Position numbers and translations under genes: made by a program. Source: Owenia fusiformis (lineage: Eukaryota). From it: a DNA stretch of 64,000 nucleotides. Position 1 is the first letter of the stretch; the number at the start of each line of letters is the position of its first letter. Positions 1 to 64,000 of this stretch are shown here, piece after piece. The notes under the pieces are model-generated. The model had not been told where the DNA came from, ran no database searches, and saw only the letters and a program-made list of their open reading frames with translations. Location of the stretch: NCBI GenBank assembly GCA_903813345.2, contig CAIIXF020000001.1, positions 17,732,001 through 17,796,000 of the forward strand, read 5' to 3'.

Positions 1-3000
1 CCCTGTATAATTCTTTTGAATTTCTGCTTTAGTCTTGGCCATATTCTGCAACAAATTGTGAATTCCCGGGTTAGTTACCACTGTTAAGACAGATATAAAA
101 CAAGTATTAAGTGACGTTATCAAAAGCAACGTACCTTAATTGATATAAAACTCAAGTCGTATGTGATTTGGGAAAAAAAATTGGCATCATGTTTTAACAA
201 TGACCAATTAAGTTGTTTATTTAGAATATCTTTCAACCGAATCGGGATATCCTAGATCTTTGATTAAGCAGCTTTGCTTAGGCAAAAGATACAGGTGTTG
301 TACTTATGCGATTGCTGTATTATTTAGGGATTATTAGGAAGAAATCCCTATTCCTTAGACTGCAAATAAAGCATGGCGTAACATGAGATCACGTGATGAC
401 CTCCTCCACTTGAGTTAGTAGCATTTATTGCTGAGTTATCAACTTATTTCGCACTTTCCGTAACGTACCTTATTGCAACGTACATGAGGAAAACTCATTA
501 CATGTTCCAATAAAGCAATAGAACAGAGCGAACAAAGGTAATGAGCACATTGTATTGAATGTCCGCCTTGTCATATTCAAGAATTTATTTACTAATTCCA
601 TCAAGATATTACAAAATGTTGGGAAATGTTGTAACGTACCTTAAAATCCTTATCTTTTGAATTGAAAAATGACACCTTTATGACCTATAACTTTTGTTCT
701 GGATAGAATACAGTTTTTAAACTTTGCATGCATTTTGATAAATCATTTTCTGATAAAATATCACTCTGGGTTAAACATTTAAGTAATTCGTGCATTCTCT
801 AGAAATTGAAATATCTAAAGTGGTATTTTAGAAAAAAAACTGGCGACATGGGTTCCGGGCATCTGATTATTAGGTTGGAAAGGGTTAAATTACTCGAAAA
901 GTTGGTAAAATAAAGTATATACCCACAGGTATCTTTTCAGGAAGTTTGGATGTGTTCTGAAATCTATAACTACTTCAGTTATGCTTATAAAACATCACTA
1001 TGCACTCTGGCGACATAACGTACCTGAGGAATTTGTCATCAAATTAAGTTAGAAAAAATTCTCACTTACTACCTAACAATTAAAATTTGCTGTATGGTGG
1101 TTGTACAAGTGGGTATTGGTCCTAAGTAGATATTCTTAAAAAGTTTCTATATATATCTATTAACGCTTGAGAAAAAACCCTTGGCGACACGAATGTCTGC
1201 TTATATGTGGAATGACTGTATTATGGCTTGAGTAGAACATATTAGGTGGTTTCCAATGCTCAATTGGCTTTGTATGATCGTATGTAGTTTACATCTATAT
1301 ACCACAAGGTTTTTAGACTGTAGACCATGCCCTAACAACAAAAATAAACAGATTACTAAATTTTGTAATGTATGTAAATGTAATGTAATGTAAATTTTTT
1401 AAATTTAGTTTTGAATTTCAAACTCGTCAGTTTTCTCTTATTTCATGTTATCCCGGGCATCAATTTGCAAAGACTACGTTCAAAATATACATTACTGAAT
1501 GTATCACCGAATGCGACGCTTACATAAATCTTTCATTCTTTCATTGATACACAGTAGTAGAAAATAAAGCACCAACCATACTTTTCTCTTCCATCGCGGC
1601 CATTTTATTGGATAAATCAGTGAACGTAGCCGTCCAACCTCGTTTTCAGAGGTGGCGTAACCGACATGCTATAACACCGTGCTTACTGATAGTTGCGTCT
1701 CAACAAGTGGCAAACTCAGCCTTTTGTTGTGTTTACCACGTTTGCAGATCCCGACTTTGTGTTTTGGTTTTGAAACATAAGATAATATGTCACTGCAACT
1801 ATCATTCACATGCCGAGTTTCCTAGACCCATCATGCTAAGTTTGCCCGTCTAAAATAATATTTTTTTGTCAATTCACGACTATTTTGAAAAAATCCTATG
1901 TATACAGATTCAGCACTGAATATTATGAATCATCTTGTAATGAAGAAACTCTAATTTTATCATTTTAATATTTAAGAGGATACTTAACCTCGCCCAAAAA
2001 ATTGTAGATTTTGTCACCAAATTTATCATTATAGCAGGCACAGAAGCAAATATACCATATTTGTTAAATATACCATCTTTGTTAATTTTTTGGCGGCCAT
2101 TCTAGAAAATGCATAATTTCCAATTTTAAAGTTCAAGGTATCTGATTATATTCTTATTTTTCAAGACCGTCAAAACCTAATGCAATGGATTCTACAGCCA
2201 TATCTACAGCCCAATAATTGTAGGTTTTAACGTCAAATTAGAAGCTATGGAATATGATATAAATTTTTTTATACCATTTAGAAAAAGGCATATATTTTGA
2301 AGATGTTTAATTAATTTAATGACATACAATATCAGAATTTCCACTGATTTAATATTTGTGTGACAATTTAATCAAAGGTACAAGTCATATTTAGACAATA
2401 CAATATTTGAGTTCTAATATAGCATTATGTAATCATGCCATGACGAGATATCTAAGTAATAGCGAATTCCTGTTCTAGGCAGCCATTTTGAATTTTCTGA
2501 GGCATGAATCAGAAAAATAATACCATTCAGTGATATGAAATAATACAATTCCGTAAAATGCAATTAACTCACCTACTATAGCTAAAATCATTGCTAGATT
2601 CTAAAGTATAGTATTACCAAGAAATCGGGAGTTTGCATTTACAGGCCAAGTGACTGTTGACCCTACTCAACTGCTCAATCACTGAAGATATAATTTTGCC
2701 ATTTTAGGATCAATTATGTAAATAATTTCTGCATTCACTGCGGATCGCCCTGTACGTGTACATGACTCCAAAATATCATAAACAGGGTGGGTATTTATTC
2801 TTTCTTTGGATATTGGAATCCAATGCAGGCTACGTAATATACCCGTTATCCATATATGTCTTCCTTTCCTAAGCGAGGAAACTGGTTAAACTTTGTTAAT
2901 ATTAAAATAACTACTTTATCTATTTTTGATATATATGCAATCAATTTTAAAACTGGAAGGGAAACACTAACCTTATATTTGTTGACAATTATTTAAAAAA

Positions 3001-3368
3001 CTATCTACAATCCAGCAATAGCATTTAGCAATATAATATACCTGCTATCATTGATGTTTTGGGTAATAGACTTCTTCAAGGTATTAAGAATACTGAAACT
3101 ATGATTTTTTACCAGGACTGTACATGTAATTCATGTGTCATATCAAACAATGACTTGTTAAACCCATCAACATGATAGGCTGCATTTATAAACTTCGTCA
3201 CCAAATCACAATCGAACGAACGGAGATTTCACATGTATTTTAGTATTTTAGAATTGATTTGCTACAAATGTTTAAATAAAGGTTCCGCTTTTTGGACCAC
3301 CCTGTATATGTCACAATTACAGCGGATAAAAACATCAAGTCACGAGGCATTTCTTATTGCCATCAGAT

Positions 3369-6300
3369 ATGACAGACAGAGCGGATCAAAGCTTTGATTT
3401 TCGAGCTCTTTATTCACGGGTATTCTATAACACAACCAGTCACTATAGCAGTGATATTGGACAATACAGTAATAAAAGTCATGGACATCAAATTTGGGAT
3501 TACGAAGTGCTGCTTCGGGCAAACTATAACGACAGCCTGATTAGCAATGGCACAAACGAAACTGGAATCTGGGATGCTGAGATGCCAAACGTCGATGAGT
3601 TTCGGCCAATGTTCACTGCAATTTATATTATAGTATTTCTGTGCTCACTTTTTGGTAAGTAGGGAGGCTAAGGATGTGACAGACACATTTTATACACGAT
3701 TTTATACACGATTACATGCTCATGGAATAATGGGCAAGTTAGGCTAAAGAACAAAATAAATCTTAATTAATCAAGCGGTGAAGGGATGTGTATGATATAC
3801 AATCAATGCAGTCACAATGTGTCAAAGCCCTGCTCAAGGTCAAAGATTTATTTACAAGGTCAATTTAGATGCAATTCTCATCTTTGATTACCAGAAAATA
3901 CTTTAATTCATATGGTAAGATGCTTACAAAATCAATGGTCTCTGATATATATCTTGAATGGTTTGCATAGATGGTAAGTATACGGTTTTATTAATAATCT
4001 ATAATTTAAAGGGCTATAATAGCTGTTATTCTTATTCTAAGTAACCCTAAAATATTGATTTCATAATGATACGTGTCGTGAATATGAACCTTTTTCTCTG
4101 TCACTAAAGCTTGGAAGAATTGTTCACGATTCAAACAAAATAATTGCCGGTCGTTTTTGAATCAATTAAAGGTGTTCAGCATTTTTTCAATTTTGGAACT
4201 TGTTCTAAATTGATTAGGTGCGTGTAGTTTTTCAATTTTGGAAATTGTTCTAAATTGATTAAATGTGCGTGTAGTTGTTCAATTTTGAAACATGTCTAAA
4301 TTGATTAAATGTGCGTGTAGTCAATTTTGGAACTTGTACTGCTAACTAGGTGAGGATTTTCCAAACTTCGGTATTCCAGAAAATAAGATTTATGCCAAAG
4401 ACTATTAAGAGAGAATCAGAGATAGCGAGCAGGCTAAACAAAAAATTGTTTCAATTTTAGAATATTTTTGGCTCATGTCATTCCTTGTCATGTCTATTTT
4501 CTAAAAATCACAAAAGTGCATACTTTATTCAAGGAAAACAAACGATTTTTACAATAATGTATTATTTTTCTATAAGAATGGTTACCATTCTTATTATTCG
4601 GGAGAATTTAAACATTTTTCACCCATTTTTGCACTTTGAATCATTAATAACTTCACCAATTTATAACATATTGTGAATCTTTTGGGAGATATTGTATTTG
4701 ATATTGTAAGGAATAGATTGGTTGGTCAATTATACATATTACATGTAATTTTGTCACCCCCTATAGATCTGATTCTGCCTTTAATCAATGGTGATCCACT
4801 CAATTGCGCTGGTTCATTTCGTAATCACCTCGAAGGAACGATTTTTTGTCTTTAATATATGATTGTTATTCTTATGAATGGGGCAATTCAATTTAGGAAA
4901 TCAACTTTTTCTTAATATTGAGAGTACGCCATGCGCATGCGTATATGACGCTACTCCATTGCCAAAATGCCAATGTTGTCTTCCCTTCTGCTAATGATTT
5001 TATATGTCAACAAAAAAATTGGTTTAGATATTGCTAGATAACGAGAAAAAAACATCTCGTGTGTTAATGACGTAACTTTTTATCAGGGTAATAATTATAG
5101 TCATTTTATCATTCTGATTTTTGCATGATTTTGCGTCAAGACTGTTAAAATCGTTGGTTGAAACAAGCAGGGAAATAAAGCGGAGAAAAGTTGCACAAAG
5201 AAAGTAGTTTTCAGTGAAACCAACGCTTGTGTAAGACAAAAGCATACTTCTTTTAGACCTGAATTCGAGTTTACACATTTTATGCATAAAATAAAATGAA
5301 ATAAATATTGTTTTGAAATAAGGAAACTTTTAGTTGAGAATGTATTACAACATTGGCATTCAATCGAAAGCCCATGATTACAATAAGTATTGTATTCGAT
5401 GATCTAAAATCTAAACTGGCGGGGAATTCAAATATTTAAAGACTCGCAACTTTTCATTTGTCTTTTCAACAATTTCCTTAAGTAAGAAGAGTCACGGGGG
5501 TCCAACTAGGCACGTTGAAAGCCCGTTAATTTGAATTTTGGACCTACCAGATGTTTGAAAACCAATAGGATTGTGAGTTAAATACTGCACCGTATTTCTT
5601 CAAACTTGTTCCATACAAAGCAAACAAAAATGCCTTTCTATTGGTACATTTATTCTGTAATACAGAGTCCCTCCTTTAGCACTGTTTGAGTCCACAGCTA
5701 TGATAAGTTGCCTCTCACATACACCTCATATATCTAAATGAAAATTCATAATTATTATTTCTAGGGAACCTTATTGTGCTCATAGTAATCGCTCGGAACT
5801 ACAAAGCTAGGGCTGTAGCGAATCTATTCCTGGCCAACTTGGCTGTTGCCGACTTGTTCCAAAGCATTGGGTGCATCATCCCTACCCTTGTCGTGTATGT
5901 CGTAGCAAACTATTGGGTGTTTGGAGAGGTAAGAATGACAGAGATTTCGCCTCGTTTAGTCCAATGTACACCAATGTGGTGTTTTTCCATAGAGTGATTC
6001 AACGTTGCCTCGCTCAATTTGGCCTTTGTGAAATCCCTTGAGGAATCAATTGCAAATGGGCATTCCGACTCCAAAGTCTGACCGAGGCCTTCGTAATGTT
6101 ATGACGATTCAGGTATCGACATTGTACAATTTTTTGGGCCAAAACTATTTTTGAAAATTGCACTAGCAGTCACAAGTGCCACTAGCTCTAAGGTTAGCAG
6201 GTGATAATTATTCAATTTACAAAAACATAGTAAGCGTATATATGAGTACAAGTAATGGAAGTAAGGTATGAGCTTCAGACAGAACTTGAGCAAAATCTCT

Positions 6301-8008
6301 CTATGATTAAACCACGTCTACAATTTACAAGTCCGTGAAACAATCAATAAAGGTGGTGACATTTTATTTTGGAGAGACACGATACAGAACAATGATAACA
6401 AAAACACTGTCTATGGTCTCTGCAAAATGTTTACCCTCCCAGTCCAATGTTCTCGAAGCATCATTGAGCTCTTGTCTGTCTGTGTTTCAGGTGTTGTGTC
6501 GATGTCTGTCTTTCCTGCAGTTGTTTGGTCATACAAGCTCAATCAGCCTACTCACCGGCATATCAATCGAACGATACTACGTCATCGTTTACCCGATCAG
6601 AAGTCGATTTTTCAACAAACGCCGTATAAAGGTCATACTCGTTATCATCTGGATCTTATCTTGTGCCTACAGTTTACCCTGGATCTTTTTCTCCGAGTTT
6701 ACCCTCAGTCCGGATGGGAAGTCATATTGCATCTACGCACAGGGAACATACAAGCTGATCAAAATATACGATACGGTTACATTTGTAATATTTTACTGTT
6801 TACCCCTTATGGTACTTGCATTCATGTATCCATGCATGGCTAGAAAACTCTACAGCCATCCTACTCTACAAGCAGATTCGAATGGCGAAGATACTAGATC
6901 AAGTATTCTTAATACAGTTCTCCGATGCTGTGGCCGACGAATGTCTTCATCCGAGAAAAAATGGACAATTACGATGCCATGTAGACGCTCTACGGCCACA
7001 TCAACGTCCTTCAGCTCATTAGAAGCCAGGTTATCTGTAGAACAAATGGATTCGGCAATGACGATACCACGCTCGGTGACTGCATCAACAATGTGCAACA
7101 CAGCGGATTCAAGACTCCCAGAGGCCTTAGATGAATCTGGTTTACTGCCTACAGATTCCAAGTCCCAGCAACCCCAAACAGACGACAGGAGTACAATTCC
7201 CATGAAGAACAGAGTCGAAAGGAATCCGAGAAAGAATGAGAAGTCCACTTTGAGGACTGATGTTGAACAAGATACGAGTTTTTCCACTCCTAAGCTTGAC
7301 ATAGTTCACAGCAAAAGTCGGGATACAGACAGATGCACTGCGTTGGCAAGACGAGGATCATTGACACACCATAGCGATGCGATCCGACCTACTGAGCTAA
7401 ATTTTGATCGTACCTCGCAAAATACCTGTCACCACCACGAACTACCAGATACTATAGCTGTGCACCCGCCAGTCGCAACCAAAAAGTCCGTTTCAAGCCA
7501 GGATTCGAACTCCTCGTTATTAAGTAGAAAATCGATGCGAAAAGGGATGCGTGTCGGAAAGGGAATGGACACCCCTTTGTTGACTCCGCAATCTGCCCAG
7601 GCAACGCATATTCAACCGGATAATCATGCTGGGCGCAAAGGAGACTCCACGATACACGGTCGTATTTTGAAGATGAAAAGAAAGGTGATTCGTCTCCTCA
7701 TGGCGATTGTAGGTACATTTGCTATTTGTGGTTTGCCTCACTATATTCGTTTAATGTGGCAATATTGGGGGAGCCTACCCATTAACAAAAACATTATTAT
7801 TTTCTTACACTTTAGTAGGATCATACTATACCTGAATACAGCCTTGGACCCGTTGCTATATGCGTTCATGTCGGACAATTTTCGACGTCAAATGCGACAG
7901 GCGTTCATGTTCCTGAGTCGACACAATACTGGGTCGAGCGTAGGCAGTAATCGTGGAAATAACCTTGTTTTTAGACGGTGCGATTCGAGGGCCGTAGTCA
8001 GGGTGTAA
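3369..8008 (+). CDS. Class A (rhodopsin-like) neuropeptide GPCR, trissin receptor-like; 3 coding exons, about 655 aa
   Basis: Exons 3369-3654, 5765-5928 and 6491-8008 join in frame through GT-AG sites (phase 1, then phase 0). The N-terminus has several NxS/T sites. Motifs: TM1 FG|N, TM2 NLFLANLAVADL, WVFGE|VLC, TM3 ISIERY, TM5 FYCLPL, TM6 FAICGLPHYIRLMWQYWG, TM7 LDPLLYAFMSDNFR. MWQYW after TM6 matches my recollection of arthropod trissin receptors. The GPCR call is firm; the subfamily call is an inference. Confidence 0.9.
4186..4340. repeat. Tandem repeat, about 45-bp unit, about 3.5 copies
   Basis: Repeated TTCAATTTTGGAA...CTAAATTGATTA...GTGCGTGTAGT in GPCR intron 1. Confidence 0.8.
4410..4790. 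repeat. Dispersed repeat fragment (other copies at about 9750-10040, and inverted at about 43975-44070)
   Basis: Shared blocks TTCAATTTTAGAATATT...CATTCCTTGTCATGTCTATTTTCTAA and CCCCTATAGATCTGATTCTGCCTTTAAT. Confidence 0.7.
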
Positions 8009-8320
8009 AAATACAACGGCCAGCTGATTTCTTAACAAGAAAACAATCAAAATCACCAGACAAAGAGCGGAGAAATCATTTTAAACGATGGCATAAAGAA
8101 TTAATTTCCTACAAAATTTCTCTGGTATACCATGTTTCGTTTGCCACCGAATCATCAATCACTTAGGACTTTATATTATATCTGTTCGTATTTATCTGAC
8201 GTAAAAATGATATGAAGAATTCTCCAACGTTTTTCCATACTCACATAAGAAGCCATCTAAATAATATCCAGTAGACATGCCATGTACCCATTAAATGTAC
8301 ATGCGATCTTATTTTGCACA

Positions 8321-9000
8321 AAGGAGTGATATCGATATGGAGAACTGAATTCAACAATGTTTTTCTCTTAAACCAATTATTGAAAACATTCTGTAAAAAC
8401 ACGGTCCTTTATGTAATGTTGACTGATTGACAACAATTTAACATTTTTGTTTTTTAGTGCAATTGTTTTTTGTTCCTTTTTACCATTTCTTGAGAATGAA
8501 ATAAAATATCTTTCCGAAGCCTGTTTGAACAAAATAGCATATACAACATTTTCTTAGACTTCCTAATATTATAGTTGTACAAAGGAAATTTTGGTTGATT
8601 TAACAAAAAGTATTCAAAAAATTAAAAACAAAAACCCCCGAAATAGATAAAAACTAAGATAAACCTTTAATTTCATTAACAAGATACTTTTTTTAAATCA
8701 ACCAAACTTTCCTTTGTACAATTACAATATTGAGAGACCTAAACATGTTGTGTCGTTTTGTTCCAGTGAGGTTCGGATAGATGTTTCATTTCATTCCGAA
8801 CATATGATACCAAGAACGAAAGAAGTGTCTGGTGTGTTTTCTTTAACAATATAGAGAAAAGTATATCTCTTTCAAATTATATGTTTACCATTCAAAAGAT
8901 GACCATTAAATTGACAATGTGTAAAATTTTCAGAATATTTTGATGGCTGGTTTAAGAGACACGTGTGTTCAAAAAGTTCGCCATATCGATACCCATCCTT
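8321..9000. mobile_element. Degenerate foldback (whole-element palindromic) MITE, probably in the GPCR 3' UTR
   Basis: TATCGATATGG near 8330 pairs with CCATATCGATA at 8981. Inner arms TTGTACAAAGGAAATTTTGGTTGATTTAA (8576) pair with TTAAATCAACCAAACTTTCCTTTGTACAA (8693-8721). Confidence 0.65.
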
Positions 9001-11255
9001 CAGTTGAAAAGTCGGTTATTTTCCTAGTCTAGCTACAAACCCTTGTGACACAAGTTGTTAGAGTAGATAGTCCAGGGTCTTGAGGCAAGATTATTATTTT
9101 CCAATCTCTGTGTCTTCTACTTCCATACAAGGAGATCAAATAACAATGATATGCTTGAGGGAACCGTGAAGGATTAATTCCAAGGTGTGCCTTGGATTAC
9201 ATTGGTGTATTCAAGTTTCAACACGCTACAATTATGTGGATGAGAGTACGTCAAATGTGATCAACCAATGTAATTATAATTATATTCAATCAATATATTT
9301 ACCTTTTAAATATAATGAAGTAACGGCTTGTTTGTGCAAATAAGATGTTGTTTGTGTAAACAGGATGTGCTATGAATGCAGCCTGTAGTTAGAATATATT
9401 GGAATTATAATAAAGATGTAGAAAGTAGAGAAACACATTATAATGCTCCGTTAATCATGAATAGTAGTATGTAGTTGAATTTTGGCACACCCTGTATCCA
9501 TACATAATTGTGAGAACAGTTTTAGATGTAAATATCGTAAGCTTTTTATATTTACATAATAAAGTAATATAAGTTACAATCACAGTGTGCAAGAACGGTT
9601 CATTTGTTTTATTGGACGGAGTAAAACATTCATAGCCGGATGTATTACCGACTTCATCCGCTATATTCTATTTATCAAATGCTTAATGACAGAATCAGAT
9701 CTAGCAAGTATATCCATCATTATCTTCTTCATGATCTTGACGCAAAAAATTCAATTTTAGAATATTCTAGGGTCATATCATTCCTTGTCATGTCTATTTT
9801 CTAAGAATGCCCAAAGTGTAAACTTTATTTGGGGAAAACTAAGATTTTTACAATAATGCGTGTTTATAAATATGGTTCATTTATATAATTTGGGAGAATT
9901 TAAACAAACAAATTCCCCCCATTTTTGTACTTTGAATCCTAAATAATAAATGACTCCCAACAATTGAAAACATATCACAGACCTTTCATTGATGGATCAA
10001 TTAAATATATCGCTTGTAATTGTGTCACCCCCCCCCCCTATAGATCTGATTCTGCCTTTAATATAAGATGGATGAACAAAACTGGTTGGTAAAATCAATA
10101 TTTCAAAAATTGCATATATGTAGGTATCCTGCATCCATCCTGTATTTGTATTCTTATAACTGTATTTCTACAGAAAAATGGAAGTTGGACGGATTTGTAC
10201 ACCATTACCAGTTTATATTCCATGTAAACCCATCTATAGAAACCATTCCGATGAACACCCTTTATATACAGAGTGGGCCAAAAACATCCAAATTTCCATT
10301 TTGCTTTAAGATGCCAATCTAGATGTATTACTTGAGGCCTAACTCAGATCACAATCATCGTTTCATCAAATATTAACCTGTACCTTTAATTTCATTCAAA
10401 ACACTGCCCTGGTGTCTTTTAAAAATTCTTATATCATGAGCTTTCAAGAAAAGGGTATGCAACTTCCAAGATTCCGTATTATCAGCATTGCCTCGAGTTT
10501 TCAAAATTGCAAAATTGGAGGAAAATGCTTTAGGATTATGTGCATGCATGTTGATAATGTGATACAAAATGGAATTCATCAAAATTATGCAAAATGCTAT
10601 TGAATGTTTGTATTCTCACACAAATTTTTTTAAACTGAATTTTAACTTATTTTCTGCTTTAGTTATATTCTAAATCAATTTTTTCTTCAAGGCAGTACGA
10701 ATATTTGATACATTTATCCATAGACGAATAGGAAAATCCTCCAAAGCCTTAAAATATGGGAGTTTAATATTTTACTGACCCCCAAAATATTGGTACCATC
10801 GGAAAGCTCTGATATCATGCATTGCAGTATCCATGAAAAATATGATAAATTATAAAGGGAAGCATGGCAATGCTCATTTTAAAGTTTTCATGTTTGTAAC
10901 ACAGAGTAGCATACCCTTCTATTGAGGCATATTATATGGCTATAGATATATGACGCGCTATTGCCGCCAGAACCACGCAAACGATCGCGAATGTTTTTTT
11001 TTAATTCCAGAGATTGATTTTAAACTGTGTGATATAGAATATGGAAATGCCCCGGACATGTTATCTGTCGAGCGTATGTATTACTTGTCGCCTAACCAAT
11101 CATTCAATAAGGAAGCTGCCCATTAATACGCCGATTAAGGAAAAGTTCTCTCGTGGCAAACCAAAAATTGAAAGCCATCGTAACATCTGAATAAGAGATT
11201 CCAACATATCATTGCATGGTTCTCCATCGATTACGCTACAAAATGTCGGAACGTC

Positions 11256-11487
11256 AGTAGTTACAGAAACGAGAGTTCTGACGCACCTTTAACATTGAGT
11301 CCTATGGGGAGGGACACGATTTTTCATAGTACCCTCCCTAACATGGGCTCCAATGGGGAGGGACATCTGTGAGCCTCCCTGAGCTCGGGAGGCACATACG
11401 GGGACCCCACCCCTCCCCCCTCGGCGTGGTGGCGTGTACATATTTCGGGAATCTCGGGCCCTAAGGTAACGGACGCCCTACCCCACG
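11256..11487 (+). repeat. Left TIR (232 bp) of the mini-Maverick
   Basis: Reverse complement of 15396-15628 apart from CTAAG-GTAAC versus CTAAGAGTAAC. GC-rich, with ATGGGGAGGGACA twice and a hairpin GCCTCCC-TGAGCTC-GGGAGGC. Confidence 0.97.
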
Positions 11488-11931
11488 TTTGTACGTTTAC
11501 TGTAAGGATACTATTCGAATTCCCGCCAAAAACAATAAATCGATAAACCAGTACGCGTCGTAAATGTCACTGCCTTATTTATAAAGTGCGGCCCAGGCGG
11601 ATTATCGATTACCTATCAACCAGGCGTTTCGTACTCGCGAGGTCTTATCGTTTTAAGGTCATCCAGCTGTCAGTTTACGAAACAAATTACTCTGGACTGT
11701 ACTTTAAAGTGCGGACCTAGCTCGATTATCGATTATCAATCAACCATCCATCAACTTTAATTAGTGTAACGTCCTTCATCGATTTAAGATCATACCGTTT
11801 AATGGATGTTACATTTGGTTGGGATAAATATTTATTTGCTAATTCGTCAACACACTTCTTTTCAAAATACATCAACTATAATACATATTTACATTATAAC
11901 ATTCAAAATTCTTCATTGAATCATACACAAA

Positions 11932-13029
11932 TTACAAAGGTATTAAATCGGAATCTTTAACCCACGAATCAAACTTTTTTGGCCAATATTGCCAACGCAC
12001 TAAATGTTCCCGTTGCCCTCGTCTAGTTCGTGTTTTCAAGATTTTTTCTACTTTCCAAATATCATCTTCATTCGCTTGTACTCTTTGAAGCTCCGATTGG
12101 TAAAAAGTACCCTTAATGTCTTCATTTTGAAAATCATTTAAACGATATAATGGGAGGCCCTGCCTAATAAAACGTTTCGTTACTTTAAAAATTTCCCCTG
12201 TCCAATGTTGGTCGTATTCTCTACTAAAAACATGTCTCGACTGGGTAATTCTTACCAGAGCTCCAATGGGGAATTTAAAGATGTGATTAGATTTGGTTTT
12301 AACGATAGTTGATTTAGGATAATACATCCGCCACCAAATAACCAATTCATCGTCTTTAGATACATTTTTAGGAGCCATTTTTATACCCCTATGCCAAGTG
12401 GCGTTATAACTCTTCACAAAGTTTTGTAAATTGTCTATAAATCTATGGTTCTGTTTGTACGTGATATACCTCATTATTTTAGTCTTTAACGTCTTTATCA
12501 ATCTTTCTGCATAGTTGGCCTTGGGGGTATTACCCGTAACAAAATGGCGGACTCCCCATCTATTCAACAATGTTTGTACAACCTTAGCGCAGAATTCTTG
12601 ACCTTTGTCCGTCCTAGTGACATCTGGTTGTCGACCTTCTTTCAATATATCATCGAAAGCCTCCGCCACTGCCTTTCCAGTTTTGGAGTGTAGCGGTCTA
12701 ACCCAGGCAAAGCGAGACATAATGTCAATCGCAACCAGGATATACTTTATCCCGTCATTCTGCGATGATATATTAGAGACATCCATAAGATCTGCATCCC
12801 ATTGTTCGTCAATATGCGAGACATATACTTTGTTACGAGCGAATCGTTTCTTATAAGGTCTCTGTAGGCCATAAGCTTCTTGATTGTCCAGCCATTTCTT
12901 TATCTGATAACGGGACAGCTGGTATTTCCCATCATTTAGTACAGCTCTATAGAGTTTGTCTGGTCCAGCAAAGGCTCCAGAATTTCGACTGTCAAAGTAT
13001 AATTTCTTTAAATAGTCTTGATATGCCAT
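11932..13029 (-). CDS. Maverick/Polinton retroviral-like (rve, DDE) integrase with C-terminal chromodomain, 365 aa
   Basis: Uninterrupted ORF with catalytic motifs QWDADLMD, RTDKGQEF and KANYAERLIKTLK, plus YNATWHRGIKMAP and WTGEIFKV. Chromodomain: WKVEKILKTR...HLVRWQYWPKKFDSWV. AATAAA lies on the minus strand at 11831-11836. Confidence 0.95.
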   Translation of the reverse strand: MAYQDYLKKLYFDSRNSGAFAGPDKLYRAVLNDGKYQLSRYQIKKWLDNQEAYGLQRPYKKRFARNKVYVSHIDEQWDADLMDVSNISSQNDGIKYILVAIDIMSRFAWVRPLHSKTGKAVAEAFDDILKEGRQPDVTRTDKGQEFCAKVVQTLLNRWGVRHFVTGNTPKANYAERLIKTLKTKIMRYITYKQNHRFIDNLQNFVKSYNATWHRGIKMAPKNVSKDDELVIWWRMYYPKSTIVKTKSNHIFKFPIGALVRITQSRHVFSREYDQHWTGEIFKVTKRFIRQGLPLYRLNDFQNEDIKGTFYQSELQRVQANEDDIWKVEKILKTRTRRGQREHLVRWQYWPKKFDSWVKDSDLIPL

Positions 13030-13088
13030 CTTACACTGTCGGAATCTGACTCCTTAATGACGATCTCTCTTTAAATTGCTAATATTTA

Positions 13089-14679
13089 TCACTCAGTGCT
13101 TGATTCAACAGCCTCGTTTTCGGATTCACTCTGTTCTTCCTCGGAGCTACTTTCCTGGTCTGTATCCTCTATAAAGACCTCATCAAACTTGTGTTTGTTT
13201 TTTAAAAGTGTCTTCCTAATGGCTAAGTTCACAGAGACACCCCTCCTCATCATATTATTTATTGAATCAATTATATTTCTGTGTAACGCATTGTCTTTTA
13301 CATCAACCGTTAGCTTGACGAATTGTTTATATCCTTTCATAAATTCTTCCTTATTCTTTGACAATAGTTTATTATCTGCCTTTTCTACAGCCTCTGTCTT
13401 ATCCATCCCTCTATCCATATACTCATCCACTTTACGTCGGTGGTCTTCCTCATTCTGTCTTATAGACCACTTCTTTAAGAATGCAAATGTTTCATTTGCT
13501 TTCAAATCACCATCATCGTCATCAACGTCATTGTCTTTGTCTTGAGGAATCTTCTCCTCAATATTTTGGGTAGATTGGGTCCTCATCCTCTTGGGTAGTG
13601 GTCCCTGATCTTGACACCACTTTTTTATATGCCTCTGTAAGTCGTGAATGCTATCAAATACTAAACCACAGTCATCACAGGATACCATGCTGTCTTCTCG
13701 AAATTCACGTTCCATGTAAGGGTAGTTCTTAACATCACTACTATTTATAAATGTTGTCGTCGGATAGTCAACTTCTGAAATACCCTGTCTTTCAAGTAAG
13801 TGTTTTGAATCATTCATTGGTTCCTTGAAGTTGCGGGAATCGTGATGACTTTCAAATTCAACTTCACTTTTAGTAAAGGCATTTGGTTTCAATCTGCTGT
13901 GCTCCGAAGTTTCTTGCTTCAGATCAAGAAGCAGGTAACCATAGGGTCGACTAGTTGCGTTGGTATATGCTCTGACCAACTTGTTTCCATTTCCGGGGTA
14001 CATCTGCCTCGATAAGAATGCCACCTGTTGGCGATCTCTCGGGTTATTAAACAGTATCATATAGTGAGAGTTTAAGCTCATCGATCTATTCATTTTTCCT
14101 TGATGATACATATTCTGGAGTAGGCATATCACAGACAGATTTCGATGGTGACTGCCTTTGCTATAGAGATCACATATCCGTTGATCATTTGTTGCCTCAT
14201 TCATAAGATCATCGAGAAGTATCAAAGTAGGAACTGAAGTGTCAAGGTATCTTGAATCATCAATATCCTCTGGTATTCCCTTCACAAATTCCAAATGTGG
14301 GTATTTTCTTAGCTCTTCGTAGGCAGGCTGCCATTGACCATAACACCAGATGATTCTTCTAGGAATTGGGGATATATACCGTTCAACATTTTTGATCAAG
14401 TGCTTCATAAGCCAGGTCTTCCCCGACGATGTTGGTCCGGCTGAAAATACAACAAAAAAATTTTTTTTTAATAAATTGACATGCTCTCTTTCTATATTTA
14501 GAAACCTATCAGACTTTTAATTTCAACATGTCCATGCCTATACCTGCTATCATAGTAAACGGATGTTTCAGCATAACATCAGACTGATGCATTTTTTCTC
14601 CATGAAACTTATTCATATGCCTTGATAGGTTATCACCTCTCGTAAAATTCACACTACACTCAGAACAATTGAAAGACAT
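13089..14679 (-). CDS. A32-like/FtsK-HerA DNA-packaging ATPase fused to C2H2-type zinc fingers; 2 exons, about 495 aa
   Basis: Exon 1 (14679-14544) reads MSFNCSECSVNFTRGDNLSRHMNKFHGEKMHQSDVMLKHPFTMIA. After intron 14543-14441 (GTATAG...TTTTCAG), exon 2 (14440-13089) restores KHPFTMIAAGPTSSGKT (Walker A). Also present: Walker B LILLDD, the GSHHRNLSV..LLQN motif, PYGYLLLDL, a second Zn finger CDDC..F..HDLQRHIKKWC, and an acidic tail. The ORF track shows only the 439-aa downstream part. Confidence 0.9.
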
Positions 14680-14849
14680 GTTGTCTGTTCAAGATCTATC
14701 AGTAAAATGACTCAAAACATGGACAACTTAAAATATATAAGAATATTCTAATGTGCAGTATTGTGATTGGTTCAAAATGTGTCAATTAAGATCAATTATA
14801 AACATAAACAGGCATTTATGACATTATAAACTATTGAATATTAAAGTAA

Positions 14850-15175
14850 AGGGAGGGGAGGAGGTTTGGAAGATGGAGAAGAGACAGGAGGAGGTTGGGT
14901 GGAAGTAGGAGGAGGTATGAGGTAAGGAGGAGGTAGGGAGGAGGTGGGAGGAGGTAAGGAAGAGGTTTGAGGAGGTAAGGAGGAGGTAATGATGAGGTAG
15001 GGAGGAGGTGGGAGGAGGTAAGGAGGAAGCGGGAGGAGGTAGAGAGGAGGTGGGAGAAGGTAAGGAAGAGGTGGGAAGAGGTAAGGAGGATATAGGGAGG
15101 AGGTAATGATGAGGTAGGGAGGAGGCGGGGGGAGGTAAGGAGGAGGTAAGGAGAAAGTGGGAGGAGGTAGGGAAA
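14850..15175 (+). repeat. Polypurine GGAGGAGGT(A/G)-type tandem repeat inside the mini-Maverick
   Basis: About 325 bp of roughly 10-11-nt units such as GGAGGAGGTAA and GGAGGAGGTGG, almost free of C. Confidence 0.9.
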
Positions 15176-15390
15176 AGATGGCTAACTTCCGTTTTAAAAC
15201 CTACCCAGGCCGACTAAAAGATGCCTCACTTCCGCTATGATGTCACCCTCTTGCCCAGACAGATGCAAAATGGCTGACTTCCTGCTAGAAAGCTTCAAAA
15301 TGGCCGACTTCCGGTTAAATGGCTGACTTCCGGGCTGACTTCCGGTCAAAATGGCTGACTTCCTGTCAAAATGGCTAACTTCCGGAACGT
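15175..15390. promoter_or_regulatory. Subterminal array of AAAATGGC(T/C)(G/A)ACTTCC units (YY1-like and ETS-like motifs)
   Basis: About 7-8 copies directly inside the right TIR, upstream of the ATPase gene. CCAAT (about 14766-14770, minus strand) and TATATA (about 14734-14739) lie nearer the ATG. Function is inferred only. Confidence 0.45.
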
Positions 15391-15395
15391 ATAGT

Positions 15396-15628
15396 CGTGG
15401 GGTAGGGCGTCCGTTACTCTTAGGGCCCGAGATTCCCGAAATATGTACACGCCACCACGCCGAGGGGGGAGGGGTGGGGTCCCCGTATGTGCCTCCCGAG
15501 CTCAGGGAGGCTCACAGATGTCCCTCCCCATTGGAGCCCATGTTAGGGAGGGTACTATGAAAAATCGTGTCCCTCCCCATAGGACTCAATGTTAAAGGTG
15601 CGTCAGAACTCTCGTTTCTGTAACTACT
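15396..15628 (-). repeat. Right TIR (233 bp) of the mini-Maverick
   Basis: Reverse complement of 11256-11487; ends in ACTACT followed by the TSD AACGTC. Confidence 0.97.
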
Positions 15629-18211
15629 AACGTCGAAGGTACGATTTTGCGAACAGATAGTTCAGAAGACAACAGAATCGTCGATTTAACTCCTCACTTA
15701 AGTTACATAGACGGTATTTCGAAAAACAATTAAGATCTGCACTTTTAACCCATACCTTAAGTTAGGAATTAAATCGACGATTCTGTTGTCTTCTGAGCTA
15801 TTTTTCGCAAATATGTCCCTTTTCCAAAACATATGATACTGATATACGTTTGTGAGAAAAAATGTCGTGGGGATTCTGCCTAGAACGCCTGAATTAAGGA
15901 AAAAGAAAAATCGTACCTTCGACGTTCCGACATTTTGTTACCGAAACGAACCGTTTCGGTAACCATCGTAATCGAGCGGATCACCATTCACCAGTGCATG
16001 TGTTACTTCCATTTAATGTGATATTTTCAAATATTTAAAGCCAATATATCGTCATTATTTATTGGGTATTAATATACAGATATAAATTGTTTTTTGTAAG
16101 ACTTATTACAGTACTCTATTTGATTTATAAGGATTAAATCCCTTCTATTTTAACTGAAGTAAGCAGTTTTTATCGATGATAATAATATTAATTTTTTCTC
16201 ATTGTGGAGGAATTAATCAAATATCGTTTCAATTATTCAATAGAGATATATACTATTATAATTTATTTCATTGACATAAAATACATCTACTTTACAGATA
16301 ACTACAAACAGACAAGAGCGCATATTGACACAGTGTCTAATTTGTTTTTCCTTTTCCATAATTCAAATCAACACAATATGATTATTCTCAGTCTAATCTT
16401 AATGAACATTAAAACAACTAAAACTAGTTAAATTGTGAAAGTGAAAATGTAAAGGAAATGTTGAACTTTTCAATTTTTGTTTATGTTCTTTCAATGTTAG
16501 CGACGTGACAATCCATTCCTGTTATGTTTGTACTGCAAGGGATAATCAAGCATCTTGTACTTTCAACACTCCCAAACCATAAATGTATCATTAGAAGGCT
16601 TTTAGTGTAACCAATGCAAATAGCGGCTATCAGCGACCGGGTTGATTGCAATTTAGAAGCAATGGCTGACCTAAATAACGATTTAATCTAGCTATTAAAG
16701 CAGCAACTCACCCACTATCGAGGTTGGAATTGTAAATAGCGAAGTACATCTGGCGCATGCGCATAAACGCAAACACATTTTAAGTGTGTTCAATCATGTG
16801 CATTAAAAGCCACATGATCGCTGTTAGGGTTTGTTCGTAAATTACAACTTCAAACTTACGAGTTAGTTTATGCAAATTAATAGGTTAATCCGGTAGCCGT
16901 CAGTTGCATTCGTGAACAACTCCTAAGTTGAACACTTTTAGAGGTACCAAAGGTCTTCTACTTAGACAGGTTTTACTGTATTCGCACGGTTCTGGCGGCG
17001 ATACCGCGTCATATACGATAACAATAGCAAATTAAATCCCACATATCCAGCAAAAATAATTATATTTATATGCCAGTTGTGACAAAATTAAATAAAAATA
17101 TTCCTATGTATTTGGCACATTCTACCAGTATATAATTTGGAAATGGTCAAACATAATGTACAGTATAAACAGTGCACGCATGACACATATTCTTAGCCAT
17201 TGTACATAACTTTACAATTATAATAATTTCATACATCAGTTTTGTCGGATCTTATGTCCTCGAATGTCCAAAGTAACACACTCTATTATTGGATAGTTCA
17301 TTACTGACTGCATTTCATATTTACAATATATTTACAATATACAACATTTACAGTGACTTGCTAAATATCTACAGTTAAATTACTGAACAAACTTTATATC
17401 CCTTGGCAACTAGCGTTGATCCCATGTGAAAAGGGGTTCTAGTTTAATTCAAGGAATCAGCGTTGAATGCCTGAATGCCTTCTAAACTAGCACTAAAACC
17501 CCTAGAACTGGCTCGGCAAGGTGGTAATAATGAATTATAACTAGAAGAGCGATATAGCAACTCCACTGAGTAATAAGTCCCACCAACAAAACTGTATTCT
17601 CAGATCTTTGTTCGTTTTGACCAATTCTATGCAATAATTTTTTTAGCAGTTGTAAAATGCATGCACTCTGCACCATTCCTTTTGAATAAAGACATTTTGG
17701 AAGATACAATAAACATGTATTTCTGAATTCTAAACCTTAACTACCCTAAACAATTATCATGCAGTATACAAAGTTATTGGCAAAACGTCATCGTGAGCAT
17801 TTTGAAATAAAAGGCCACTTTGAATTGAAAGATTAATAGATGCCTGAAAAAAAGTTGACTTCTCTTATCACATACATAAGTCTGAGCATGAGATTTATAA
17901 TTCTTATGTAAAAAACCATTGAATGACGATGTGTTATTTGAATGGAATGATACACAGTGCATGCACTTTAATAACACCAAGGGCTGCATTGTTCCAGTCT
18001 TAGGCAGATGACGTAAAGTAGAGCACAACTTTGCTATATGTGATCGATGTACACTGTATGTAGAAGGTGTACCGTTTGACGAATAACCAAAATGGTCTAG
18101 CATTTGTTAGTTTAAAGAATGGTCCTAATGAATCTTGCTGTAGCTGATGTAAGTTTAATGATTCAACATGAATGATCTAGCGTGTAGCTTTAATTGTAGA
18201 GGAATTTGAAA

Positions 18212-21200
18212 CTATCTGTATGCAGTGTTACTTCCGGGTCTCATCCAACTGTCATCCTGTAGGGTTGCACCTGATGGAGGTCTGAAATACAACAAACAAT
18301 ATTATAATCACACTGCCATATTTCTCACTCTCTGATTGGACATTTCCTATAATAGCTTCCGAAATGGGTAAATAACATGCAGGAATATAATTGATATCTG
18401 AGGTGAGCGGCTGATATATATATCTCGCTGAGGTGAACGGGACATATATATATCACCCGCTAATCAACAATCCCCGGGAATTTCTTTCGGTGCTTTTTTG
18501 AATTCCCGGGATATACTTTTGGCTCTATTTGATAAATACGAATTTCATACACTGTTAAATGTTAAGAGCTGTCGAGGTTTTAAAAAACATAAATTGTTGA
18601 GGACTTTAAATTGAGATAAAATATTCATGTTCTGATTGTAATTATCGTTTGTAATTATTACACTAGGGTTCCCTTACATTCAATGCATATTCAATTCTCA
18701 TCATCTACTAAGTACATGTATAGGATAAATCCGTTATATTGAATGCTCGATTTTTGATACAGGGTATTTCCCTCGGATATACCCTGTATCAAAAACCTCC
18801 CATTAAATAACCTCTATATATTGACCAGACAAATGTCTCATATTTCTCAGATACTATTTTTTCTTATTCTTATTTTATTTAGAGGGTTGATTTATGAAAA
18901 TATGACTGTTAAACATATAACCTAACCTGTTATGAGTCTGCTTTGCCATAAAACGATCAAGTATGTCATCTGGATCTCCCACAGATATTTCATCTCCTGG
19001 AAAACATAATTAACGCCTCTGGGATCAGTCAAGAGTGTTCGGATTAGCAGGTGTTCACATTCCAATTTTTTTCAATATATAGGTCAATGAGAGGTGAAAC
19101 ATTTGGACCGAAAGAAAGTGTTCACATTGAGAGATGTTCCGATAAGTCAGTTGTTAGGATATATATATATATACAGGTTTCACAATATTGTGGTCTCTGA
19201 AACAACTACAAAAACAGCAACTTTTTGGAGTAGCAAATACTACTGACCAAAATATTTTTTCAACTCATTATTCATTTCATGAAAAAAATAAATTGGGCAC
19301 TCAAAAACGTTTATCTCCTTTAAGCAAAATCTATAACCATGACATGACATGAAACCATATTAGAAATCCCTTCTGGGGTTGAAGTCCTATGCTCAATTGG
19401 CATCAGCCTATAACATTTGAACCCAATCAATGAATCAGAATTTGAGGTACTGCCTGGACAGACAAACAAATGAACAGAAGGTTGGGAGGATGGACAAATA
19501 GTTATTCAGACATACGGAAAAGACAGCTTCTCTATATCCTTCCTAGACTTTGTTCAGTGGGATGATCATACTGCATGATAACTTTAACAGCAAATAGTAA
19601 TTTGTCGGATTCACACATGGCTAGTTTTTATGTTATTAAACTATATTCATTTAAATAATCACACAAAAGCAGTAACTGCTTCAGTGCATAATGAGAAACA
19701 TTTTTATTACAATGTTGTCAAGAATTAACAGTTTCCTGGTCAATTAATTTATTTATTCACCTAGAATCACCTCATGTTTACCACTTTTAAAACTTATTGT
19801 ACCATTTAATAAATAATAAACAACACTCACTGTATTCCCCTTTCAATTAGTAAAGAAAATCATTAAATTGATCTTATATAATTAAATAAATTTTTTGACA
19901 GAACTTGTGTTAATTAAGATTTATATTTCTCGAGATAAGCCTAGAAAAATTCATGTGGTTGTAAAAAAAATGGTGAATAATTTTCTAATGAAGCAGATAA
20001 ATTGACAGCAATCAACGAAGGATTTACATGTAAACTCAATTGATTTTGTACTTTTACAGGAAAAGTTTCACACATTGACATCATCGATTTTAAAGTGGCT
20101 AATTATAATATCAACAAGTTAACTTTGTGTGGAAAAGTTAAGCAGTTAATCCAGCAGAAGTTTTCCTGAAAAAGTGCTGGCAAGAAAAACAGATAATTCT
20201 AAGTCACTGGTCTTCAAGTTCAGAAGTCCATTTAGTAAATCAGCCCTCAAAGAGCTTGAAATCATCTGTACAAAATACACTAAACCTACCTCTTTTTAAA
20301 TGTGGAACCCTTTTAAAGAAATTACAGGAACTTAAATGGTACTTTACCTGCTAGAGTTTTTAGCTTGCGTAGCCGCTCCTCATTCTTGCGAGTAATTCTG
20401 TCGGGATCGATGCTGGTGGTAGATCCCATATTAGTCCCCAGGGAAATATTGTCCAAGTTAGTGTAGGGAGAGGGTTGTCTTGGGGTGGCCTGAAAAGTAC
20501 ATTCAGAAGCTACTTCGTTTGTCTCATACACCACAATATTTGATGCAAGAAGTTTGAGCTTATAAGAGAAAATGAGGAGAAACATACTTTTAAACAGGGT
20601 GATCCCAAAATGCAAACCATCTTACTTTACAACATATATTCAACTTATATATTATCAAAGACAGAAATTGCATTTTCATGTTATTCTGAATAACAGTATG
20701 ATTCAGACAAGGCATTTAATGTCATGTTAAACATGCAAAATGTCACTTCTGCCATTTGTTACAGATGCTGATCAAACACCAACTGCCAATACCATTCACA
20801 AAAAAGTTGGCGACAATAACAATATGTCACCACTTTTAATTTGCCTTAAATTTGTTCATGCTTAATAAATTTTAAAACATACATCTGTTTCCGACATTAG
20901 CCACTACTCAACATTGTTGACAATAAAACACTATACAACAAAGTGTGCTCTTTAACAGAAAAACTACAAACTGACAAGCCAATCAGCTGCAGCATTCCAC
21001 AAAGTATACAATCTGAGCCAATCCATCAATTGCCAAATACTGCCAACCCCACTAAAAGTCCCACTGGATCTAGCAGACCCCCAGCAGCAAGTCCCAGACT
21101 TAACGCCACAAATAGACCCCCTGCAGCTCACCAAGGTAACAGCACATCTAAACCCCCCAAGTCAACCCCAACCCACGGAAAAGGCAAACGCAAAACAGTA

Positions 21201-24200
21201 CATATAATGTACTCTAGCAATGGGAAAGGTCTAGCAGGAGTCATGATGAGTAAAGATAATGCCATTTCTGCAACCTCATCAGTATATAGTGGTGGAAGAA
21301 TAGAGACAGGCACATACAGCTTAGAGAAAGGTGATATTAAGGAGTCCACTGATTTCAAGTTCATAGGACTTGGGACAAATAATATTCCAGCTGATCATCC
21401 ACAAGATATGGTATATGAACTAAAGAACTTAATGCAAACTGCGAAAAATAAGCATCCTAGATCAAAACTAATCTTGTGTGGTATTCATCACCGTGGCGAC
21501 AGTCGTGACAGCGGAACGAGAGATATTTGGAATTCAAAGATTGATTATGTAAATCATGAGATGCGATCCTTTTGTACAAAGCAAGGACATGGATTTATAG
21601 ATATCAATGAAGTCAATGGATCAACAGTTCGAAATCCTTGCATGAAAGTCTTATACAAAGACATGTTACATTTCAATCACTTGGGACGCAGCAGACTAGT
21701 TGACGCTATGATCTCTATAATGAGACAAGAATGCCCCACCACTTATGCACAGGCTGCAGCCTATCCTTCATCTGTAAACCCTCAAAGAGCTTGGTCTCAT
21801 GCCAAGTTTTAGACTGTGAGTGTGGTGTAGCATCAGCATCTGATCAAATTAGAGATTATGTCTCTAAAACTGTATATGTTGACACTCAAAGATCTGTACA
21901 TAATGTAAAAAATGCACATTATCCTGAAACACATGTTAATATTAATGTTAAAACTAGGAATCATATAACATATGTAAATAATAACTGTGATGATTATTCA
22001 TATTCTGTGTGTGTTGATCCAGCAACACATGTTAAGGAAGGTAGCCAATATGAGATTGATTCAACACTTGATTCTAGTAAATCATCAGAATTGTGTACTG
22101 GTTTCAATTTAGAAACACATTTTAACGTAGAAACAGAAACAAATGTCAATTCAGAAACACATTCTAATATTGGAGAAGTCTTATCTGCAGAGAAAAATCT
22201 TTCAGTACTCCTTTGGAATATTAATAAATTATCTGACAAATTGCATGATGGGAAAGATGTACAAACTTTTTTACAAGATTATCAAATTATTTTATTGAGT
22301 GAGACATGGCTTTCTCCAATAGAAGATATTGTTTTTGAAGGTTATGCCTGTTACAACCTTGCTCGTAATTCAAATATTAGTGCAAATAATGGTCATAACT
22401 CAGGTGGGCTTGCAGTGTTGATCAGTGATGAATATAGTACAGGTGGTATTGATATACTTCCACAATCTCATGACTTTTTCGTCTGGATAAAATTAAGTTC
22501 CACTTATTTTAATATTGAAGAAGATTTATTTATATGTTTTATCTATTTGCCATTTAAAGGCTCTGTGTATGAATCTGCGACAGGGCCAAATAATATTGAC
22601 ATACTAGAAATATCAATAGCTCATTATCAAACCTTGGGGAAGACAATAATTTGTGGTGATATGAATGCCCGAACAGCTAATCTTACTGATAGTAACATAG
22701 ATATACTTGGTAGTAATGGTGATTTACCAGTAGATATGTTTAGCATTAATGAGTCAATGCTTCCACAAGAAAATGGAAACAAAATTGATGATCTTTTCAG
22801 AACACGTAACTCTATGGATAAAAATGTAAGGGCAATTTCGCAAACACACGGGAGAGAATTTTTATCATTATGTAAATCAGCAAACATGAAAATACTCAAT
22901 GGGCGTCTCTATAGTGACAAAGAAGTTGGAAAGTACACTTGTTATCGGAACTTCACTCATAATTGTGAATCAAACTCTGACCTTGGTAAATCTGTTATTG
23001 ACTATGTAGTAATTCAACCTATTATAATTCCATTGATATCAGATTTTAAAGTACATGATAGAAGGGTAGAATCTGATCATGCCCCTTTGCATTTTTCACT
23101 TTCACTGACAAAATCAGGAAAATCACGTTTTAAAGCTAGTGTATCAGATCAAAGAAAGAATGCATTTAATATTAATTCTTTTAAGTCGTACAAATGGGAA
23201 GCGGCACAGACAAATGAATTCATCCAAAAACTTAGTGATCAAACTAGTAATGAATTGTTGACCACTTTCTATACTGAATTGGGCTGTTCTAATATTGGGA
23301 CAGATGAACTATTAAGTAAACTTTTAAATGTAATACACCATGCTTGTGAGGGAACATTTAAACTTAAAGAATTAAAATCAAACAAAAGCAGTAAATTTCC
23401 TATAAATGCTTGGTTCACTGATGAATGTAAAATGTTGAAAAGAAAAGTTCATGATGCTATCAAAAATAAACTTGATGAAACTCATATTAACCAAATTATC
23501 AAAGAATACAATCACTAAACAGCGGGAAAAAAGAAGGTTTAAAGCAGGAATGTTAGAGAGTTTGGTAGTTAATAGGTCTAAATCTTCAACCGATTTTTGG
23601 AAACTTATTAATGCAATGCCAGGAAATATAATTAGAGATATATCAGTACCCCCTGAGGATTTATTAACCTATTTTCAAAATTTGGCAAAGCCTCCAAACA
23701 TGGATTATTTTGATAATGATGCACTTCAAAAGATGAATGAATTTATTCAAGATAGCATTCAAAATAACTCTGATGACATTAATTTAAATCTTTGTTATAA
23801 TATTATAGATGGCAGAATCAGTCAAATTGAGGTGTACAATGCTTTTAAAAAAGTAAATTCTCATAAATCAGCTGGCATTGATGGTATCCCATCGAACATA
23901 ATTAAGAGTTGTGAAGTACTTATTCCAGATTTTACAGCACTTTTTAATGTTATTTTCGACAGCGGTGAATACCCACGTGACTGGAGCATTGGTATGCTAA
24001 GTGCTCTCTTTAAACAAGGAAGTCGTTTTAAAGCAGATAACTACAGGGGTATAAATGTATTAGCTTGTATTGGTAATATATTTGATTCTGTAATTCAAAA
24101 TAGACTTGTTTTTAATGCACAGGTACAAAATTCTCAAGATCCTCTGCAAGGTGCATATAAAGAAAATAGCCGAACAATTGATAACATATTTATATTACAG

Positions 24201-27200
24201 ACATTAGTTAACAAATCTAAACTGCTTAAAAAAACTCTTTTTACATGTATGGTTGACTTCAAGAAAGCGTTTGACTATATTGATAGGTCAGTCCTGTTAT
24301 ACAAACTCTGTAAGAGCGGTGTAAAGCCCAATAGCAAAATGTACAAAATCATTGACAGTATGTTCGTCAAATCTCAATCTTGTCTTAAGTTGAAAAATGG
24401 AGTATCAGACTATTTTAAAACAGATGTTGGAGTTTTACAAGGGAGTGTTCTCAGTACCTTCTTATTTAATCACTTTATAGATGATCTTGCACTATATTTA
24501 CCAACGCACTGTGGAGTAATTTTAAATGATAAGAGGCTTAACCACCTTCTATGGGCAGATGACCTCATATTGATTTCAGAATCCAGTGAAGGATTGCAGA
24601 CATTACTTGACGCACTTTTTACTTTCTGTAAGACTAATAGGTTAATTGTCAATATAATGAAAACTAAAGCATTAATCTTCAATTCCAAAAGATCTTTCAA
24701 ATTTGAATTTAATGAAAAAAGTATCGAATGTGTTAATGAATACAAATATTTAGGTCTCATTCTCACCAATAACAACAGTTTTGATATGAACACTAAATAT
24801 CTTAAAGAACAATCAAGAAAGGCTCTTTTTAAGATAAAACAGCAATATAAGAAGTTTAATGATGTGCCACCAGATGTAGCTCTTCATCTGTTTAATGCTT
24901 TGGTCAGTCCAATTTTATCTTATGCATGTGAAATATGGTATGATAAAAAACAAATGAAAGCAATTGAATCCATACATTTGTCTTTTTTAAAGTCAACATT
25001 AGGTGTCAAATCACAAACTGCAAGCCCTGCTGTGTATGGCGATCTAGGCAGGTACCCATTGTCAATCAAATTTGAGTGTTATATTATAAAATATTGGCTT
25101 AGACTCCTAACATTTCCAGAATCAAGTGTATTAAACCAAGCCTATTTATATGATAGAGATATTCAAGAGTTAGGATTCAAAAGTTGGTCTAGCAAGGTCT
25201 ATGATATACTCAGAAAATGTGATTTATTGGATTATTGGAATGACCAAAATCTGAATACTGACATTCTAGTGAGCATGGTAGAAAAGAAGTTGAAGGTATT
25301 ATTTGTAGAAAAATGGAAAAATGATTTGAACATTTATCCTATACTGAGAACGTATAAATTGTTCAAAAAAGATTTTAGAATTGAATTATATTTGAAATTA
25401 GATAATAAAAAGTATAGATTGGCGATAAGTAGATTTCGAATGAGTTCTCATCGATTGGCGATTGAGACTGGAAGACATGCAAAGCCAAAACCAAAACCTA
25501 GAGAGGAAAGATTATGCAATACCTGTAAACATATAGAGGATGAATGTCATTTCCTTTTAACTTGTACAAAGAATGATGAGCATAGACAATTATTGTACAC
25601 TAAGGCTCGTGAAATTCTAAGTAACTTTGACCTCAATAGTGAAAATTTATTTGTCAATCTCATTTCAAGTAAAAACTTAACATTACAAAGACACATTGGA
25701 AAATTCATTTATCATTCATTTAAGAATTTGTAGTCAGAATGCAGGGTATGTGCACCACACTTTAAATGTAACCTTGTCCTTTCATCATGATGTATACTAC
25801 CTTTATTTTGGGTTTTTGTATATCTCGTATATATTTTTGTACTTTTGTATTAGTTAGTATTTGTAGTTTAGATACTTAGTTTTTTTCATAGTTATGACTA
25901 ATGTAATCATGTTATGATACAAGATGTCAATAAAAGTTATATATATAACAAGAGGAAATTCCGTCATAATTAACAAAAAGAGACATATATTCCAAATTAA
26001 GATATGTGACATAAAATACACAATTCAAGCAATCAGGTTATGTCAGTATAACATATTATAAAACATACTTGAGTGAAAACAACATCCTTCCAGACAACTC
26101 TAATTACTGTTAAGATGAGGTTGAAAAGCATCCCACTCAGATTACACATAATTTTGTGTTTAATAGCTTTTGAAATGGTGTCCCCTGCGGAAGCTATCAT
26201 ATCAAGAGATAATATCAGTAATAATACATTTGGTAATACCCTTGGTGTACCTTTCCAATATACCCTTGAAATGTTATCATGTTCAGAGTATTAAGAATGC
26301 ACTCTTGGGGAGATATCATATCTAGAATATAAGTTATGCTCCCCTGTGTATTAAGAATAAACCCTTAAAGAGTTTTCATATTCAGAGTACTAAGAATGTA
26401 CCCTTGGAGAGTTATCATATTCAGAGTATAAGTTATGCCCACTTGAAGAGTTATCTTATTTAGAGTATTAAGAATGTACCCTTGAAGAGTTGTCATATTT
26501 AGAGTGCTAAGAATGTACCCTTGGAGAGTTTTCATAATCAGAGTATTAAGAATGTACCCTTGAAGAGTTATCATATTTAGAGTATTAGTTATGCCCCTTG
26601 AAGAATTCCAGTACTAAGAATGTACTCTTAAAGAGTTTTCATATCTAATGTATTAAGAATGAACCATTGAAGTGTTATCATTTGGAGTATTAAGAATGTA
26701 CCCTTGGGGAGCTGTCATATTTATTCCGTCTTTTTTGTCTCGCTGACTCATTCCGCCTGCCAAGATTTTCAAAGTCATCAGGGAAACCACTGGCTGAGTT
26801 ATCCACACCTGAATATACAAACATTTCATTGAAAGTGGGAGCAAAGGAGTATAAATGTTGGAAGCAATTATTTCATTAAACATGGTAATATGTTCCTAAC
26901 AAAACATCAAAATTGTGAAAAATATTTGAAAGTTATTGGAGGTTTATCTCGCAGAAATAACACTGTCAATGTGCGGTGCACTTGAACGATGGAAGGGTTG
27001 ATCATTGTTTATTTTCCAGAGCTGTAATGTTCTTTCAAGAGTTGTACTTTGCCTTCAAGAGCTTTACTGTCCTCTCAAGAGCTGTTCTGGACATTTGGAA
27101 ATACTGTATTGATAATTGCCAATTTTATATCTACATACCAACATAAGCAGTTTCTGCATCTAGCATGGAGCCTGGGGTATCTTCTCGAATCAATCCTATA

Positions 27201-30200
27201 GACCTGGGGTTGAGGTCCAGGTAGTCTTTGGGAGATTCTCGAGCATCTAGAGATACAAAGAATTGTGAGCTACAATCTCACCCTCGTATTTTTATTTTAC
27301 ACATATTTAAGTTGAAAATTATAAAACAATGAATCACTACTAGATGAGAAAGTATAACTACAATTGCATGCTAATTTGTGAAGGAAACACCCCAAATACA
27401 CGAATAATAAAAACTCAATAAATATAAATAAATTGCACAAAAAATCAAATCATCATTATAAAACTTTGTCTCAAGGGTCCATTTTGGAACTGTTGTAACT
27501 TTGGATCTTGTTATAAGTTATTGTTGATCTGGAGTATATCATGTTTTCCAAGAATTGTAAATTACAACCATACTAAAGCAGACCCTTGGGGTTAATGTGC
27601 AAAGATAAAGTGCAATGTTAAAGAAAGGCTTCAGGTTAACATTTCTATTGCAACTAAATGTGAATATAGTACCCACTTTACAATATTGCAATCATGGCAG
27701 TTTTCAGGGTTAATAGCTCCCCCCTAAAGCCCTTATAAGCTGTGCTTGTCCAGAAATATAAGTAACAATTTTGGCAAATAATGCAGAGTATCACACATAG
27801 CTTTAACATTTTCATGCGCTCTGAACCAATAATAACACTGTTTTTGAAAATAAATGTATAATTTGTGGAGCACATGGTAAAGTTTCTTCCTTTGAAAGGC
27901 ACCATTAATCATGTGGATACTACCCCTGACATCATACAGTAAAACCTGTAAAGTGGAACCCCTCTGCAAGTGGAATGCATTTGTAAGTGGAACACTTCTG
28001 GAACACTTCCACCAGTAGAACACTTTTCAAAGTCCCCCAGCCTCATAACTTATAGATAAATGAACCTCTACAAGTGGAACACCTCCCACTCTTTAGAGGT
28101 AACAAATGTGTTCCACTTATACAGGTTTTACTGTACGTGAAAACAAGCTGCATGAGAGATACAATATAATAGGCTTAATTTCCATCATGCTGGCTGACCT
28201 TGTCTCAGTTTAGCCAAGCGTTCCTCTTGCTGACGTAAATAGCTAATCTGCTGGGTCTCCAAGCCATCACTATTGTGAGGGTCATTGGGGTAGAGCTGTT
28301 GAAATGCTTGTCTGGAACGTGTGTCCCCTGGGTGCGAAACAGACACATTGTGTAAGACAAAGAGACACATGTGGAATGACAAATGGGTGTGCAAAATCAA
28401 ATAACCATTTTTTACAGATGCCAACCACCGAACACCTTCAACAAAAAAGTTGGTAACTACAACAATTTGTCACCACTTGTCGTGGTGACATAATAAAAAA
28501 TAAAATGTGTGTCAAAAAAGTGCATGTGAAGGACAGAACGTGAAGAAGGAAACAAATAAATTATAACGATATACAAACACAATACAAGGTATAAAGCACT
28601 ACAAGAAGTATGACAACTGACAAACTAATACAGCATTTCAGAATGTATCACTGAATAATTATATGTTGGATGTTGTTAGGAAATTTTACAAGTATATGTG
28701 TTTTCAAACAGTGTTGCTGAACAAAAATTGAGAATGTGAAAATATATCATCAGTCAAAACACACAGCAAATGGAAAAACATGGAAAAACATTGATGCTAA
28801 ATGACTATACAATAAAGTTTAAAAATAAAAAAACGCATGTCCATATTTACCTTTTTTCAATTTCTTGAACTCTTCAAGGTTGTTTCTATTATTAGGATCA
28901 GCTGAGCGTCGTACGGAGACTGGCTTACGATGGCTTGCAATATCAAATATGTCCACTTGGTTATCTTTAGGTCTAAAAAGTCAGTTATAAACATTTTACT
29001 AAAATTCATCAATCAGGACTGAGGAACTTTTTTGTGATGGTTTGGTAGAGTTGAATTACCTTTCGATGGATAACAGATGCAGGAAATTAAAAATAACATC
29101 AATTACCAAAAGGATAATAAAAGACATATTCTGCCTTTGAGGGTTTTCTACTAATGCAACACAAAAAATCAATCTATTTCTTATTATATTCAGAAAAATA
29201 ATGTGGAGACTGGAGACATGTCCATTATCTGTTCCAGAAACTAAAACCTCACTGCGAATTACAAAAGTGTAACAATGATAACGGATGTTGAATGCTGACT
29301 GCATTAAGGGCAGAATGACAAATCAATAATGGATAAATAATTTCAGAAAGTAAGAATGCTTTTAATGACTAAAGAAATGAAATGTGTATGAGGAAAAGGA
29401 ACAACTTCCTGTTATCTGACATTGAACATCAACTGAAAAATCAATATCAATATTAATTACTGCCCCGGCACTTACAAAATTGAAAATACATCCTTCAGAC
29501 TCTAATAGGCATCCATATATGAAGTCAAAAATCCCCAGGAATTTCATACATTACATTTTTTCCTGCCAAGAGTGCCTTATTTGCGGCATCAAAACGAGGT
29601 GCGCAGAAACTATCTTGGTAAAATACTGATTAAAATTCTTAAACTTGAACATTTCCTTCATTCATTATGGACTATTTTGACATGATGTGACAAGCACTTT
29701 TTCTTTGGAAATTTGGATTTTTCTGATATATTTGTTAATACTGGGTCATTCCTCGATATTTCTTGAACTTGTGAAGTGGTTTGGGCGCTTATTAGAGAAT
29801 GGGTGCTAATTACAGAGAATACTGTAACCTATATATTGTTGGCTTGCAATATTCTGAGAATATATTTGAGACAGATCAAGACCCTCTGTATTAATTAGTT
29901 TGGCTTGGTTTAAAATTGTGCATTAAAGTATGAGGTGTCATAGGCTATTCAGCATTCATTTTGGTTCAATTGCTATTTAAAAGGGAGTGAGGTTAATTTT
30001 GTAAGGGCACTTATTTTCACATTAGGGCATCTAGTTTCATAAGGGCATATATATTCACACGTGAAATTTTCGCATGGATGACTATTTTCACATTAGCTTT
30101 AACTTTCACACTTAATATTACATGGGGATTTATTTTCACATGGACATCATTTTTTGCAAGGGCATCTATTTTCACAAGGGCATCTATTTTCATATTGTCA

Positions 30201-33200
30201 TCAATATCAAATGGGCAGTGTTCGCGCTAGCCATTAAAATTTCTGAGTCCCAGGGACGCAACACATTTGAAAAATTTGAGTCCCCATCTAATTTTTTTGC
30301 GTCCCTCTTATTTCTTCACAAAGTTCAAGAAAATATTGTGAAAGTGAAAATAAAGTGGGCGATAATAGAGTGCTTACACTAAAATGGGATAAAAATGACA
30401 TATATTGTTATTTGATGCATCCTCCCGATAAATATCTATCACTGGGTCCTTTTCACTCAATTCTTAAGTAATGTTATACCAAAATAGTCCGAAATGAAGG
30501 AAATGCTCAAATTAAGAGTTTTGTTTTCACATTTTAAAACTTGCGATCTTGAAGGTCATGTCAAGGTCGTGAACTTTTGCTTCTTTTTATTAACATTTCT
30601 CCTTATTCTGAAGACATTTAGATGAAAAACCTCGATCTATCATTAAACAATTATCTTGATGTATAACATTAGATCAATATATAATGGTTTCTAGTTGAAA
30701 TAATAAAGATAATCGTGAAAAACAATCGTTTCAATTTGTGGGGAACCACAGGGGATTTCTGCAATATTGTATGTTTTGATCTTCCATTTCGATTGCGGCA
30801 TTTTCCCGAATATATCGGCACCAATCAAAATCCATGTCTCATACTGGAAACCCTGTTAATCTTCAGGAAGTCATGATAGCCAATCAGATTTGTCGATATA
30901 AATATACCTGGATCATTGCTCGTATATCAAGGTAGTGAGTTTGAAAATCTTGATGAAAATCATGTTTCACCGCTACTGTGCTGCAGTAAAAGTTATCTTG
31001 CAGCAGTTTATAATTTTTGTGTCCTAGGGACGTAAGTTGATTTTGATTTTTACGTCCAACCTTCTGAAATTTCCATAAAAATGGCAAAAAACGGCGTCAA
31101 CGCGAACACTGAATGGGCATCAATCAAAAATGGGTTAAGGCATTTACATAATACAATATAGATAGCCATTGTTGTAGGGTGTGTATAACTCACATTGCTT
31201 GGTTAGGTGGACGCTCCATCAACCTGGGGTCATATACCTCAACATCATTCTGGAAAAATGAAAACATTTACATTATCTTACTAAATAGATAGGATTTACC
31301 ACTCCATTATAAACATGGTTCTATATATTTATTTAATATGAGATCAATTTCATAAACCCCACCATACCATTTCAAATTGCTCTGTAAGAATAGTATTTGT
31401 AAGTTGGTATATTCAATATTTATAGTGATTCGAACAAGAATTGATTCATAACACCCACCCACCTGCCCAAATGCTAATAAGCACAAGACGATGACAACAC
31501 AGCACTTTTTCAAAGTGTGATAAAAATATCTTATACAAAGAGACAACTAGATTAATGATCAGTATAATGGTGCAAACCAAGGAGCAGGTGTAATATCAAC
31601 GAATACACCCCTTAGGGCTAGGCACAAAAGCTTTCAAACCCCTTTGGTCATTCTTGGTACAGAAAACGTTTGTGCCTGGCCCTGTTGGGTATATTCATCA
31701 ATATAACACCTGCTATTCGGTCTATATTTCTTAAATCAAGACTGAAAGCATTCTTATGATTAACCCGCATAAGCCTTACCTTTTATAGGTCAATGAATGA
31801 TTAAATAACATATGATGATATGTCAAATTACAAAGTGAAAGTTTATGACTTAGTTGCGTATAAGGTTGATTTCTACCCAGTTATCAATACCAAGTTAGTT
31901 CCTAAGTTGGTTACTAACTTACTAAATTAGTTACTAAGATAGTTTTCGAATTTTGATGTAGTTTGATAACCTTGACCTATGACCTTCAAAATTTTACTTT
32001 TTAAGACCTCAATAGGTATTTTGTGATTAAACTGACTTAAAGGTCCATGTGCATTATGGCAAGTGGTTTTAGACAGTCATATCTTTCTGGGCATAAATAC
32101 AGTAGTTTTTATTAAAACAATATGTTTTCTTTCAAGTTAAGTCCACGTGATAGTAAAATAGCAATCCAACTCTCTGAAAATTATGGTTTAGGACCCCATT
32201 TTGGCACTTTTTTAAAGATGTTAGGCTTATTTTCTAAAAAGAGGATCTTGTTGTTCTCAATTTAAACATATCAAAACACTATATTAACAATTTCTGAAAA
32301 GGGGATGGGTATTGAAATGTGTTAAAGTTAAAAACCACATATCCCATGTTATTTTCCATAGTTACACATACTATCCATTGTTTTCAGCATAATTTTGGTT
32401 ATCGAAAATTCAAAGCTAGACTTTCCATACCATTATACTTTTGAAGAACTTTTAAATTCCTTGTTGAATAATCTTTTCATGCAATAAAATCAGGAAAAGA
32501 AAACCATCTTTTGAGTAAATAGGTTCAACTTTTTGAAAAAATTGTTGAAATGGGGTCCCTATTCATAATTTTTCGAATTGTTTGATTGATAGTTTTATTG
32601 TCATTGGTATTTCACCTAAAAGAAAACATATTGTTTCCATAAAAAACACTGTATTTATGCCCAGAAAGACCTCGTGGTAAAAGATATGACTGTCTAAAAT
32701 CACTTGCCATACTGCACATGGACCTTTGGATTTAAAGAATCAATTTGAAATTTTAAAGGTCATTGAGGGTCAACCACTAAATCTCAAATCTAAAAACAGA
32801 TCTGAACTTCCAAGAACTTATAAATGATTTTGAAAAAAATTGACCTTTCTACAATTTTTTGACCTTCAATATCTCAAAATCCAGGCAAATTTTATTGCAA
32901 AAGGGTCACACATATCTCTCTGTATGCAACAATTTAGGCAAAACTATTGAAGTGTAGTGTCAGGCATTGAGAAACTTCAGTTCCATGTGAACACTACTTC
33001 TGAACACTACTTCTTGCAAATGGTTACAAAATGTTACAAGTCAACTTATTTGTTGCCATGGTAACATATATCAGCAGATATATGTTGGAACTCATATGAT
33101 GTTTATATATATGGACCATTAATGTTTGAAGTAATTCGACACAGTACTTGTTAAGAAATCAGAAATGTAAGAATGTGTACACTCCCAATGATGAACACCA

Positions 33201-36200
33201 TCCACAAAAAAGTTGGAGACCATAACAATATGTCACAACTTTTGATGGTGACATAATTAGATTAATGATCAACATTAATGATAGTGCAACCCAAGGATTG
33301 ATGCTAGAGAAAATTATTATTTATGATTCATTACATTCAATAATTGAATTAATATCTTAAAACAAAAGTCAATTAGATTAATGATCAACATTAACGATAT
33401 ACAAAACACGATGCTTGAAAAAAATGTTATTTATGGTTCATTACATTCAATTATTCTTTGTTCATAAATTGTGACGATGGAAAAATAATCGAATTCTTTA
33501 AATCAGGTTAATGTTTGACTGTGTACCTTGCGATCATCAAGGGCATGTTGTACTCTAGTTTTCTCACTTTGTAACTGTGCCTTGAGATTAGCCAACTGGT
33601 TGAGCACATCTGCACCTGTAGTAAACAAGCACAATTCTTGGAATTCTTTACACATAATTAAAGCTGGTAAAATAAATGTTTATTGTAAGGATTTATTAAC
33701 TATTCAAGGAAATGTGCAAAAAATGTTTAATTTACTAATGTACTGGAACTGTTTTCCTACAATTAGAGGTAAATATAATAGCTCTTAAGAAAGCCACGCA
33801 GCTAATGTGTAATTCTTGAGGATACAATTATCTTTATTTTTTTATTTTTACAGTAGCCTACAGTTAATACAATTCATAGAATTCCAATACCATATTCATA
33901 ACGAGAATTTTCATAGCTAAATAAAAAATATCGCCTATAACTCTTGACATTATCTGATTTTTTTATAGACATAAAAGAGTTGCTAATAAACTTTGAAGTG
34001 AGTGAACTTACTCTGTGAACGAGTTTGAGTATTTACAGCAGGAACTGGAGGTGATGTCCTCCCAGAATTCACCTGTGGTTGTGGGTCTCCTCTACTCCTA
34101 GTACTTCTGGGTCTAAGAGCGGGAATAACTGGAGAGTTAAGCCTTGGGGACTGAAAGAACAATATTGGTGTATGATATGCAAGTATTGGCGATAAGCTTG
34201 AATATAGTAAGGTTACAGGATAGAAAGCCTTTTGAATACAACATTTTTCTAAATATATTTTTACTCCAAGTGTGTACTTTCCTTTTTATGGGAAAAGGTG
34301 ATCAAAGATGTCACGAATCTGAGTTCTTCTGGGTTCGGGTTATTTAATTACCATGGCAGAAATAGAAAATAAATTTCTATACCTGTCCCTTTCCACTGTC
34401 TTCGTTCTTGGCCCTTAGTGTTGGAATTGGAGGAGACTTTAGTCTCTCGGGGTCAGAATTTTGCTGCAACACATGAAATATAAAGTTTATGATAGATATT
34501 GGTAAGTTTTTATATTGGATTATCTTATAACATATTTTACGCTTAATATCATAATATGTTTCCAATCTCAAATGTTATGATTATTTTCTGTCAAATACTA
34601 TAAGTTATTGAATGATTTGAAGTGCAATACAGGATATATTCTGGTCGAGAAATTCCGTATTGGAACGAGACGAAGTCGAGTGCCAATACAGAATATAGAG
34701 ACAGAATATATCCTGTACTGCACTTAAACTCATTCAATAACGTTTTTATCGTATGATCCTCTGTATTGCTACTGAGATCGTCCCCTCCGTACCAATATTT
34801 TCTGTATTGCGACGGAGATGATCAACGGGAACAATCTCAGTAGCAATACAGATTGGTACAGCACAAGAACTGACCAATCAGAGGGCTTCGTTTTACAGAT
34901 CATACGATAAAATGCTATACATTTCCATAGATGGTTAGGGATGTCATGGTTTCCTGATGTTTACAGTTCCTACCTCATGGGAAAACCCCAATGTACTAAA
35001 AATTAAAGGTTTTGGTCCATGATCAGGCATAATAATATTTGCATATAGTTTTCATACTTTCCAAATCTTATGGAAAATAAATTCATTAAAGAATGTGATA
35101 ACTGAGATTTACAGAAAAAACTGTATGAAATATGTATCAAACATTATGTCAAAAAACTTTTAGCACGAATTGTGCATTTTCTCTAGCAATGAGACTGAAC
35201 CAGGTCCAATAGGAACAGTCTATGAACATTTTGGGCACCCTGTGTTAATGGGATAACAGGCAAGGGAAACAATGTATGCAAGATACTGACGACTGCTATG
35301 CCTTCAATCTAAACTTTAGATTCTAAAGGTAACGATTGAAATACTTTGATAGCATAAACTTCCTTAATATGTTCTTCTCAATTTTAATTACAAAACAATA
35401 AGTGATCCTTTTCTTGAATTTAGATGAGGAATGAGCCAACTAAAATGAATTATCCATTCAAGTGGTTATGTCCCATCCCATCACAAATGTCCCGTCCCAA
35501 AATGCCTCGGGTAACATCCTGTCACTTCCCAATGTTTCCTTGCTAGCCCTATCAATAACATGAAATAACTTGATACAAAACCAGAGATTCAGATGAATGT
35601 TACATACTATTCTCTGTTGTAGATCCCTCTCCTGTTGTTGTCTCAGCTCCTCCTGCCTCCTGTCTTCTAACTCTTGCCTCTTCATCTCAGCCTCCTTCTT
35701 CCTCTCCTCTGCCAACTGTTTCAACTCTTCATTCTTCCTCTTCTCCTGCATGTTCAATAAATAAGATTAATCATGGTTCACAAACTCACTAGCGAAAGGA
35801 TTGGTGAAGAATTTAGATACAAAATAGATTTGGAAGTCTTAATTTAAAGGAATTTTTTATCGTTTATCATCCCAAAATGTTTTCAATTTGGAATAATCTG
35901 TAACTTGCTCTACCAATAGTTACAGTGTTTTGAACAAACCTTATTTTGAAAATATCAAGACCAGGTATGGGATATTATTGGATTGTTTAACCATGGATGT
36001 ATTGTAACCATAAATACAACAATTTTATTAAAACAGTACATGTATGTAGAGTCAAGGTGATAATAAAATATCAATCCGACTTTCTGAAAATCCAAGGATT
36101 TAAGGACCTAAAAAAGTATTTCGAACGAGAAAGTCTTTAACTTATTTTTAACATGTCTAAAAACCTGATCCTCTTTTAGAAGAAATAGTTTGATTAAGCA

Positions 36201-39200
36201 TCAGAATTACTACAACTGACCCTTTACAATGATGAATGGAATTAATAGCCTACAAACCTCATCTTCTTTTTCTTTCTTCTTTCTCTTTTCCTCTTCATAC
36301 TCTGCCTGGATACGTTTCTGTTGTTCATCCAGCCTCTTCTGCTCTTTCTCCTCCTCAATTCGTTGCTTCTCCTTCTCTTCAGCCTCACGTGCCTTCTTCT
36401 CATCAATCTGACGCTGCAACTCAGCTTTGTACTTTTCAGTTGCACTCTGATTGCTCTACAGTATAGAATCACCCATGATGAACACAAAAACAGTTTTGTA
36501 CTTATCATATTAATAGAAATAGTAATAATATTAAAGAATAAACTTTATACAGTGATATTCTGATATCTACTTTAGTAATAAATAGAGTATTGAAGATCAA
36601 TAGTTGAGACACATAGCATGACTAATTACTGGTCGGTGCTGTTTTTTATGAATCACTTACAGTTGCTTGTTCCCCAAAGAAGCCATTAGAGCCAGTGCCT
36701 GCCTGGTATGTGTCTTCTTTTATTGCTCTAGGGGAGGAATTAAATGTTGGTTGATATGCTGGTTTTTCTTGATATGCTGATGCTGCAGCTTCTATGCCAA
36801 CCTTACGTGGTGAAACAAGATTCTCTTCATTTACGAGATGCATTTTTCGTAAATCAGCTAAAATAAAAATAAAAATCAATCATATATATATATTACATAC
36901 ATATTAAATATACTGTACATAGTACTACTGAAATATAAAACATGCTTGTGGTGCAGTTTAATTATGAATTTAATAACAACACAAACTTAATGATTAGATG
37001 AAATACTACATACAGTATTCCAAGTTCTTGGTATATGACAAAAGGTTTATATAGTATATCTAGGCAGCAGGATGGATATTTTCTATAAAAGTTCCGGGAA
37101 ATACAGGCTGTGTCCATTATTGTCCTGTGCTCCACATATAAAAAATTATTCTTATACAAAATTTTTTAATTCTATGTTTTTCAAAGTTTTAAAATCATCT
37201 AAATATGTATTTTTAACTATTTTCAAAAAAGTTGTTAAAAAAATGAAATTTTCAAATTAATGTTACAAAAATCCATTTCTGAAAATCTTGGTACTTTAGA
37301 AGGTAGAATGTACCTAGATTCCTAGAACCTCATTAGGAATGGAATACATCTGTAATGTATGGCTGGTTTGGATCCAGAATTTATCAGTTGTACGTAGTTG
37401 TACACAAATTGTCCTCAGAAAACATGTATCCAAAACCTCCCAGTACATAACCCTTATATATGCTAATCTGATAAGGGTTTGTTACATGAAATGACCCTAG
37501 TATTTCAAGGTAGCACCTACCTATGTTATTGCCTGCTATATCCTTCATGGGAGCCCCAGCTCCCCCACGTCCAAATGGATTATAGTCTTCAATCTCTTTC
37601 TCCAACTTTCTGTCATATCTGGATGTGCAAAGATATAGTAACATAGACTAATCGGAAAATTTAAGGAAAACATTTGTGCAAATACATGTACATTACTTTC
37701 AGAAACATTTATACAGAGGACATTGATATGATATTGTTATATAAACTGCATGGACCCTACTGTTAAACAGTGAAACATAAATTACCAAAAGTTATATACT
37801 AAATGCTCCGAAAGAATACCATGTAGTAAAGAGATTACCTCGCTTTGTCTTCTTTTTCCCTTTGTTTTCTTTGTTCTTTCTCTTGAACCTGTCTGGCCAG
37901 TTCTTCTTGATAACTCATTTTTTCATTCCTTGACTTTGACCGTCTATCATCATCAGATGGAAATGCAAAACCAACGTTACTAGTTCCCCCTGGTGGAGCT
38001 TTTCTAGATGTCCTAAACATGAGAAATTTAAATATTCGTGGTTTACAAAGCACTTATATAAGGAGGGTTAAGGACTTAATTAGAGAAGTTACTATTGCAT
38101 CCCCAAAAATTTAGTTGTGTTGATTTCAACATTCATCATCTGATAGCAATTTGCTATATATTCAGGTTCAAGATTATCAGGTATCAGGATAGAAAAGTAG
38201 ACCAAATAGTGCCGCAATATGCAACATGGAGTTGTCGCTCTGTTAATTTCAAGTAAATGAAACAGTTGAGATGACCCTTAACATTATAGCAATGGATTTT
38301 TGTGACTCACCTATCATCTTGCAGATTCAACCTCGGAATATCTGCTGGACCAGTCCTGCCTGCAAATGCAGCACCTTCTGGGAAGAGAAAAGAAAAATTA
38401 GGTCAATTGTAATAAAGAAACAAGGCATAAAAGGTAAAATGTTGCCATGTTACCAAAAACCAAACTTCAAACACTCTCCACAAAAAAGTTGTGGCAGTGG
38501 TATAAAAACTGTTGAATGCAATTCAATTAAGTGTAAAGAAAGAATGAAGGTTCAAACTTGAAGTTGTTTTTGGATCAAAGGGGTCTTACCTGCCGTAGTT
38601 GTTGGATCTAAAGGGTCCTTCAAGCCATAGTAATAGTAAGCCTCATCTAAGGGAGAATTATAGGCTCCCAAAGATGGTTGGCCTCCAGCATTTAAATAAC
38701 TACAAGATATAGAATTAGGTTATTCTAAATGTTGCTCATACTTTACTACTGTATAATCAGCTAAACCAATATATGATGCGAGACTCGACATTCACCAGGA
38801 AGTTAGAAAAAATTTACCACCCATGAAGCAAATTAATTTTTTACTGCTTTATAAATGGTGAATGACAGTCAAATTGAGTTCTATAAGTATGAGAATAGCA
38901 TGGCGTCTTGATATTTCAAGGTAACTCATTTGAATAGTGATGGCGGTGATTGAAATTACGAAATTTTAGTTCTTCAAAGAAATCTACAAATATTTCGTTG
39001 CATCGTTTTTTCAATCACCGCCATCACTTTTCAAACTACATTACCTTGAAATATCAAGACGCCATGCTATTCTCATACTTATAAAACTTAATTTGGCTGT
39101 TATTCACCATTTATTAAGTAGTAAAAAATTAATTTGCTCCATGGGTGACAAATTATTTCAAGTTTCCTGGTGAATGTTGAGTCTTACATCAAACGAATGT

Positions 39201-42200
39201 AATTTTAGTTGATCTGTCTGCATGGGGCGGTAATGACTATCACAGTTTTATGTTTCTTCATCAAGTGAAAAAATAATAATTTTAAGTGATGGACTAACAA
39301 TATACATGTACATATACTAATTGCTACTGATGTATCATGGGCAAAACAGTAGAATGAAGACTCATGACTCACCCATTTTTATTCAGCAAACTTGTATTCT
39401 TTGGAGTTCCATCACTATATTTGTCATAAATGCCATCCCAGCCTCTTTCCAGTATTCCTCCACCCTGGGGCCTAACAGGGGGCTGGGGATCAGACCTACC
39501 TCTATCATTGTATGTGTCACGTCTAGGACTGCAATGTATACAAACATCAACAATATTCCATAATAATATGTTCTAATTATTCTACTGATATATGATATTT
39601 AAGGACAGGGTGCATGTTGGGAAAGTTTCTGCATTCCTCAATTGAGTCACATGTTATTTTTCAAACAAGAATAACTCCTTCTCCACATTGTCTACATCTT
39701 CCAGGTTTGCACAAAGAGTGCACCTATGTGCCTAGAAAAGCCTTGTGAGAAGATTTGTTTTGTAAAGTGTATAAAAAACGAGAAAATTCAGTGAAAAAAA
39801 TTTCTGAAAATTTTCTGAATTTTTTCACTGAATTTTCTTGCTTTTTATACACTTTATCAAAACATCCTTCTCACAATTCTTTTCTAGGCACATAAGTGCA
39901 CTCTTTGTGCAAAACTGGAAGATATAGACAATGTGGGGAAGGAGTGATTCTTGTTTGAAAAATAACATGTGACTCAATTGAGGAGTGCAGAAAATTTCCC
40001 ATCATGCACCCTGACCTTAACATTGTAAAAATAAAACAAATATCGCAATAATCGATTTATATTACTTTAACATGCCTATTCTACAACTGTGAAAAGTAGT
40101 TACCTATTGAAATAGGAGTCTGACTTAGGTGGTATTTTGGCCCCTACTGGCCCTACAGCGCCTGTGGCTGCCACTCTAAGTTCCAAGTCTTTCTCACTAG
40201 TACACACAAACAACATATTAGAAAAGATATGTTAGATCAGTACGCATTCTACAAGGTCTACTGTAGTGTTATATACAGGGATTATCCAGATGAAAATGTT
40301 TGTATCACCCAAATGACCAAAGGCCAAATAAATACACACGTATCACAAGGGATCAACACCCTATGAAAGTGATCTTACCTGTGGCACTGGGTTTATTTAC
40401 ATTACTATGGAATATAACCGATCATCTCAGTAAATATGGTGACCTTACCCTACAGAAATGGCTAGGCCCCATATCTCTTTTGATCACAGATTGTTTTCTA
40501 TACAAAGTACAATCAATGCCCTTGAGCCTGGGCACTGTTATGCACCAAACTAGCTATGAAACATGATCTCAATTTCAGTAGGGTAAGGTCACCATTTTTA
40601 CTGAACTGATTAGAAGTGATATTCCATTGAAATATAAACAAACCCAGTGCCGCGAATAAGATCACTTGCAAGGGTGTAAAAGTCTGGATCTAAAACCAGC
40701 TGTATAAAACAGAGGTCTTCAAAACCAACTTTAGGTTCCATGAATCCTTTTTTATAATGGAAAACCTTTTTTTAAATTGAACATTTGTGATTTTAATTTT
40801 CTAGTGTGGTTTTTTGATGGTCATGACTGGGATAACTATTTCAGTTCAAGATCCTAGAAATAATGAGACAGATACAGACATTAACAATCTCACTCCCCAA
40901 ATAGTATTCAGCATCAGTATTCTTATATGTTATCAACCTTTACCTCTGATTTAATGTGATGAGTTAACTTTGAAATCAAACTACAGAAGCATGAAACAAG
41001 GCACAGACGTGAACAATATCGTACCTAAAACACAGCATTGTGGTCTTGTTGACCAAGAAAGCAAGTTAATCAGCTCTAGGACGGAAAATCCAAAATGGCC
41101 ACCTTAAAATTTACCCAGAATGCCCAAAAACTAATCAGTTCTTGACGTTGATATGTAGAAACATCCCTGAAAATTTCAGATGAATCCCTCAAATGGTTTG
41201 GCTGAAAACCTGTAGACAAGTCTTGAAAGTGAAGATTTTAGGACAGAAAATCCAAAATGGCCACCTTAAAATTTACCCAGAATGCCCAAAAACTAATCAG
41301 TTCTTGACGTTGATATGTAGAAACATCCCTGAAAATTTCAGATGAATCCCTCAAATGGTTTGGCTGAAAACCTGTAGACAAGTCTTGAAAGTGAAGATTT
41401 TAGGACAGAAAATCCAAAATGGCCACCTTAAAATTTAACCAGAATGCCCATAAACGAATCAGTTCTTGACGTTGATATGTAGAAACATCCCTGAAAATTT
41501 CAGATGAATCCCTCAAAAGGTTTGGCTGGAAACCTGTAGACAAGTCTTGAAAGTGAAGATTTTAGGACGGAAAATCCAAAATGGCCACCTTAAGATTTAC
41601 CAAGAATGCCCAAAAACTAATCAGTTCTTGACGTTGATATGTAGAAACATCCCTGAAAATTTCAGATGAATCCCTCAAATTGTTTGGCTGGAGACCTGTA
41701 GACAAGCTGAAAAGTGAGACTCTGCCGCCGCCCGCCCGCCCACCCGTCAAGCTGACTACAATATCGTACCTTTTATTAGGTACAATAAAAATGTCATCTA
41801 CCTCAAACCTCAGTGTATTGGATACATTTAATTTCTTTTATGGCCTATGCATCGAACATAACTAACCTTTATATCAAATAGTGCATTAATTACAGAAAGT
41901 GCTATGTAAGTAGAGTCTTAAGTAGACAGTGGTCGTTAGATATCATCCACAAAGCTCATAAAATACACTTTAAAGAGATCCAGTTGTCTAGATTTATCTT
42001 GAAGATAATCATTAAATGTGTTGTTGTTCAAAAAGAGAAGAAAATAAAATTAATAAGAAAAAAAGAATGTCACTGCTGGCAATCAAACCTCTGGCCTAAA
42101 TAAGCAGTGTGTGGTTAATATGTACTTGAGCCTTTCATGTCAAGCCTTTCATGTACTTGAGCCTTTCATGTCAAGCCTTTCATGTACTTGAGCCTTTCAT

Positions 42201-45200
42201 GTACTTGAGCCTTTCATGTACTTGAGCCTTTCATGTCAAGCCTTTCATGTACTTGAGCCTTTCATATCAAGCCTTTCATGTACTTGAGTCTTTCCTGTAC
42301 TTGAGCCTTTCATGTACTTGAGTCTTTCATGTACAGTACTTGAGCCTTTCATGTACTTGAGCCTTTCATGTACTTGAGTCTTTCATGTACTTGAGCCTTT
42401 CATGTACTTGAGTCTTTCATGTACTTGAGCCTTTCATGTACTAGAGCCTTTCAGTGACTATCATAAACTAAGATTATATAAATAGCTTGAAAAAAGTCAA
42501 ATAAGTACACTTCTTTTATTTGAAAATGATCAGTTATACTACTAATGATATTGAAATGCATATTTTTGCAAATTTTTTCATCTCAATTTATAAATAATGA
42601 TGCTTTTTTTAGCATTGAGTTTCCTGGTGTCTTAATGTCTGTGAACAATGATAAAATTGATACCATAAATGATTTAGTTTAAGCCTCGAGAGTTTTTAAC
42701 ACAAAAGTATTAGTGGGGCTGCTTTAAATGTGCTTTTAGCTGACTCACTGGATCTCTTTAAATATTACCCCATGACATTATATTTCTGTTCTAATAAAGC
42801 TAAAAGCTTTAGATTGATGTTAACAGTTAAAGTGCATAGTTTTAGTTCAAACTGAACTCTTACAAACTCTCAACTGAAATTAGTTTTAGGGGATTTAAAT
42901 ATCATAGGTAAGAAATTTGATCTTTCTGATATGGAATTTTTTGGAGGTTAGATGAAGAACATTTGTTGTGATGTGATGTTAACTGACCTCCTTTTTGATT
43001 GCTGCTGTTCAGCTATCTGCTGTTCAAGATCCCTCCTATATTCTTGCTTCCTCCTCTGTTTAGCACTGTCCCTATCCTCACCCCCTAGAGAAGAAGAGTT
43101 AAGTGGCATATTATAATAAATCTACACATATTTTACAATGCAAGCTAGTATAGATATTATTTAAAAAACAGCAATGTATTTTTACTATCCAGAATTCAAA
43201 ATCAAACAGCCATGACTGGCATTTTTACATTAATGAAGTACAGGGTGTCAAATAAGGCTGTTCTCCCCCCTTAACTTTTTTATCTTTAAATTTATCATAC
43301 TTTCCCATATATCATTTTGAAGCTCATGGAAAATGCTGATCACTCTCAAAAAATCAATCATAAACTCCTCCTAATAAAACTGCTACAATGTTTCTTGTAA
43401 GGTTGTAGTTGACCTTTGATTACGTCAAAACAAGTAAAATTACCAGGTATAGTGAATGAAAAGTGAAAAGTTGATACTGCAGTGACAATGCCAACATTGG
43501 GTGATTTCGATGTTTCTCAATATCATTACAGAGTAAAATGTGATACATTCAGGAGACCCTTTGAAGCAGGGACATCTTTCATCAGAAAATAGTTGATAAC
43601 ACCTAAAATTAAACGTTCTGAATGATTTATACAGGATCATATCCTCATAGAATTGAGGCCCTCTAGGCTGCTGGGGGAGACATACAGACTATTAAAAAAG
43701 TGAAATATGGACATCACTAAAAATACTCTAAAAAATTGGGAATTTAACCAATCACTCTGAAATTTGGTGTGTGATCAGCAAATTAAATTTCCTTTGGGAT
43801 GATATATCCCAACCCTATTTTATCTCTGAATTAAAAAAGTTAAGGGGGGAGAACAGACTTATTGGACGCCCTGCATATAGCAAAAAATCGTAAAATAACA
43901 CACAAAAAATGGCCACCATTTTCAAAATAGTTGCTCACTATAGCCAAATTGTCATAAGAAAGTGTAGTATGCTTCTAAGTGGGCATGACAGAGAATGATA
44001 TGAGCCAAAAATGTTCCAAAATTGAAACAATTTTTGTTTAGCTTGTTTTACTATAGATTTCATTCTCTCTAAAGAAATACAAAGTGCAAAATGTGAGAAA
44101 CGATCTTTTTTATATACACAAAAAAGATATGAGAATTTTGTCTTTATAGCTGATCAAAGGAAGTTATAGAAAATTTCAGAAAAGGCATATCAAAATTCAA
44201 CAAAATTAAAATAATTTAAATTAATAAAAGGGAGACATCCACCTTTCCAGATTAAACATAAATAAAAATCAAGAAATGTTCATGAAGTTAGAAATTCTTT
44301 GTTTTCCATATCTTGAGATCAGAAGCTGAAGTTTCTATCCAACTCAAGTCTTGGCTCAGACCTCATTGTGTGCCAAACTCTGTCTAAAACTGGCTTGGGA
44401 CAAACAAATTATCAGTTATAGAACTTCTAAACATGTGTTTTATCATGCTTCCCTGATTGGATCCAATGTTTTATGAAGTGGGCCACTAGTTGTGCTATTA
44501 TAGACATGTCTGTATAGACAGAAGATAATATTTATATAAGTCACGCCTAACCATCGACAAGGTACAGTGACAAAATATACCGGAGTAAACTTTAGATGTA
44601 TGATGTCACTATTTAACCGATTTGAAGCAAAGACAATGATGTAGGTTTGATGTAGGCTTTAAAAAAATAATCTGAGGAATGCATTAAGGATTTCATGTTT
44701 GATTTTTTGTGTATTCGTTAAGGAAGACATTTAACTTTCTAATAACGTTAAACGATTTTCGAACAGTGCTCGATTTTTTTTCGTAGTCAATCTACCCGTA
44801 TAATTGGTTGGTTGGAAAATGTGTGTTTTTACACATTTCCTTTGATCATTTCCTCCCCTGTCACCTAAGAGTGTGAAAGATTTTTCAGGGGAAAATATGA
44901 TCAAAGGAAATGTGAAAAACCAAACATTTTCCAAGCGATCAATTTTCTTGGGTAGATTGACTACGATAAAAATCGAGCACTGTTCGAAAATCTTTTAATC
45001 TTATTAGAAAGTTAAATGTCTTCCTAAACGAATACACACGAAATTAAACATGAAATCTTTCAAGTATTCCCAAGATTAATTTTTTAAAACCTACATCACA
45101 CCTGCATCATTTCCTTTGCTTCAAATTGGTTAAATAGTGACATCGTACATCGAAAGTTTACTACAGTGTATTTTGTCACTGTACCTTGTCGATGGTTAGG

Positions 45201-48200
45201 TGTGTAAGTGTAATATGAACCAAACTGTATGCATGTAATCAGATATACAACAAAATTGTTAGTTCTCTAGGATAAAAAGAAACAGGTATTCCTGTGTGAT
45301 GAAAAGTACATTACAAAACATGTATGTTTGATACACTAAATTACAATTATATCACATACATGTACTTACAAAAACATATTTCATTAAGCATATTAAGTCA
45401 AGCATAGTGCAGCAGAGTAAAATCAAGAGGTTACAAGACATTTTGTTCACCATTTTATTGTAGGAACATTTCTTGAATATATCGTGAATCAATGTGATTT
45501 TGTAAAATTCAATTGCTCCTCAGAACTATCGAAAAATCTGGAAAGACAATTGAATTTCATGATATTTCAAAGAAAAATGTGCTAGTAATAGGAAAACAAA
45601 TAATCTAATATCTCCAAAAAGTGTTAGAAAGCAAGAAAATCGATAACAGCAATTACCAACTATTCCTGTAGCATTCCCTTTGTAATCAGTGAAAATGCAA
45701 ACAATTAGAATTATGCAGATTTAGTCAAAGCATTCAAAACAGAAATATTCGTAAGAAAAGCATTTAATGGCAATACACCCACATTATTTGAAAGAATTAC
45801 AAAGCAGCACTATAACTCATTGTATTAAAATAGCATGCATCATGGCCATGCAAAGGGCAAATGAGTTACGTCAAGTTAGGTACAGTCTAGGTGATAACAA
45901 ACCATTCATTCCACTTTATTAACTATATATCATGAGTTGCATTTAGTAAGCTGAATATACATCATTAAATCAATCTATAATTAGTAATGTCATTCAATAA
46001 GCCTACTATACCTATAGGTAATGTAGCAGCCACATTTCCAGTTGAGTTTGCTCTCCCTCGGTCATCATAGTCACGACGGCTTCCTCTATCCGACAGCCCT
46101 CCTCGATTTCTATTGGCATCCTAACAGAAAACAAACCAGATATAAGAAGTTATATATGATGGTGAAATGTATGTGATGAATTGATCATTTTCAAGTGTAT
46201 TTCTCAGAATGAATCCTTTAAAAATCAAAGTGAGACAAGAACACAAATGTGTACAAAATGTCCCCACCAAGTGGTGATCCCGTGAAATGGTTATCCTGAA
46301 AATGAGTAGACAAGACTTTACCAACACAATTTGAGGACGGAAAATGCAAAGTGGCCACCTTGAAATTGATCCGTCACACAGTTAACCAGAAAACATGTAA
46401 ACAAGACTTTACAGACAAGATTTCAGGATGGAAAATCCAAAATGGCTGCCTTGACATTTACCAAGAATGTCAAAAAACTAATCTGTTTGTAGATTTTCAT
46501 ACTAAGAATCATCCCCGAAAATATGAAATTGATCTACCAAACGGTTCACCTGAAAACGGGTAGACAAGACTTTACAGACAAGAGTTTAGGACAGAAAATC
46601 CAAAATGGCTGCCTTAACATTTACGCAGAATGCAAAAAAAAGTAATCAGATGTAGATTTTCATACAAAGAATCATCCCTGAAAATTTGAAATTGATCTAT
46701 CAAACCGTTCACCTAAAAACGCGTAGACAAGACTTCACAGGCAAGATTTTAAGACGGAAAATCCAAAATGGCTGCCTTGACATTTACCAAGAATGCAAAA
46801 AAACTAATCAGTTCTAGATTTTCATACTAAGAATCATTCCTGAAAATTTGAAATTGATCTACCAAACAGTTCACCTGAAAACGAGTAGACAAGACTTTAC
46901 AGAGAAGATTTTAGGATGGAAAATCCAAAATGGCTGCCTTGACATTTACCCAGAATGCCAAAAAACTAATGAGATCTAGATTTTTATACTAAGAATCATC
47001 CCTGAAAATTTGAAATTGATCCACCAAACGGTTCACCTGAAAACGCGCAGACAAGACTTCACAGACAAGATTTTAGGACCGAAAAATCCAAAATGGCCGA
47101 CAATAAAAAAGTCCTTATGAGTTTTTGCTGATTTCTTTTTACAAAATTATCACATATAACTACTGTTAACAATAAAGTAGGCTTTTACAGCAAAGTACAT
47201 CTGGAATTATTTATAAAGCTACTAAATAGTTAAAGTATGAAAACTCAAAAACACCATTCAATATGATACAAAGTATTATCGCGCGCTAACTTTTCTTAAG
47301 ACATTCAAAATGGCTGACATGACTGAGCTAGCAGGTCCAAAACCTAATCAGATCTAGAATGAAGTGAGCTGAACAAGATTTTAAAGTTTTAAAAGCAACT
47401 GTGAAGCAGTTTTTCTTAAAGTTTGCAGACAAGGATTTTAGCATTTGACTTCAAAATGGCCGACAGGAAGTAGGTTTCGAGTTAAATTTTTTTCATCCAC
47501 ATCTATAGGCACTCATAAGTTATTCCTGAAAATTAGAAGGTGATAACTGTAGCGGTTTTGGAGAAAACTGCCGGACGTACGGATGGACAGACAGACAACC
47601 AGACAGACGGACGGACGCGCCTAGGACGACAATATGGCCCCACACTATGTGGTGGGGACAGTGATACCTGTAGCGGTTTTGGAGAAAACTGCCGGACGTA
47701 CGGACGGACAGACAGACAACCAGACGGACGGACGCACCTAGGACGACAATATGGCCCCACACTATGTGGTGGGGACATAAAAACATTCACTGTCATTTAA
47801 AGAGAGTAAATATTAACTGTTATTTAAAGTGTAGTTAACTTTATTATCATTTTCAAACTAGAAAACAGCAACTCCCAAAAGTGGAAAATCCCAATGAAGA
47901 AAATATTGTTTTTTTATTTTCTATCAAGACAAAAAACAAACTGAACAAAGTAAAATAAGTAATATAATAAAAGTGGTTCTAAAAAGTACTTTTTCAATAC
48001 TTATGACATACTCATATAAAAAGTAAAATAAAGTGACGTGTGAGGCATCCAGAATTGCATCTAATACCATATCACCTCCAACACATTCTATTTAACACAC
48101 ATTAACAATGATACTCATGTTTACTGTTTGAATGCACACATCTAGAGACAATGTGATCTCACCTTCCCAAGGCCTATGTTAGTTGTAGCAAGTGGGTCAG

Positions 48201-51200
48201 ATAAGCCTGATATGTTAGTAGATATGTTTAGGTCATATTTAGCCAAGGTGGTAGACTGGGGCGGAGGTGGGGAATAAGGTTTGTCATACTTGAGTTTAAG
48301 ATTGGTGAGCTAGAGTGAAGAGTGACTGAGGGTTAACATACATTTACACAGATATTATGGGTTAGTTATACGCAGAAAATTAAAATTTAGATTTCCTTTT
48401 AACTTAAACTTAAATTGTACCATACATGTACTGTATCATCCTACAAGTATCCGAGCATTATTGATTATCACTTGATTGCGGGTTTAACAAATAGTTTAAA
48501 GCTTAGTTCTATATGTTAAAAGAAAATCTAGATTTAGCATGATTATATATACGAGGAGTGTTATTTGAAAGGTAGCTTTAACTACCTTATAATAACTTCA
48601 GACAACAGACTTATGTTATGTTTTTGAAATTATATTTTACAAGATTCTTTCATTTATAAATCATGATCTTTAACTCTAATGATACCACTCAACTTGACAT
48701 CTAACTTATTAAATCAAATCAACATTTCATCGAGATATAAATGATACTTTACTTCAATTGAGTTTTTTCATGAACAAAAAAGAGACAACAGCAAGAATGG
48801 CAATATTTGAAAACACATCTAAATGATATAGGAATTTCTAACACATGAATCAAACTTTGGTGTATTATTGAATGCAAAAGAATTTTGTTCATAATTTGTC
48901 TACAAGAATGATAACTGCTTCATTAAGTGAAAGTAAAGGTGGCAACTGCTACAGAGAAAGTGTGCCTATTACATATAATATACATGCAGAAAATGTAGTT
49001 TTCATACAGATTCAGCATGTAACTGTGGGTGTGGTTTCTATGTTTTGCAATAAAGGTTTGATAACTGACATATTGTGTAACCAATATTAGAGTATGTGTA
49101 ACTTATATGCAGTATGTATAATTTACATAGATTATGTGAGTGTAACAAACATATGTATGATATGCAGTATGTGTAACCAACATATAGTATTTGTTACGGA
49201 CATGTAATACAGTAGTATGTGTATTTTACATGCATCCTGTGTAACTGACATGCATCCTGTGTAACTGACATACATTATGTGTAACTGATATGCAGCCTGT
49301 GTAACTGGCATGCAGTGTGTGTAACTGACATGCAGCCTGTGTAACTGACATGCAGCCTGTGTAACTGACATGCACCCTGTGTAACTGACATGCATTATGT
49401 GTAACTGACATGCAGCCTGTGCAACTGGCATGCAGTGTGTGTAACTGACATGCAGCCTGTGTAACTGACATGCAGCCTGTGTAACTGATATGCAATATGT
49501 GTAACTGACATGCAGTATGTGTAACTGACATGCAGCCTGTGTAACATGTTACATGACCAACTGCCAAATTGTATGAGTAACTACTGCAGTATACCATTAT
49601 GTGTAAATGTCATGCAGTGGATGATGTCACCACCATGCAGTGTGAGTCAATCTTACTTCTAAAGCATCTCTATGAGCATGTGCTTGGTTTTTCTCATGCA
49701 TAGCAGGCTATCAAAGCAACCAGATACACACTCTCAGTTATAGTTATGAACACTTCCTTAACACAGTTTTGAAAGTTTTATCAAATCAGTTTAACTCAGA
49801 CATTCCCAAGTTATTGTGCATAAGAATATCAACTATTTTATGATTGTGCACATGAAAGGACAAGTATCATTACATTGAAATATTGATATTCATGATTATA
49901 ATCACAATTCTAATTGGTTTGTGGTTATATTTTTGAAACAGAAATATATGTGCAACCTTTATGTCATAAACATTGTGTAATACATGACACAAGATTACTT
50001 TATCACACATATACATGAAGGCATGCCCCACTATCTAATGGAGCATTCAAATTAAACCTAAGTGAAACTACACAAAATAAGACTGCTTAAGGCTATAGAA
50101 AAATACAGAACTATAAAAATACAGAATTGTACATTTAAAGCTGGCTTGAACATGCATTAAGATAAGCAGCAAGAAGTAAGCAAAGAATGAGCCTATTTGA
50201 AGTTTACCCAATTTGAAAACTCAGTTTCTGGATCAGGATCATATCTTCTACTTGCGTGATAAGATCTTGGCCTCTCCTTTCTTGCATCTTCAAATTCTAG
50301 CCATTTTTTATCATCAAGGATGCTAGTGATCCCCCTACGCCCAAGTAATTCATCTTGAAAACGAACACGCCTGGCAAAAAATGTTAATTTGGTTAGGTTT
50401 TGAAAGGGTTTGATTAGATATTAGATATGGACAGAGCATTTTATATGAGAACTATAGTGTGTATTATTTAAATTGCTCATTTTTAAATGCTCTGTTCCAC
50501 ACATTAAAACACACAGTATGACTGGCTTGGGCAATTTCAAGTCCGGCACCTAAATCTGTGATATGAGCACAAAACACAGACATATAAGGGGGTACATCAC
50601 ATTATTACCCATTGAAACGTTCCAAATTCTGTACCAAGGTCACTCAGTTTTTCGTTGCTTTTCTTTACTTCATCTCTAAATCTCACCCTTCTACAAGCAA
50701 ATAGTGATAAGAAGCAAACATGCAATTTTAATAAACATTTATCAAATAAAAAGCTTAAGTTGTCCCAATATCAGGAGTCCTGATGCAACATATCCTGATT
50801 CATTCAGTCATAGAAGTATTCTCTTCTTATCTCGCAAATAAAAACACAGAAATTGACAAATAAAAACTACAGAAATTGATATAATTTTTGTTTCAATCAT
50901 TTCCAGAGAAGCCAAAAAATTACCGAGCTTAAACTAATTATTCATTGATTCTAAGAAAATTTGCTGATTCAACTAAAACAAAACAAAATTCAAAATTCTA
51001 CAAATCCATAGGCAAAGCATCTGTCTACCCTTTGTGGAAATGGAAAACTGGGAGGAATGGCTCTCAGTATAAACCTGAAAAGTATTTTATGAATACCAGT
51101 ACTAATTTTGTTTTTAACATCATACTTGTAACATAACTAAACGTGCATTTTATGTAAAATAACTGTCCAATTTGCAATAAAATACACAGTACCACTTTCT

Positions 51201-54200
51201 ACCCAAAGGCACTGGTACCTAAAGAGTTCATTCTGCATTTTACTACAGGGTGACCCAATAATTGTGGCCTTAGGTATTCTCAAATAACTTTAATATTCAT
51301 GATAGACTCCTTATTTGGTCAAAATGTAGTTCACCAAATGTTTACCTAGTTAACTTCCTTATAAGAATTATTTGCAATTTAAAATTGCCACAACTAATTC
51401 ATGTTTCAAGTAACATTTACTCTGTATGCTAAAGTTATTTGAGAATTCTTGGGTCCAATAAAAATATCATAAAATTGATAATCACTATTCAAAATCATAA
51501 GAATATGTAATACATAAATAAATAAAATAAATCAAATCTTACTTAGATTCATATTCTTTATCTAATTCTTTTAGCCGTTGATCATCCTCAAATGTTTTAT
51601 ATAAATTGCCATCACTGATAGATGTCCTTAGGCCCCCATGCAAACCAGGATCATCCCCTCTCCTAAATCAAAATTAGTTGATAAACACTACATGCATTAG
51701 CTTTAAACATACAACTTACATATACATGTATATCAAAACAGAATAGATCTAGAACCCCAAATAGATGTTAGTTTTGGCTTTGGGCTTTGTCTAGAATTTG
51801 TCAAGACTTACTTATCTATGCATTGACTTTAATGTATCATGTTTTGACACAACAGTAAAAGTGTTGCTTCAAGTCTCTGAATGCCCCCCCCCATCTCTCC
51901 TTCCATATCTACTGGTGGGGAGTTGTAAAGTGGGGCACAAGGCCTTTTAGCTAGACTATATCGCTCGAGCACATATACAAGCATATCACAAACTGAATCC
52001 TTAAAGTGCCCCAATTTGTCAATGACAGGTGCATGTATTTTAATTGGTCAAAATAAAAATTGTGTGATCCTATCATATTCACTCCATGCAGAGAATAAAT
52101 ATAAAAGCTTTGTTATTAATTAACTCTAAACAATCCTTATACTCCTGATATTTAGACTAAAAAATTTTTTAAACAAACCTATATGCCCTTTCTTCTCTCC
52201 TCTTTTTATCCAATATTTCTTCGTATGTAGGGGTACCCCAACCTTTCCTTGGGGGTTCACGTCGATACTGTGGGGGTAACCTCTCATCTTCATAATAACG
52301 TGGGTCCCGGGGGTCCAACACAATGTTGCTATCAAGTGGTCTCTGAAATTTGAAAAAGTATAATGACACAAATAAATCAAATTCATTCTAGAGAACAATA
52401 TCATACACATTTTTTAATCATGTATTTATTTATTCACAATGGAAAACGGCAACTGTTGCATTTCATGCCTTTGTATGGAAAAGTATTCAGATTGTTTGTG
52501 ATCACTAAACATGAAAGAAAACTGATGCATATGCAATGATGCATGTATATTTCACATCAGATCCAACCTCTTAATTCTATTTATGTATTACGTGCAACAA
52601 ATGAAACACATTAGATGATGCATTCTACACAAAAACCACCAAAAAACATTTTCACTTCAATTTTGCAAATGTACAAAATGGTATGTGCCAAATTCAGTAT
52701 TAGTTTTTTAATAAATAAATAATCATATGTAAAAACAATTTTCCGAATGCAGAATCTGAACAAATGACTCATAACTAGTATAAAGTATATCGAACACAAT
52801 AATTACATTGTTAATACAACTGGATGTTATAATGATGTGGTGGTAAATTTGAACAAAACTGCATATATATATATGTTGTTATAATACAGCAACAATTAGG
52901 CATGGAAATACAATACTTACAAAATATTCCACCTATAACAATTTAGACAACATCAAATATTAAAATATTATAGAATGTATATACATACTCTACTACATGC
53001 AGATTACGATGATACAGAAGACTTTAACATGACAAAAATTCACCATCTGTTATTGGAAGTTGTAAGAATTGGTTACAGACAGATGCCGAATCCTGAACAT
53101 TGGCAGCAGTCTTCAAAAGGACTACAGTAAAACCTGTCAAAGTGGAAGAGCTTTGGTACCTCTGAAAAGTGTTCCACTTGTGGGGTGTTCCACTTACAGA
53201 GGTTCATTTAACATTAAGTCAGTTGGCCTAGGGACCCTAAAAAGTGTTCCATTTTCAGAGGTGGTTCACTTCTAGAAGTATTCAATTTTACAGGTTTCAC
53301 TGTTTAACAATATGTCACCACTTCTGGTGGTGACATAAAAATACACCTATAATCTACTGAATTAATTCTGGTTGTATAAACAAAGACATCACTCACATTG
53401 TCTCTATAGGAGGCACCTTGCCTCCTCAAATAGTCCTGCTCTAACTGGCCCCTCTGATATAGTTGGTATTCATTGTTACGTTCACGGATCTTGCGAGCCT
53501 ATACAAAAAGGTTAACAGAATTGAATAGCTAAAAGCTGGAGAGTTGGTGATGGATTCTTGAATGTACACTTTTGCTGTTGGGGTATATTTATAATATAAT
53601 ATTACATGCTCATTGAAAATATTGGTAGACAATTCTTGTTAATTTAATTTTCAATGTCTGACAAAGTTACTACATGTACATTTAATGTATGACAATTTCA
53701 GATTTTTTCTATCCATTAAAGCCTTACTTCTGCCGAAGGGTGATCCCTCAGACCTGGGAGGCTGGCTTCAAAACTGTCATTTGGCCCCGGCTAAATATTT
53801 GAAAAAACATAATTTTCATTGTTATTATATTAATGCTGGTTATGTACAGGTGTTGAAGTTATTGTCACAAGAAAAGCAAAACTGAATGACTTAACTACCT
53901 ATTAAAACATGTAAATATAATTTCAATTTCTAACCAACCAAGCATTACACATGTATAGCAGAGTGTATGTAGGTTATGCAAGTTATGCCATTTCAAAATC
54001 AGACAATCTATGGGATGCCATTTAATTCTATTTATGGCTGAAATCAATCATGAAACTCTCATTCATTTTAATCCTTCTTCAAAAAGAATTGTCGATACTG
54101 GTTTTAATCAAAAAAATACCACAAAATATTTTTGGTCAGAAAAAGTCGCTTCATAGTTCTTTCTTTGATGGAGAAAATACATTAGACAAAACAATTTTGT

Positions 54201-57200
54201 AGTTTCCTGAGGCAATATTGTTTCTATAAAAAAGGAGGTTGAGTGAGTGAATATTTTTCAAAAAACATTTTCAAATCTTTAGACTCAGAATACTCAGTCT
54301 AATTAGCCCCTTATAATCTTACCCTTTGTCCAGGCTCTCTTTCCAATGGATACCTAGGGATATTTTGCTCCCTATCTCTATCTTGGTAAAATGATACATC
54401 ACGCTCCCTTTCCCGACTAGAAGGAACACCAGCAGAGCGTGTATCTTCAAAACCAGCCTAAGAAATAAGCACACTAAAAGCAAGATTGTACATCATAGAT
54501 CATGCCTTTTCCAAAATGGCCTTAACAGTTTCAGTTTTAATGTATATTTTTCAGTCTCAATGAAGCACCAAATGACGATGTATATTTCATCAATATTTGG
54601 AATACTTCACATTTGTTTTTTTATTTTAGGAAAGGAAAAGGCATGATATTGATATCATTGAGACAGACACTGCAAAGCATTAATACTCTATCAATATGCA
54701 AGTTGATATTTTAGATCATGCAAGGAACATATATATGTACATTATAGCTATATAGATGTGATTCTAGTATTCTACAATTCAAAAACTGACTACAGTACAA
54801 CACAGACACAAGGCATAATCATGCAAAATGTCACTGCCATTTGTTAGATGCCAACCACAGATCACCAACCAGTCACAAAAAACGGAGACCATAACAATAT
54901 GTCACCACTTTTTGGTAGTGACATAAAAAATTAAAATTTGTGTGATTTTGAAAAAATAAATTTTGCATGTGCATTAAAGATAATCTAGAAAACTTATCAC
55001 TATTGAAACAAACGTGCTGTATCACCTAATTGATCACTTTATATTTCCTCAGTGTAAATTAGAGCATGCAGTAATCAGGTCACAAAAAAATAGTTCATGC
55101 TGTACAACAATAGAGAGTCCTACATGTATGTATTACCTGGCCACCTGGAGGGGGTTTCTTCCCATCAAGTCTGTGACGTAATCTCTCTTGTTCCGACTGT
55201 AAGTAATCCTGGTAATCATGCTTTCTTTCTTCTGATCTTCTTTCTTGACGTACCTACATATATATTTAACAGAATACTTTTTAATCTTCTTAAGTTTTAT
55301 TCTTCCTGGACTTAAACAACATCATAAATATTTTTTTTGCATTAAAAACATAATTTTTCCAACAGAGACATATGTGTATAAAATACAAACAATATCATCC
55401 CAACAGTGTTTGAGTTATTGCCTGAATGAATGAATGTGTTGTGATAATTGATTAATAATGATACATTAATAATAAAGGTCCATGAAACTATAAATACTAA
55501 ACAGTGAGGTGTTGGGTCTTTGAGCTATTTAATGTATATGCAATATATATACAGGTTTTGTATATTGTAAAGTGGGTTATTTACCTGTGCAGAGTTTCTT
55601 TCTTTCATGCCTGGCAATGTGGTTGTATAGCCTGTGGTGTCATCGTTTATTCGACCACTTCGCACAGCTTGCTAAAAATAGATTCAAAAATATTATTACA
55701 AGTTAAAATGAGCATTGATATCAGGTAGTTTCTAGGTTTCCAAATTCACCAAATCCAAATACTGCCATTTATCCTATACTTGGACGTGTTACAGGTACAT
55801 TAAAAGCCTGTTTGTAAAAACCTATATTTTCATCAGCGGGCAGATATAGCTTTACGTCCCGCTCCTACGGCCTTCTGGCAGATATATTATATTGGCCTCG
55901 GGATAATCCCAATATCCTGAACCTCATATAGGATAATCTCTATTTATTCCATACATAGTAGTGTTATAGGTAAATAACATGTGGGAACATAATTGATATG
56001 TGACGCGATATATCACCCGCTGATATCACCCGCTCATCAGATCTATGATGTCACAAATTCAGGGAGTAGATACTGAGCAAGGAGACTTTGCTATTATTCT
56101 TCATAATCTAATATGTATAGGATAAATCAGTTATTGAATGCTTGATTTTTGATACAGGGAATGTCCCTCAGTAAAAACAATATATCAACCCTCGGTCCCT
56201 CAGATATACCCTCTATCAAAAACCTCCCATTAAATAACCTCTATATACATATATGTAGGTCTTGATATTCAAAGAAATAAGTAGACTCCAAAATAACCCT
56301 TTGCCTGGCAAAAAGCTATCACACTTGCCATCGACCAACATAAGATAATTACAATATAGCACTTTTCCCAGTATAGCAGAAAATATTTCTACCTCTGATA
56401 TCATAGCATTGTATTCTTTTTTCCTCTCCTCCTGCAATTTTCTCTTTTTGTCATCAGACTGGTTGCCAAGTTTTGAGAACAGATCATGGTCAGGAGTCAC
56501 ATTCTCCTTGTTTGGGACATGCCCATTCATCTTGGACTTGGGAGTGAACTAAAAATATAAATAAAATATAAACAAAATGTACATGGTAAGACATCATGAT
56601 ATCTTGAACTGATTGTAACATTTTGATGTATGTCTAAAGTGAGTAAGATTTCAATAAAAGTACAGTATCTGTCTTTATTTGTACTTATTTGGGGTGTTTT
56701 TCAATACTATAAACAAAGGAAAAATTTTCATTGATATGTTTTTGTACAAGTTTAAAGACTTTTATTGAATCAACCTAAATGTACCTATACTGTACATTCA
56801 TGGATATTGCAAAATCTTTGATATTACAATATATGAAGCAAACGCCACAAGAAGCAATTTTTAAGTTTTTAAGTTTATTTAGTACAGACTGCACAGAAAT
56901 TGTAGTATTGTTTGATTGATTTATGTATACATGTTAAATCCATTTTATTATGAGAATAAAAGCGGCATAATAATAATAATACATTCATGCAATTCACACA
57001 AAAATTAAACAGTTGAAATAGAGAGCTCAATTCAACAAAAATGTGCGTAGTTAAGCCTGCAAACCTTTGCCTGTTGTTTCATTTTCTTTATTCAACTTTC
57101 ACCTTTTTATTTCATAATTATAATAGAACTGTAGCAACAGTATTAATAGACTAAGTTAGAACTAAAACATTTATTTGTTACAACTCATCAGATTCTTAAG

Positions 57201-60200
57201 CTGTTAGATTAGATTTATGCCAAAAACGTCAGGTTAAAAATATTAGGTGGACTTATTGTAACTCGTCCTTTTATTAAGGGAGAAATACAAAAATATTTAG
57301 TTGTCAAGAAAAAGAAATTTGTCACAACAAGTAGGACTGAAAAGAATGGATATTTTCTCTGATTCATCAGATTTTACCTTCAGAATCAGACTTTTAGAAC
57401 TCAGGTTCATGCTCAGATATTTTTGAAATTTACCAATTGCCATAAAAAAACACTTGCAAATTCACTATAACAAACTTGATTGGATTAAGTAAAATCCATA
57501 ATTTTAATTTTATATATGATAAATAATCTAAATATTGAAATTTCCAAATTTAAGATAAGTTTCGAAATCCATTCCAAGATTCCATTCCATCCAGCCCTTT
57601 TATGTTGAAAGCCAAGTATTAGATTATAAACATTCACGTTCAAGTTGAATTTCACAATATTATTGTTGCTCAATGTGTCAGCTACCTGGGTATTGTACGA
57701 GTCATTCTCTTGCATTTGCTCTACACCAAGACTTGATTGGTCAGGATATCTGTTGATGTCATTTTGACGAGGGTCATTTAAAAATGATTGCTGATTTTGA
57801 TATGTGTTTTCATTATTTCCTCTCCTGCTTTGAGATTCATTCTGATTTTTACGTGGATCTTTTTCTTGTATGGTTTTGAGAAATTCTAGATGTCTCTCAT
57901 CTTCTATCTTTTTATGTTTAGCTTCGTGTTCCCCTAATTGTAAAAGTTTGTTTTCCGCAGGGGTCTCTCGAGCTCGGTATTCCCTCCTTGGCTTCCCATA
58001 AAACTAATACATTAATATACAGTTTAATTATACCATTATTATAGTATGACTTGTATTGCTTAATAGTAAATGATAAAAATGAAACACAATAATCAAATAC
58101 AATCATTTACAATGAATATGAAATAAAAACTTGACCATACTTATATGAGGCAATAAGCAAAGCAAAGCAAGAAAACATAAATTGAAATAAAATTTTCAAA
58201 AAAATATAATCAATGAAAGTCACATTCTACTAAGTAATGTTGTCATGTACATCTAGTATATAAACAGTGGTTTAGTGTCCTTACATCTCCTTTCAGGCTG
58301 TTATATTCAAGCTGACGCTCTTTCTGAAGTTGTTGTTTCAGCGTATGTTGGTCATCTCCCACAATGAGGGTTGTACTGGGGGTTGGGGCAGCTTGCTGGG
58401 GAGAGGACTTATAACTAGGGTTTGTTGCAGTTTGTGGGGAGTTCTAGCGTCAAAGCAAAATCAACAAACTTAAGTACATGCATGTCGATGTCACTATTCG
58501 GTTAGGATAAATGTAAGAACTAGCATGATTATGGCACTAGGCATGACAGATTCAGTATTATCTTTTAGAGAAATTATATGCATACATGTCTACAAGGAGC
58601 GCAAACCATCCTTTTAGGAGTATCATGCAAAGGTGTATGTATGGCTGTGTACATCCAAGATGTCGGAACAACAATTTTAATATATACTGTAGTAGTCAAC
58701 AAGTTTGAAGCCAAGGCAAGGGTTAGGTCTATTAGAGACTGAGCCACAACTTGTGAAATAAGTCAAAATGGCAATAACAGATGAAAATAACTGCATGTAA
58801 AAATTTGTGATAATAATCGGAAATTAAAGAAATTTCAAAATGGCATGAATGAACCAATGAGCTACCTTAGCTAAATAATCATATGAACTATCTAAATAGT
58901 AAGCCTTAATCTAAATGAGTATCAGCATTTTCCTCATACCCAATTTCCACAAACTAAGCTCTGCCCATTTATTTTTATCAATGGTCTGTACATGCATGAC
59001 CAAGTTCATTCTCCATGTGGCAACTAATTTAGAGCAATAATACTTTGAAGAAAAATATACCAAACACCACTGTGATATGAACAAGGATCGTTCAATAAAT
59101 TAAAGAATGAGGAGGAAATTCATAATGATTGGCCAGTATTAATCGAGACATACAAATTGTCTGTAACCTCTACAATTTTCAACTTGATTCCTTTATAAAC
59201 ATAGAAATAAGAGCATTTGTATGAAAACTTATTGAATGACTCTTGTATGACAATATGCCATGCATTGTTTGATAAATAAAGTTCATGCATATGGTAAACA
59301 TTGGCTTATTCTACAATAGCATGATCCCAGCACCAATGACCCAACATGCAAATGTAAAAATTTAACATGCATTCACCTGATTTTTCAACTCATTGTATTC
59401 CCTTTTCCTCTCTTCTTGCAATTCCTTTCTTTTTGCATCATTGAACCCTCCTAGCTTTAAACCTGTTTCTTGTGGAGACTCATTTCTCCTTAAGTTAGAA
59501 ATATCGGGATTTTCTTTCTGCCCCCATTGTTTCCTTTGGGGCTTTTGAGGACCAGGATTAACGTATTCAAGATTTTGTCGCTGAAAGGATGATAGTGATA
59601 GTGTTTTTAAGTGAACAGGTTAAAAATAAAGATAAAGTGAAATACTACTTCATATAGATAAAATATATTTAGCTGAAGAAAGGCAAAAATAATATATTTT
59701 AGTCTAGTGGCCTACAACATCTATTACAAGAAAAATAAAATGTGACGAATCAGGGCCGTCAGATGGGGGGGTGCGATGGGTGCGACCGCACCCCCCTTTG
59801 TCACCCCCCAAAAAAATTTGAAAAAAAAATTTTTGAAAAAGAAATTTTTTTTGAAAATTTTTTTTTGTAATTTTTTTTCATTGACTCATACACTTTGAAA
59901 GTACCCAGAAAGCACCAAATAGCATCTTAAAATTGTAAAATTTTCTAGGGGTATTGGCCACCCCTCACCCCCCCCCCCCCACAAAACAATGGAAAAGTTC
60001 TAAATTTATTTTAGTGTTTTGTCTCAGACACTTTTAAAGTGCATAGACACCATCAAATAGCTCCTTGATACAGTTAGTGTTTCTGGGGGACTAATACTTG
60101 CTCTCCCTCTTGCATCTTGCACTTGCATCCCCACACCAACTCCCCCTCTGACCCCCCCCCCAAAAAAAATTAATTTGATAAAAGTTGTGATTTTCTCAAA

Positions 60201-61496
60201 TTCTTTAATTGACTCATACACTTTGAAAGTGCCCAGAGAGCACCAAATATCGTCGTAAAATTGTAAAATTTTCTAGGGGGAGTGGGCCACCACTCACACC
60301 CCAAACAAAACAATGGAAAAGTTCTGAATTTGTTTTATGTATTGTCTCAGACACTTTTAAATTGCCCAGACATCATCAAATAGCTCCTTGATATAGTTAA
60401 TGATTCTGGGAGACTAACACTTACTCGCCCTCTGGCATCCCCACTCCACCTCCCCCTCTGGCATCCCCTTGACACCCCCCCCCAAAAAAAATTGAAAAAG
60501 AAATTTTATTGACTCATACACTTTGAAAGTGCCCAGAAAGCACCAAATAGCATCTTAAAATTGTAAAATTTTCTTGGGAAATAGGCCACAGACACTTTTA
60601 AAGTGCCCAGACTTCATCGACTAGCACCTTGATGTTGTAAATGTTTCTGGGGGACAGATACGGTGGACAAACACTTGCTCCCCCTCTGGCACCCCAACCC
60701 CACCTCCCCCTCTGGCACCCTTCCCTCCCCTCCCCTTTGACAACCCCAAAATTTGAAAAAAAAATATGATTGTTTTGTTTTTCAATGTTTTTATTGACTT
60801 ATACACTTTAAAAGTGCCTAGAAGCACCAAATATCATCTTTAAATTGTAAAATTTTCTAGAAGAGTTAGCCATGTTTCTGGGGGACAACCCCTTGCTCCC
60901 CCTCTGGCACCCCGCCCCACTTCACCCTCTCATCTTTTTTGCCACCCCCAAAAGAATTTGAAAAAAATTCACATTTTTCTTATAGACTCATACACTTTGA
61001 AAGTGCCCAGAATGCACCAAATAGCATCTCAAAACTGTAAAATTTTCTAGGGGGAGTGGACAACTCCTCACATCCCCCACAAAATGATTGGAACGTTTTG
61101 AAGTTGCATTTGTTAATGCCAAACCGATATAGGGAGTAACCGACCCCCCCCCCCTCTGACTTAGGCGATTTGATTTACGCGGCAAAAAATTGACAATTTT
61201 ATATTCTCTTTAGTAAAAACCGCACCCCCCTTGAAGAAAAGTGTCTTACGGGCCTGCGAATATGTATCTTACTTCTTACTTCACTATTTTGAAGAAAAAA
61301 GTAAAAGATAAGAAAATCAGCTGATGTCATAAACATGTACATGTATGATGATAGATTAATATGAAGGGCTATACATTACTATAATGATTGATGCACTTAC
61401 ATCTTTTGGAGGGTCTGTTTTAGGTCCTATCGTAGTTCTTTCTCGGGCAAGTTTAGCTTTCTGCTCTGCTATGAATGCCTCAAGGTCATCTGCCAT
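18212..61496 (-). CDS. CSPP1: Centrosome and spindle pole-associated protein 1 orthologue; about 36 coding exons, about 1526 aa
   Basis: Manually spliced GT-AG exons: 61496-61401, 59580-59377, 58443-58285, 58003-57686, 56548-56393, 55671-55585, 55253-55137, 54457-54323, 53790-53728, 53498-53397, 52342-52179, 51662-51543, 50370-50208, 48309-48163, 46120-46012, 43084-42988, 40196-40104, 39528-39373, 38699-38590, 38377-38311, 38012-37839, 37618-37521, 36857-36661, 36455-36258, 35745-35608, 34463-34383, 34150-34012, 33615-33527, 31249-31194, 28972-28851, 28327-28199, 27246-27139, 26808-26702, 20489-20348, 18996-18927, 18281-18212. Total 4581 nt with consistent phases. CSPP1-like motifs: MADDLEAFIAEQKAKLA, GGEDRD..RRKQEYR, EKDLELRVAATGA, DEAYYYYG, YNPFGRGGAGAPMKDIAGN, RKNEERLRKL, DPDDIL, WMRPGS. 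Individual symmetric exons may be alternative. Confidence 0.92.
18396..18820. repeat. Dispersed non-autonomous repeat, second copy at about 55830-56245
   Basis: Shared ATATCACCCGCT, TATTGAATGCT(C)GATTTTTGATACAGGG and AAAAACCTCCCATTAAATAACCTCTATATA. Confidence 0.7.
20943..21812 (+). CDS. LINE ORF1 (partial): Pro/Ser/Thr-rich linker plus SGNH/GDSL esterase domain
   Basis: SGNH-type blocks VHIMYSSN, YSGG, FIGLGTNNI and LYKDMLHFN. No ATG start, consistent with 5' truncation. Confidence 0.75.
   Translation: MCSLTEKLQTDKPISCSIPQSIQSEPIHQLPNTANPTKSPTGSSRPPAASPRLNATNRPPAAHQGNSTSKPPKSTPTHGKGKRKTVHIMYSSNGKGLAGVMMSKDNAISATSSVYSGGRIETGTYSLEKGDIKESTDFKFIGLGTNNIPADHPQDMVYELKNLMQTAKNKHPRSKLILCGIHHRGDSRDSGTRDIWNSKIDYVNHEMRSFCTKQGHGFIDINEVNGSTVRNPCMKVLYKDMLHFNHLGRSRLVDAMISIMRQECPTTYAQAAAYPSSVNPQRAWSHAKF
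21731..25733 (+). pseudogene. LINE ORF2 (APE endonuclease + reverse transcriptase + C-terminal Zn motif) with one frameshift near 23510
   Basis: APE motifs LLWNI, LSETW, SGGLAV, CGDMNAR, SVIDY and ESDH in 21731-23518. RT motifs KSAGIDGI, NYRGI, VDFKKAFD, GVLQGSVLS, LWADD and YKYLG in 23451-25733. The frames switch at ...KEYN / ITKQREKRR. Confidence 0.9.
26254..26720. repeat. 39-bp minisatellite (about 12 units) overlapping the CSPP1 exon 33 donor site
   Basis: Unit GAGTATTAAGAATGTACCCTTGAAGAGTTATCATATTCA. The last unit spans the exon/intron junction at 26701/26702. Confidence 0.85.
27937..28133. mobile_element. Tc1/mariner(pogo)-type MITE with TA TSD
   Basis: TA|CAGTAAAACCTGT...ACAGGTTTTACTG|TA. 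Related copies at 53125-53302 and a right-end fragment at about 16930-16978. Confidence 0.85.
30216..31111. mobile_element. Non-autonomous hAT-like element with 6-bp TSD
   Basis: TIR CAGTGTTCGCG...CGCGAACACTG flanked by AATGGG at 30210-30215 and 31112-31117; no ORF. Confidence 0.85.
32041..32725. mobile_element. Foldback MITE with TTAA on the left flank (Kolobok-like)
   Basis: TTAA|AGGTCCATGTGCA..ATGGCAAGTG..TTTTAGACAGTCATATCTTT pairs with AAAGATATGACTGTCTAAAATCACTTGCCATACTGCACATGGACCT. The right TTAA is degenerate. Confidence 0.75.
34603..34741. repeat. Short hairpin-forming inverted repeat (MITE-like)
   Basis: GTTATTGAATGATTTGAAGTGCAATACAGGATATATTCTG pairs with CAGAATATATCCTGTACTGCACTTAAACTCATTCAATAAC. 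Confidence 0.7.
38775..39190. mobile_element. Foldback palindromic MITE (about 416 bp)
   Basis: Arms pair over most of the length, e.g. TATAAGTATGAGAATAGCATGGCGTCTTGATATTTCAAGGTAA with TTACCTTGAAATATCAAGACGCCATGCTATTCTCATACTTATA. Confidence 0.85.
39603..40016. mobile_element. Foldback palindromic MITE with TTAA TSD (Kolobok-like)
   Basis: TTAA|GGACAGGGTGCATG...CATGCACCCTGACC|TTAA. Near-perfect palindrome centred near 39810. Confidence 0.85.
40357..40677. repeat. Degenerate foldback element
   Basis: AAGTGATCTTA..GGCACTGGGTTT pairs with AAACCCAGTGCC..TAAGATCACTT; ATGGTGACCTTACCCTAC pairs with GTAGGGTAAGGTCACCAT. Confidence 0.65.
40996..41790 (-). mobile_element. Helentron-associated (HINE/DINE-1-like) element with 4 x 162-bp internal tandem repeat
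   Basis: Units start at 41079, 41241, 41403 and 41565, followed by a (CCGC)n microsatellite. Subterminal IR ATCGTACCTAA (about 41018) pairs with TTAGGTACAAT (about 41776), there is a terminal stem-loop, and the flanks are A-rich. Confidence 0.7.
42119..42453. repeat. Minisatellite with 17-bp GTACTTGAGCCTTTCAT and 14-bp GTCAAGCCTTTCAT units
   Basis: About 20 directly visible tandem units. Confidence 0.92.
43241..43873. mobile_element. Mariner-type MITE with CAGGGTG termini
   Basis: TA|CAGGGTGTCAAATAAGGCTGTTCTCCCCCCTTAACTTTTT pairs with AAAAAGTTAAGGGGGGAGAACAGACTTATTGGACGCCCTG. The right TA is mutated. Confidence 0.75.
44542..45204. mobile_element. Long foldback palindromic element (about 660 bp)
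   Basis: CCTAACCATCGACAAGGTACAGTGACAAAATA pairs with TATTTTGTCACTGTACCTTGTCGATGGTTAGG, and pairing continues inward (TTTTCGAACAGTGCTCGATTTT with AAAATCGAGCACTGTTCGAAAA). Confidence 0.88.
46234..47783 (-). mobile_element. Helentron-associated (HINE-like) element with about 162-bp tandem array, (GACA/GACG)n microsatellite and duplicated terminal module
   Basis: Perfect 12-bp subterminal IR ATGTCCCCACCA (46258) / TGGTGGGGACAT (47767), a stem-loop CCCCACAC..GTGGTGGGG, and about 5 units containing AAAATCCAAAATGGCTGCC. The terminal module of about 121 bp occurs twice (47547 and 47668). Confidence 0.75.
49221..49545. repeat. 20-bp minisatellite GTAACTGACATGCAGCCTGT (about 16 units)
   Basis: Exact 20-bp phase across the sequence lines; degenerate units extend to about 49060. 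Confidence 0.93.
54808..54930 (-). mobile_element. Short HINE-like dispersed element (family copies at about 20707-20838, 28356-28500, 33180-33255, 38424-38500, 53305-53341)
   Basis: ACAAGGCA..CATGCAAAATGTCACTGCCATTTGTTAGATGCC...ATAACAATATGTCACCACTTTT.GGT(A/G)GTGACATAAAAA, with subterminal IR ATGTCAC / GTGACAT. Confidence 0.6.
59751..61256. mobile_element. Non-autonomous hAT-like element with 5-bp TSD and internal 190-330-bp tandem repeats
   Basis: TIR CAGGGCCGTCAGA / TCTTACGGGCCTG (11 of 13 match), flanked by CGAAT at 59746-59750 and 61257-61261. Subterminal ACCGCACCCCCCTT occurs at both ends. Five copies of GACTCATACACTTTGAAAGTGCCCAGAAAGCACCAAATAGCATC lie at about 59883, 60211, 60511, 60796 and 60985. 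Confidence 0.82.
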
Positions 61497-62046
61497 CTCC
61501 TCTATAGTATTTAGGGCTTTGTCAACAGCATTGTATTGTTATTGGAATATCTAAAGAAATGTGGTTTTAACAAAATGAACATGATTTTTATGAAATTAAA
61601 AAAGAAAATGTGAAGTACTTCGAATTCATTCAACTGGTGATCTAAATCATAATAGTATGGGTCAATCAGCAGAACAAGGATCTTTTGTGTGTTATTGAAC
61701 TTATTTCAATAGTCAAATTCCTCCATCTATTGGAACATCTTGGCTCTGCAGCACCATGCAAAACTGAACATTATCACAGGGATTCCCCTTTTCAAACCTA
61801 CCGTCACCTTGAAAATGAAAAGTGCAACCTTTCTCAATGAAAAACAAAAGTTATCTAGTTCTGCTGATTAACGCATATGATTAGAAATTCAACTACATAA
61901 AAAGAACTCTAAAATACACAGAAATTTATTTTATCTCACACAAAGACCATTTCTTTTGATTCTGGTCTAGGAAGCATTATATTTTAAGTGCTAGCTACAC
62001 CTAGATTTCTTACCTCTTTCGATTCTTAACACCACAAGATACATTC

Positions 62047-62522
62047 TTTCAATGACAAAAAGACATGGCTGTCTCAAATAGCAGTAATATACACCTCAAT
62101 CTTTAAATCAACAAGTATTTTGAGATGTCTGCCATCAGATGATCAGAGGAAACAAACATTTCATCCAGTGCAGACATTTCTACATCTCTTCATTTCCAGG
62201 ACCATTATCCTTTTAATATGGAATCAAGTCAAGCACTTTGATAAATCATGAGTGTTATCGGTACAACAATGTATTTGGCTGATTTCACTAAGAATCTCTG
62301 TTGTATTTGATGTGTTGTTAGGTAAAAACATGCGAACTGTCAAAGCTGAATGATTATAACGCAAATATTCATTTATATATCACTCAAGTATGTTAGTTCA
62401 GGAAGTGACTACGTCGCTATAATACCTGAGGTCATGCCAGACATCTTATAATACTGGTCAATTTAAAGATTGAAGTGTATATTACTGCAATCTGAGACAG
62501 CCGCGTCTCTTTTCCATTGAAA
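62047..62522. repeat. Degenerate foldback element
   Basis: GGCTGTCTCA..GCAGTAATATACAC.TCAATCTTTAAAT pairs with ATTTAAAGATTGA.GTGTATATTACTGC..TGAGACAGCC. Confidence 0.7.
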
Positions 62523-62787
62523 AAATGTTATATGTGCATTGCTAGGGCCATGTGAGCTTCTATTGAACGCTTCCAAGACGAGAAAGTGACAACACAAAGA
62601 GCTATAGCAACCTAGTGATAAACCAGCACAGAGAGACTAATAGGTGACATAAAAGCACCGTAAGAATATCTACAACAACAACAGCAGAAAGTGATTGGAC
62701 CTAGATAAGATTTTGTTGAGGCAAGTCATGTGTGCAATGCAGGGAAAATTCTCCTATTTTGTAATCAGACAGACAAGCTATGCAGAT

Positions 62788-63333
62788 GTTATCCCGTTCC
62801 CGGACTATAGTCCTGCACTGATCGCATTCATTTGCCTGTACGATTACAACTTGGGAGAATTATCTACGCCCCTTACACTTAAGATACCTACCTCAATGCA
62901 TTATAGAACTCAAGATGTAACTTCTAATATATTGGAACCGCCGATTGTCTGGGTATATCGGCAGAACGAGAACATTTTCTCTTTTTCATCGAGAGAGATT
63001 CCATCACTTTTCAAAATGGCGGTTGGATTTAAACGAGGAATCCCCCGTTTGGCTGTCCCGGATGTAGCCCGGAAGTACCAATATGGAGGAATTTGACGGT
63101 TGAAAAAGGTTAAATGTTACACGCAAATATTGCGATCAAAAACGAAAATGTCTTCGTTCTGCCGATAAACCCAGACAATTGTGGATTCAACTACACGAAA
63201 AGAATGCTAAATTACCAAGGAATCTATTGAAGTAGGTATCTGAAGTGTAAGATCAGTAAAAAATTCTCCCATGTTGTAATCGCACAGGCAAAAGATTGAG
63301 ATGTTCACAGGACCATAGTCCGGGAACGGGATA
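62788..63333. repeat. Degenerate foldback element in the putative CSPP1 5' UTR intron
   Basis: TTATCCCGTTCCCGGACTAT pairs with ATAGTCCGGGAACGGGATAA; ATTGTCTGGGT.TATCGGCAGAACGA pairs with TCGTTCTGCCGATA.ACCCAGACAAT. Confidence 0.75.
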
Positions 63334-63423
63334 ATGCAGATGTTCCTATGACTATAGTGAAAGTCCTGGCACGGGTAGAAACAGATGATAGACTGGAAAT
63401 CTAGCACGAAAAATAAAGCTTAC

Positions 63424-63850
63424 CTTGACAAGAAAATATCTTCATATTGCACTGAAATTTATCTACTGTTTGAACAAAGGGTTCATGTCAATGTGTTATT
63501 CCTTTCCTTAGACACAGCGCTACGCTATGTTTTGTAGAAATCACAATATTATAAAAATAAAATCGTCAAAACAAAATTTGAGAAAAATTTCGACGCATGC
63601 GCAATGTTATCCTAATAGTTTTTTACAATCAATCAACAAAAATTGCAACAAATAATATTCCATCTTTCAAACATTAGTATTAAAACTACTTTTAAAATAT
63701 AGTTACCCAATTATAATTATATGAAGAATAGTAAATAATATTGAAAAGAATTAAACTCGGGCCAAAGAGAGGGATTTTATTTGTTGATCGATTCGTCGTG
63801 TCTCTACTGGGCGATAATAGAAAATTTGTGGAACATTTAAAAATTTTAAA
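63424..63850. promoter_or_regulatory. Putative bidirectional promoter and non-coding first exon shared by CSPP1 (-) and the CBR4-like gene (+)
   Basis: A strong minus-strand donor CAAG|GTAAGC lies at 63424/63423, and an acceptor near 61551 precedes the CSPP1 ATG exon. An NRF1-like CGCATGCGCA lies at 63594-63603. The CBR4-like ATG is at 63851. Confidence 0.5.
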
Positions 63851-64000
63851 ATGTCTAAAGTTTGTGTAATATTTGGAGGTTCGCGTGGAATTGGGTTTGC
63901 TGTTGCCAACATAATGCTAGAGCAATGTTTCAAGGTTGCAATAGTCTCGAAAACCTCAACGAGTATTGACAATGCTTGCAAGATTTTACACAGCAAAGCA
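63851..64000 (+). CDS. CBR4: Short-chain dehydrogenase/reductase, carbonyl reductase 4 (mitochondrial 3-oxoacyl-ACP reductase)-like; 5' part, runs off the window
   Basis: MSKVCVIFGGSRGIGFAVANIMLEQCFKVAIVSK... contains the Rossmann GxxxGIG motif. KVCxIFGGSRGIG matches my recollection of the CBR4 N-terminus. Only 50 codons are visible, so the ORF track missed it. Confidence 0.8.
   Translation, partial: MSKVCVIFGGSRGIGFAVANIMLEQCFKVAIVSKTSTSIDNACKILHSKA

Follow-up and report, generated by a model that had tools for sequence, protein, structure and literature searches.

A young two-gene Maverick derivative carrying a packaging-type ATPase and an integrase, and its probable place in an old reduced lineage

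The closest known relatives of the element presented here are the Mavericks or Polintons (polintoviruses, adintoviruses), whose genomes are usually 15-20 kb long. Two kinds of more distant systems are used below as working analogies only. Phage satellites, such as P4 and the SaPIs/PICIs, are small integrating elements that have their own integrase and a packaging-specificity factor and rely on a helper for capsid and replication. Mu (MuA/MuB), Tn7 (TnsB/TnsC), and IS21 (IstA/IstB) have an rve-fold DDE enzyme beside a P-loop ATPase gene, and their ATPases MuB, TnsC, and IstB are AAA+ proteins. In adenovirus, the packaging domain is a repeat array adjoining one terminal repeat. Polintons are defined by pPolB and integrase in PMC5499653, and PMC6839031 gives long terminal inverted repeats (TIRs) with 5'-AG termini as a feature of the group. 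Polymorphic polB-lacking polinton variants occur in insects, according to 10.1101/2025.02.07.637071. Ginger1, Ginger2/TDD, and GingerRoot are also TIR elements with an integrase-related DDE enzyme and no polymerase; for GingerRoot, PMC6839031 gives 6-bp target site duplications (TSDs) and 100-150-bp TIRs.

We analyzed a 64-kb stretch of Owenia fusiformis DNA (hereafter the window), in which positions 11256-15628 form a mobile element of 4,373 bp (~4.4 kb) with AGTAGT...ACTACT ends of the AG...CT type (Table 1). Like Mavericks, it has a 6-bp TSD, long TIRs beginning with AG, a c-integrase with a chromodomain, and an A32-like ATPase. Unlike them, it lacks the protein-primed polymerase, the capsid proteins, and the protease, measures 4.4 kb instead of 15-20 kb, and has a 495-aa ATPase of a long form, which includes an additional helical domain as well as two C2H2 fingers. 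The global alignment of the TIR arms comprises 210 identical bases, one 1-nt indel, and 22 identical bases (232/233). An inverted-repeat search retrieved a 215-nt pair that is 100% complementary, and blastn a pair of 243 nt at 98.4%. The perfect 6-bp TSD (AACGTC) is not a chance match, because an uninterrupted paralogue of the target lies nearby and has a single AACGTC: on the opposite strand of 15891-15965, 18 nt of left flank and 14 nt of right flank adjoin this AACGTC without interruption. A previous reading of this DNA, made from the sequence only, had described the termini, the 232/233-bp TIRs with one indel, and the perfect TSD, and had proposed a young insertion. The alignment and the empty-site paralogue reproduced all these features, and the TSD and near-identical TIRs support the young age. 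The 6-bp TSD, the AG...CT ends, and the long TIRs show that the element inserted by Maverick-type integration, and it is an intact, recently inserted copy. The insertion point falls within another repeat family, and the flanks are highly repetitive.

Table 1. Features of the element and of its insertion site, in positions of the window.
Feature	Position	Strand	Evidence
TSD, left copy (AACGTC)	11250..11255	.	Single copy in uninterrupted paralogue
Left TIR, 232 nt, starts AGTAGT	11256..11487	+	Repeat search, blastn, alignment
Two 27-nt sub-repeats in left TIR	11290-11316, 11339-11365		Repeat search
Candidate AATAAA-type polyadenylation signal, ~100 nt past integrase stop	11831..11836	-	Consensus match
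c-integrase gene, 365 aa	11932..13029	-	ORF (13029..11932), Pfam
59-bp spacer, ATPase stop to integrase start	13030..13088	-	
ATPase exon 2: Walker A, Walker B, GSHHRN, second C2H2-like finger, helical C-terminal domain, acidic tail	13089..14440	-	
Predicted 103-nt GT..AG intron, phase 1	14441..14543	-	Sequence; restored homologue motif
ATPase exon 1: start codon, C2H2 zinc finger, HPFTMIA	14544..14679	-	Sequence, Pfam
Candidate TATA-like TATATA, 60 nt upstream of ATPase ATG	14734..14739	-	
Purine-rich GGAGGAGGT-type tandem repeats, periods 21/32/117	14903..15173	.	Repeat search
Five AAATGGCNGACTTCC motifs immediately inside right TIR	15268..15383	.	Repeat and motif searches
Right TIR, 233 nt, ends ACTACT	15396..15628	-	Repeat search, blastn, alignment
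Sub-repeats in right TIR	15519-15545, 15568-15594		Repeat search
TSD, right copy (AACGTC)	15629..15634	.	
Uninterrupted paralogue of insertion target, outside element, inverse orientation, one AACGTC	15907..15949	-	Repeat search

The integrase comprises an N-terminal domain, an rve core, and a C-terminal chromodomain (Pfam: rve, 1.2e-11; Chromo, 2.2e-06), and the D80/D141/E175 residues of the core are invariant among relatives. In the phylogenetic tree it is nested among the integrases of Maverick loci that bear pPolB and a double-jelly-roll major capsid protein (MCP). The three Ginger groups differ from the element by their single transposase gene, the lack of an ATPase, and other termini. 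GingerRoot, as described, has TA..TA termini and no chromodomain, whereas the element's integrase belongs to the Maverick clade. Ginger1-type integrases have an HHCC zinc finger and YPYY/GPY motifs flanking the DDE core; inspection by eye showed no H..H..C..C pattern in the N-terminal 70 residues of the element's integrase.

The other gene encodes a 495-aa A32-like ATPase with two C2H2 fingers, a helical C-terminal domain, and one predicted 103-bp intron, and its ORF ends at 13089. The sequence-only reading had proposed two uninterrupted genes with a gap of 59 bp. The gap was recovered from the ORFs and the integrase is indeed uninterrupted, but the ATPase is not: its first 45 codons (14679-14545), encoding a C2H2 finger and then HPFTMIA, are a separate exon, cut off by a predicted GT..AG intron (14543-14441). 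We predict this intron because the join restores the motif HPFTM-x3-GPTxxGKT, which is unbroken in homologues; it has no counterpart among the 15 listed of 114 splice joints in RNA reads. The finger of exon 1 matches zf-C2H2 (3.1e-05) with 24.6 bits, slightly below the cut-off of 25.2. The motifs GPTSSGKT, LILLDD, GSHHRN, and QN, which we take to be Walker A, Walker B, and the H-H-R-N / Q-N motifs, are invariant or near-invariant across 20 sequences. The predicted structural model, with a pLDDT of about 60-86 in the ATPase part, had 31 matches in BFVD at E <= 0.001 (best 1.2e-06), including A32-like packaging ATPases, adenovirus IVa2, an adintovirus FtsK-like protein, and Sputnik V3. In the PDB, it matched the packaging NTPase B204 of STIV2 (E 6.4e-04). 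PF04665 (Pox_A32) gave no match to the ATPase of the window at E <= 0.1. Many homologues have a precomputed match to this profile. L077's relative scores 19.8 bits (below the cut-off of 22.8), and the short form of L020 scores 30.3. Judging from the predicted model, the fold is that of the FtsK-HerA superfamily, of the A32-like viral packaging type. The helical C-terminal domain is novel and conserved. The intron with the zinc-finger exon, this C-terminal domain, and the presence of the same long ATPase beside capsid genes had all escaped the previous reading.

A promoter and a polyadenylation signal had also been suggested, and we could locate a candidate for each: TATATA upstream of the ATPase, and a match to the polyadenylation consensus AATAAA past the integrase. 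No AATAAA-type signal was found within the 59-bp spacer. The purine-rich repeats, when translated on the minus strand, give a low-complexity sequence without start codon. The repeat search identified a looser sixth copy near the AAATGGCNGACTTCC array. Allowing at most one mismatch, this motif has 6 matches in the 64-kb window (5 in the array, 1 in the integrase gene at 12542), where none is expected by chance, and L050, a full-length Maverick locus, has it at its right end as well. An array beside one terminal repeat may recall the layout of the adenovirus packaging domain, and IVa2 is among the fold matches of the ATPase, but the adenovirus packaging repeats have no sequence relation to this array. 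The array also resembles a YY1/ETS promoter, which would need no packaging role.

Searches with tblastn revealed no homologues of pPolB, capsid, or protease genes in the element or elsewhere in the window. The queries included three for pPolB, a gene that would also not fit between the TIRs, as well as three for MCP and one for the ORF after it. Apart from the two genes, the element has an antisense ORF of 108 aa, a 69-aa ORF within the TIR, and low-complexity ORFs over the purine-rich repeat. This agrees with the earlier claim that there is neither a polymerase or capsid gene nor room for one or a remnant.

To place the element, we compared it with 80 metagenomic integrase loci. The C-terminal domain of the long ATPase abuts the integrase in 14 of them. 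A single integrase clade (20 rows, SH-aLRT 98) comprises 13 of these 14 loci and 7 contig-limited ones, and none of its members bears a capsid gene. Among loci whose sequence continues for at least 1.3 kb past the integrase, capsid or polymerase genes are present in 0/8 of the clade vs 28/33 of the others (0/4 vs 24/26 with at least 2 kb). Where at least 1.5 kb is available upstream, the long ATPase is present in 8/8 vs 0/21. The free tree groups the integrase of the window weakly with L027, a capsid-bearing locus; a tree constrained to put it in the two-gene clade is not rejected and scores better than the free search (p-AU 0.917). Across the lineage, integrase identity is 45-56% and dS is saturated in most pairs, and a tight ATPase-integrase junction of 50-140 bp is still found between proteins that are 45-56% identical. 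Purifying selection acts on both genes, with dN/dS of 0.086 for the integrase (L005-L077), 0.19 for integrase exon 2 (L035-L068), and 0.19 for the ATPase (L070-L072). In Mya arenaria, a bivalve, a gene model fuses a long ATPase with the C-terminus of an integrase. The related two-gene loci never include both ends, and upstream of the ATPase domain they stop within 628 bp, so that upstream genes are shown to be absent for the copy in the window alone. The ATPases of capsid-bearing loci have 220-250 aa, with the exception of L001, where the same long ATPase directly follows the MCP and the next ORF of the capsid module. The ATPases of L001 and L003, the latter near pPolB remnants, nest inside the long-ATPase clade. 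The element very probably belongs to a real lineage of old, conserved two-gene elements in bivalve-associated DNA and is no chance deletion. The sequence-only reading, which had called for both phylogenies and for dN/dS estimates, had favored a streamlined element over random decay; the recurrence of the layout in a distinct integrase clade without capsid or polymerase, together with the selection on both genes, bears this out.

Read data inform on abundance, although depth does not equal copy number. In run X8, whose type (DNA) was guessed, four contigs identical to the element have depths of 1498-1947, for 59-84 in four flank contigs (~25x), and one element contig runs across the ATPase-integrase spacer. 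In a second run (X1), there is no excess (300-521 vs 94-506 in the flanks). A one-off event, with a single copy that differs from a full-length Maverick by one deletion, would have refuted the sequence-only reading, but it does not fit the data: contigs identical to the element, one of them with the junction, reach ~25x the flank depth in one run, and the layout is common to 14/80 loci and to a whole integrase clade.

The best explanation of these data is that the element is a young, intact copy of an old reduced-Maverick lineage, with an A32-like ATPase and a c-integrase between Maverick-type TIRs. Since it presumably can neither copy itself nor build particles, its most likely mode of spread is that of a satellite-like element hitchhiking on full-length Mavericks that carry the same long-ATPase clade. 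For the full mechanism, a helper-dependent Maverick derivative, we estimate a probability of around 0.45. The element's own integrase would join the TIR ends to new sites, with the chromodomain biasing integration to repeat-rich chromatin. The polymerase and capsid would be those of the helper, and the zinc-finger ATPase would act on the subterminal array, securing the packaging of the element's DNA. One upstream promoter probably serves both genes, giving a spliced and possibly bicistronic RNA. The capsid-linked ATPase of L001, the ATPase of L003, and the subterminal array of L050 point to such a helper. The tblastn searches found no helper or other Maverick gene in the window, which counts against it, as do the size of 4.4 kb, far under that of Mavericks, the even depth in X1, the weak grouping with L027, and the possible promoter nature of the array. 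The likeness to phage satellites is an analogy in which proteins and hosts are unrelated, and we infer the relation to a helper. A helper may not be strictly required, since integrase-only DNA transposons exist (GingerRoot, PMC6839031).

The other mechanism named by the sequence-only reading, besides the satellite, is a capsid-free transposon; an autonomous one is a possible but doubtful reading. The integrase would serve as the DDE transposase for the TIRs and move the element through cut-and-paste or copy-out, relying on host repair and replication and on no helper virus, and the former packaging ATPase, with its fingers and C-terminal domain, would be an ATP-dependent accessory factor for end or target handling, much like the MuA/MuB, TnsB/TnsC, or IstA/IstB pairs in function. 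Exactly two genes persist across the deep divergence described above, in a clade without capsid-bearing members, and the depth of one run would correspond to about 25 near-identical copies. The paired 27-nt sub-repeats of the TIRs are of a kind often seen in transposase-binding ends, the C2H2 fingers suggest sequence-specific DNA binding, and GingerRoot, in the source just cited, has 6-bp TSDs and is driven by an integrase-type enzyme without polymerase. Yet, the modeled ATPase matches viral packaging ATPases and not the AAA+ proteins MuB, TnsC, and IstB, and its whole domain architecture is identical in the capsid-linked L001, hence without mark of changed function. We also know of no excision activity of Maverick integrases. 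With the same reservations, this might be an autonomous two-component transposon of animals that arose from a Maverick when the replication and capsid modules were lost, in which a viral packaging ATPase of the FtsK-HerA/A32 type was exapted to assist a retroviral-type integrase in an ATP-dependent manner, and which would have spread in this form through bivalve genomes for long.

It is less probable still that the element is an ordinary non-autonomous deletion derivative, one of the ATPase-integrase remnants arising repeatedly from full-length Mavericks with a long ATPase beside the integrase, and intact only by its youth. Deletion derivatives do exist: L052/L054 (~4.3 kb, where a pPolB fragment accompanies a short ATPase and an integrase) and the insect variants mentioned above are short, TIR-bounded, and without replication module, and L056 is a decayed ~2-kb unit. 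The long ATPase of capsid-encoding L001 and the position next to L027 in the free tree are also consistent with this origin. However, such derivatives have idiosyncratic breakpoints and gene fragments, whereas the layout of the element is clade-wide, with both genes intact and selected. No full-length parent with this ATPase-integrase adjacency was seen among the loci, the clade with 13 two-gene loci has no capsid-bearing member, the same tight junction is kept at such low protein identity, and the dN/dS values indicate genes maintained within the two-gene lineage. Finally, an assembly artefact, or a piece of a larger composite with its other genes beyond the TIRs, would fit the repetitive surroundings but is highly improbable: the perfect TSD and the empty-site paralogue set exact limits to the unit, independent runs belonging to 6 studies contain 69-80% of the words of the stretch, two runs have contigs in full agreement with internal segments, and the rest of the window has no Maverick gene.

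We found no description of a two-gene Maverick derivative with ATPase and integrase in the literature. Mavericks occupy the border zone of viruses and transposons, where the passage from one to the other is an open question. If the lineage is real, it would represent either a satellite-like parasite of an animal Maverick, the first of its kind, or a two-component transposon of a new type; if exaptation were true, Mu, Tn7, and IS21 would have a eukaryotic counterpart. In either case, two proteins and 233-bp ends make a small, tractable system for the action of Maverick integrases and ATPases on DNA. According to 10.1101/2025.04.19.649669, polinton-derived regions are most abundant in the genomes of bivalves. 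Elements of this kind may explain some of this load, as well as some of the many bivalve gene models annotated as 'zinc finger' or 'integrase'.

The stretch at 11250-15634 holds an element as the sequence-only reading had described it, with AGTAGT ends, terminal inverted repeats (TIRs) and a target-site duplication (TSD), and it was made by a Maverick-type integration event. The repeat search gave a 215-nt TIR pair that is 100% complementary, plus a 32-nt continuation, and blastn aligned the arms at 98.4% over 243 nt. In a global alignment, a run of 210 identical bases is separated from a further 22 by a single-base indel; this reproduces the 232/233-bp arms differing by one indel that had been reported. 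The perfect 6-bp TSD noticed at the same time, AACGTC, is present on both flanks. The insertion site lies inside another repeat, of which an uninterrupted copy is found 270 bp away in inverse orientation. In that copy, the 18 nt of the element's left flank and the 14 nt of its right flank are contiguous around a single AACGTC. Hence, the TSD is real. Within the 64-kb window, the element is present once and is the only carrier of Maverick genes, and no Rfam family matched in 11000-16000.

Coordinates of the element, its genes, and its neighbors in the window
Feature	Position	Strand	Description
Element proper	11256-15628		4,373 bp; ends AGTAGT...ACTACT
Integrase	13029..11932	-	365 aa; rve core E 1.2e-11, C-terminal chromodomain E 2.2e-06
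ATPase upstream exon	14679-14544	-	C2H2 finger; final residues HPFTMIA
Receptor open frame	6311-8005	+	565 codons stop to stop; rhodopsin-family 7TM, PF00001, 5.1e-30
LINE-like retrotransposon	20901-25730	+	GDSL-esterase-like ORF, then endonuclease/exonuclease/phosphatase and reverse-transcriptase domains

A rhodopsin-type receptor ORF, together with a LINE encoding endonuclease and reverse transcriptase, identifies the window as animal DNA. The host repeat that received the element, at 15650-15990 and also at 11227-11255, belongs to an extremely abundant short family. Its summed contig depth in X8, one of the sequencing runs matched to the element, was 206,242-958,544, against ~60-85 for unique flanks, and it carries its own 49-nt hairpin arms (15657-15705 / 15753-15801). 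The element's integrase would have performed the insertion. Targeting by its chromodomain, an idea cited in PMC6839031, may be the reason why the element landed in a repeat with contig depths of up to 958,544 in X8. In the left flank, a 106-bp stretch at 10718-10825, with ends CA..TG, is absent from the contigs of both DNA-type runs and from a few RNA reads. Rather than an intron, this stretch probably represents an insertion/deletion polymorphism or a small mobile element.

The integrase and the ATPase are intact and their catalytic motifs are conserved, while the element has neither a replication nor a capsid module. Across an alignment with 21 relatives, the integrase residues D80, D141, and E175 do not vary. 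The two genes had been thought uninterrupted, which does not hold for the ATPase gene: it is split by a predicted 103-nt GT..AG intron, after which exon 2 begins with the Walker A motif. Homologues carry the finger, HPFTM, and Walker A in a single chain, backing the predicted exon join. The 495-aa ATPase comprises, in this order, a finger, the ATPase domain (GPTSSGKT, LILLDD, GSHHRN), a disordered linker, a second C2H2-like finger, a helical domain that is confidently predicted in the model, and an acidic tail. Pfam does not recognize the ATPase domain of the element's protein; PF04665 is present in many of its homologues. The AlphaFold model of the ATPase had 31 matches in BFVD at E <= 0.001, among A32-like packaging ATPases of giant viruses, adenovirus IVa2, an adintovirus FtsK-like protein, and Sputnik V3. 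It also matched the STIV2 B204 packaging NTPase, and PDB chains searched by sequence yielded no meaningful match.

In twenty runs from six studies, all of one organism, 69-80% of the words sampled from the element and its 500-bp flanks were present, and no RNA-type run was listed among those matching the stretch. We compared X1 and X8, two runs whose type is a guess, with the element and its 2-kb flanks. In X8, four contigs identical to the element had a depth of 1,498-1,947, about 25-fold above the four flank contigs (59-84); one of them crosses the ATPase-integrase spacer and another the integrase stop and 3' flank. In X1, a contig reaching into the integrase from within the left TIR has zero differences, and the depth of the element shows no excess (300-521 vs 94-506 for the flanks). 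Both runs read G at 12591 and 14798, where the window has A. These results are suggestive of tens of near-identical copies with common internal junctions, keeping in mind that depth is not copy number. Raw RNA reads are thin over the element (depth of ~0.1-7 per bin in the read parts of two runs), and the flanks are covered by RNA reads on the same strand as the element, so read-through is possible. Neither the joint of the ATPase intron nor an empty-site joint was among the 15 RNA joints listed of 114.

We identified 824 ATPase homologues among 3,457 candidates and 357 integrase homologues among 1,118, both at E <= 0.001. The closest identities were just 38-40% for the ATPase and 55-56% for the integrase. 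All named sources were bivalves, or bivalve-symbiont bins evidently containing host DNA, and alignments of either protein found no relative in IMG/VR. A gene model of Mya arenaria has the long ATPase fused to the C-terminus of an integrase; the two genes are therefore adjacent and co-oriented there too. We fetched 80 metagenomic loci that surround integrase relatives, together with 4 for ATPase relatives, and scored them with the window proteins and with pPolB, capsid, and capsid-module queries drawn from the loci themselves. Full Maverick loci comprise pPolB (PF03175), a short ATPase of 220-250 aa, one or two small ORFs, and the integrase, beyond which a capsid gene of the double-jelly-roll type lies at a distance of 0.7-1.9 kb. 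In 14 loci, a long ATPase with the C-terminal domain adjoins the integrase, with a gap of ~50-140 bp (59 bp in the window). The window spacer (13030-13088) lacks a poly(A)-type signal, and a similarly short gap is kept in related loci; both genes may therefore be read from one bicistronic RNA, an arrangement that some other mobile elements have. A full-length Maverick locus, L020, has a TATA-binding-protein-like ORF (8299-8868; PF00352, 5.1e-24) directly after the integrase. In another locus, L026, one of the three pPolB queries, a 1,768-aa ORF (7798-13101, minus strand), has no PF03175 match. Two weak C2H2 matches below the Pfam cut-offs lie close to its N-terminus, at residues 54-73 and 121-141, so zinc fingers are linked to more than one protein in these elements.

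We built an integrase tree of 80 rows, i.e., 79 loci and the window, with L084 dropped for its too short match and internal stops treated as X. One clade (SH-aLRT 98) unites 13 two-gene loci with 7 that are too short for classification, and has 0 capsid-bearing members. In the free tree, the window integrase is just outside this clade, grouped weakly with L051 and the capsid-bearing L027. A tree with the window inside the clade, a group named after the tree was seen, was 34 log-likelihood units above the quick free search and was not rejected (p-AU 0.917). Among loci extending at least 1.3 kb past the integrase, capsid or polymerase genes lie downstream in 0/8 of the two-gene clade and 28/33 of the others; with at least 2 kb, the counts are 0/4 and 24/26. 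The long ATPase is present in 8/8 loci of the clade and 0/21 of the others when at least 1.5 kb is available upstream. The main rival to a helper-dependent element is an autonomous transposon made of integrase plus ATPase. A clade without capsid-bearing members is in line with it, and integrase-driven TIR transposons exist, e.g., GingerRoot, as described in PMC6839031. We consider it somewhat less probable than a helper-dependent life.

The two-gene lineage is conserved and under selection. Where dS is unsaturated, dN/dS is 0.086 for the integrase, 0.19 for the ATPase, and 0.19 for integrase exon 2; NG86 dS was saturated in 11 of the 14 pairs tried, with dN of 0.15-0.56. A recurrent but functionless deletion product fits poorly with this selection and with the clade structure, and is improbable. 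A classic deletion derivative is found at L052/L054 (1-4328), a ~4.3-kb unit with 206-nt inverted repeats (87%) at its ends: unlike in the two-gene loci, its ATPase is short, its integrase is interrupted by stops, and a fragment of pPolB lies on the opposite strand. None of the related two-gene loci reaches both ends, and they extend at most 628 bp upstream of the ATPase domain. The absence of genes upstream of the ATPase thus concerns the window copy only, and an unassemblable repeat there would explain the short contigs. No TIR pair was found at related two-gene loci, except for a decayed one in L056 (55 nt, 85%); the locus L077 has an inverted repeat (95-269 / 12617-12793, 95%) without TSD. 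L034 and L072 share 91% identity over 1.9 kb, and all similarity between these two loci ends right at the stop codon of the integrase (L034 1917, L072 2444). This position could mark where the element ends, where recombination took place, or where other DNA was inserted later. In L068-L073, a sub-lineage of the two-gene loci, the integrase match is in two pieces ~75-120 nt apart at query residue 143-150 (e.g., L068 2420-2539), suggesting a putative integrase intron.

The long ATPase is also found next to a capsid gene. Locus L001 has the capsid gene, the ORF that comes next after the capsid in full Mavericks, and, 120 bp on, a long ATPase with both its N-terminal finger and its C-terminal domain; the 3.5 kb beyond it contain no integrase. 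In the ATPase tree, the long forms are one clade (support 87) with the window protein at its base. The two-gene loci enclose L001 and also L003, which adjoins remnants of pPolB (support 99). Hence, the long ATPase was not invented by the two-gene elements, and its architecture is unchanged when capsid genes are absent. The C-terminal helical domain is present in 318 cluster representatives at E <= 0.001, 74 of them at 1e-10 or better. Among the 150 matches listed, it is at the C-terminal end in longer, full-length-sized proteins, and many others are short proteins (~100-250 aa) with the domain alone. Its model has a pLDDT of 78 (90-98 in the helical part). The fold of the domain has no recognizable relative: the best VIA match (Z 7.2) covers helical hairpins only, BFVD has no match at E <= 0.001, and the Atlas search matched the zinc finger alone. 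An origin from the small ORF between ATPase and integrase of full Mavericks was undetectable and was rejected: the HMM of the domain matched long ATPases only, and hhalign against 17 small Maverick ORFs gave a probability of 1%.

In full-text searches of the literature, we found no description of an ATPase-plus-integrase Maverick lineage. Polintons by definition encode pPolB and integrase, according to PMC5499653, and the element is therefore a derivative rather than a strict member. We favor a helper-dependent, satellite-like life for it, with a probability of roughly 45%, because the form of the packaging ATPase is unchanged from its capsid-linked relative. The window has six matches to AAATGGCNGACTTCC, with 0 expected by chance; five of them form an array just inside the right TIR, and the sixth is in the integrase gene at 12542. 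The full, capsid-bearing Maverick L050 has this motif at its right end as well. Adenovirus IVa2 provides a packaging analogy for the ATPase, and satellites that bring their own packaging specificity provide one for the element. Under the helper-dependent reading, full-length Mavericks would supply polymerase and capsid, and packaging of the element would be secured by its own DNA-binding ATPase through the subterminal array.

Follow-up and report, generated by a model that had tools for sequence, protein, structure and literature searches.

A probable lineage-specific spliceosomal intron beside the P-loop codons of a packaging-type ATPase gene in a short Polinton/Maverick derivative

A 103-nt segment that interrupts the packaging-type ATPase gene of a short Polinton/Maverick derivative is, with a probability that we put at about 0.78, a functional and lineage-specific spliceosomal intron, which would make production of the ATPase dependent on host splicing. 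The element lies within a 64-kb stretch of DNA that was analysed as a whole (64,000 nucleotides, hereafter ‘the window’), and the coordinates of its features are collected in Table 1. In the mechanism proposed here, a U2-type GT-AG intron in phase 1 would have been gained in the lineage of the window element, inside the zinc-finger/packaging-type ATPase gene of what appears to be a young element of 4,373 bp. Exon 1 contributes the C2H2 finger, the linker and the HPFTMIA strand; splicing would join it to exon 2, which carries the Walker A motif GPTSSGKT and the remainder of the protein, whilst RNA left unspliced would be expected to give a 59-residue finger peptide only. Because an intact ATPase requires removal of the 103 nt, the gene is predicted to depend on the host spliceosome; both the actual removal of the segment by the host spliceosome and the element's need for the ATPase are inferred.

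Table 1. Features of the element and of its ATPase gene, in window coordinates (TIR, terminal inverted repeat; TSD, target-site duplication)
Feature	Position	Strand	Description
Left TSD	11250..11255	.	AACGTC; same hexamer on both flanks
Left TIR	11256..11497	+	Starts AGTAG; first 210 nt perfect against the right end, then a 1-nt indel and ~32 nt at 91%
Integrase gene	11935..13029	minus	rve core + chromodomain; uninterrupted ORF of 365 codons; stop 11932-11934
ATPase exon 2	14440-13086	minus	450 codons; 5' end CC GGA CCA ACA TCG TCG GGG AAG ACC; TGA TAA stop 13091-13086
ATPase exon 2, content			In order: Walker A GPTSSGKT, ATPase core, C-terminal CxxC...H...C finger, helical region, acidic tail
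Putative intron	14543-14441	minus	103 nt, GT-AG, phase 1; splits Ala codon G|CC between beta strand 1 and P-loop
ATPase exon 1	14679-14544	minus	136 nt = 45 codons + 1 nt; ATG at 14679-14677; 3' end ...ATG ATA GCA G
ATPase exon 1, content	14544..14679	minus	C2H2 zinc finger (Pfam zf-C2H2 6.2e-5), short linker, strand HPFTMIA
Tandem repeat	14903..15173	.	CT-rich on the minus strand, upstream of the ATPase gene; periods 21/32/117 (Tandem Repeats Finder)
Seven GGAAGTNRGSCAT copies	15178..15383	minus	Between right TIR and tandem repeat
Right TIR	15386..15628	minus	+ strand end ...CTACT; inverted-repeat match to left end
Right TSD	15629..15634	.	AACGTC; identical to left hexamer

The element that carries the gene spans positions 11256-15628 and is bounded by TIRs of ~242 nt, of which 210 nt are perfect, and by a TSD of 6 bp. 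It codes for the ATPase and the integrase only, with 58 nt between the ATPase stop and the integrase ORF and an AATAAA at 11836 on the minus strand. The integrase was matched by the Pfam families rve (1.3e-11) and Chromo (2.3e-6) and by transposase families in PHROGs, and it aligns over residues 2-373 to the integrases located after the ATPase in relatives. The sole further ORF of at least 150 aa in the element is an antisense frame at 13075-13545; a Pfam search of the ATPase and integrase frames gave no PolB, and the ORF listing contains no capsid or maturation protease, for which the 4.4 kb of the element also leave no room. The sequence-only reading, which was made before the present analysis, had described the element as a Maverick, a description that has to be narrowed: with an ATPase and an integrase as its only genes, it is a polymerase-less and capsid-less short Polinton/Maverick derivative and not a full Maverick. 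It looks recently active, to judge from the 210 nt of perfect TIR, the intact TSD and the two open reading frames. The sequence GGAAGTNRGSCAT was matched seven times in the window, every time within the array at the right-hand end of the element, against 0.03 matches expected, and this is a possible promoter or enhancer array.

Assignment of the ATPase family to the Polintons is made on the neighbours of its relatives, which adjoin integrase and PolB. The ATPase gene is followed by an integrase gene on the same strand in several of them (L002, L005, L007, L015, L029, L055 and L076), including a 10.5-kb TIR-bounded element (L007) that also carries a protein-primed PolB. Among more distant relatives, a protein-primed PolB is present at further TIR-bounded or multi-gene loci (L026, L028, L057, L068, L083 and L084, in addition to L007), and more distant short-form relatives show PolB-ATPase-x-integrase arrays. 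The window element has a counterpart in L014, where the ATPase is likewise kept in a 4-kb TIR element that lacks polymerase and capsid genes.

Homologues of the ATPase are numerous, with 7164 proteins at E <= 1e-3 in a library of 1.84 billion. The best of them share the full architecture, in the order N-terminal C2H2 finger, HPFTMxVxGPTxxGKT, core, CxxC...H...C finger, helical region and acidic tail, and many of the database proteins in the family begin right after the P-loop. Homologues with names come from bivalves, and the Atlas clusters are those of Mollusca and Preplasmiviricota. Against Pfam, the window protein reached Pox_A32 at 22.9 bits, a marginal match at a cut-off of 22.8 (6.6e-5), and a C2H2 finger was placed in exon 2, at residues 279-299; the Pox_A32 scores of relatives are higher (28.9 bits in L007), PF04665 is precomputed on many homologues, and Adeno_IVa2 matches are found in some relatives. 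The Walker A motif GPTSSGKT stands at the start of exon 2, with G6 and K7 invariant in alignment A1, as are D76 and D77 of the Walker B motif, where a hydrophobic strand is followed by DD. An AlphaFold2 model was examined for the homologue P0001 rather than for the window protein (mean pLDDT 80.9), and in this model a strand at residues 66-70 leads into the P-loop and then a helix. When the P0001 model was compared with the PDB using Foldseek, the top ten matches were all chains of STIV2 B204, with STIV B204 at ranks 13 and 16 (E 1.5e-6 for the P0001-B204 match, TM 0.58-0.64 on the target). By sequence, a PDB search of the ATPase returned zinc-finger matches only and no ATPase, and there was no match for it in PHROGs. 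On the Pfam matches and the fold of the homologue's model, the gene is rightly called one for a viral-type packaging ATPase, and the predicted intron sits at the boundary of beta strand 1 and the P-loop.

The segment begins with GTATAG and ends with TTTTCAG, as read from the sequence, and its removal gives HPFTMIA-A-GPTSSGKT as the product. That a beta strand and a Walker A motif are recovered in phase 1 when the 103 nt are taken out had already been claimed from the sequence alone, and direct reading bears this out. The ORF that was followed at that stage (13089-14516) had been said to lack its P-loop strand, which is right as far as the preceding beta strand goes, and the zinc finger and start codon are missing from it too, but the P-loop itself is present; no Met stands ahead of the P-loop in exon 2. 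If the segment is retained, the reading frame meets a stop after 59 residues and leaves the zinc-finger peptide only, in agreement with the earlier claim. Two further claims, of a spliceosomal intron within a viral-type packaging ATPase gene and of dependence on the host spliceosome, are also supported, whereas the tissue-specific off switch suggested in the same reading, along the lines of P-element splicing control, is not. The first fits a segment that behaves as a canonical phase-1 GT-AG intron, a Pox_A32 score at threshold and a P0001 model whose best match is B204; the second follows from homology and reading frames, under which an intact ATPase is predicted only after removal.

The fit of the junction to the protein family is the main support for this reading. 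Exon 1 was aligned without gaps to residues 25-69 of P0001, an uninterrupted homologue (BLASTP E 2e-10), and to alignment A2 with an hhalign probability of 98%, and exon 2 was aligned to residues 71-467 of P0001; the two P0001 alignments are separated by a single residue, which is the one encoded by the split codon. The family motif HPFTMxVxGPTxxGKT is nearly invariant among homologues, and since 81 of 97 relatives encode HPFT-x4-GPT contiguously, the 103 nt represent an addition, set precisely between one conserved codon and the next. In a scan of a 201-nt neighbourhood for GT..AG pairs 40-160 nt apart that leave an open frame, 13 pairs were found to keep the frame open, and only 14543/14441 restores the family spacing of four residues from HPFT to GPT.

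The foremost rival to an intron, which we regard as unlikely, is that the 103 nt are an insertion specific to this copy or subfamily that is never spliced, so that the ATPase gene of the copy is dead and the GT...AG ends are coincidental. The gap-free junction argues against it, in that the ends of the segment fall exactly where removal produces such a join. The splice signals themselves speak on both sides. At the 3' end a strong pyrimidine tract (14/20 bases preceding the final CAG) counts against an unspliced insertion. The usual 5' splice site consensus is GTRAGT, from which GTATAG deviates, and this weak donor favours the insertion. The G+C content is 25% in the segment vs 36-41% in the exons, and several TNA candidates for a branch point are found in its A/T-rich sequence, none of which is a clear match by eye. 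The trinucleotide CAG occurs at the end of exon 1 and again at the end of the intron. No target duplication longer than CAG accompanies the segment, it has no internal inverted ends, and apart from low-complexity A/T matches no second copy of it was found in the 64-kb window, all of which would be at odds with an inserted sequence. Two other ideas were considered and rejected: origin by tandem duplication of exon sequence, as the ends of the intron are by eye unlike the flanking exons, and splicing from the intron donor to an acceptor before the integrase ATG, as there is no acceptor with a pyrimidine tract upstream of 13029. For the latter, no RNA joints were listed either at a threshold of 3 reads.

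Variation among copies also bears on the choice between the two readings. Sequencing runs of the same organism yielded 22 substitutions on 3.4 kb, listed as variant copies or alleles. In exon 2, 9/12 of the variants are synonymous, vs 19% expected of all single changes (binomial 4.6e-5), a pattern that is not what a dead gene would lead one to expect; in the integrase gene the figure is 4/10, which is not significant. Over these 3.4 kb a single length change was listed, an additional A within an A-run of the intron; it is carried by an X15 contig that reaches across the whole intron. Because this contig holds the same segment with a 1-nt difference in length, the intron is not private to the assembled copy, a further point against an unspliced insertion. 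The intron tolerates a frame-breaking indel and exon 2 is under purifying selection, although that selection could predate the insertion if the 103 nt are very recent. The sequence of another X15 contig parts from that of the window precisely where exon 2 begins, at 14440|14441. Its loose end of 29 letters lacks a terminal AG and does not encode the HPFT strand, and the idea that it represents an intronless copy was rejected: by eye it is only weakly similar to the reverse complement of the end of exon 1, with a 1-nt gap required and an in-frame stop.

RNA reads over the same 3.4 kb came from a 6-12% sample of each of three raw RNA-seq runs. They numbered 43, 28 and 72 in the three runs, a very low depth at which no joint reached the 3-read threshold; the absence of listed junction reads agrees with an unspliced insertion but, at this depth, would be compatible with splicing too. 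Reads with the first mate on the + strand, which correspond to sense RNA in a usual stranded library, had zero depth in the bin 14464-14577, which is mostly intron, and no more than 0.28 in the bin of exon 1. Those oriented the other way reached, in X24, a depth of 1.77 in the bin 14464-14577, similar to the 2.21 and 2.33 of the neighbouring bins, and because they cover the intron bin, unspliced or antisense RNA, or DNA carry-over, must exist. Reads that run through the segment in this way would likewise be produced by an insertion that is never removed. The element may be transcribed at a low level, possibly from both strands. An element with neither polymerase nor capsid genes may, moreover, have no need of a packaging ATPase, which again leans towards a dead gene.

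The relatives that were screened comprised 97 loci, namely the best 80 of 308 confirmed metagenome loci and 17 loci from genome bins; the IMG/VR viral contigs gave 20 pattern matches, with no relative among them. A contiguous HPFT-x4-GPT was found at 72/80 metagenome loci and 9/17 genome-bin loci. The eight metagenome exceptions are two contiguous but frameshifted loci (L044 and L053), two truncated ones (L045 and L049) and four that are interrupted, and the eight genome-bin loci without a contiguous junction are diverged, degraded or truncated. Whether the position of the intron is conserved in related ATPases had been raised with the original reading, and it is not: the exact position was found at 0/97 loci, as an unspliced copy-specific insertion would have it, and neighbouring positions are occupied at 4/97. 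As most relatives (81/97) are uninterrupted at the junction, the window intron would be a lineage-specific gain.

In the four interrupted relatives the introns lie downstream of the window's site, at a distance of one to seven codons. In L076 an intron of 87 nt splits the codon after GPT, and in L014 (124 nt) and L031 (163 nt) the introns are unrelated in sequence but interrupt the same position, within the Gly codon of GKT. All three are GT-AG introns in phase 1 that lie inside the Walker A codons, are AT-richer than their flanks and contain stops. In L008, whose exon 1 is off the contig, a pyrimidine tract and AG acceptor in phase 1 are found one codon downstream of the window's site. The introns of the four relatives are unlike each other in sequence and length. 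On a quick maximum-likelihood tree of 77 rows, from which 21 loci without a stop-free HSP across residues 12-180 were excluded, the five intron-bearing rows are scattered, and the well-supported branches force at least 4 changes. It therefore appears that other lineages of the ATPase family have independently acquired short introns in phase 1 over the seven codons that follow, a recurrent pattern that would be hard to expect of an unspliced insertion, since clear GT-AG introns stand a few codons away in independent relatives. Further along the gene, 79/97 loci have a single ORF across all HSPs downstream of the P-loop, and HSP coordinates revealed no later intron-like gap at any of the 97, the other 18 showing stops or frameshifts; the N-terminal linker is too poorly conserved for the screen to reveal introns there.

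The P-loop is not the only place with introns, because the integrase gene of L076 has one too: it is of the GT-AG type, in phase 1, and falls within the Gly codon of DKG|QEF. Both L076 introns start with GTACATTTTA. Counting the integrase intron, the split codon is a Gly codon, cut as G|G, in 4/6 introns, an Ala codon in that of the window and the codon after GPT in that of the L076 ATPase gene. An exonic G precedes 5/6, the sixth being L008 with its missing exon 1. Placement of the introns thus fits an ordinary protosplice-site bias.

A broader proposal, decidedly unlikely in our view, holds that in an invertebrate Polinton clade the zinc-finger ‘packaging’ ATPase became a transposition factor acting with the integrase, and that it is gated by a P-loop intron which selection has repeatedly placed there. 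If this were true, a role as transposition factor would explain why the ATPase is kept in 4-kb TIR elements without polymerase or capsid genes (the window element and L014), and active ATPase would come only from spliced and exported mRNA, with a DNA-binding finger peptide made from unspliced RNA.

It is very unlikely that the intron, though real, is subject to regulated retention, with the 59-residue C2H2 peptide produced in a tissue-dependent manner and repressing the element much as the P element is controlled through its third intron. Such control would draw on the facts that unspliced RNA does encode a finger-only peptide, that in five elements the intron lies at or inside the P-loop codons, where unspliced RNA gives no active ATPase, and that the 97 relatives show no intron-like gap further downstream. 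The same pattern of positions may, however, reflect the bias of protosplice sites towards G|G in Gly and Ala codons or a tendency for introns to be gained near the 5' end, the integrase gene of L076 is also intron-bearing, so that the P-loop is not the sole site, and introns in the N-terminal linker would escape the screen. The least probable of the readings is that the intron derives from a small introner-like transposon or from some other short mobile sequence that came with splice signals of its own: the CAG that ends exon and intron alike, the shared GTACATTTTA start of the L076 introns and the introners reported, in the text available, from dinoflagellate Maverick-Polinton-like proviruses (bioRxiv 10.1101/2025.03.18.643946) would suit it, but, low-complexity A/T matches aside, the 103 nt occur only once in the window, and the introns of the four relatives differ in sequence and length.

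Set against known systems, a functional intron of this sort would be unusual for the kind of element. The window element resembles the Polintons/Mavericks in its 6-bp TSD, its long TIRs of the form 5'-AG...CT-3', its rve integrase with a chromodomain and its A32-like ATPase; the target duplication of Polintons/Mavericks is given as 5-8 bp, typically 6 bp, in the accessible part of the source (PMC10748475). It differs from them in its length of only 4.4 kb and in that no PolB, protease or capsid ORF was found, and its ATPase differs in the N-terminal C2H2 finger, the C-terminal extension of ~250 residues and the presence of an intron in a core gene. Introns are reported to be absent from intact vertebrate Mavericks, ‘in agreement with Kapitonov and Jurka (2006)’ (PMC8097293), and the available text on nematode Mavericks has intronless core genes and takes intron-bearing genes to be host-derived cargo (bioRxiv 10.1101/2022.07.12.499685). 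Introner-bearing Maverick-Polinton-like proviruses have been described in dinoflagellates (Mob DNA 2025, PMC12166617 / bioRxiv 10.1101/2025.03.18.643946), and, as far as the available text of that work goes, they are like the window element in having spliceosomal-type introns in integrated Polinton-like elements that retain transposition genes. The dinoflagellate introns, by the same partial account, belong to multi-copy introner families of protists, whereas the window element has a single short intron with no repeat family detected, and its named relatives are molluscs.

Introns in transposon genes are ordinary, and control of the P element, of which regulated intron retention is the defining feature, is textbook knowledge. 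Like Ginger1 and the P element, the window element has a short GT-AG intron in the transposon's own gene, for which host splicing would be required; unlike them, it has this intron in an accessory ATPase and not in the integrase. The integrase-type transposases of Ginger1 carry 1-4 introns according to the accessible text (PMC2836005), which also has Ginger1 using an rve-type integrase, as the window element does. The ATPase is comparable with the A32-like/FtsK-HerA ATPases (STIV B204, poxvirus A32 and adenovirus IVa2) in its Pox_A32/Adeno_IVa2 family matches, in the best fold matches of the P0001 model, which are B204 chains, and in the layout of a beta strand followed by Walker A and a helix. 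It is unlike the packaging ATPases of double-jelly-roll viruses in its zinc-finger fusion, its long helical acidic tail and its place in an element without a capsid gene. Among bacteria, transposases are paired with ATPases in Mu (A/B), Tn7 (TnsB/TnsC) and IS21 (IstA/IstB), the ATPases being of the AAA+ type. The window element is similar to these in being a two-gene mobile element with an rve-fold DDE enzyme and a P-loop ATPase, a resemblance only, and the Mu, Tn7 and IS21 ATPases are AAA+ proteins whereas that of the window is A32/FtsK-like. A full-text search of incomplete coverage returned no description of introns in an animal Polinton ATPase, nor of a mini-Polinton made up of an ATPase and an integrase, and a prior description of either is possible. 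What would be new relative to the known systems, and is partly supported, is a Polinton derivative with a spliceosomal intron in its core ATPase gene, together with parallel gains in relatives.

Several consequences would follow for this family of elements. That a packaging-type ATPase is kept in tiny capsid-less elements raises the question of what role the ATPase plays in transposition. Gene finders that presume intronless Polinton ORFs will truncate ATPases of this kind. A core gene of a Polinton derivative would need host splicing, as against the intronless core genes described, in the text available, for vertebrates and nematodes, and in several lineages an independent gain would have put a short phase-1 intron into one and the same stretch of eight codons around the Walker A loop. 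The family may thus offer a compact natural system in which to study how introns were recently gained: at which protosplice sites, with what phase bias and possibly under selection for expression that depends on splicing.

The ATPase gene has been retained in more than one kind of reduced element. L014:1-4242, a metagenome locus, is a 4.2-kb contig that carries 251-nt inverted repeats (97%) at its ends. Between them it encodes the ATPase, in a gene interrupted by an intron, and a further ORF in which Pfam identifies a CARD domain (2.4e-13) and a RING domain (3.4e-9). The integrase is absent from this 4.2-kb contig, and L014 represents a second type of short derivative retaining the ATPase. The longer relative L007:1-10582 is a 10.5-kb TIR-bounded locus that encodes PolB, a zinc-finger ORF, the ATPase and an integrase; its PolB is spread over several frames, reflecting either introns or decay. 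Because no ORF recognisable as a capsid protein was found in L007:1-10582, this locus may be a capsid-less Polinton that retained the ATPase. A further metagenome relative, L076, has an intron in its integrase gene (see table) as well as in its ATPase gene, and both introns start with GTACATTTTA.

Comparison with L007 also bears on the layout of the window element, as the polymerase module of L007 sits where the window element has an imperfect tandem repeat, directly upstream of the ATPase gene. Between this gene and the right TIR lies an array of GGAAGTNRGSCAT, seen in 7 copies in the window vs 0.03 expected. The two halves of GGAAGTNRGSCAT are similar to ETS-type (GGAAGT) and YY1-type (GCCAT) sites, and the array may act as the promoter or enhancer of the element. 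On the left side, two similar stretches share the pattern ...AAGTGCGG.CC.AG....ATTATCGATTA.C.ATCAACCA... and are possible subterminal binding sites. The flank on this side holds a 7TM receptor gene, presumably a host gene, 3.2 kb away from the left end of the element; the window also contains a LINE-like retrotransposon, whose ORFs were assigned by Pfam to a GDSL-type esterase, an endonuclease/exonuclease/phosphatase domain and a reverse transcriptase.

Features of the window and of relative L076
Feature	Location	Strand	Description
Rhodopsin-family 7TM receptor gene	window 6311-8008	+	single ORF; Pfam 7tm_1 5.1e-30
Two similar stretches	window 11570-11750		~40 nt each; between integrase stop and left TIR
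Imperfect tandem repeat	window 14903-15173		270 bp; periods 21/32/117; CT-rich on gene strand
GGAAGTNRGSCAT array	window 15178-15383	minus	7 copies; between right TIR and ATPase gene
LINE-like retrotransposon	window 20901-25733	+	three overlapping ORFs
Integrase-gene intron	L076:2107-2221		phase-1 GT-AG, about 117 nt; in Gly codon of DKG|QEF

Sequencing runs of the same organism were also aligned to the element. In a contig from run X15, the match to exon 2 ends at 14440 (border 14440/14441), and the next 29 letters, which diverge from the window, are without a terminal AG and do not encode the HPFT strand; this contig may derive from a copy that was rearranged or truncated. Over window 11500-14900, RNA reads of runs X22 and X23 are mostly in one orientation; those of X24 occur in both at similar low depth, which could reflect antisense transcription or DNA carry-over.

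Beyond these loci, 17 contigs binned as bacterial or archaeal genomes (L081-L097) encode the eukaryotic Polinton ATPase. Several of the bins are those of symbionts of bivalves and tube worms, and the contigs are probably host-DNA contamination. Among database proteins of the family, many start directly after the Walker A loop with a complete C-terminus (P0006, P0007, P0020, P0176, P0190 and P0204, among others); the N-terminus of P0007 consists of the residues that come next after the L014 intron. These starting points suggest that intron-bearing ATPase genes are being truncated by ORF callers, and that the clade of L014 and L031, another metagenome locus with an ATPase intron inside the Walker A codons, is abundant.
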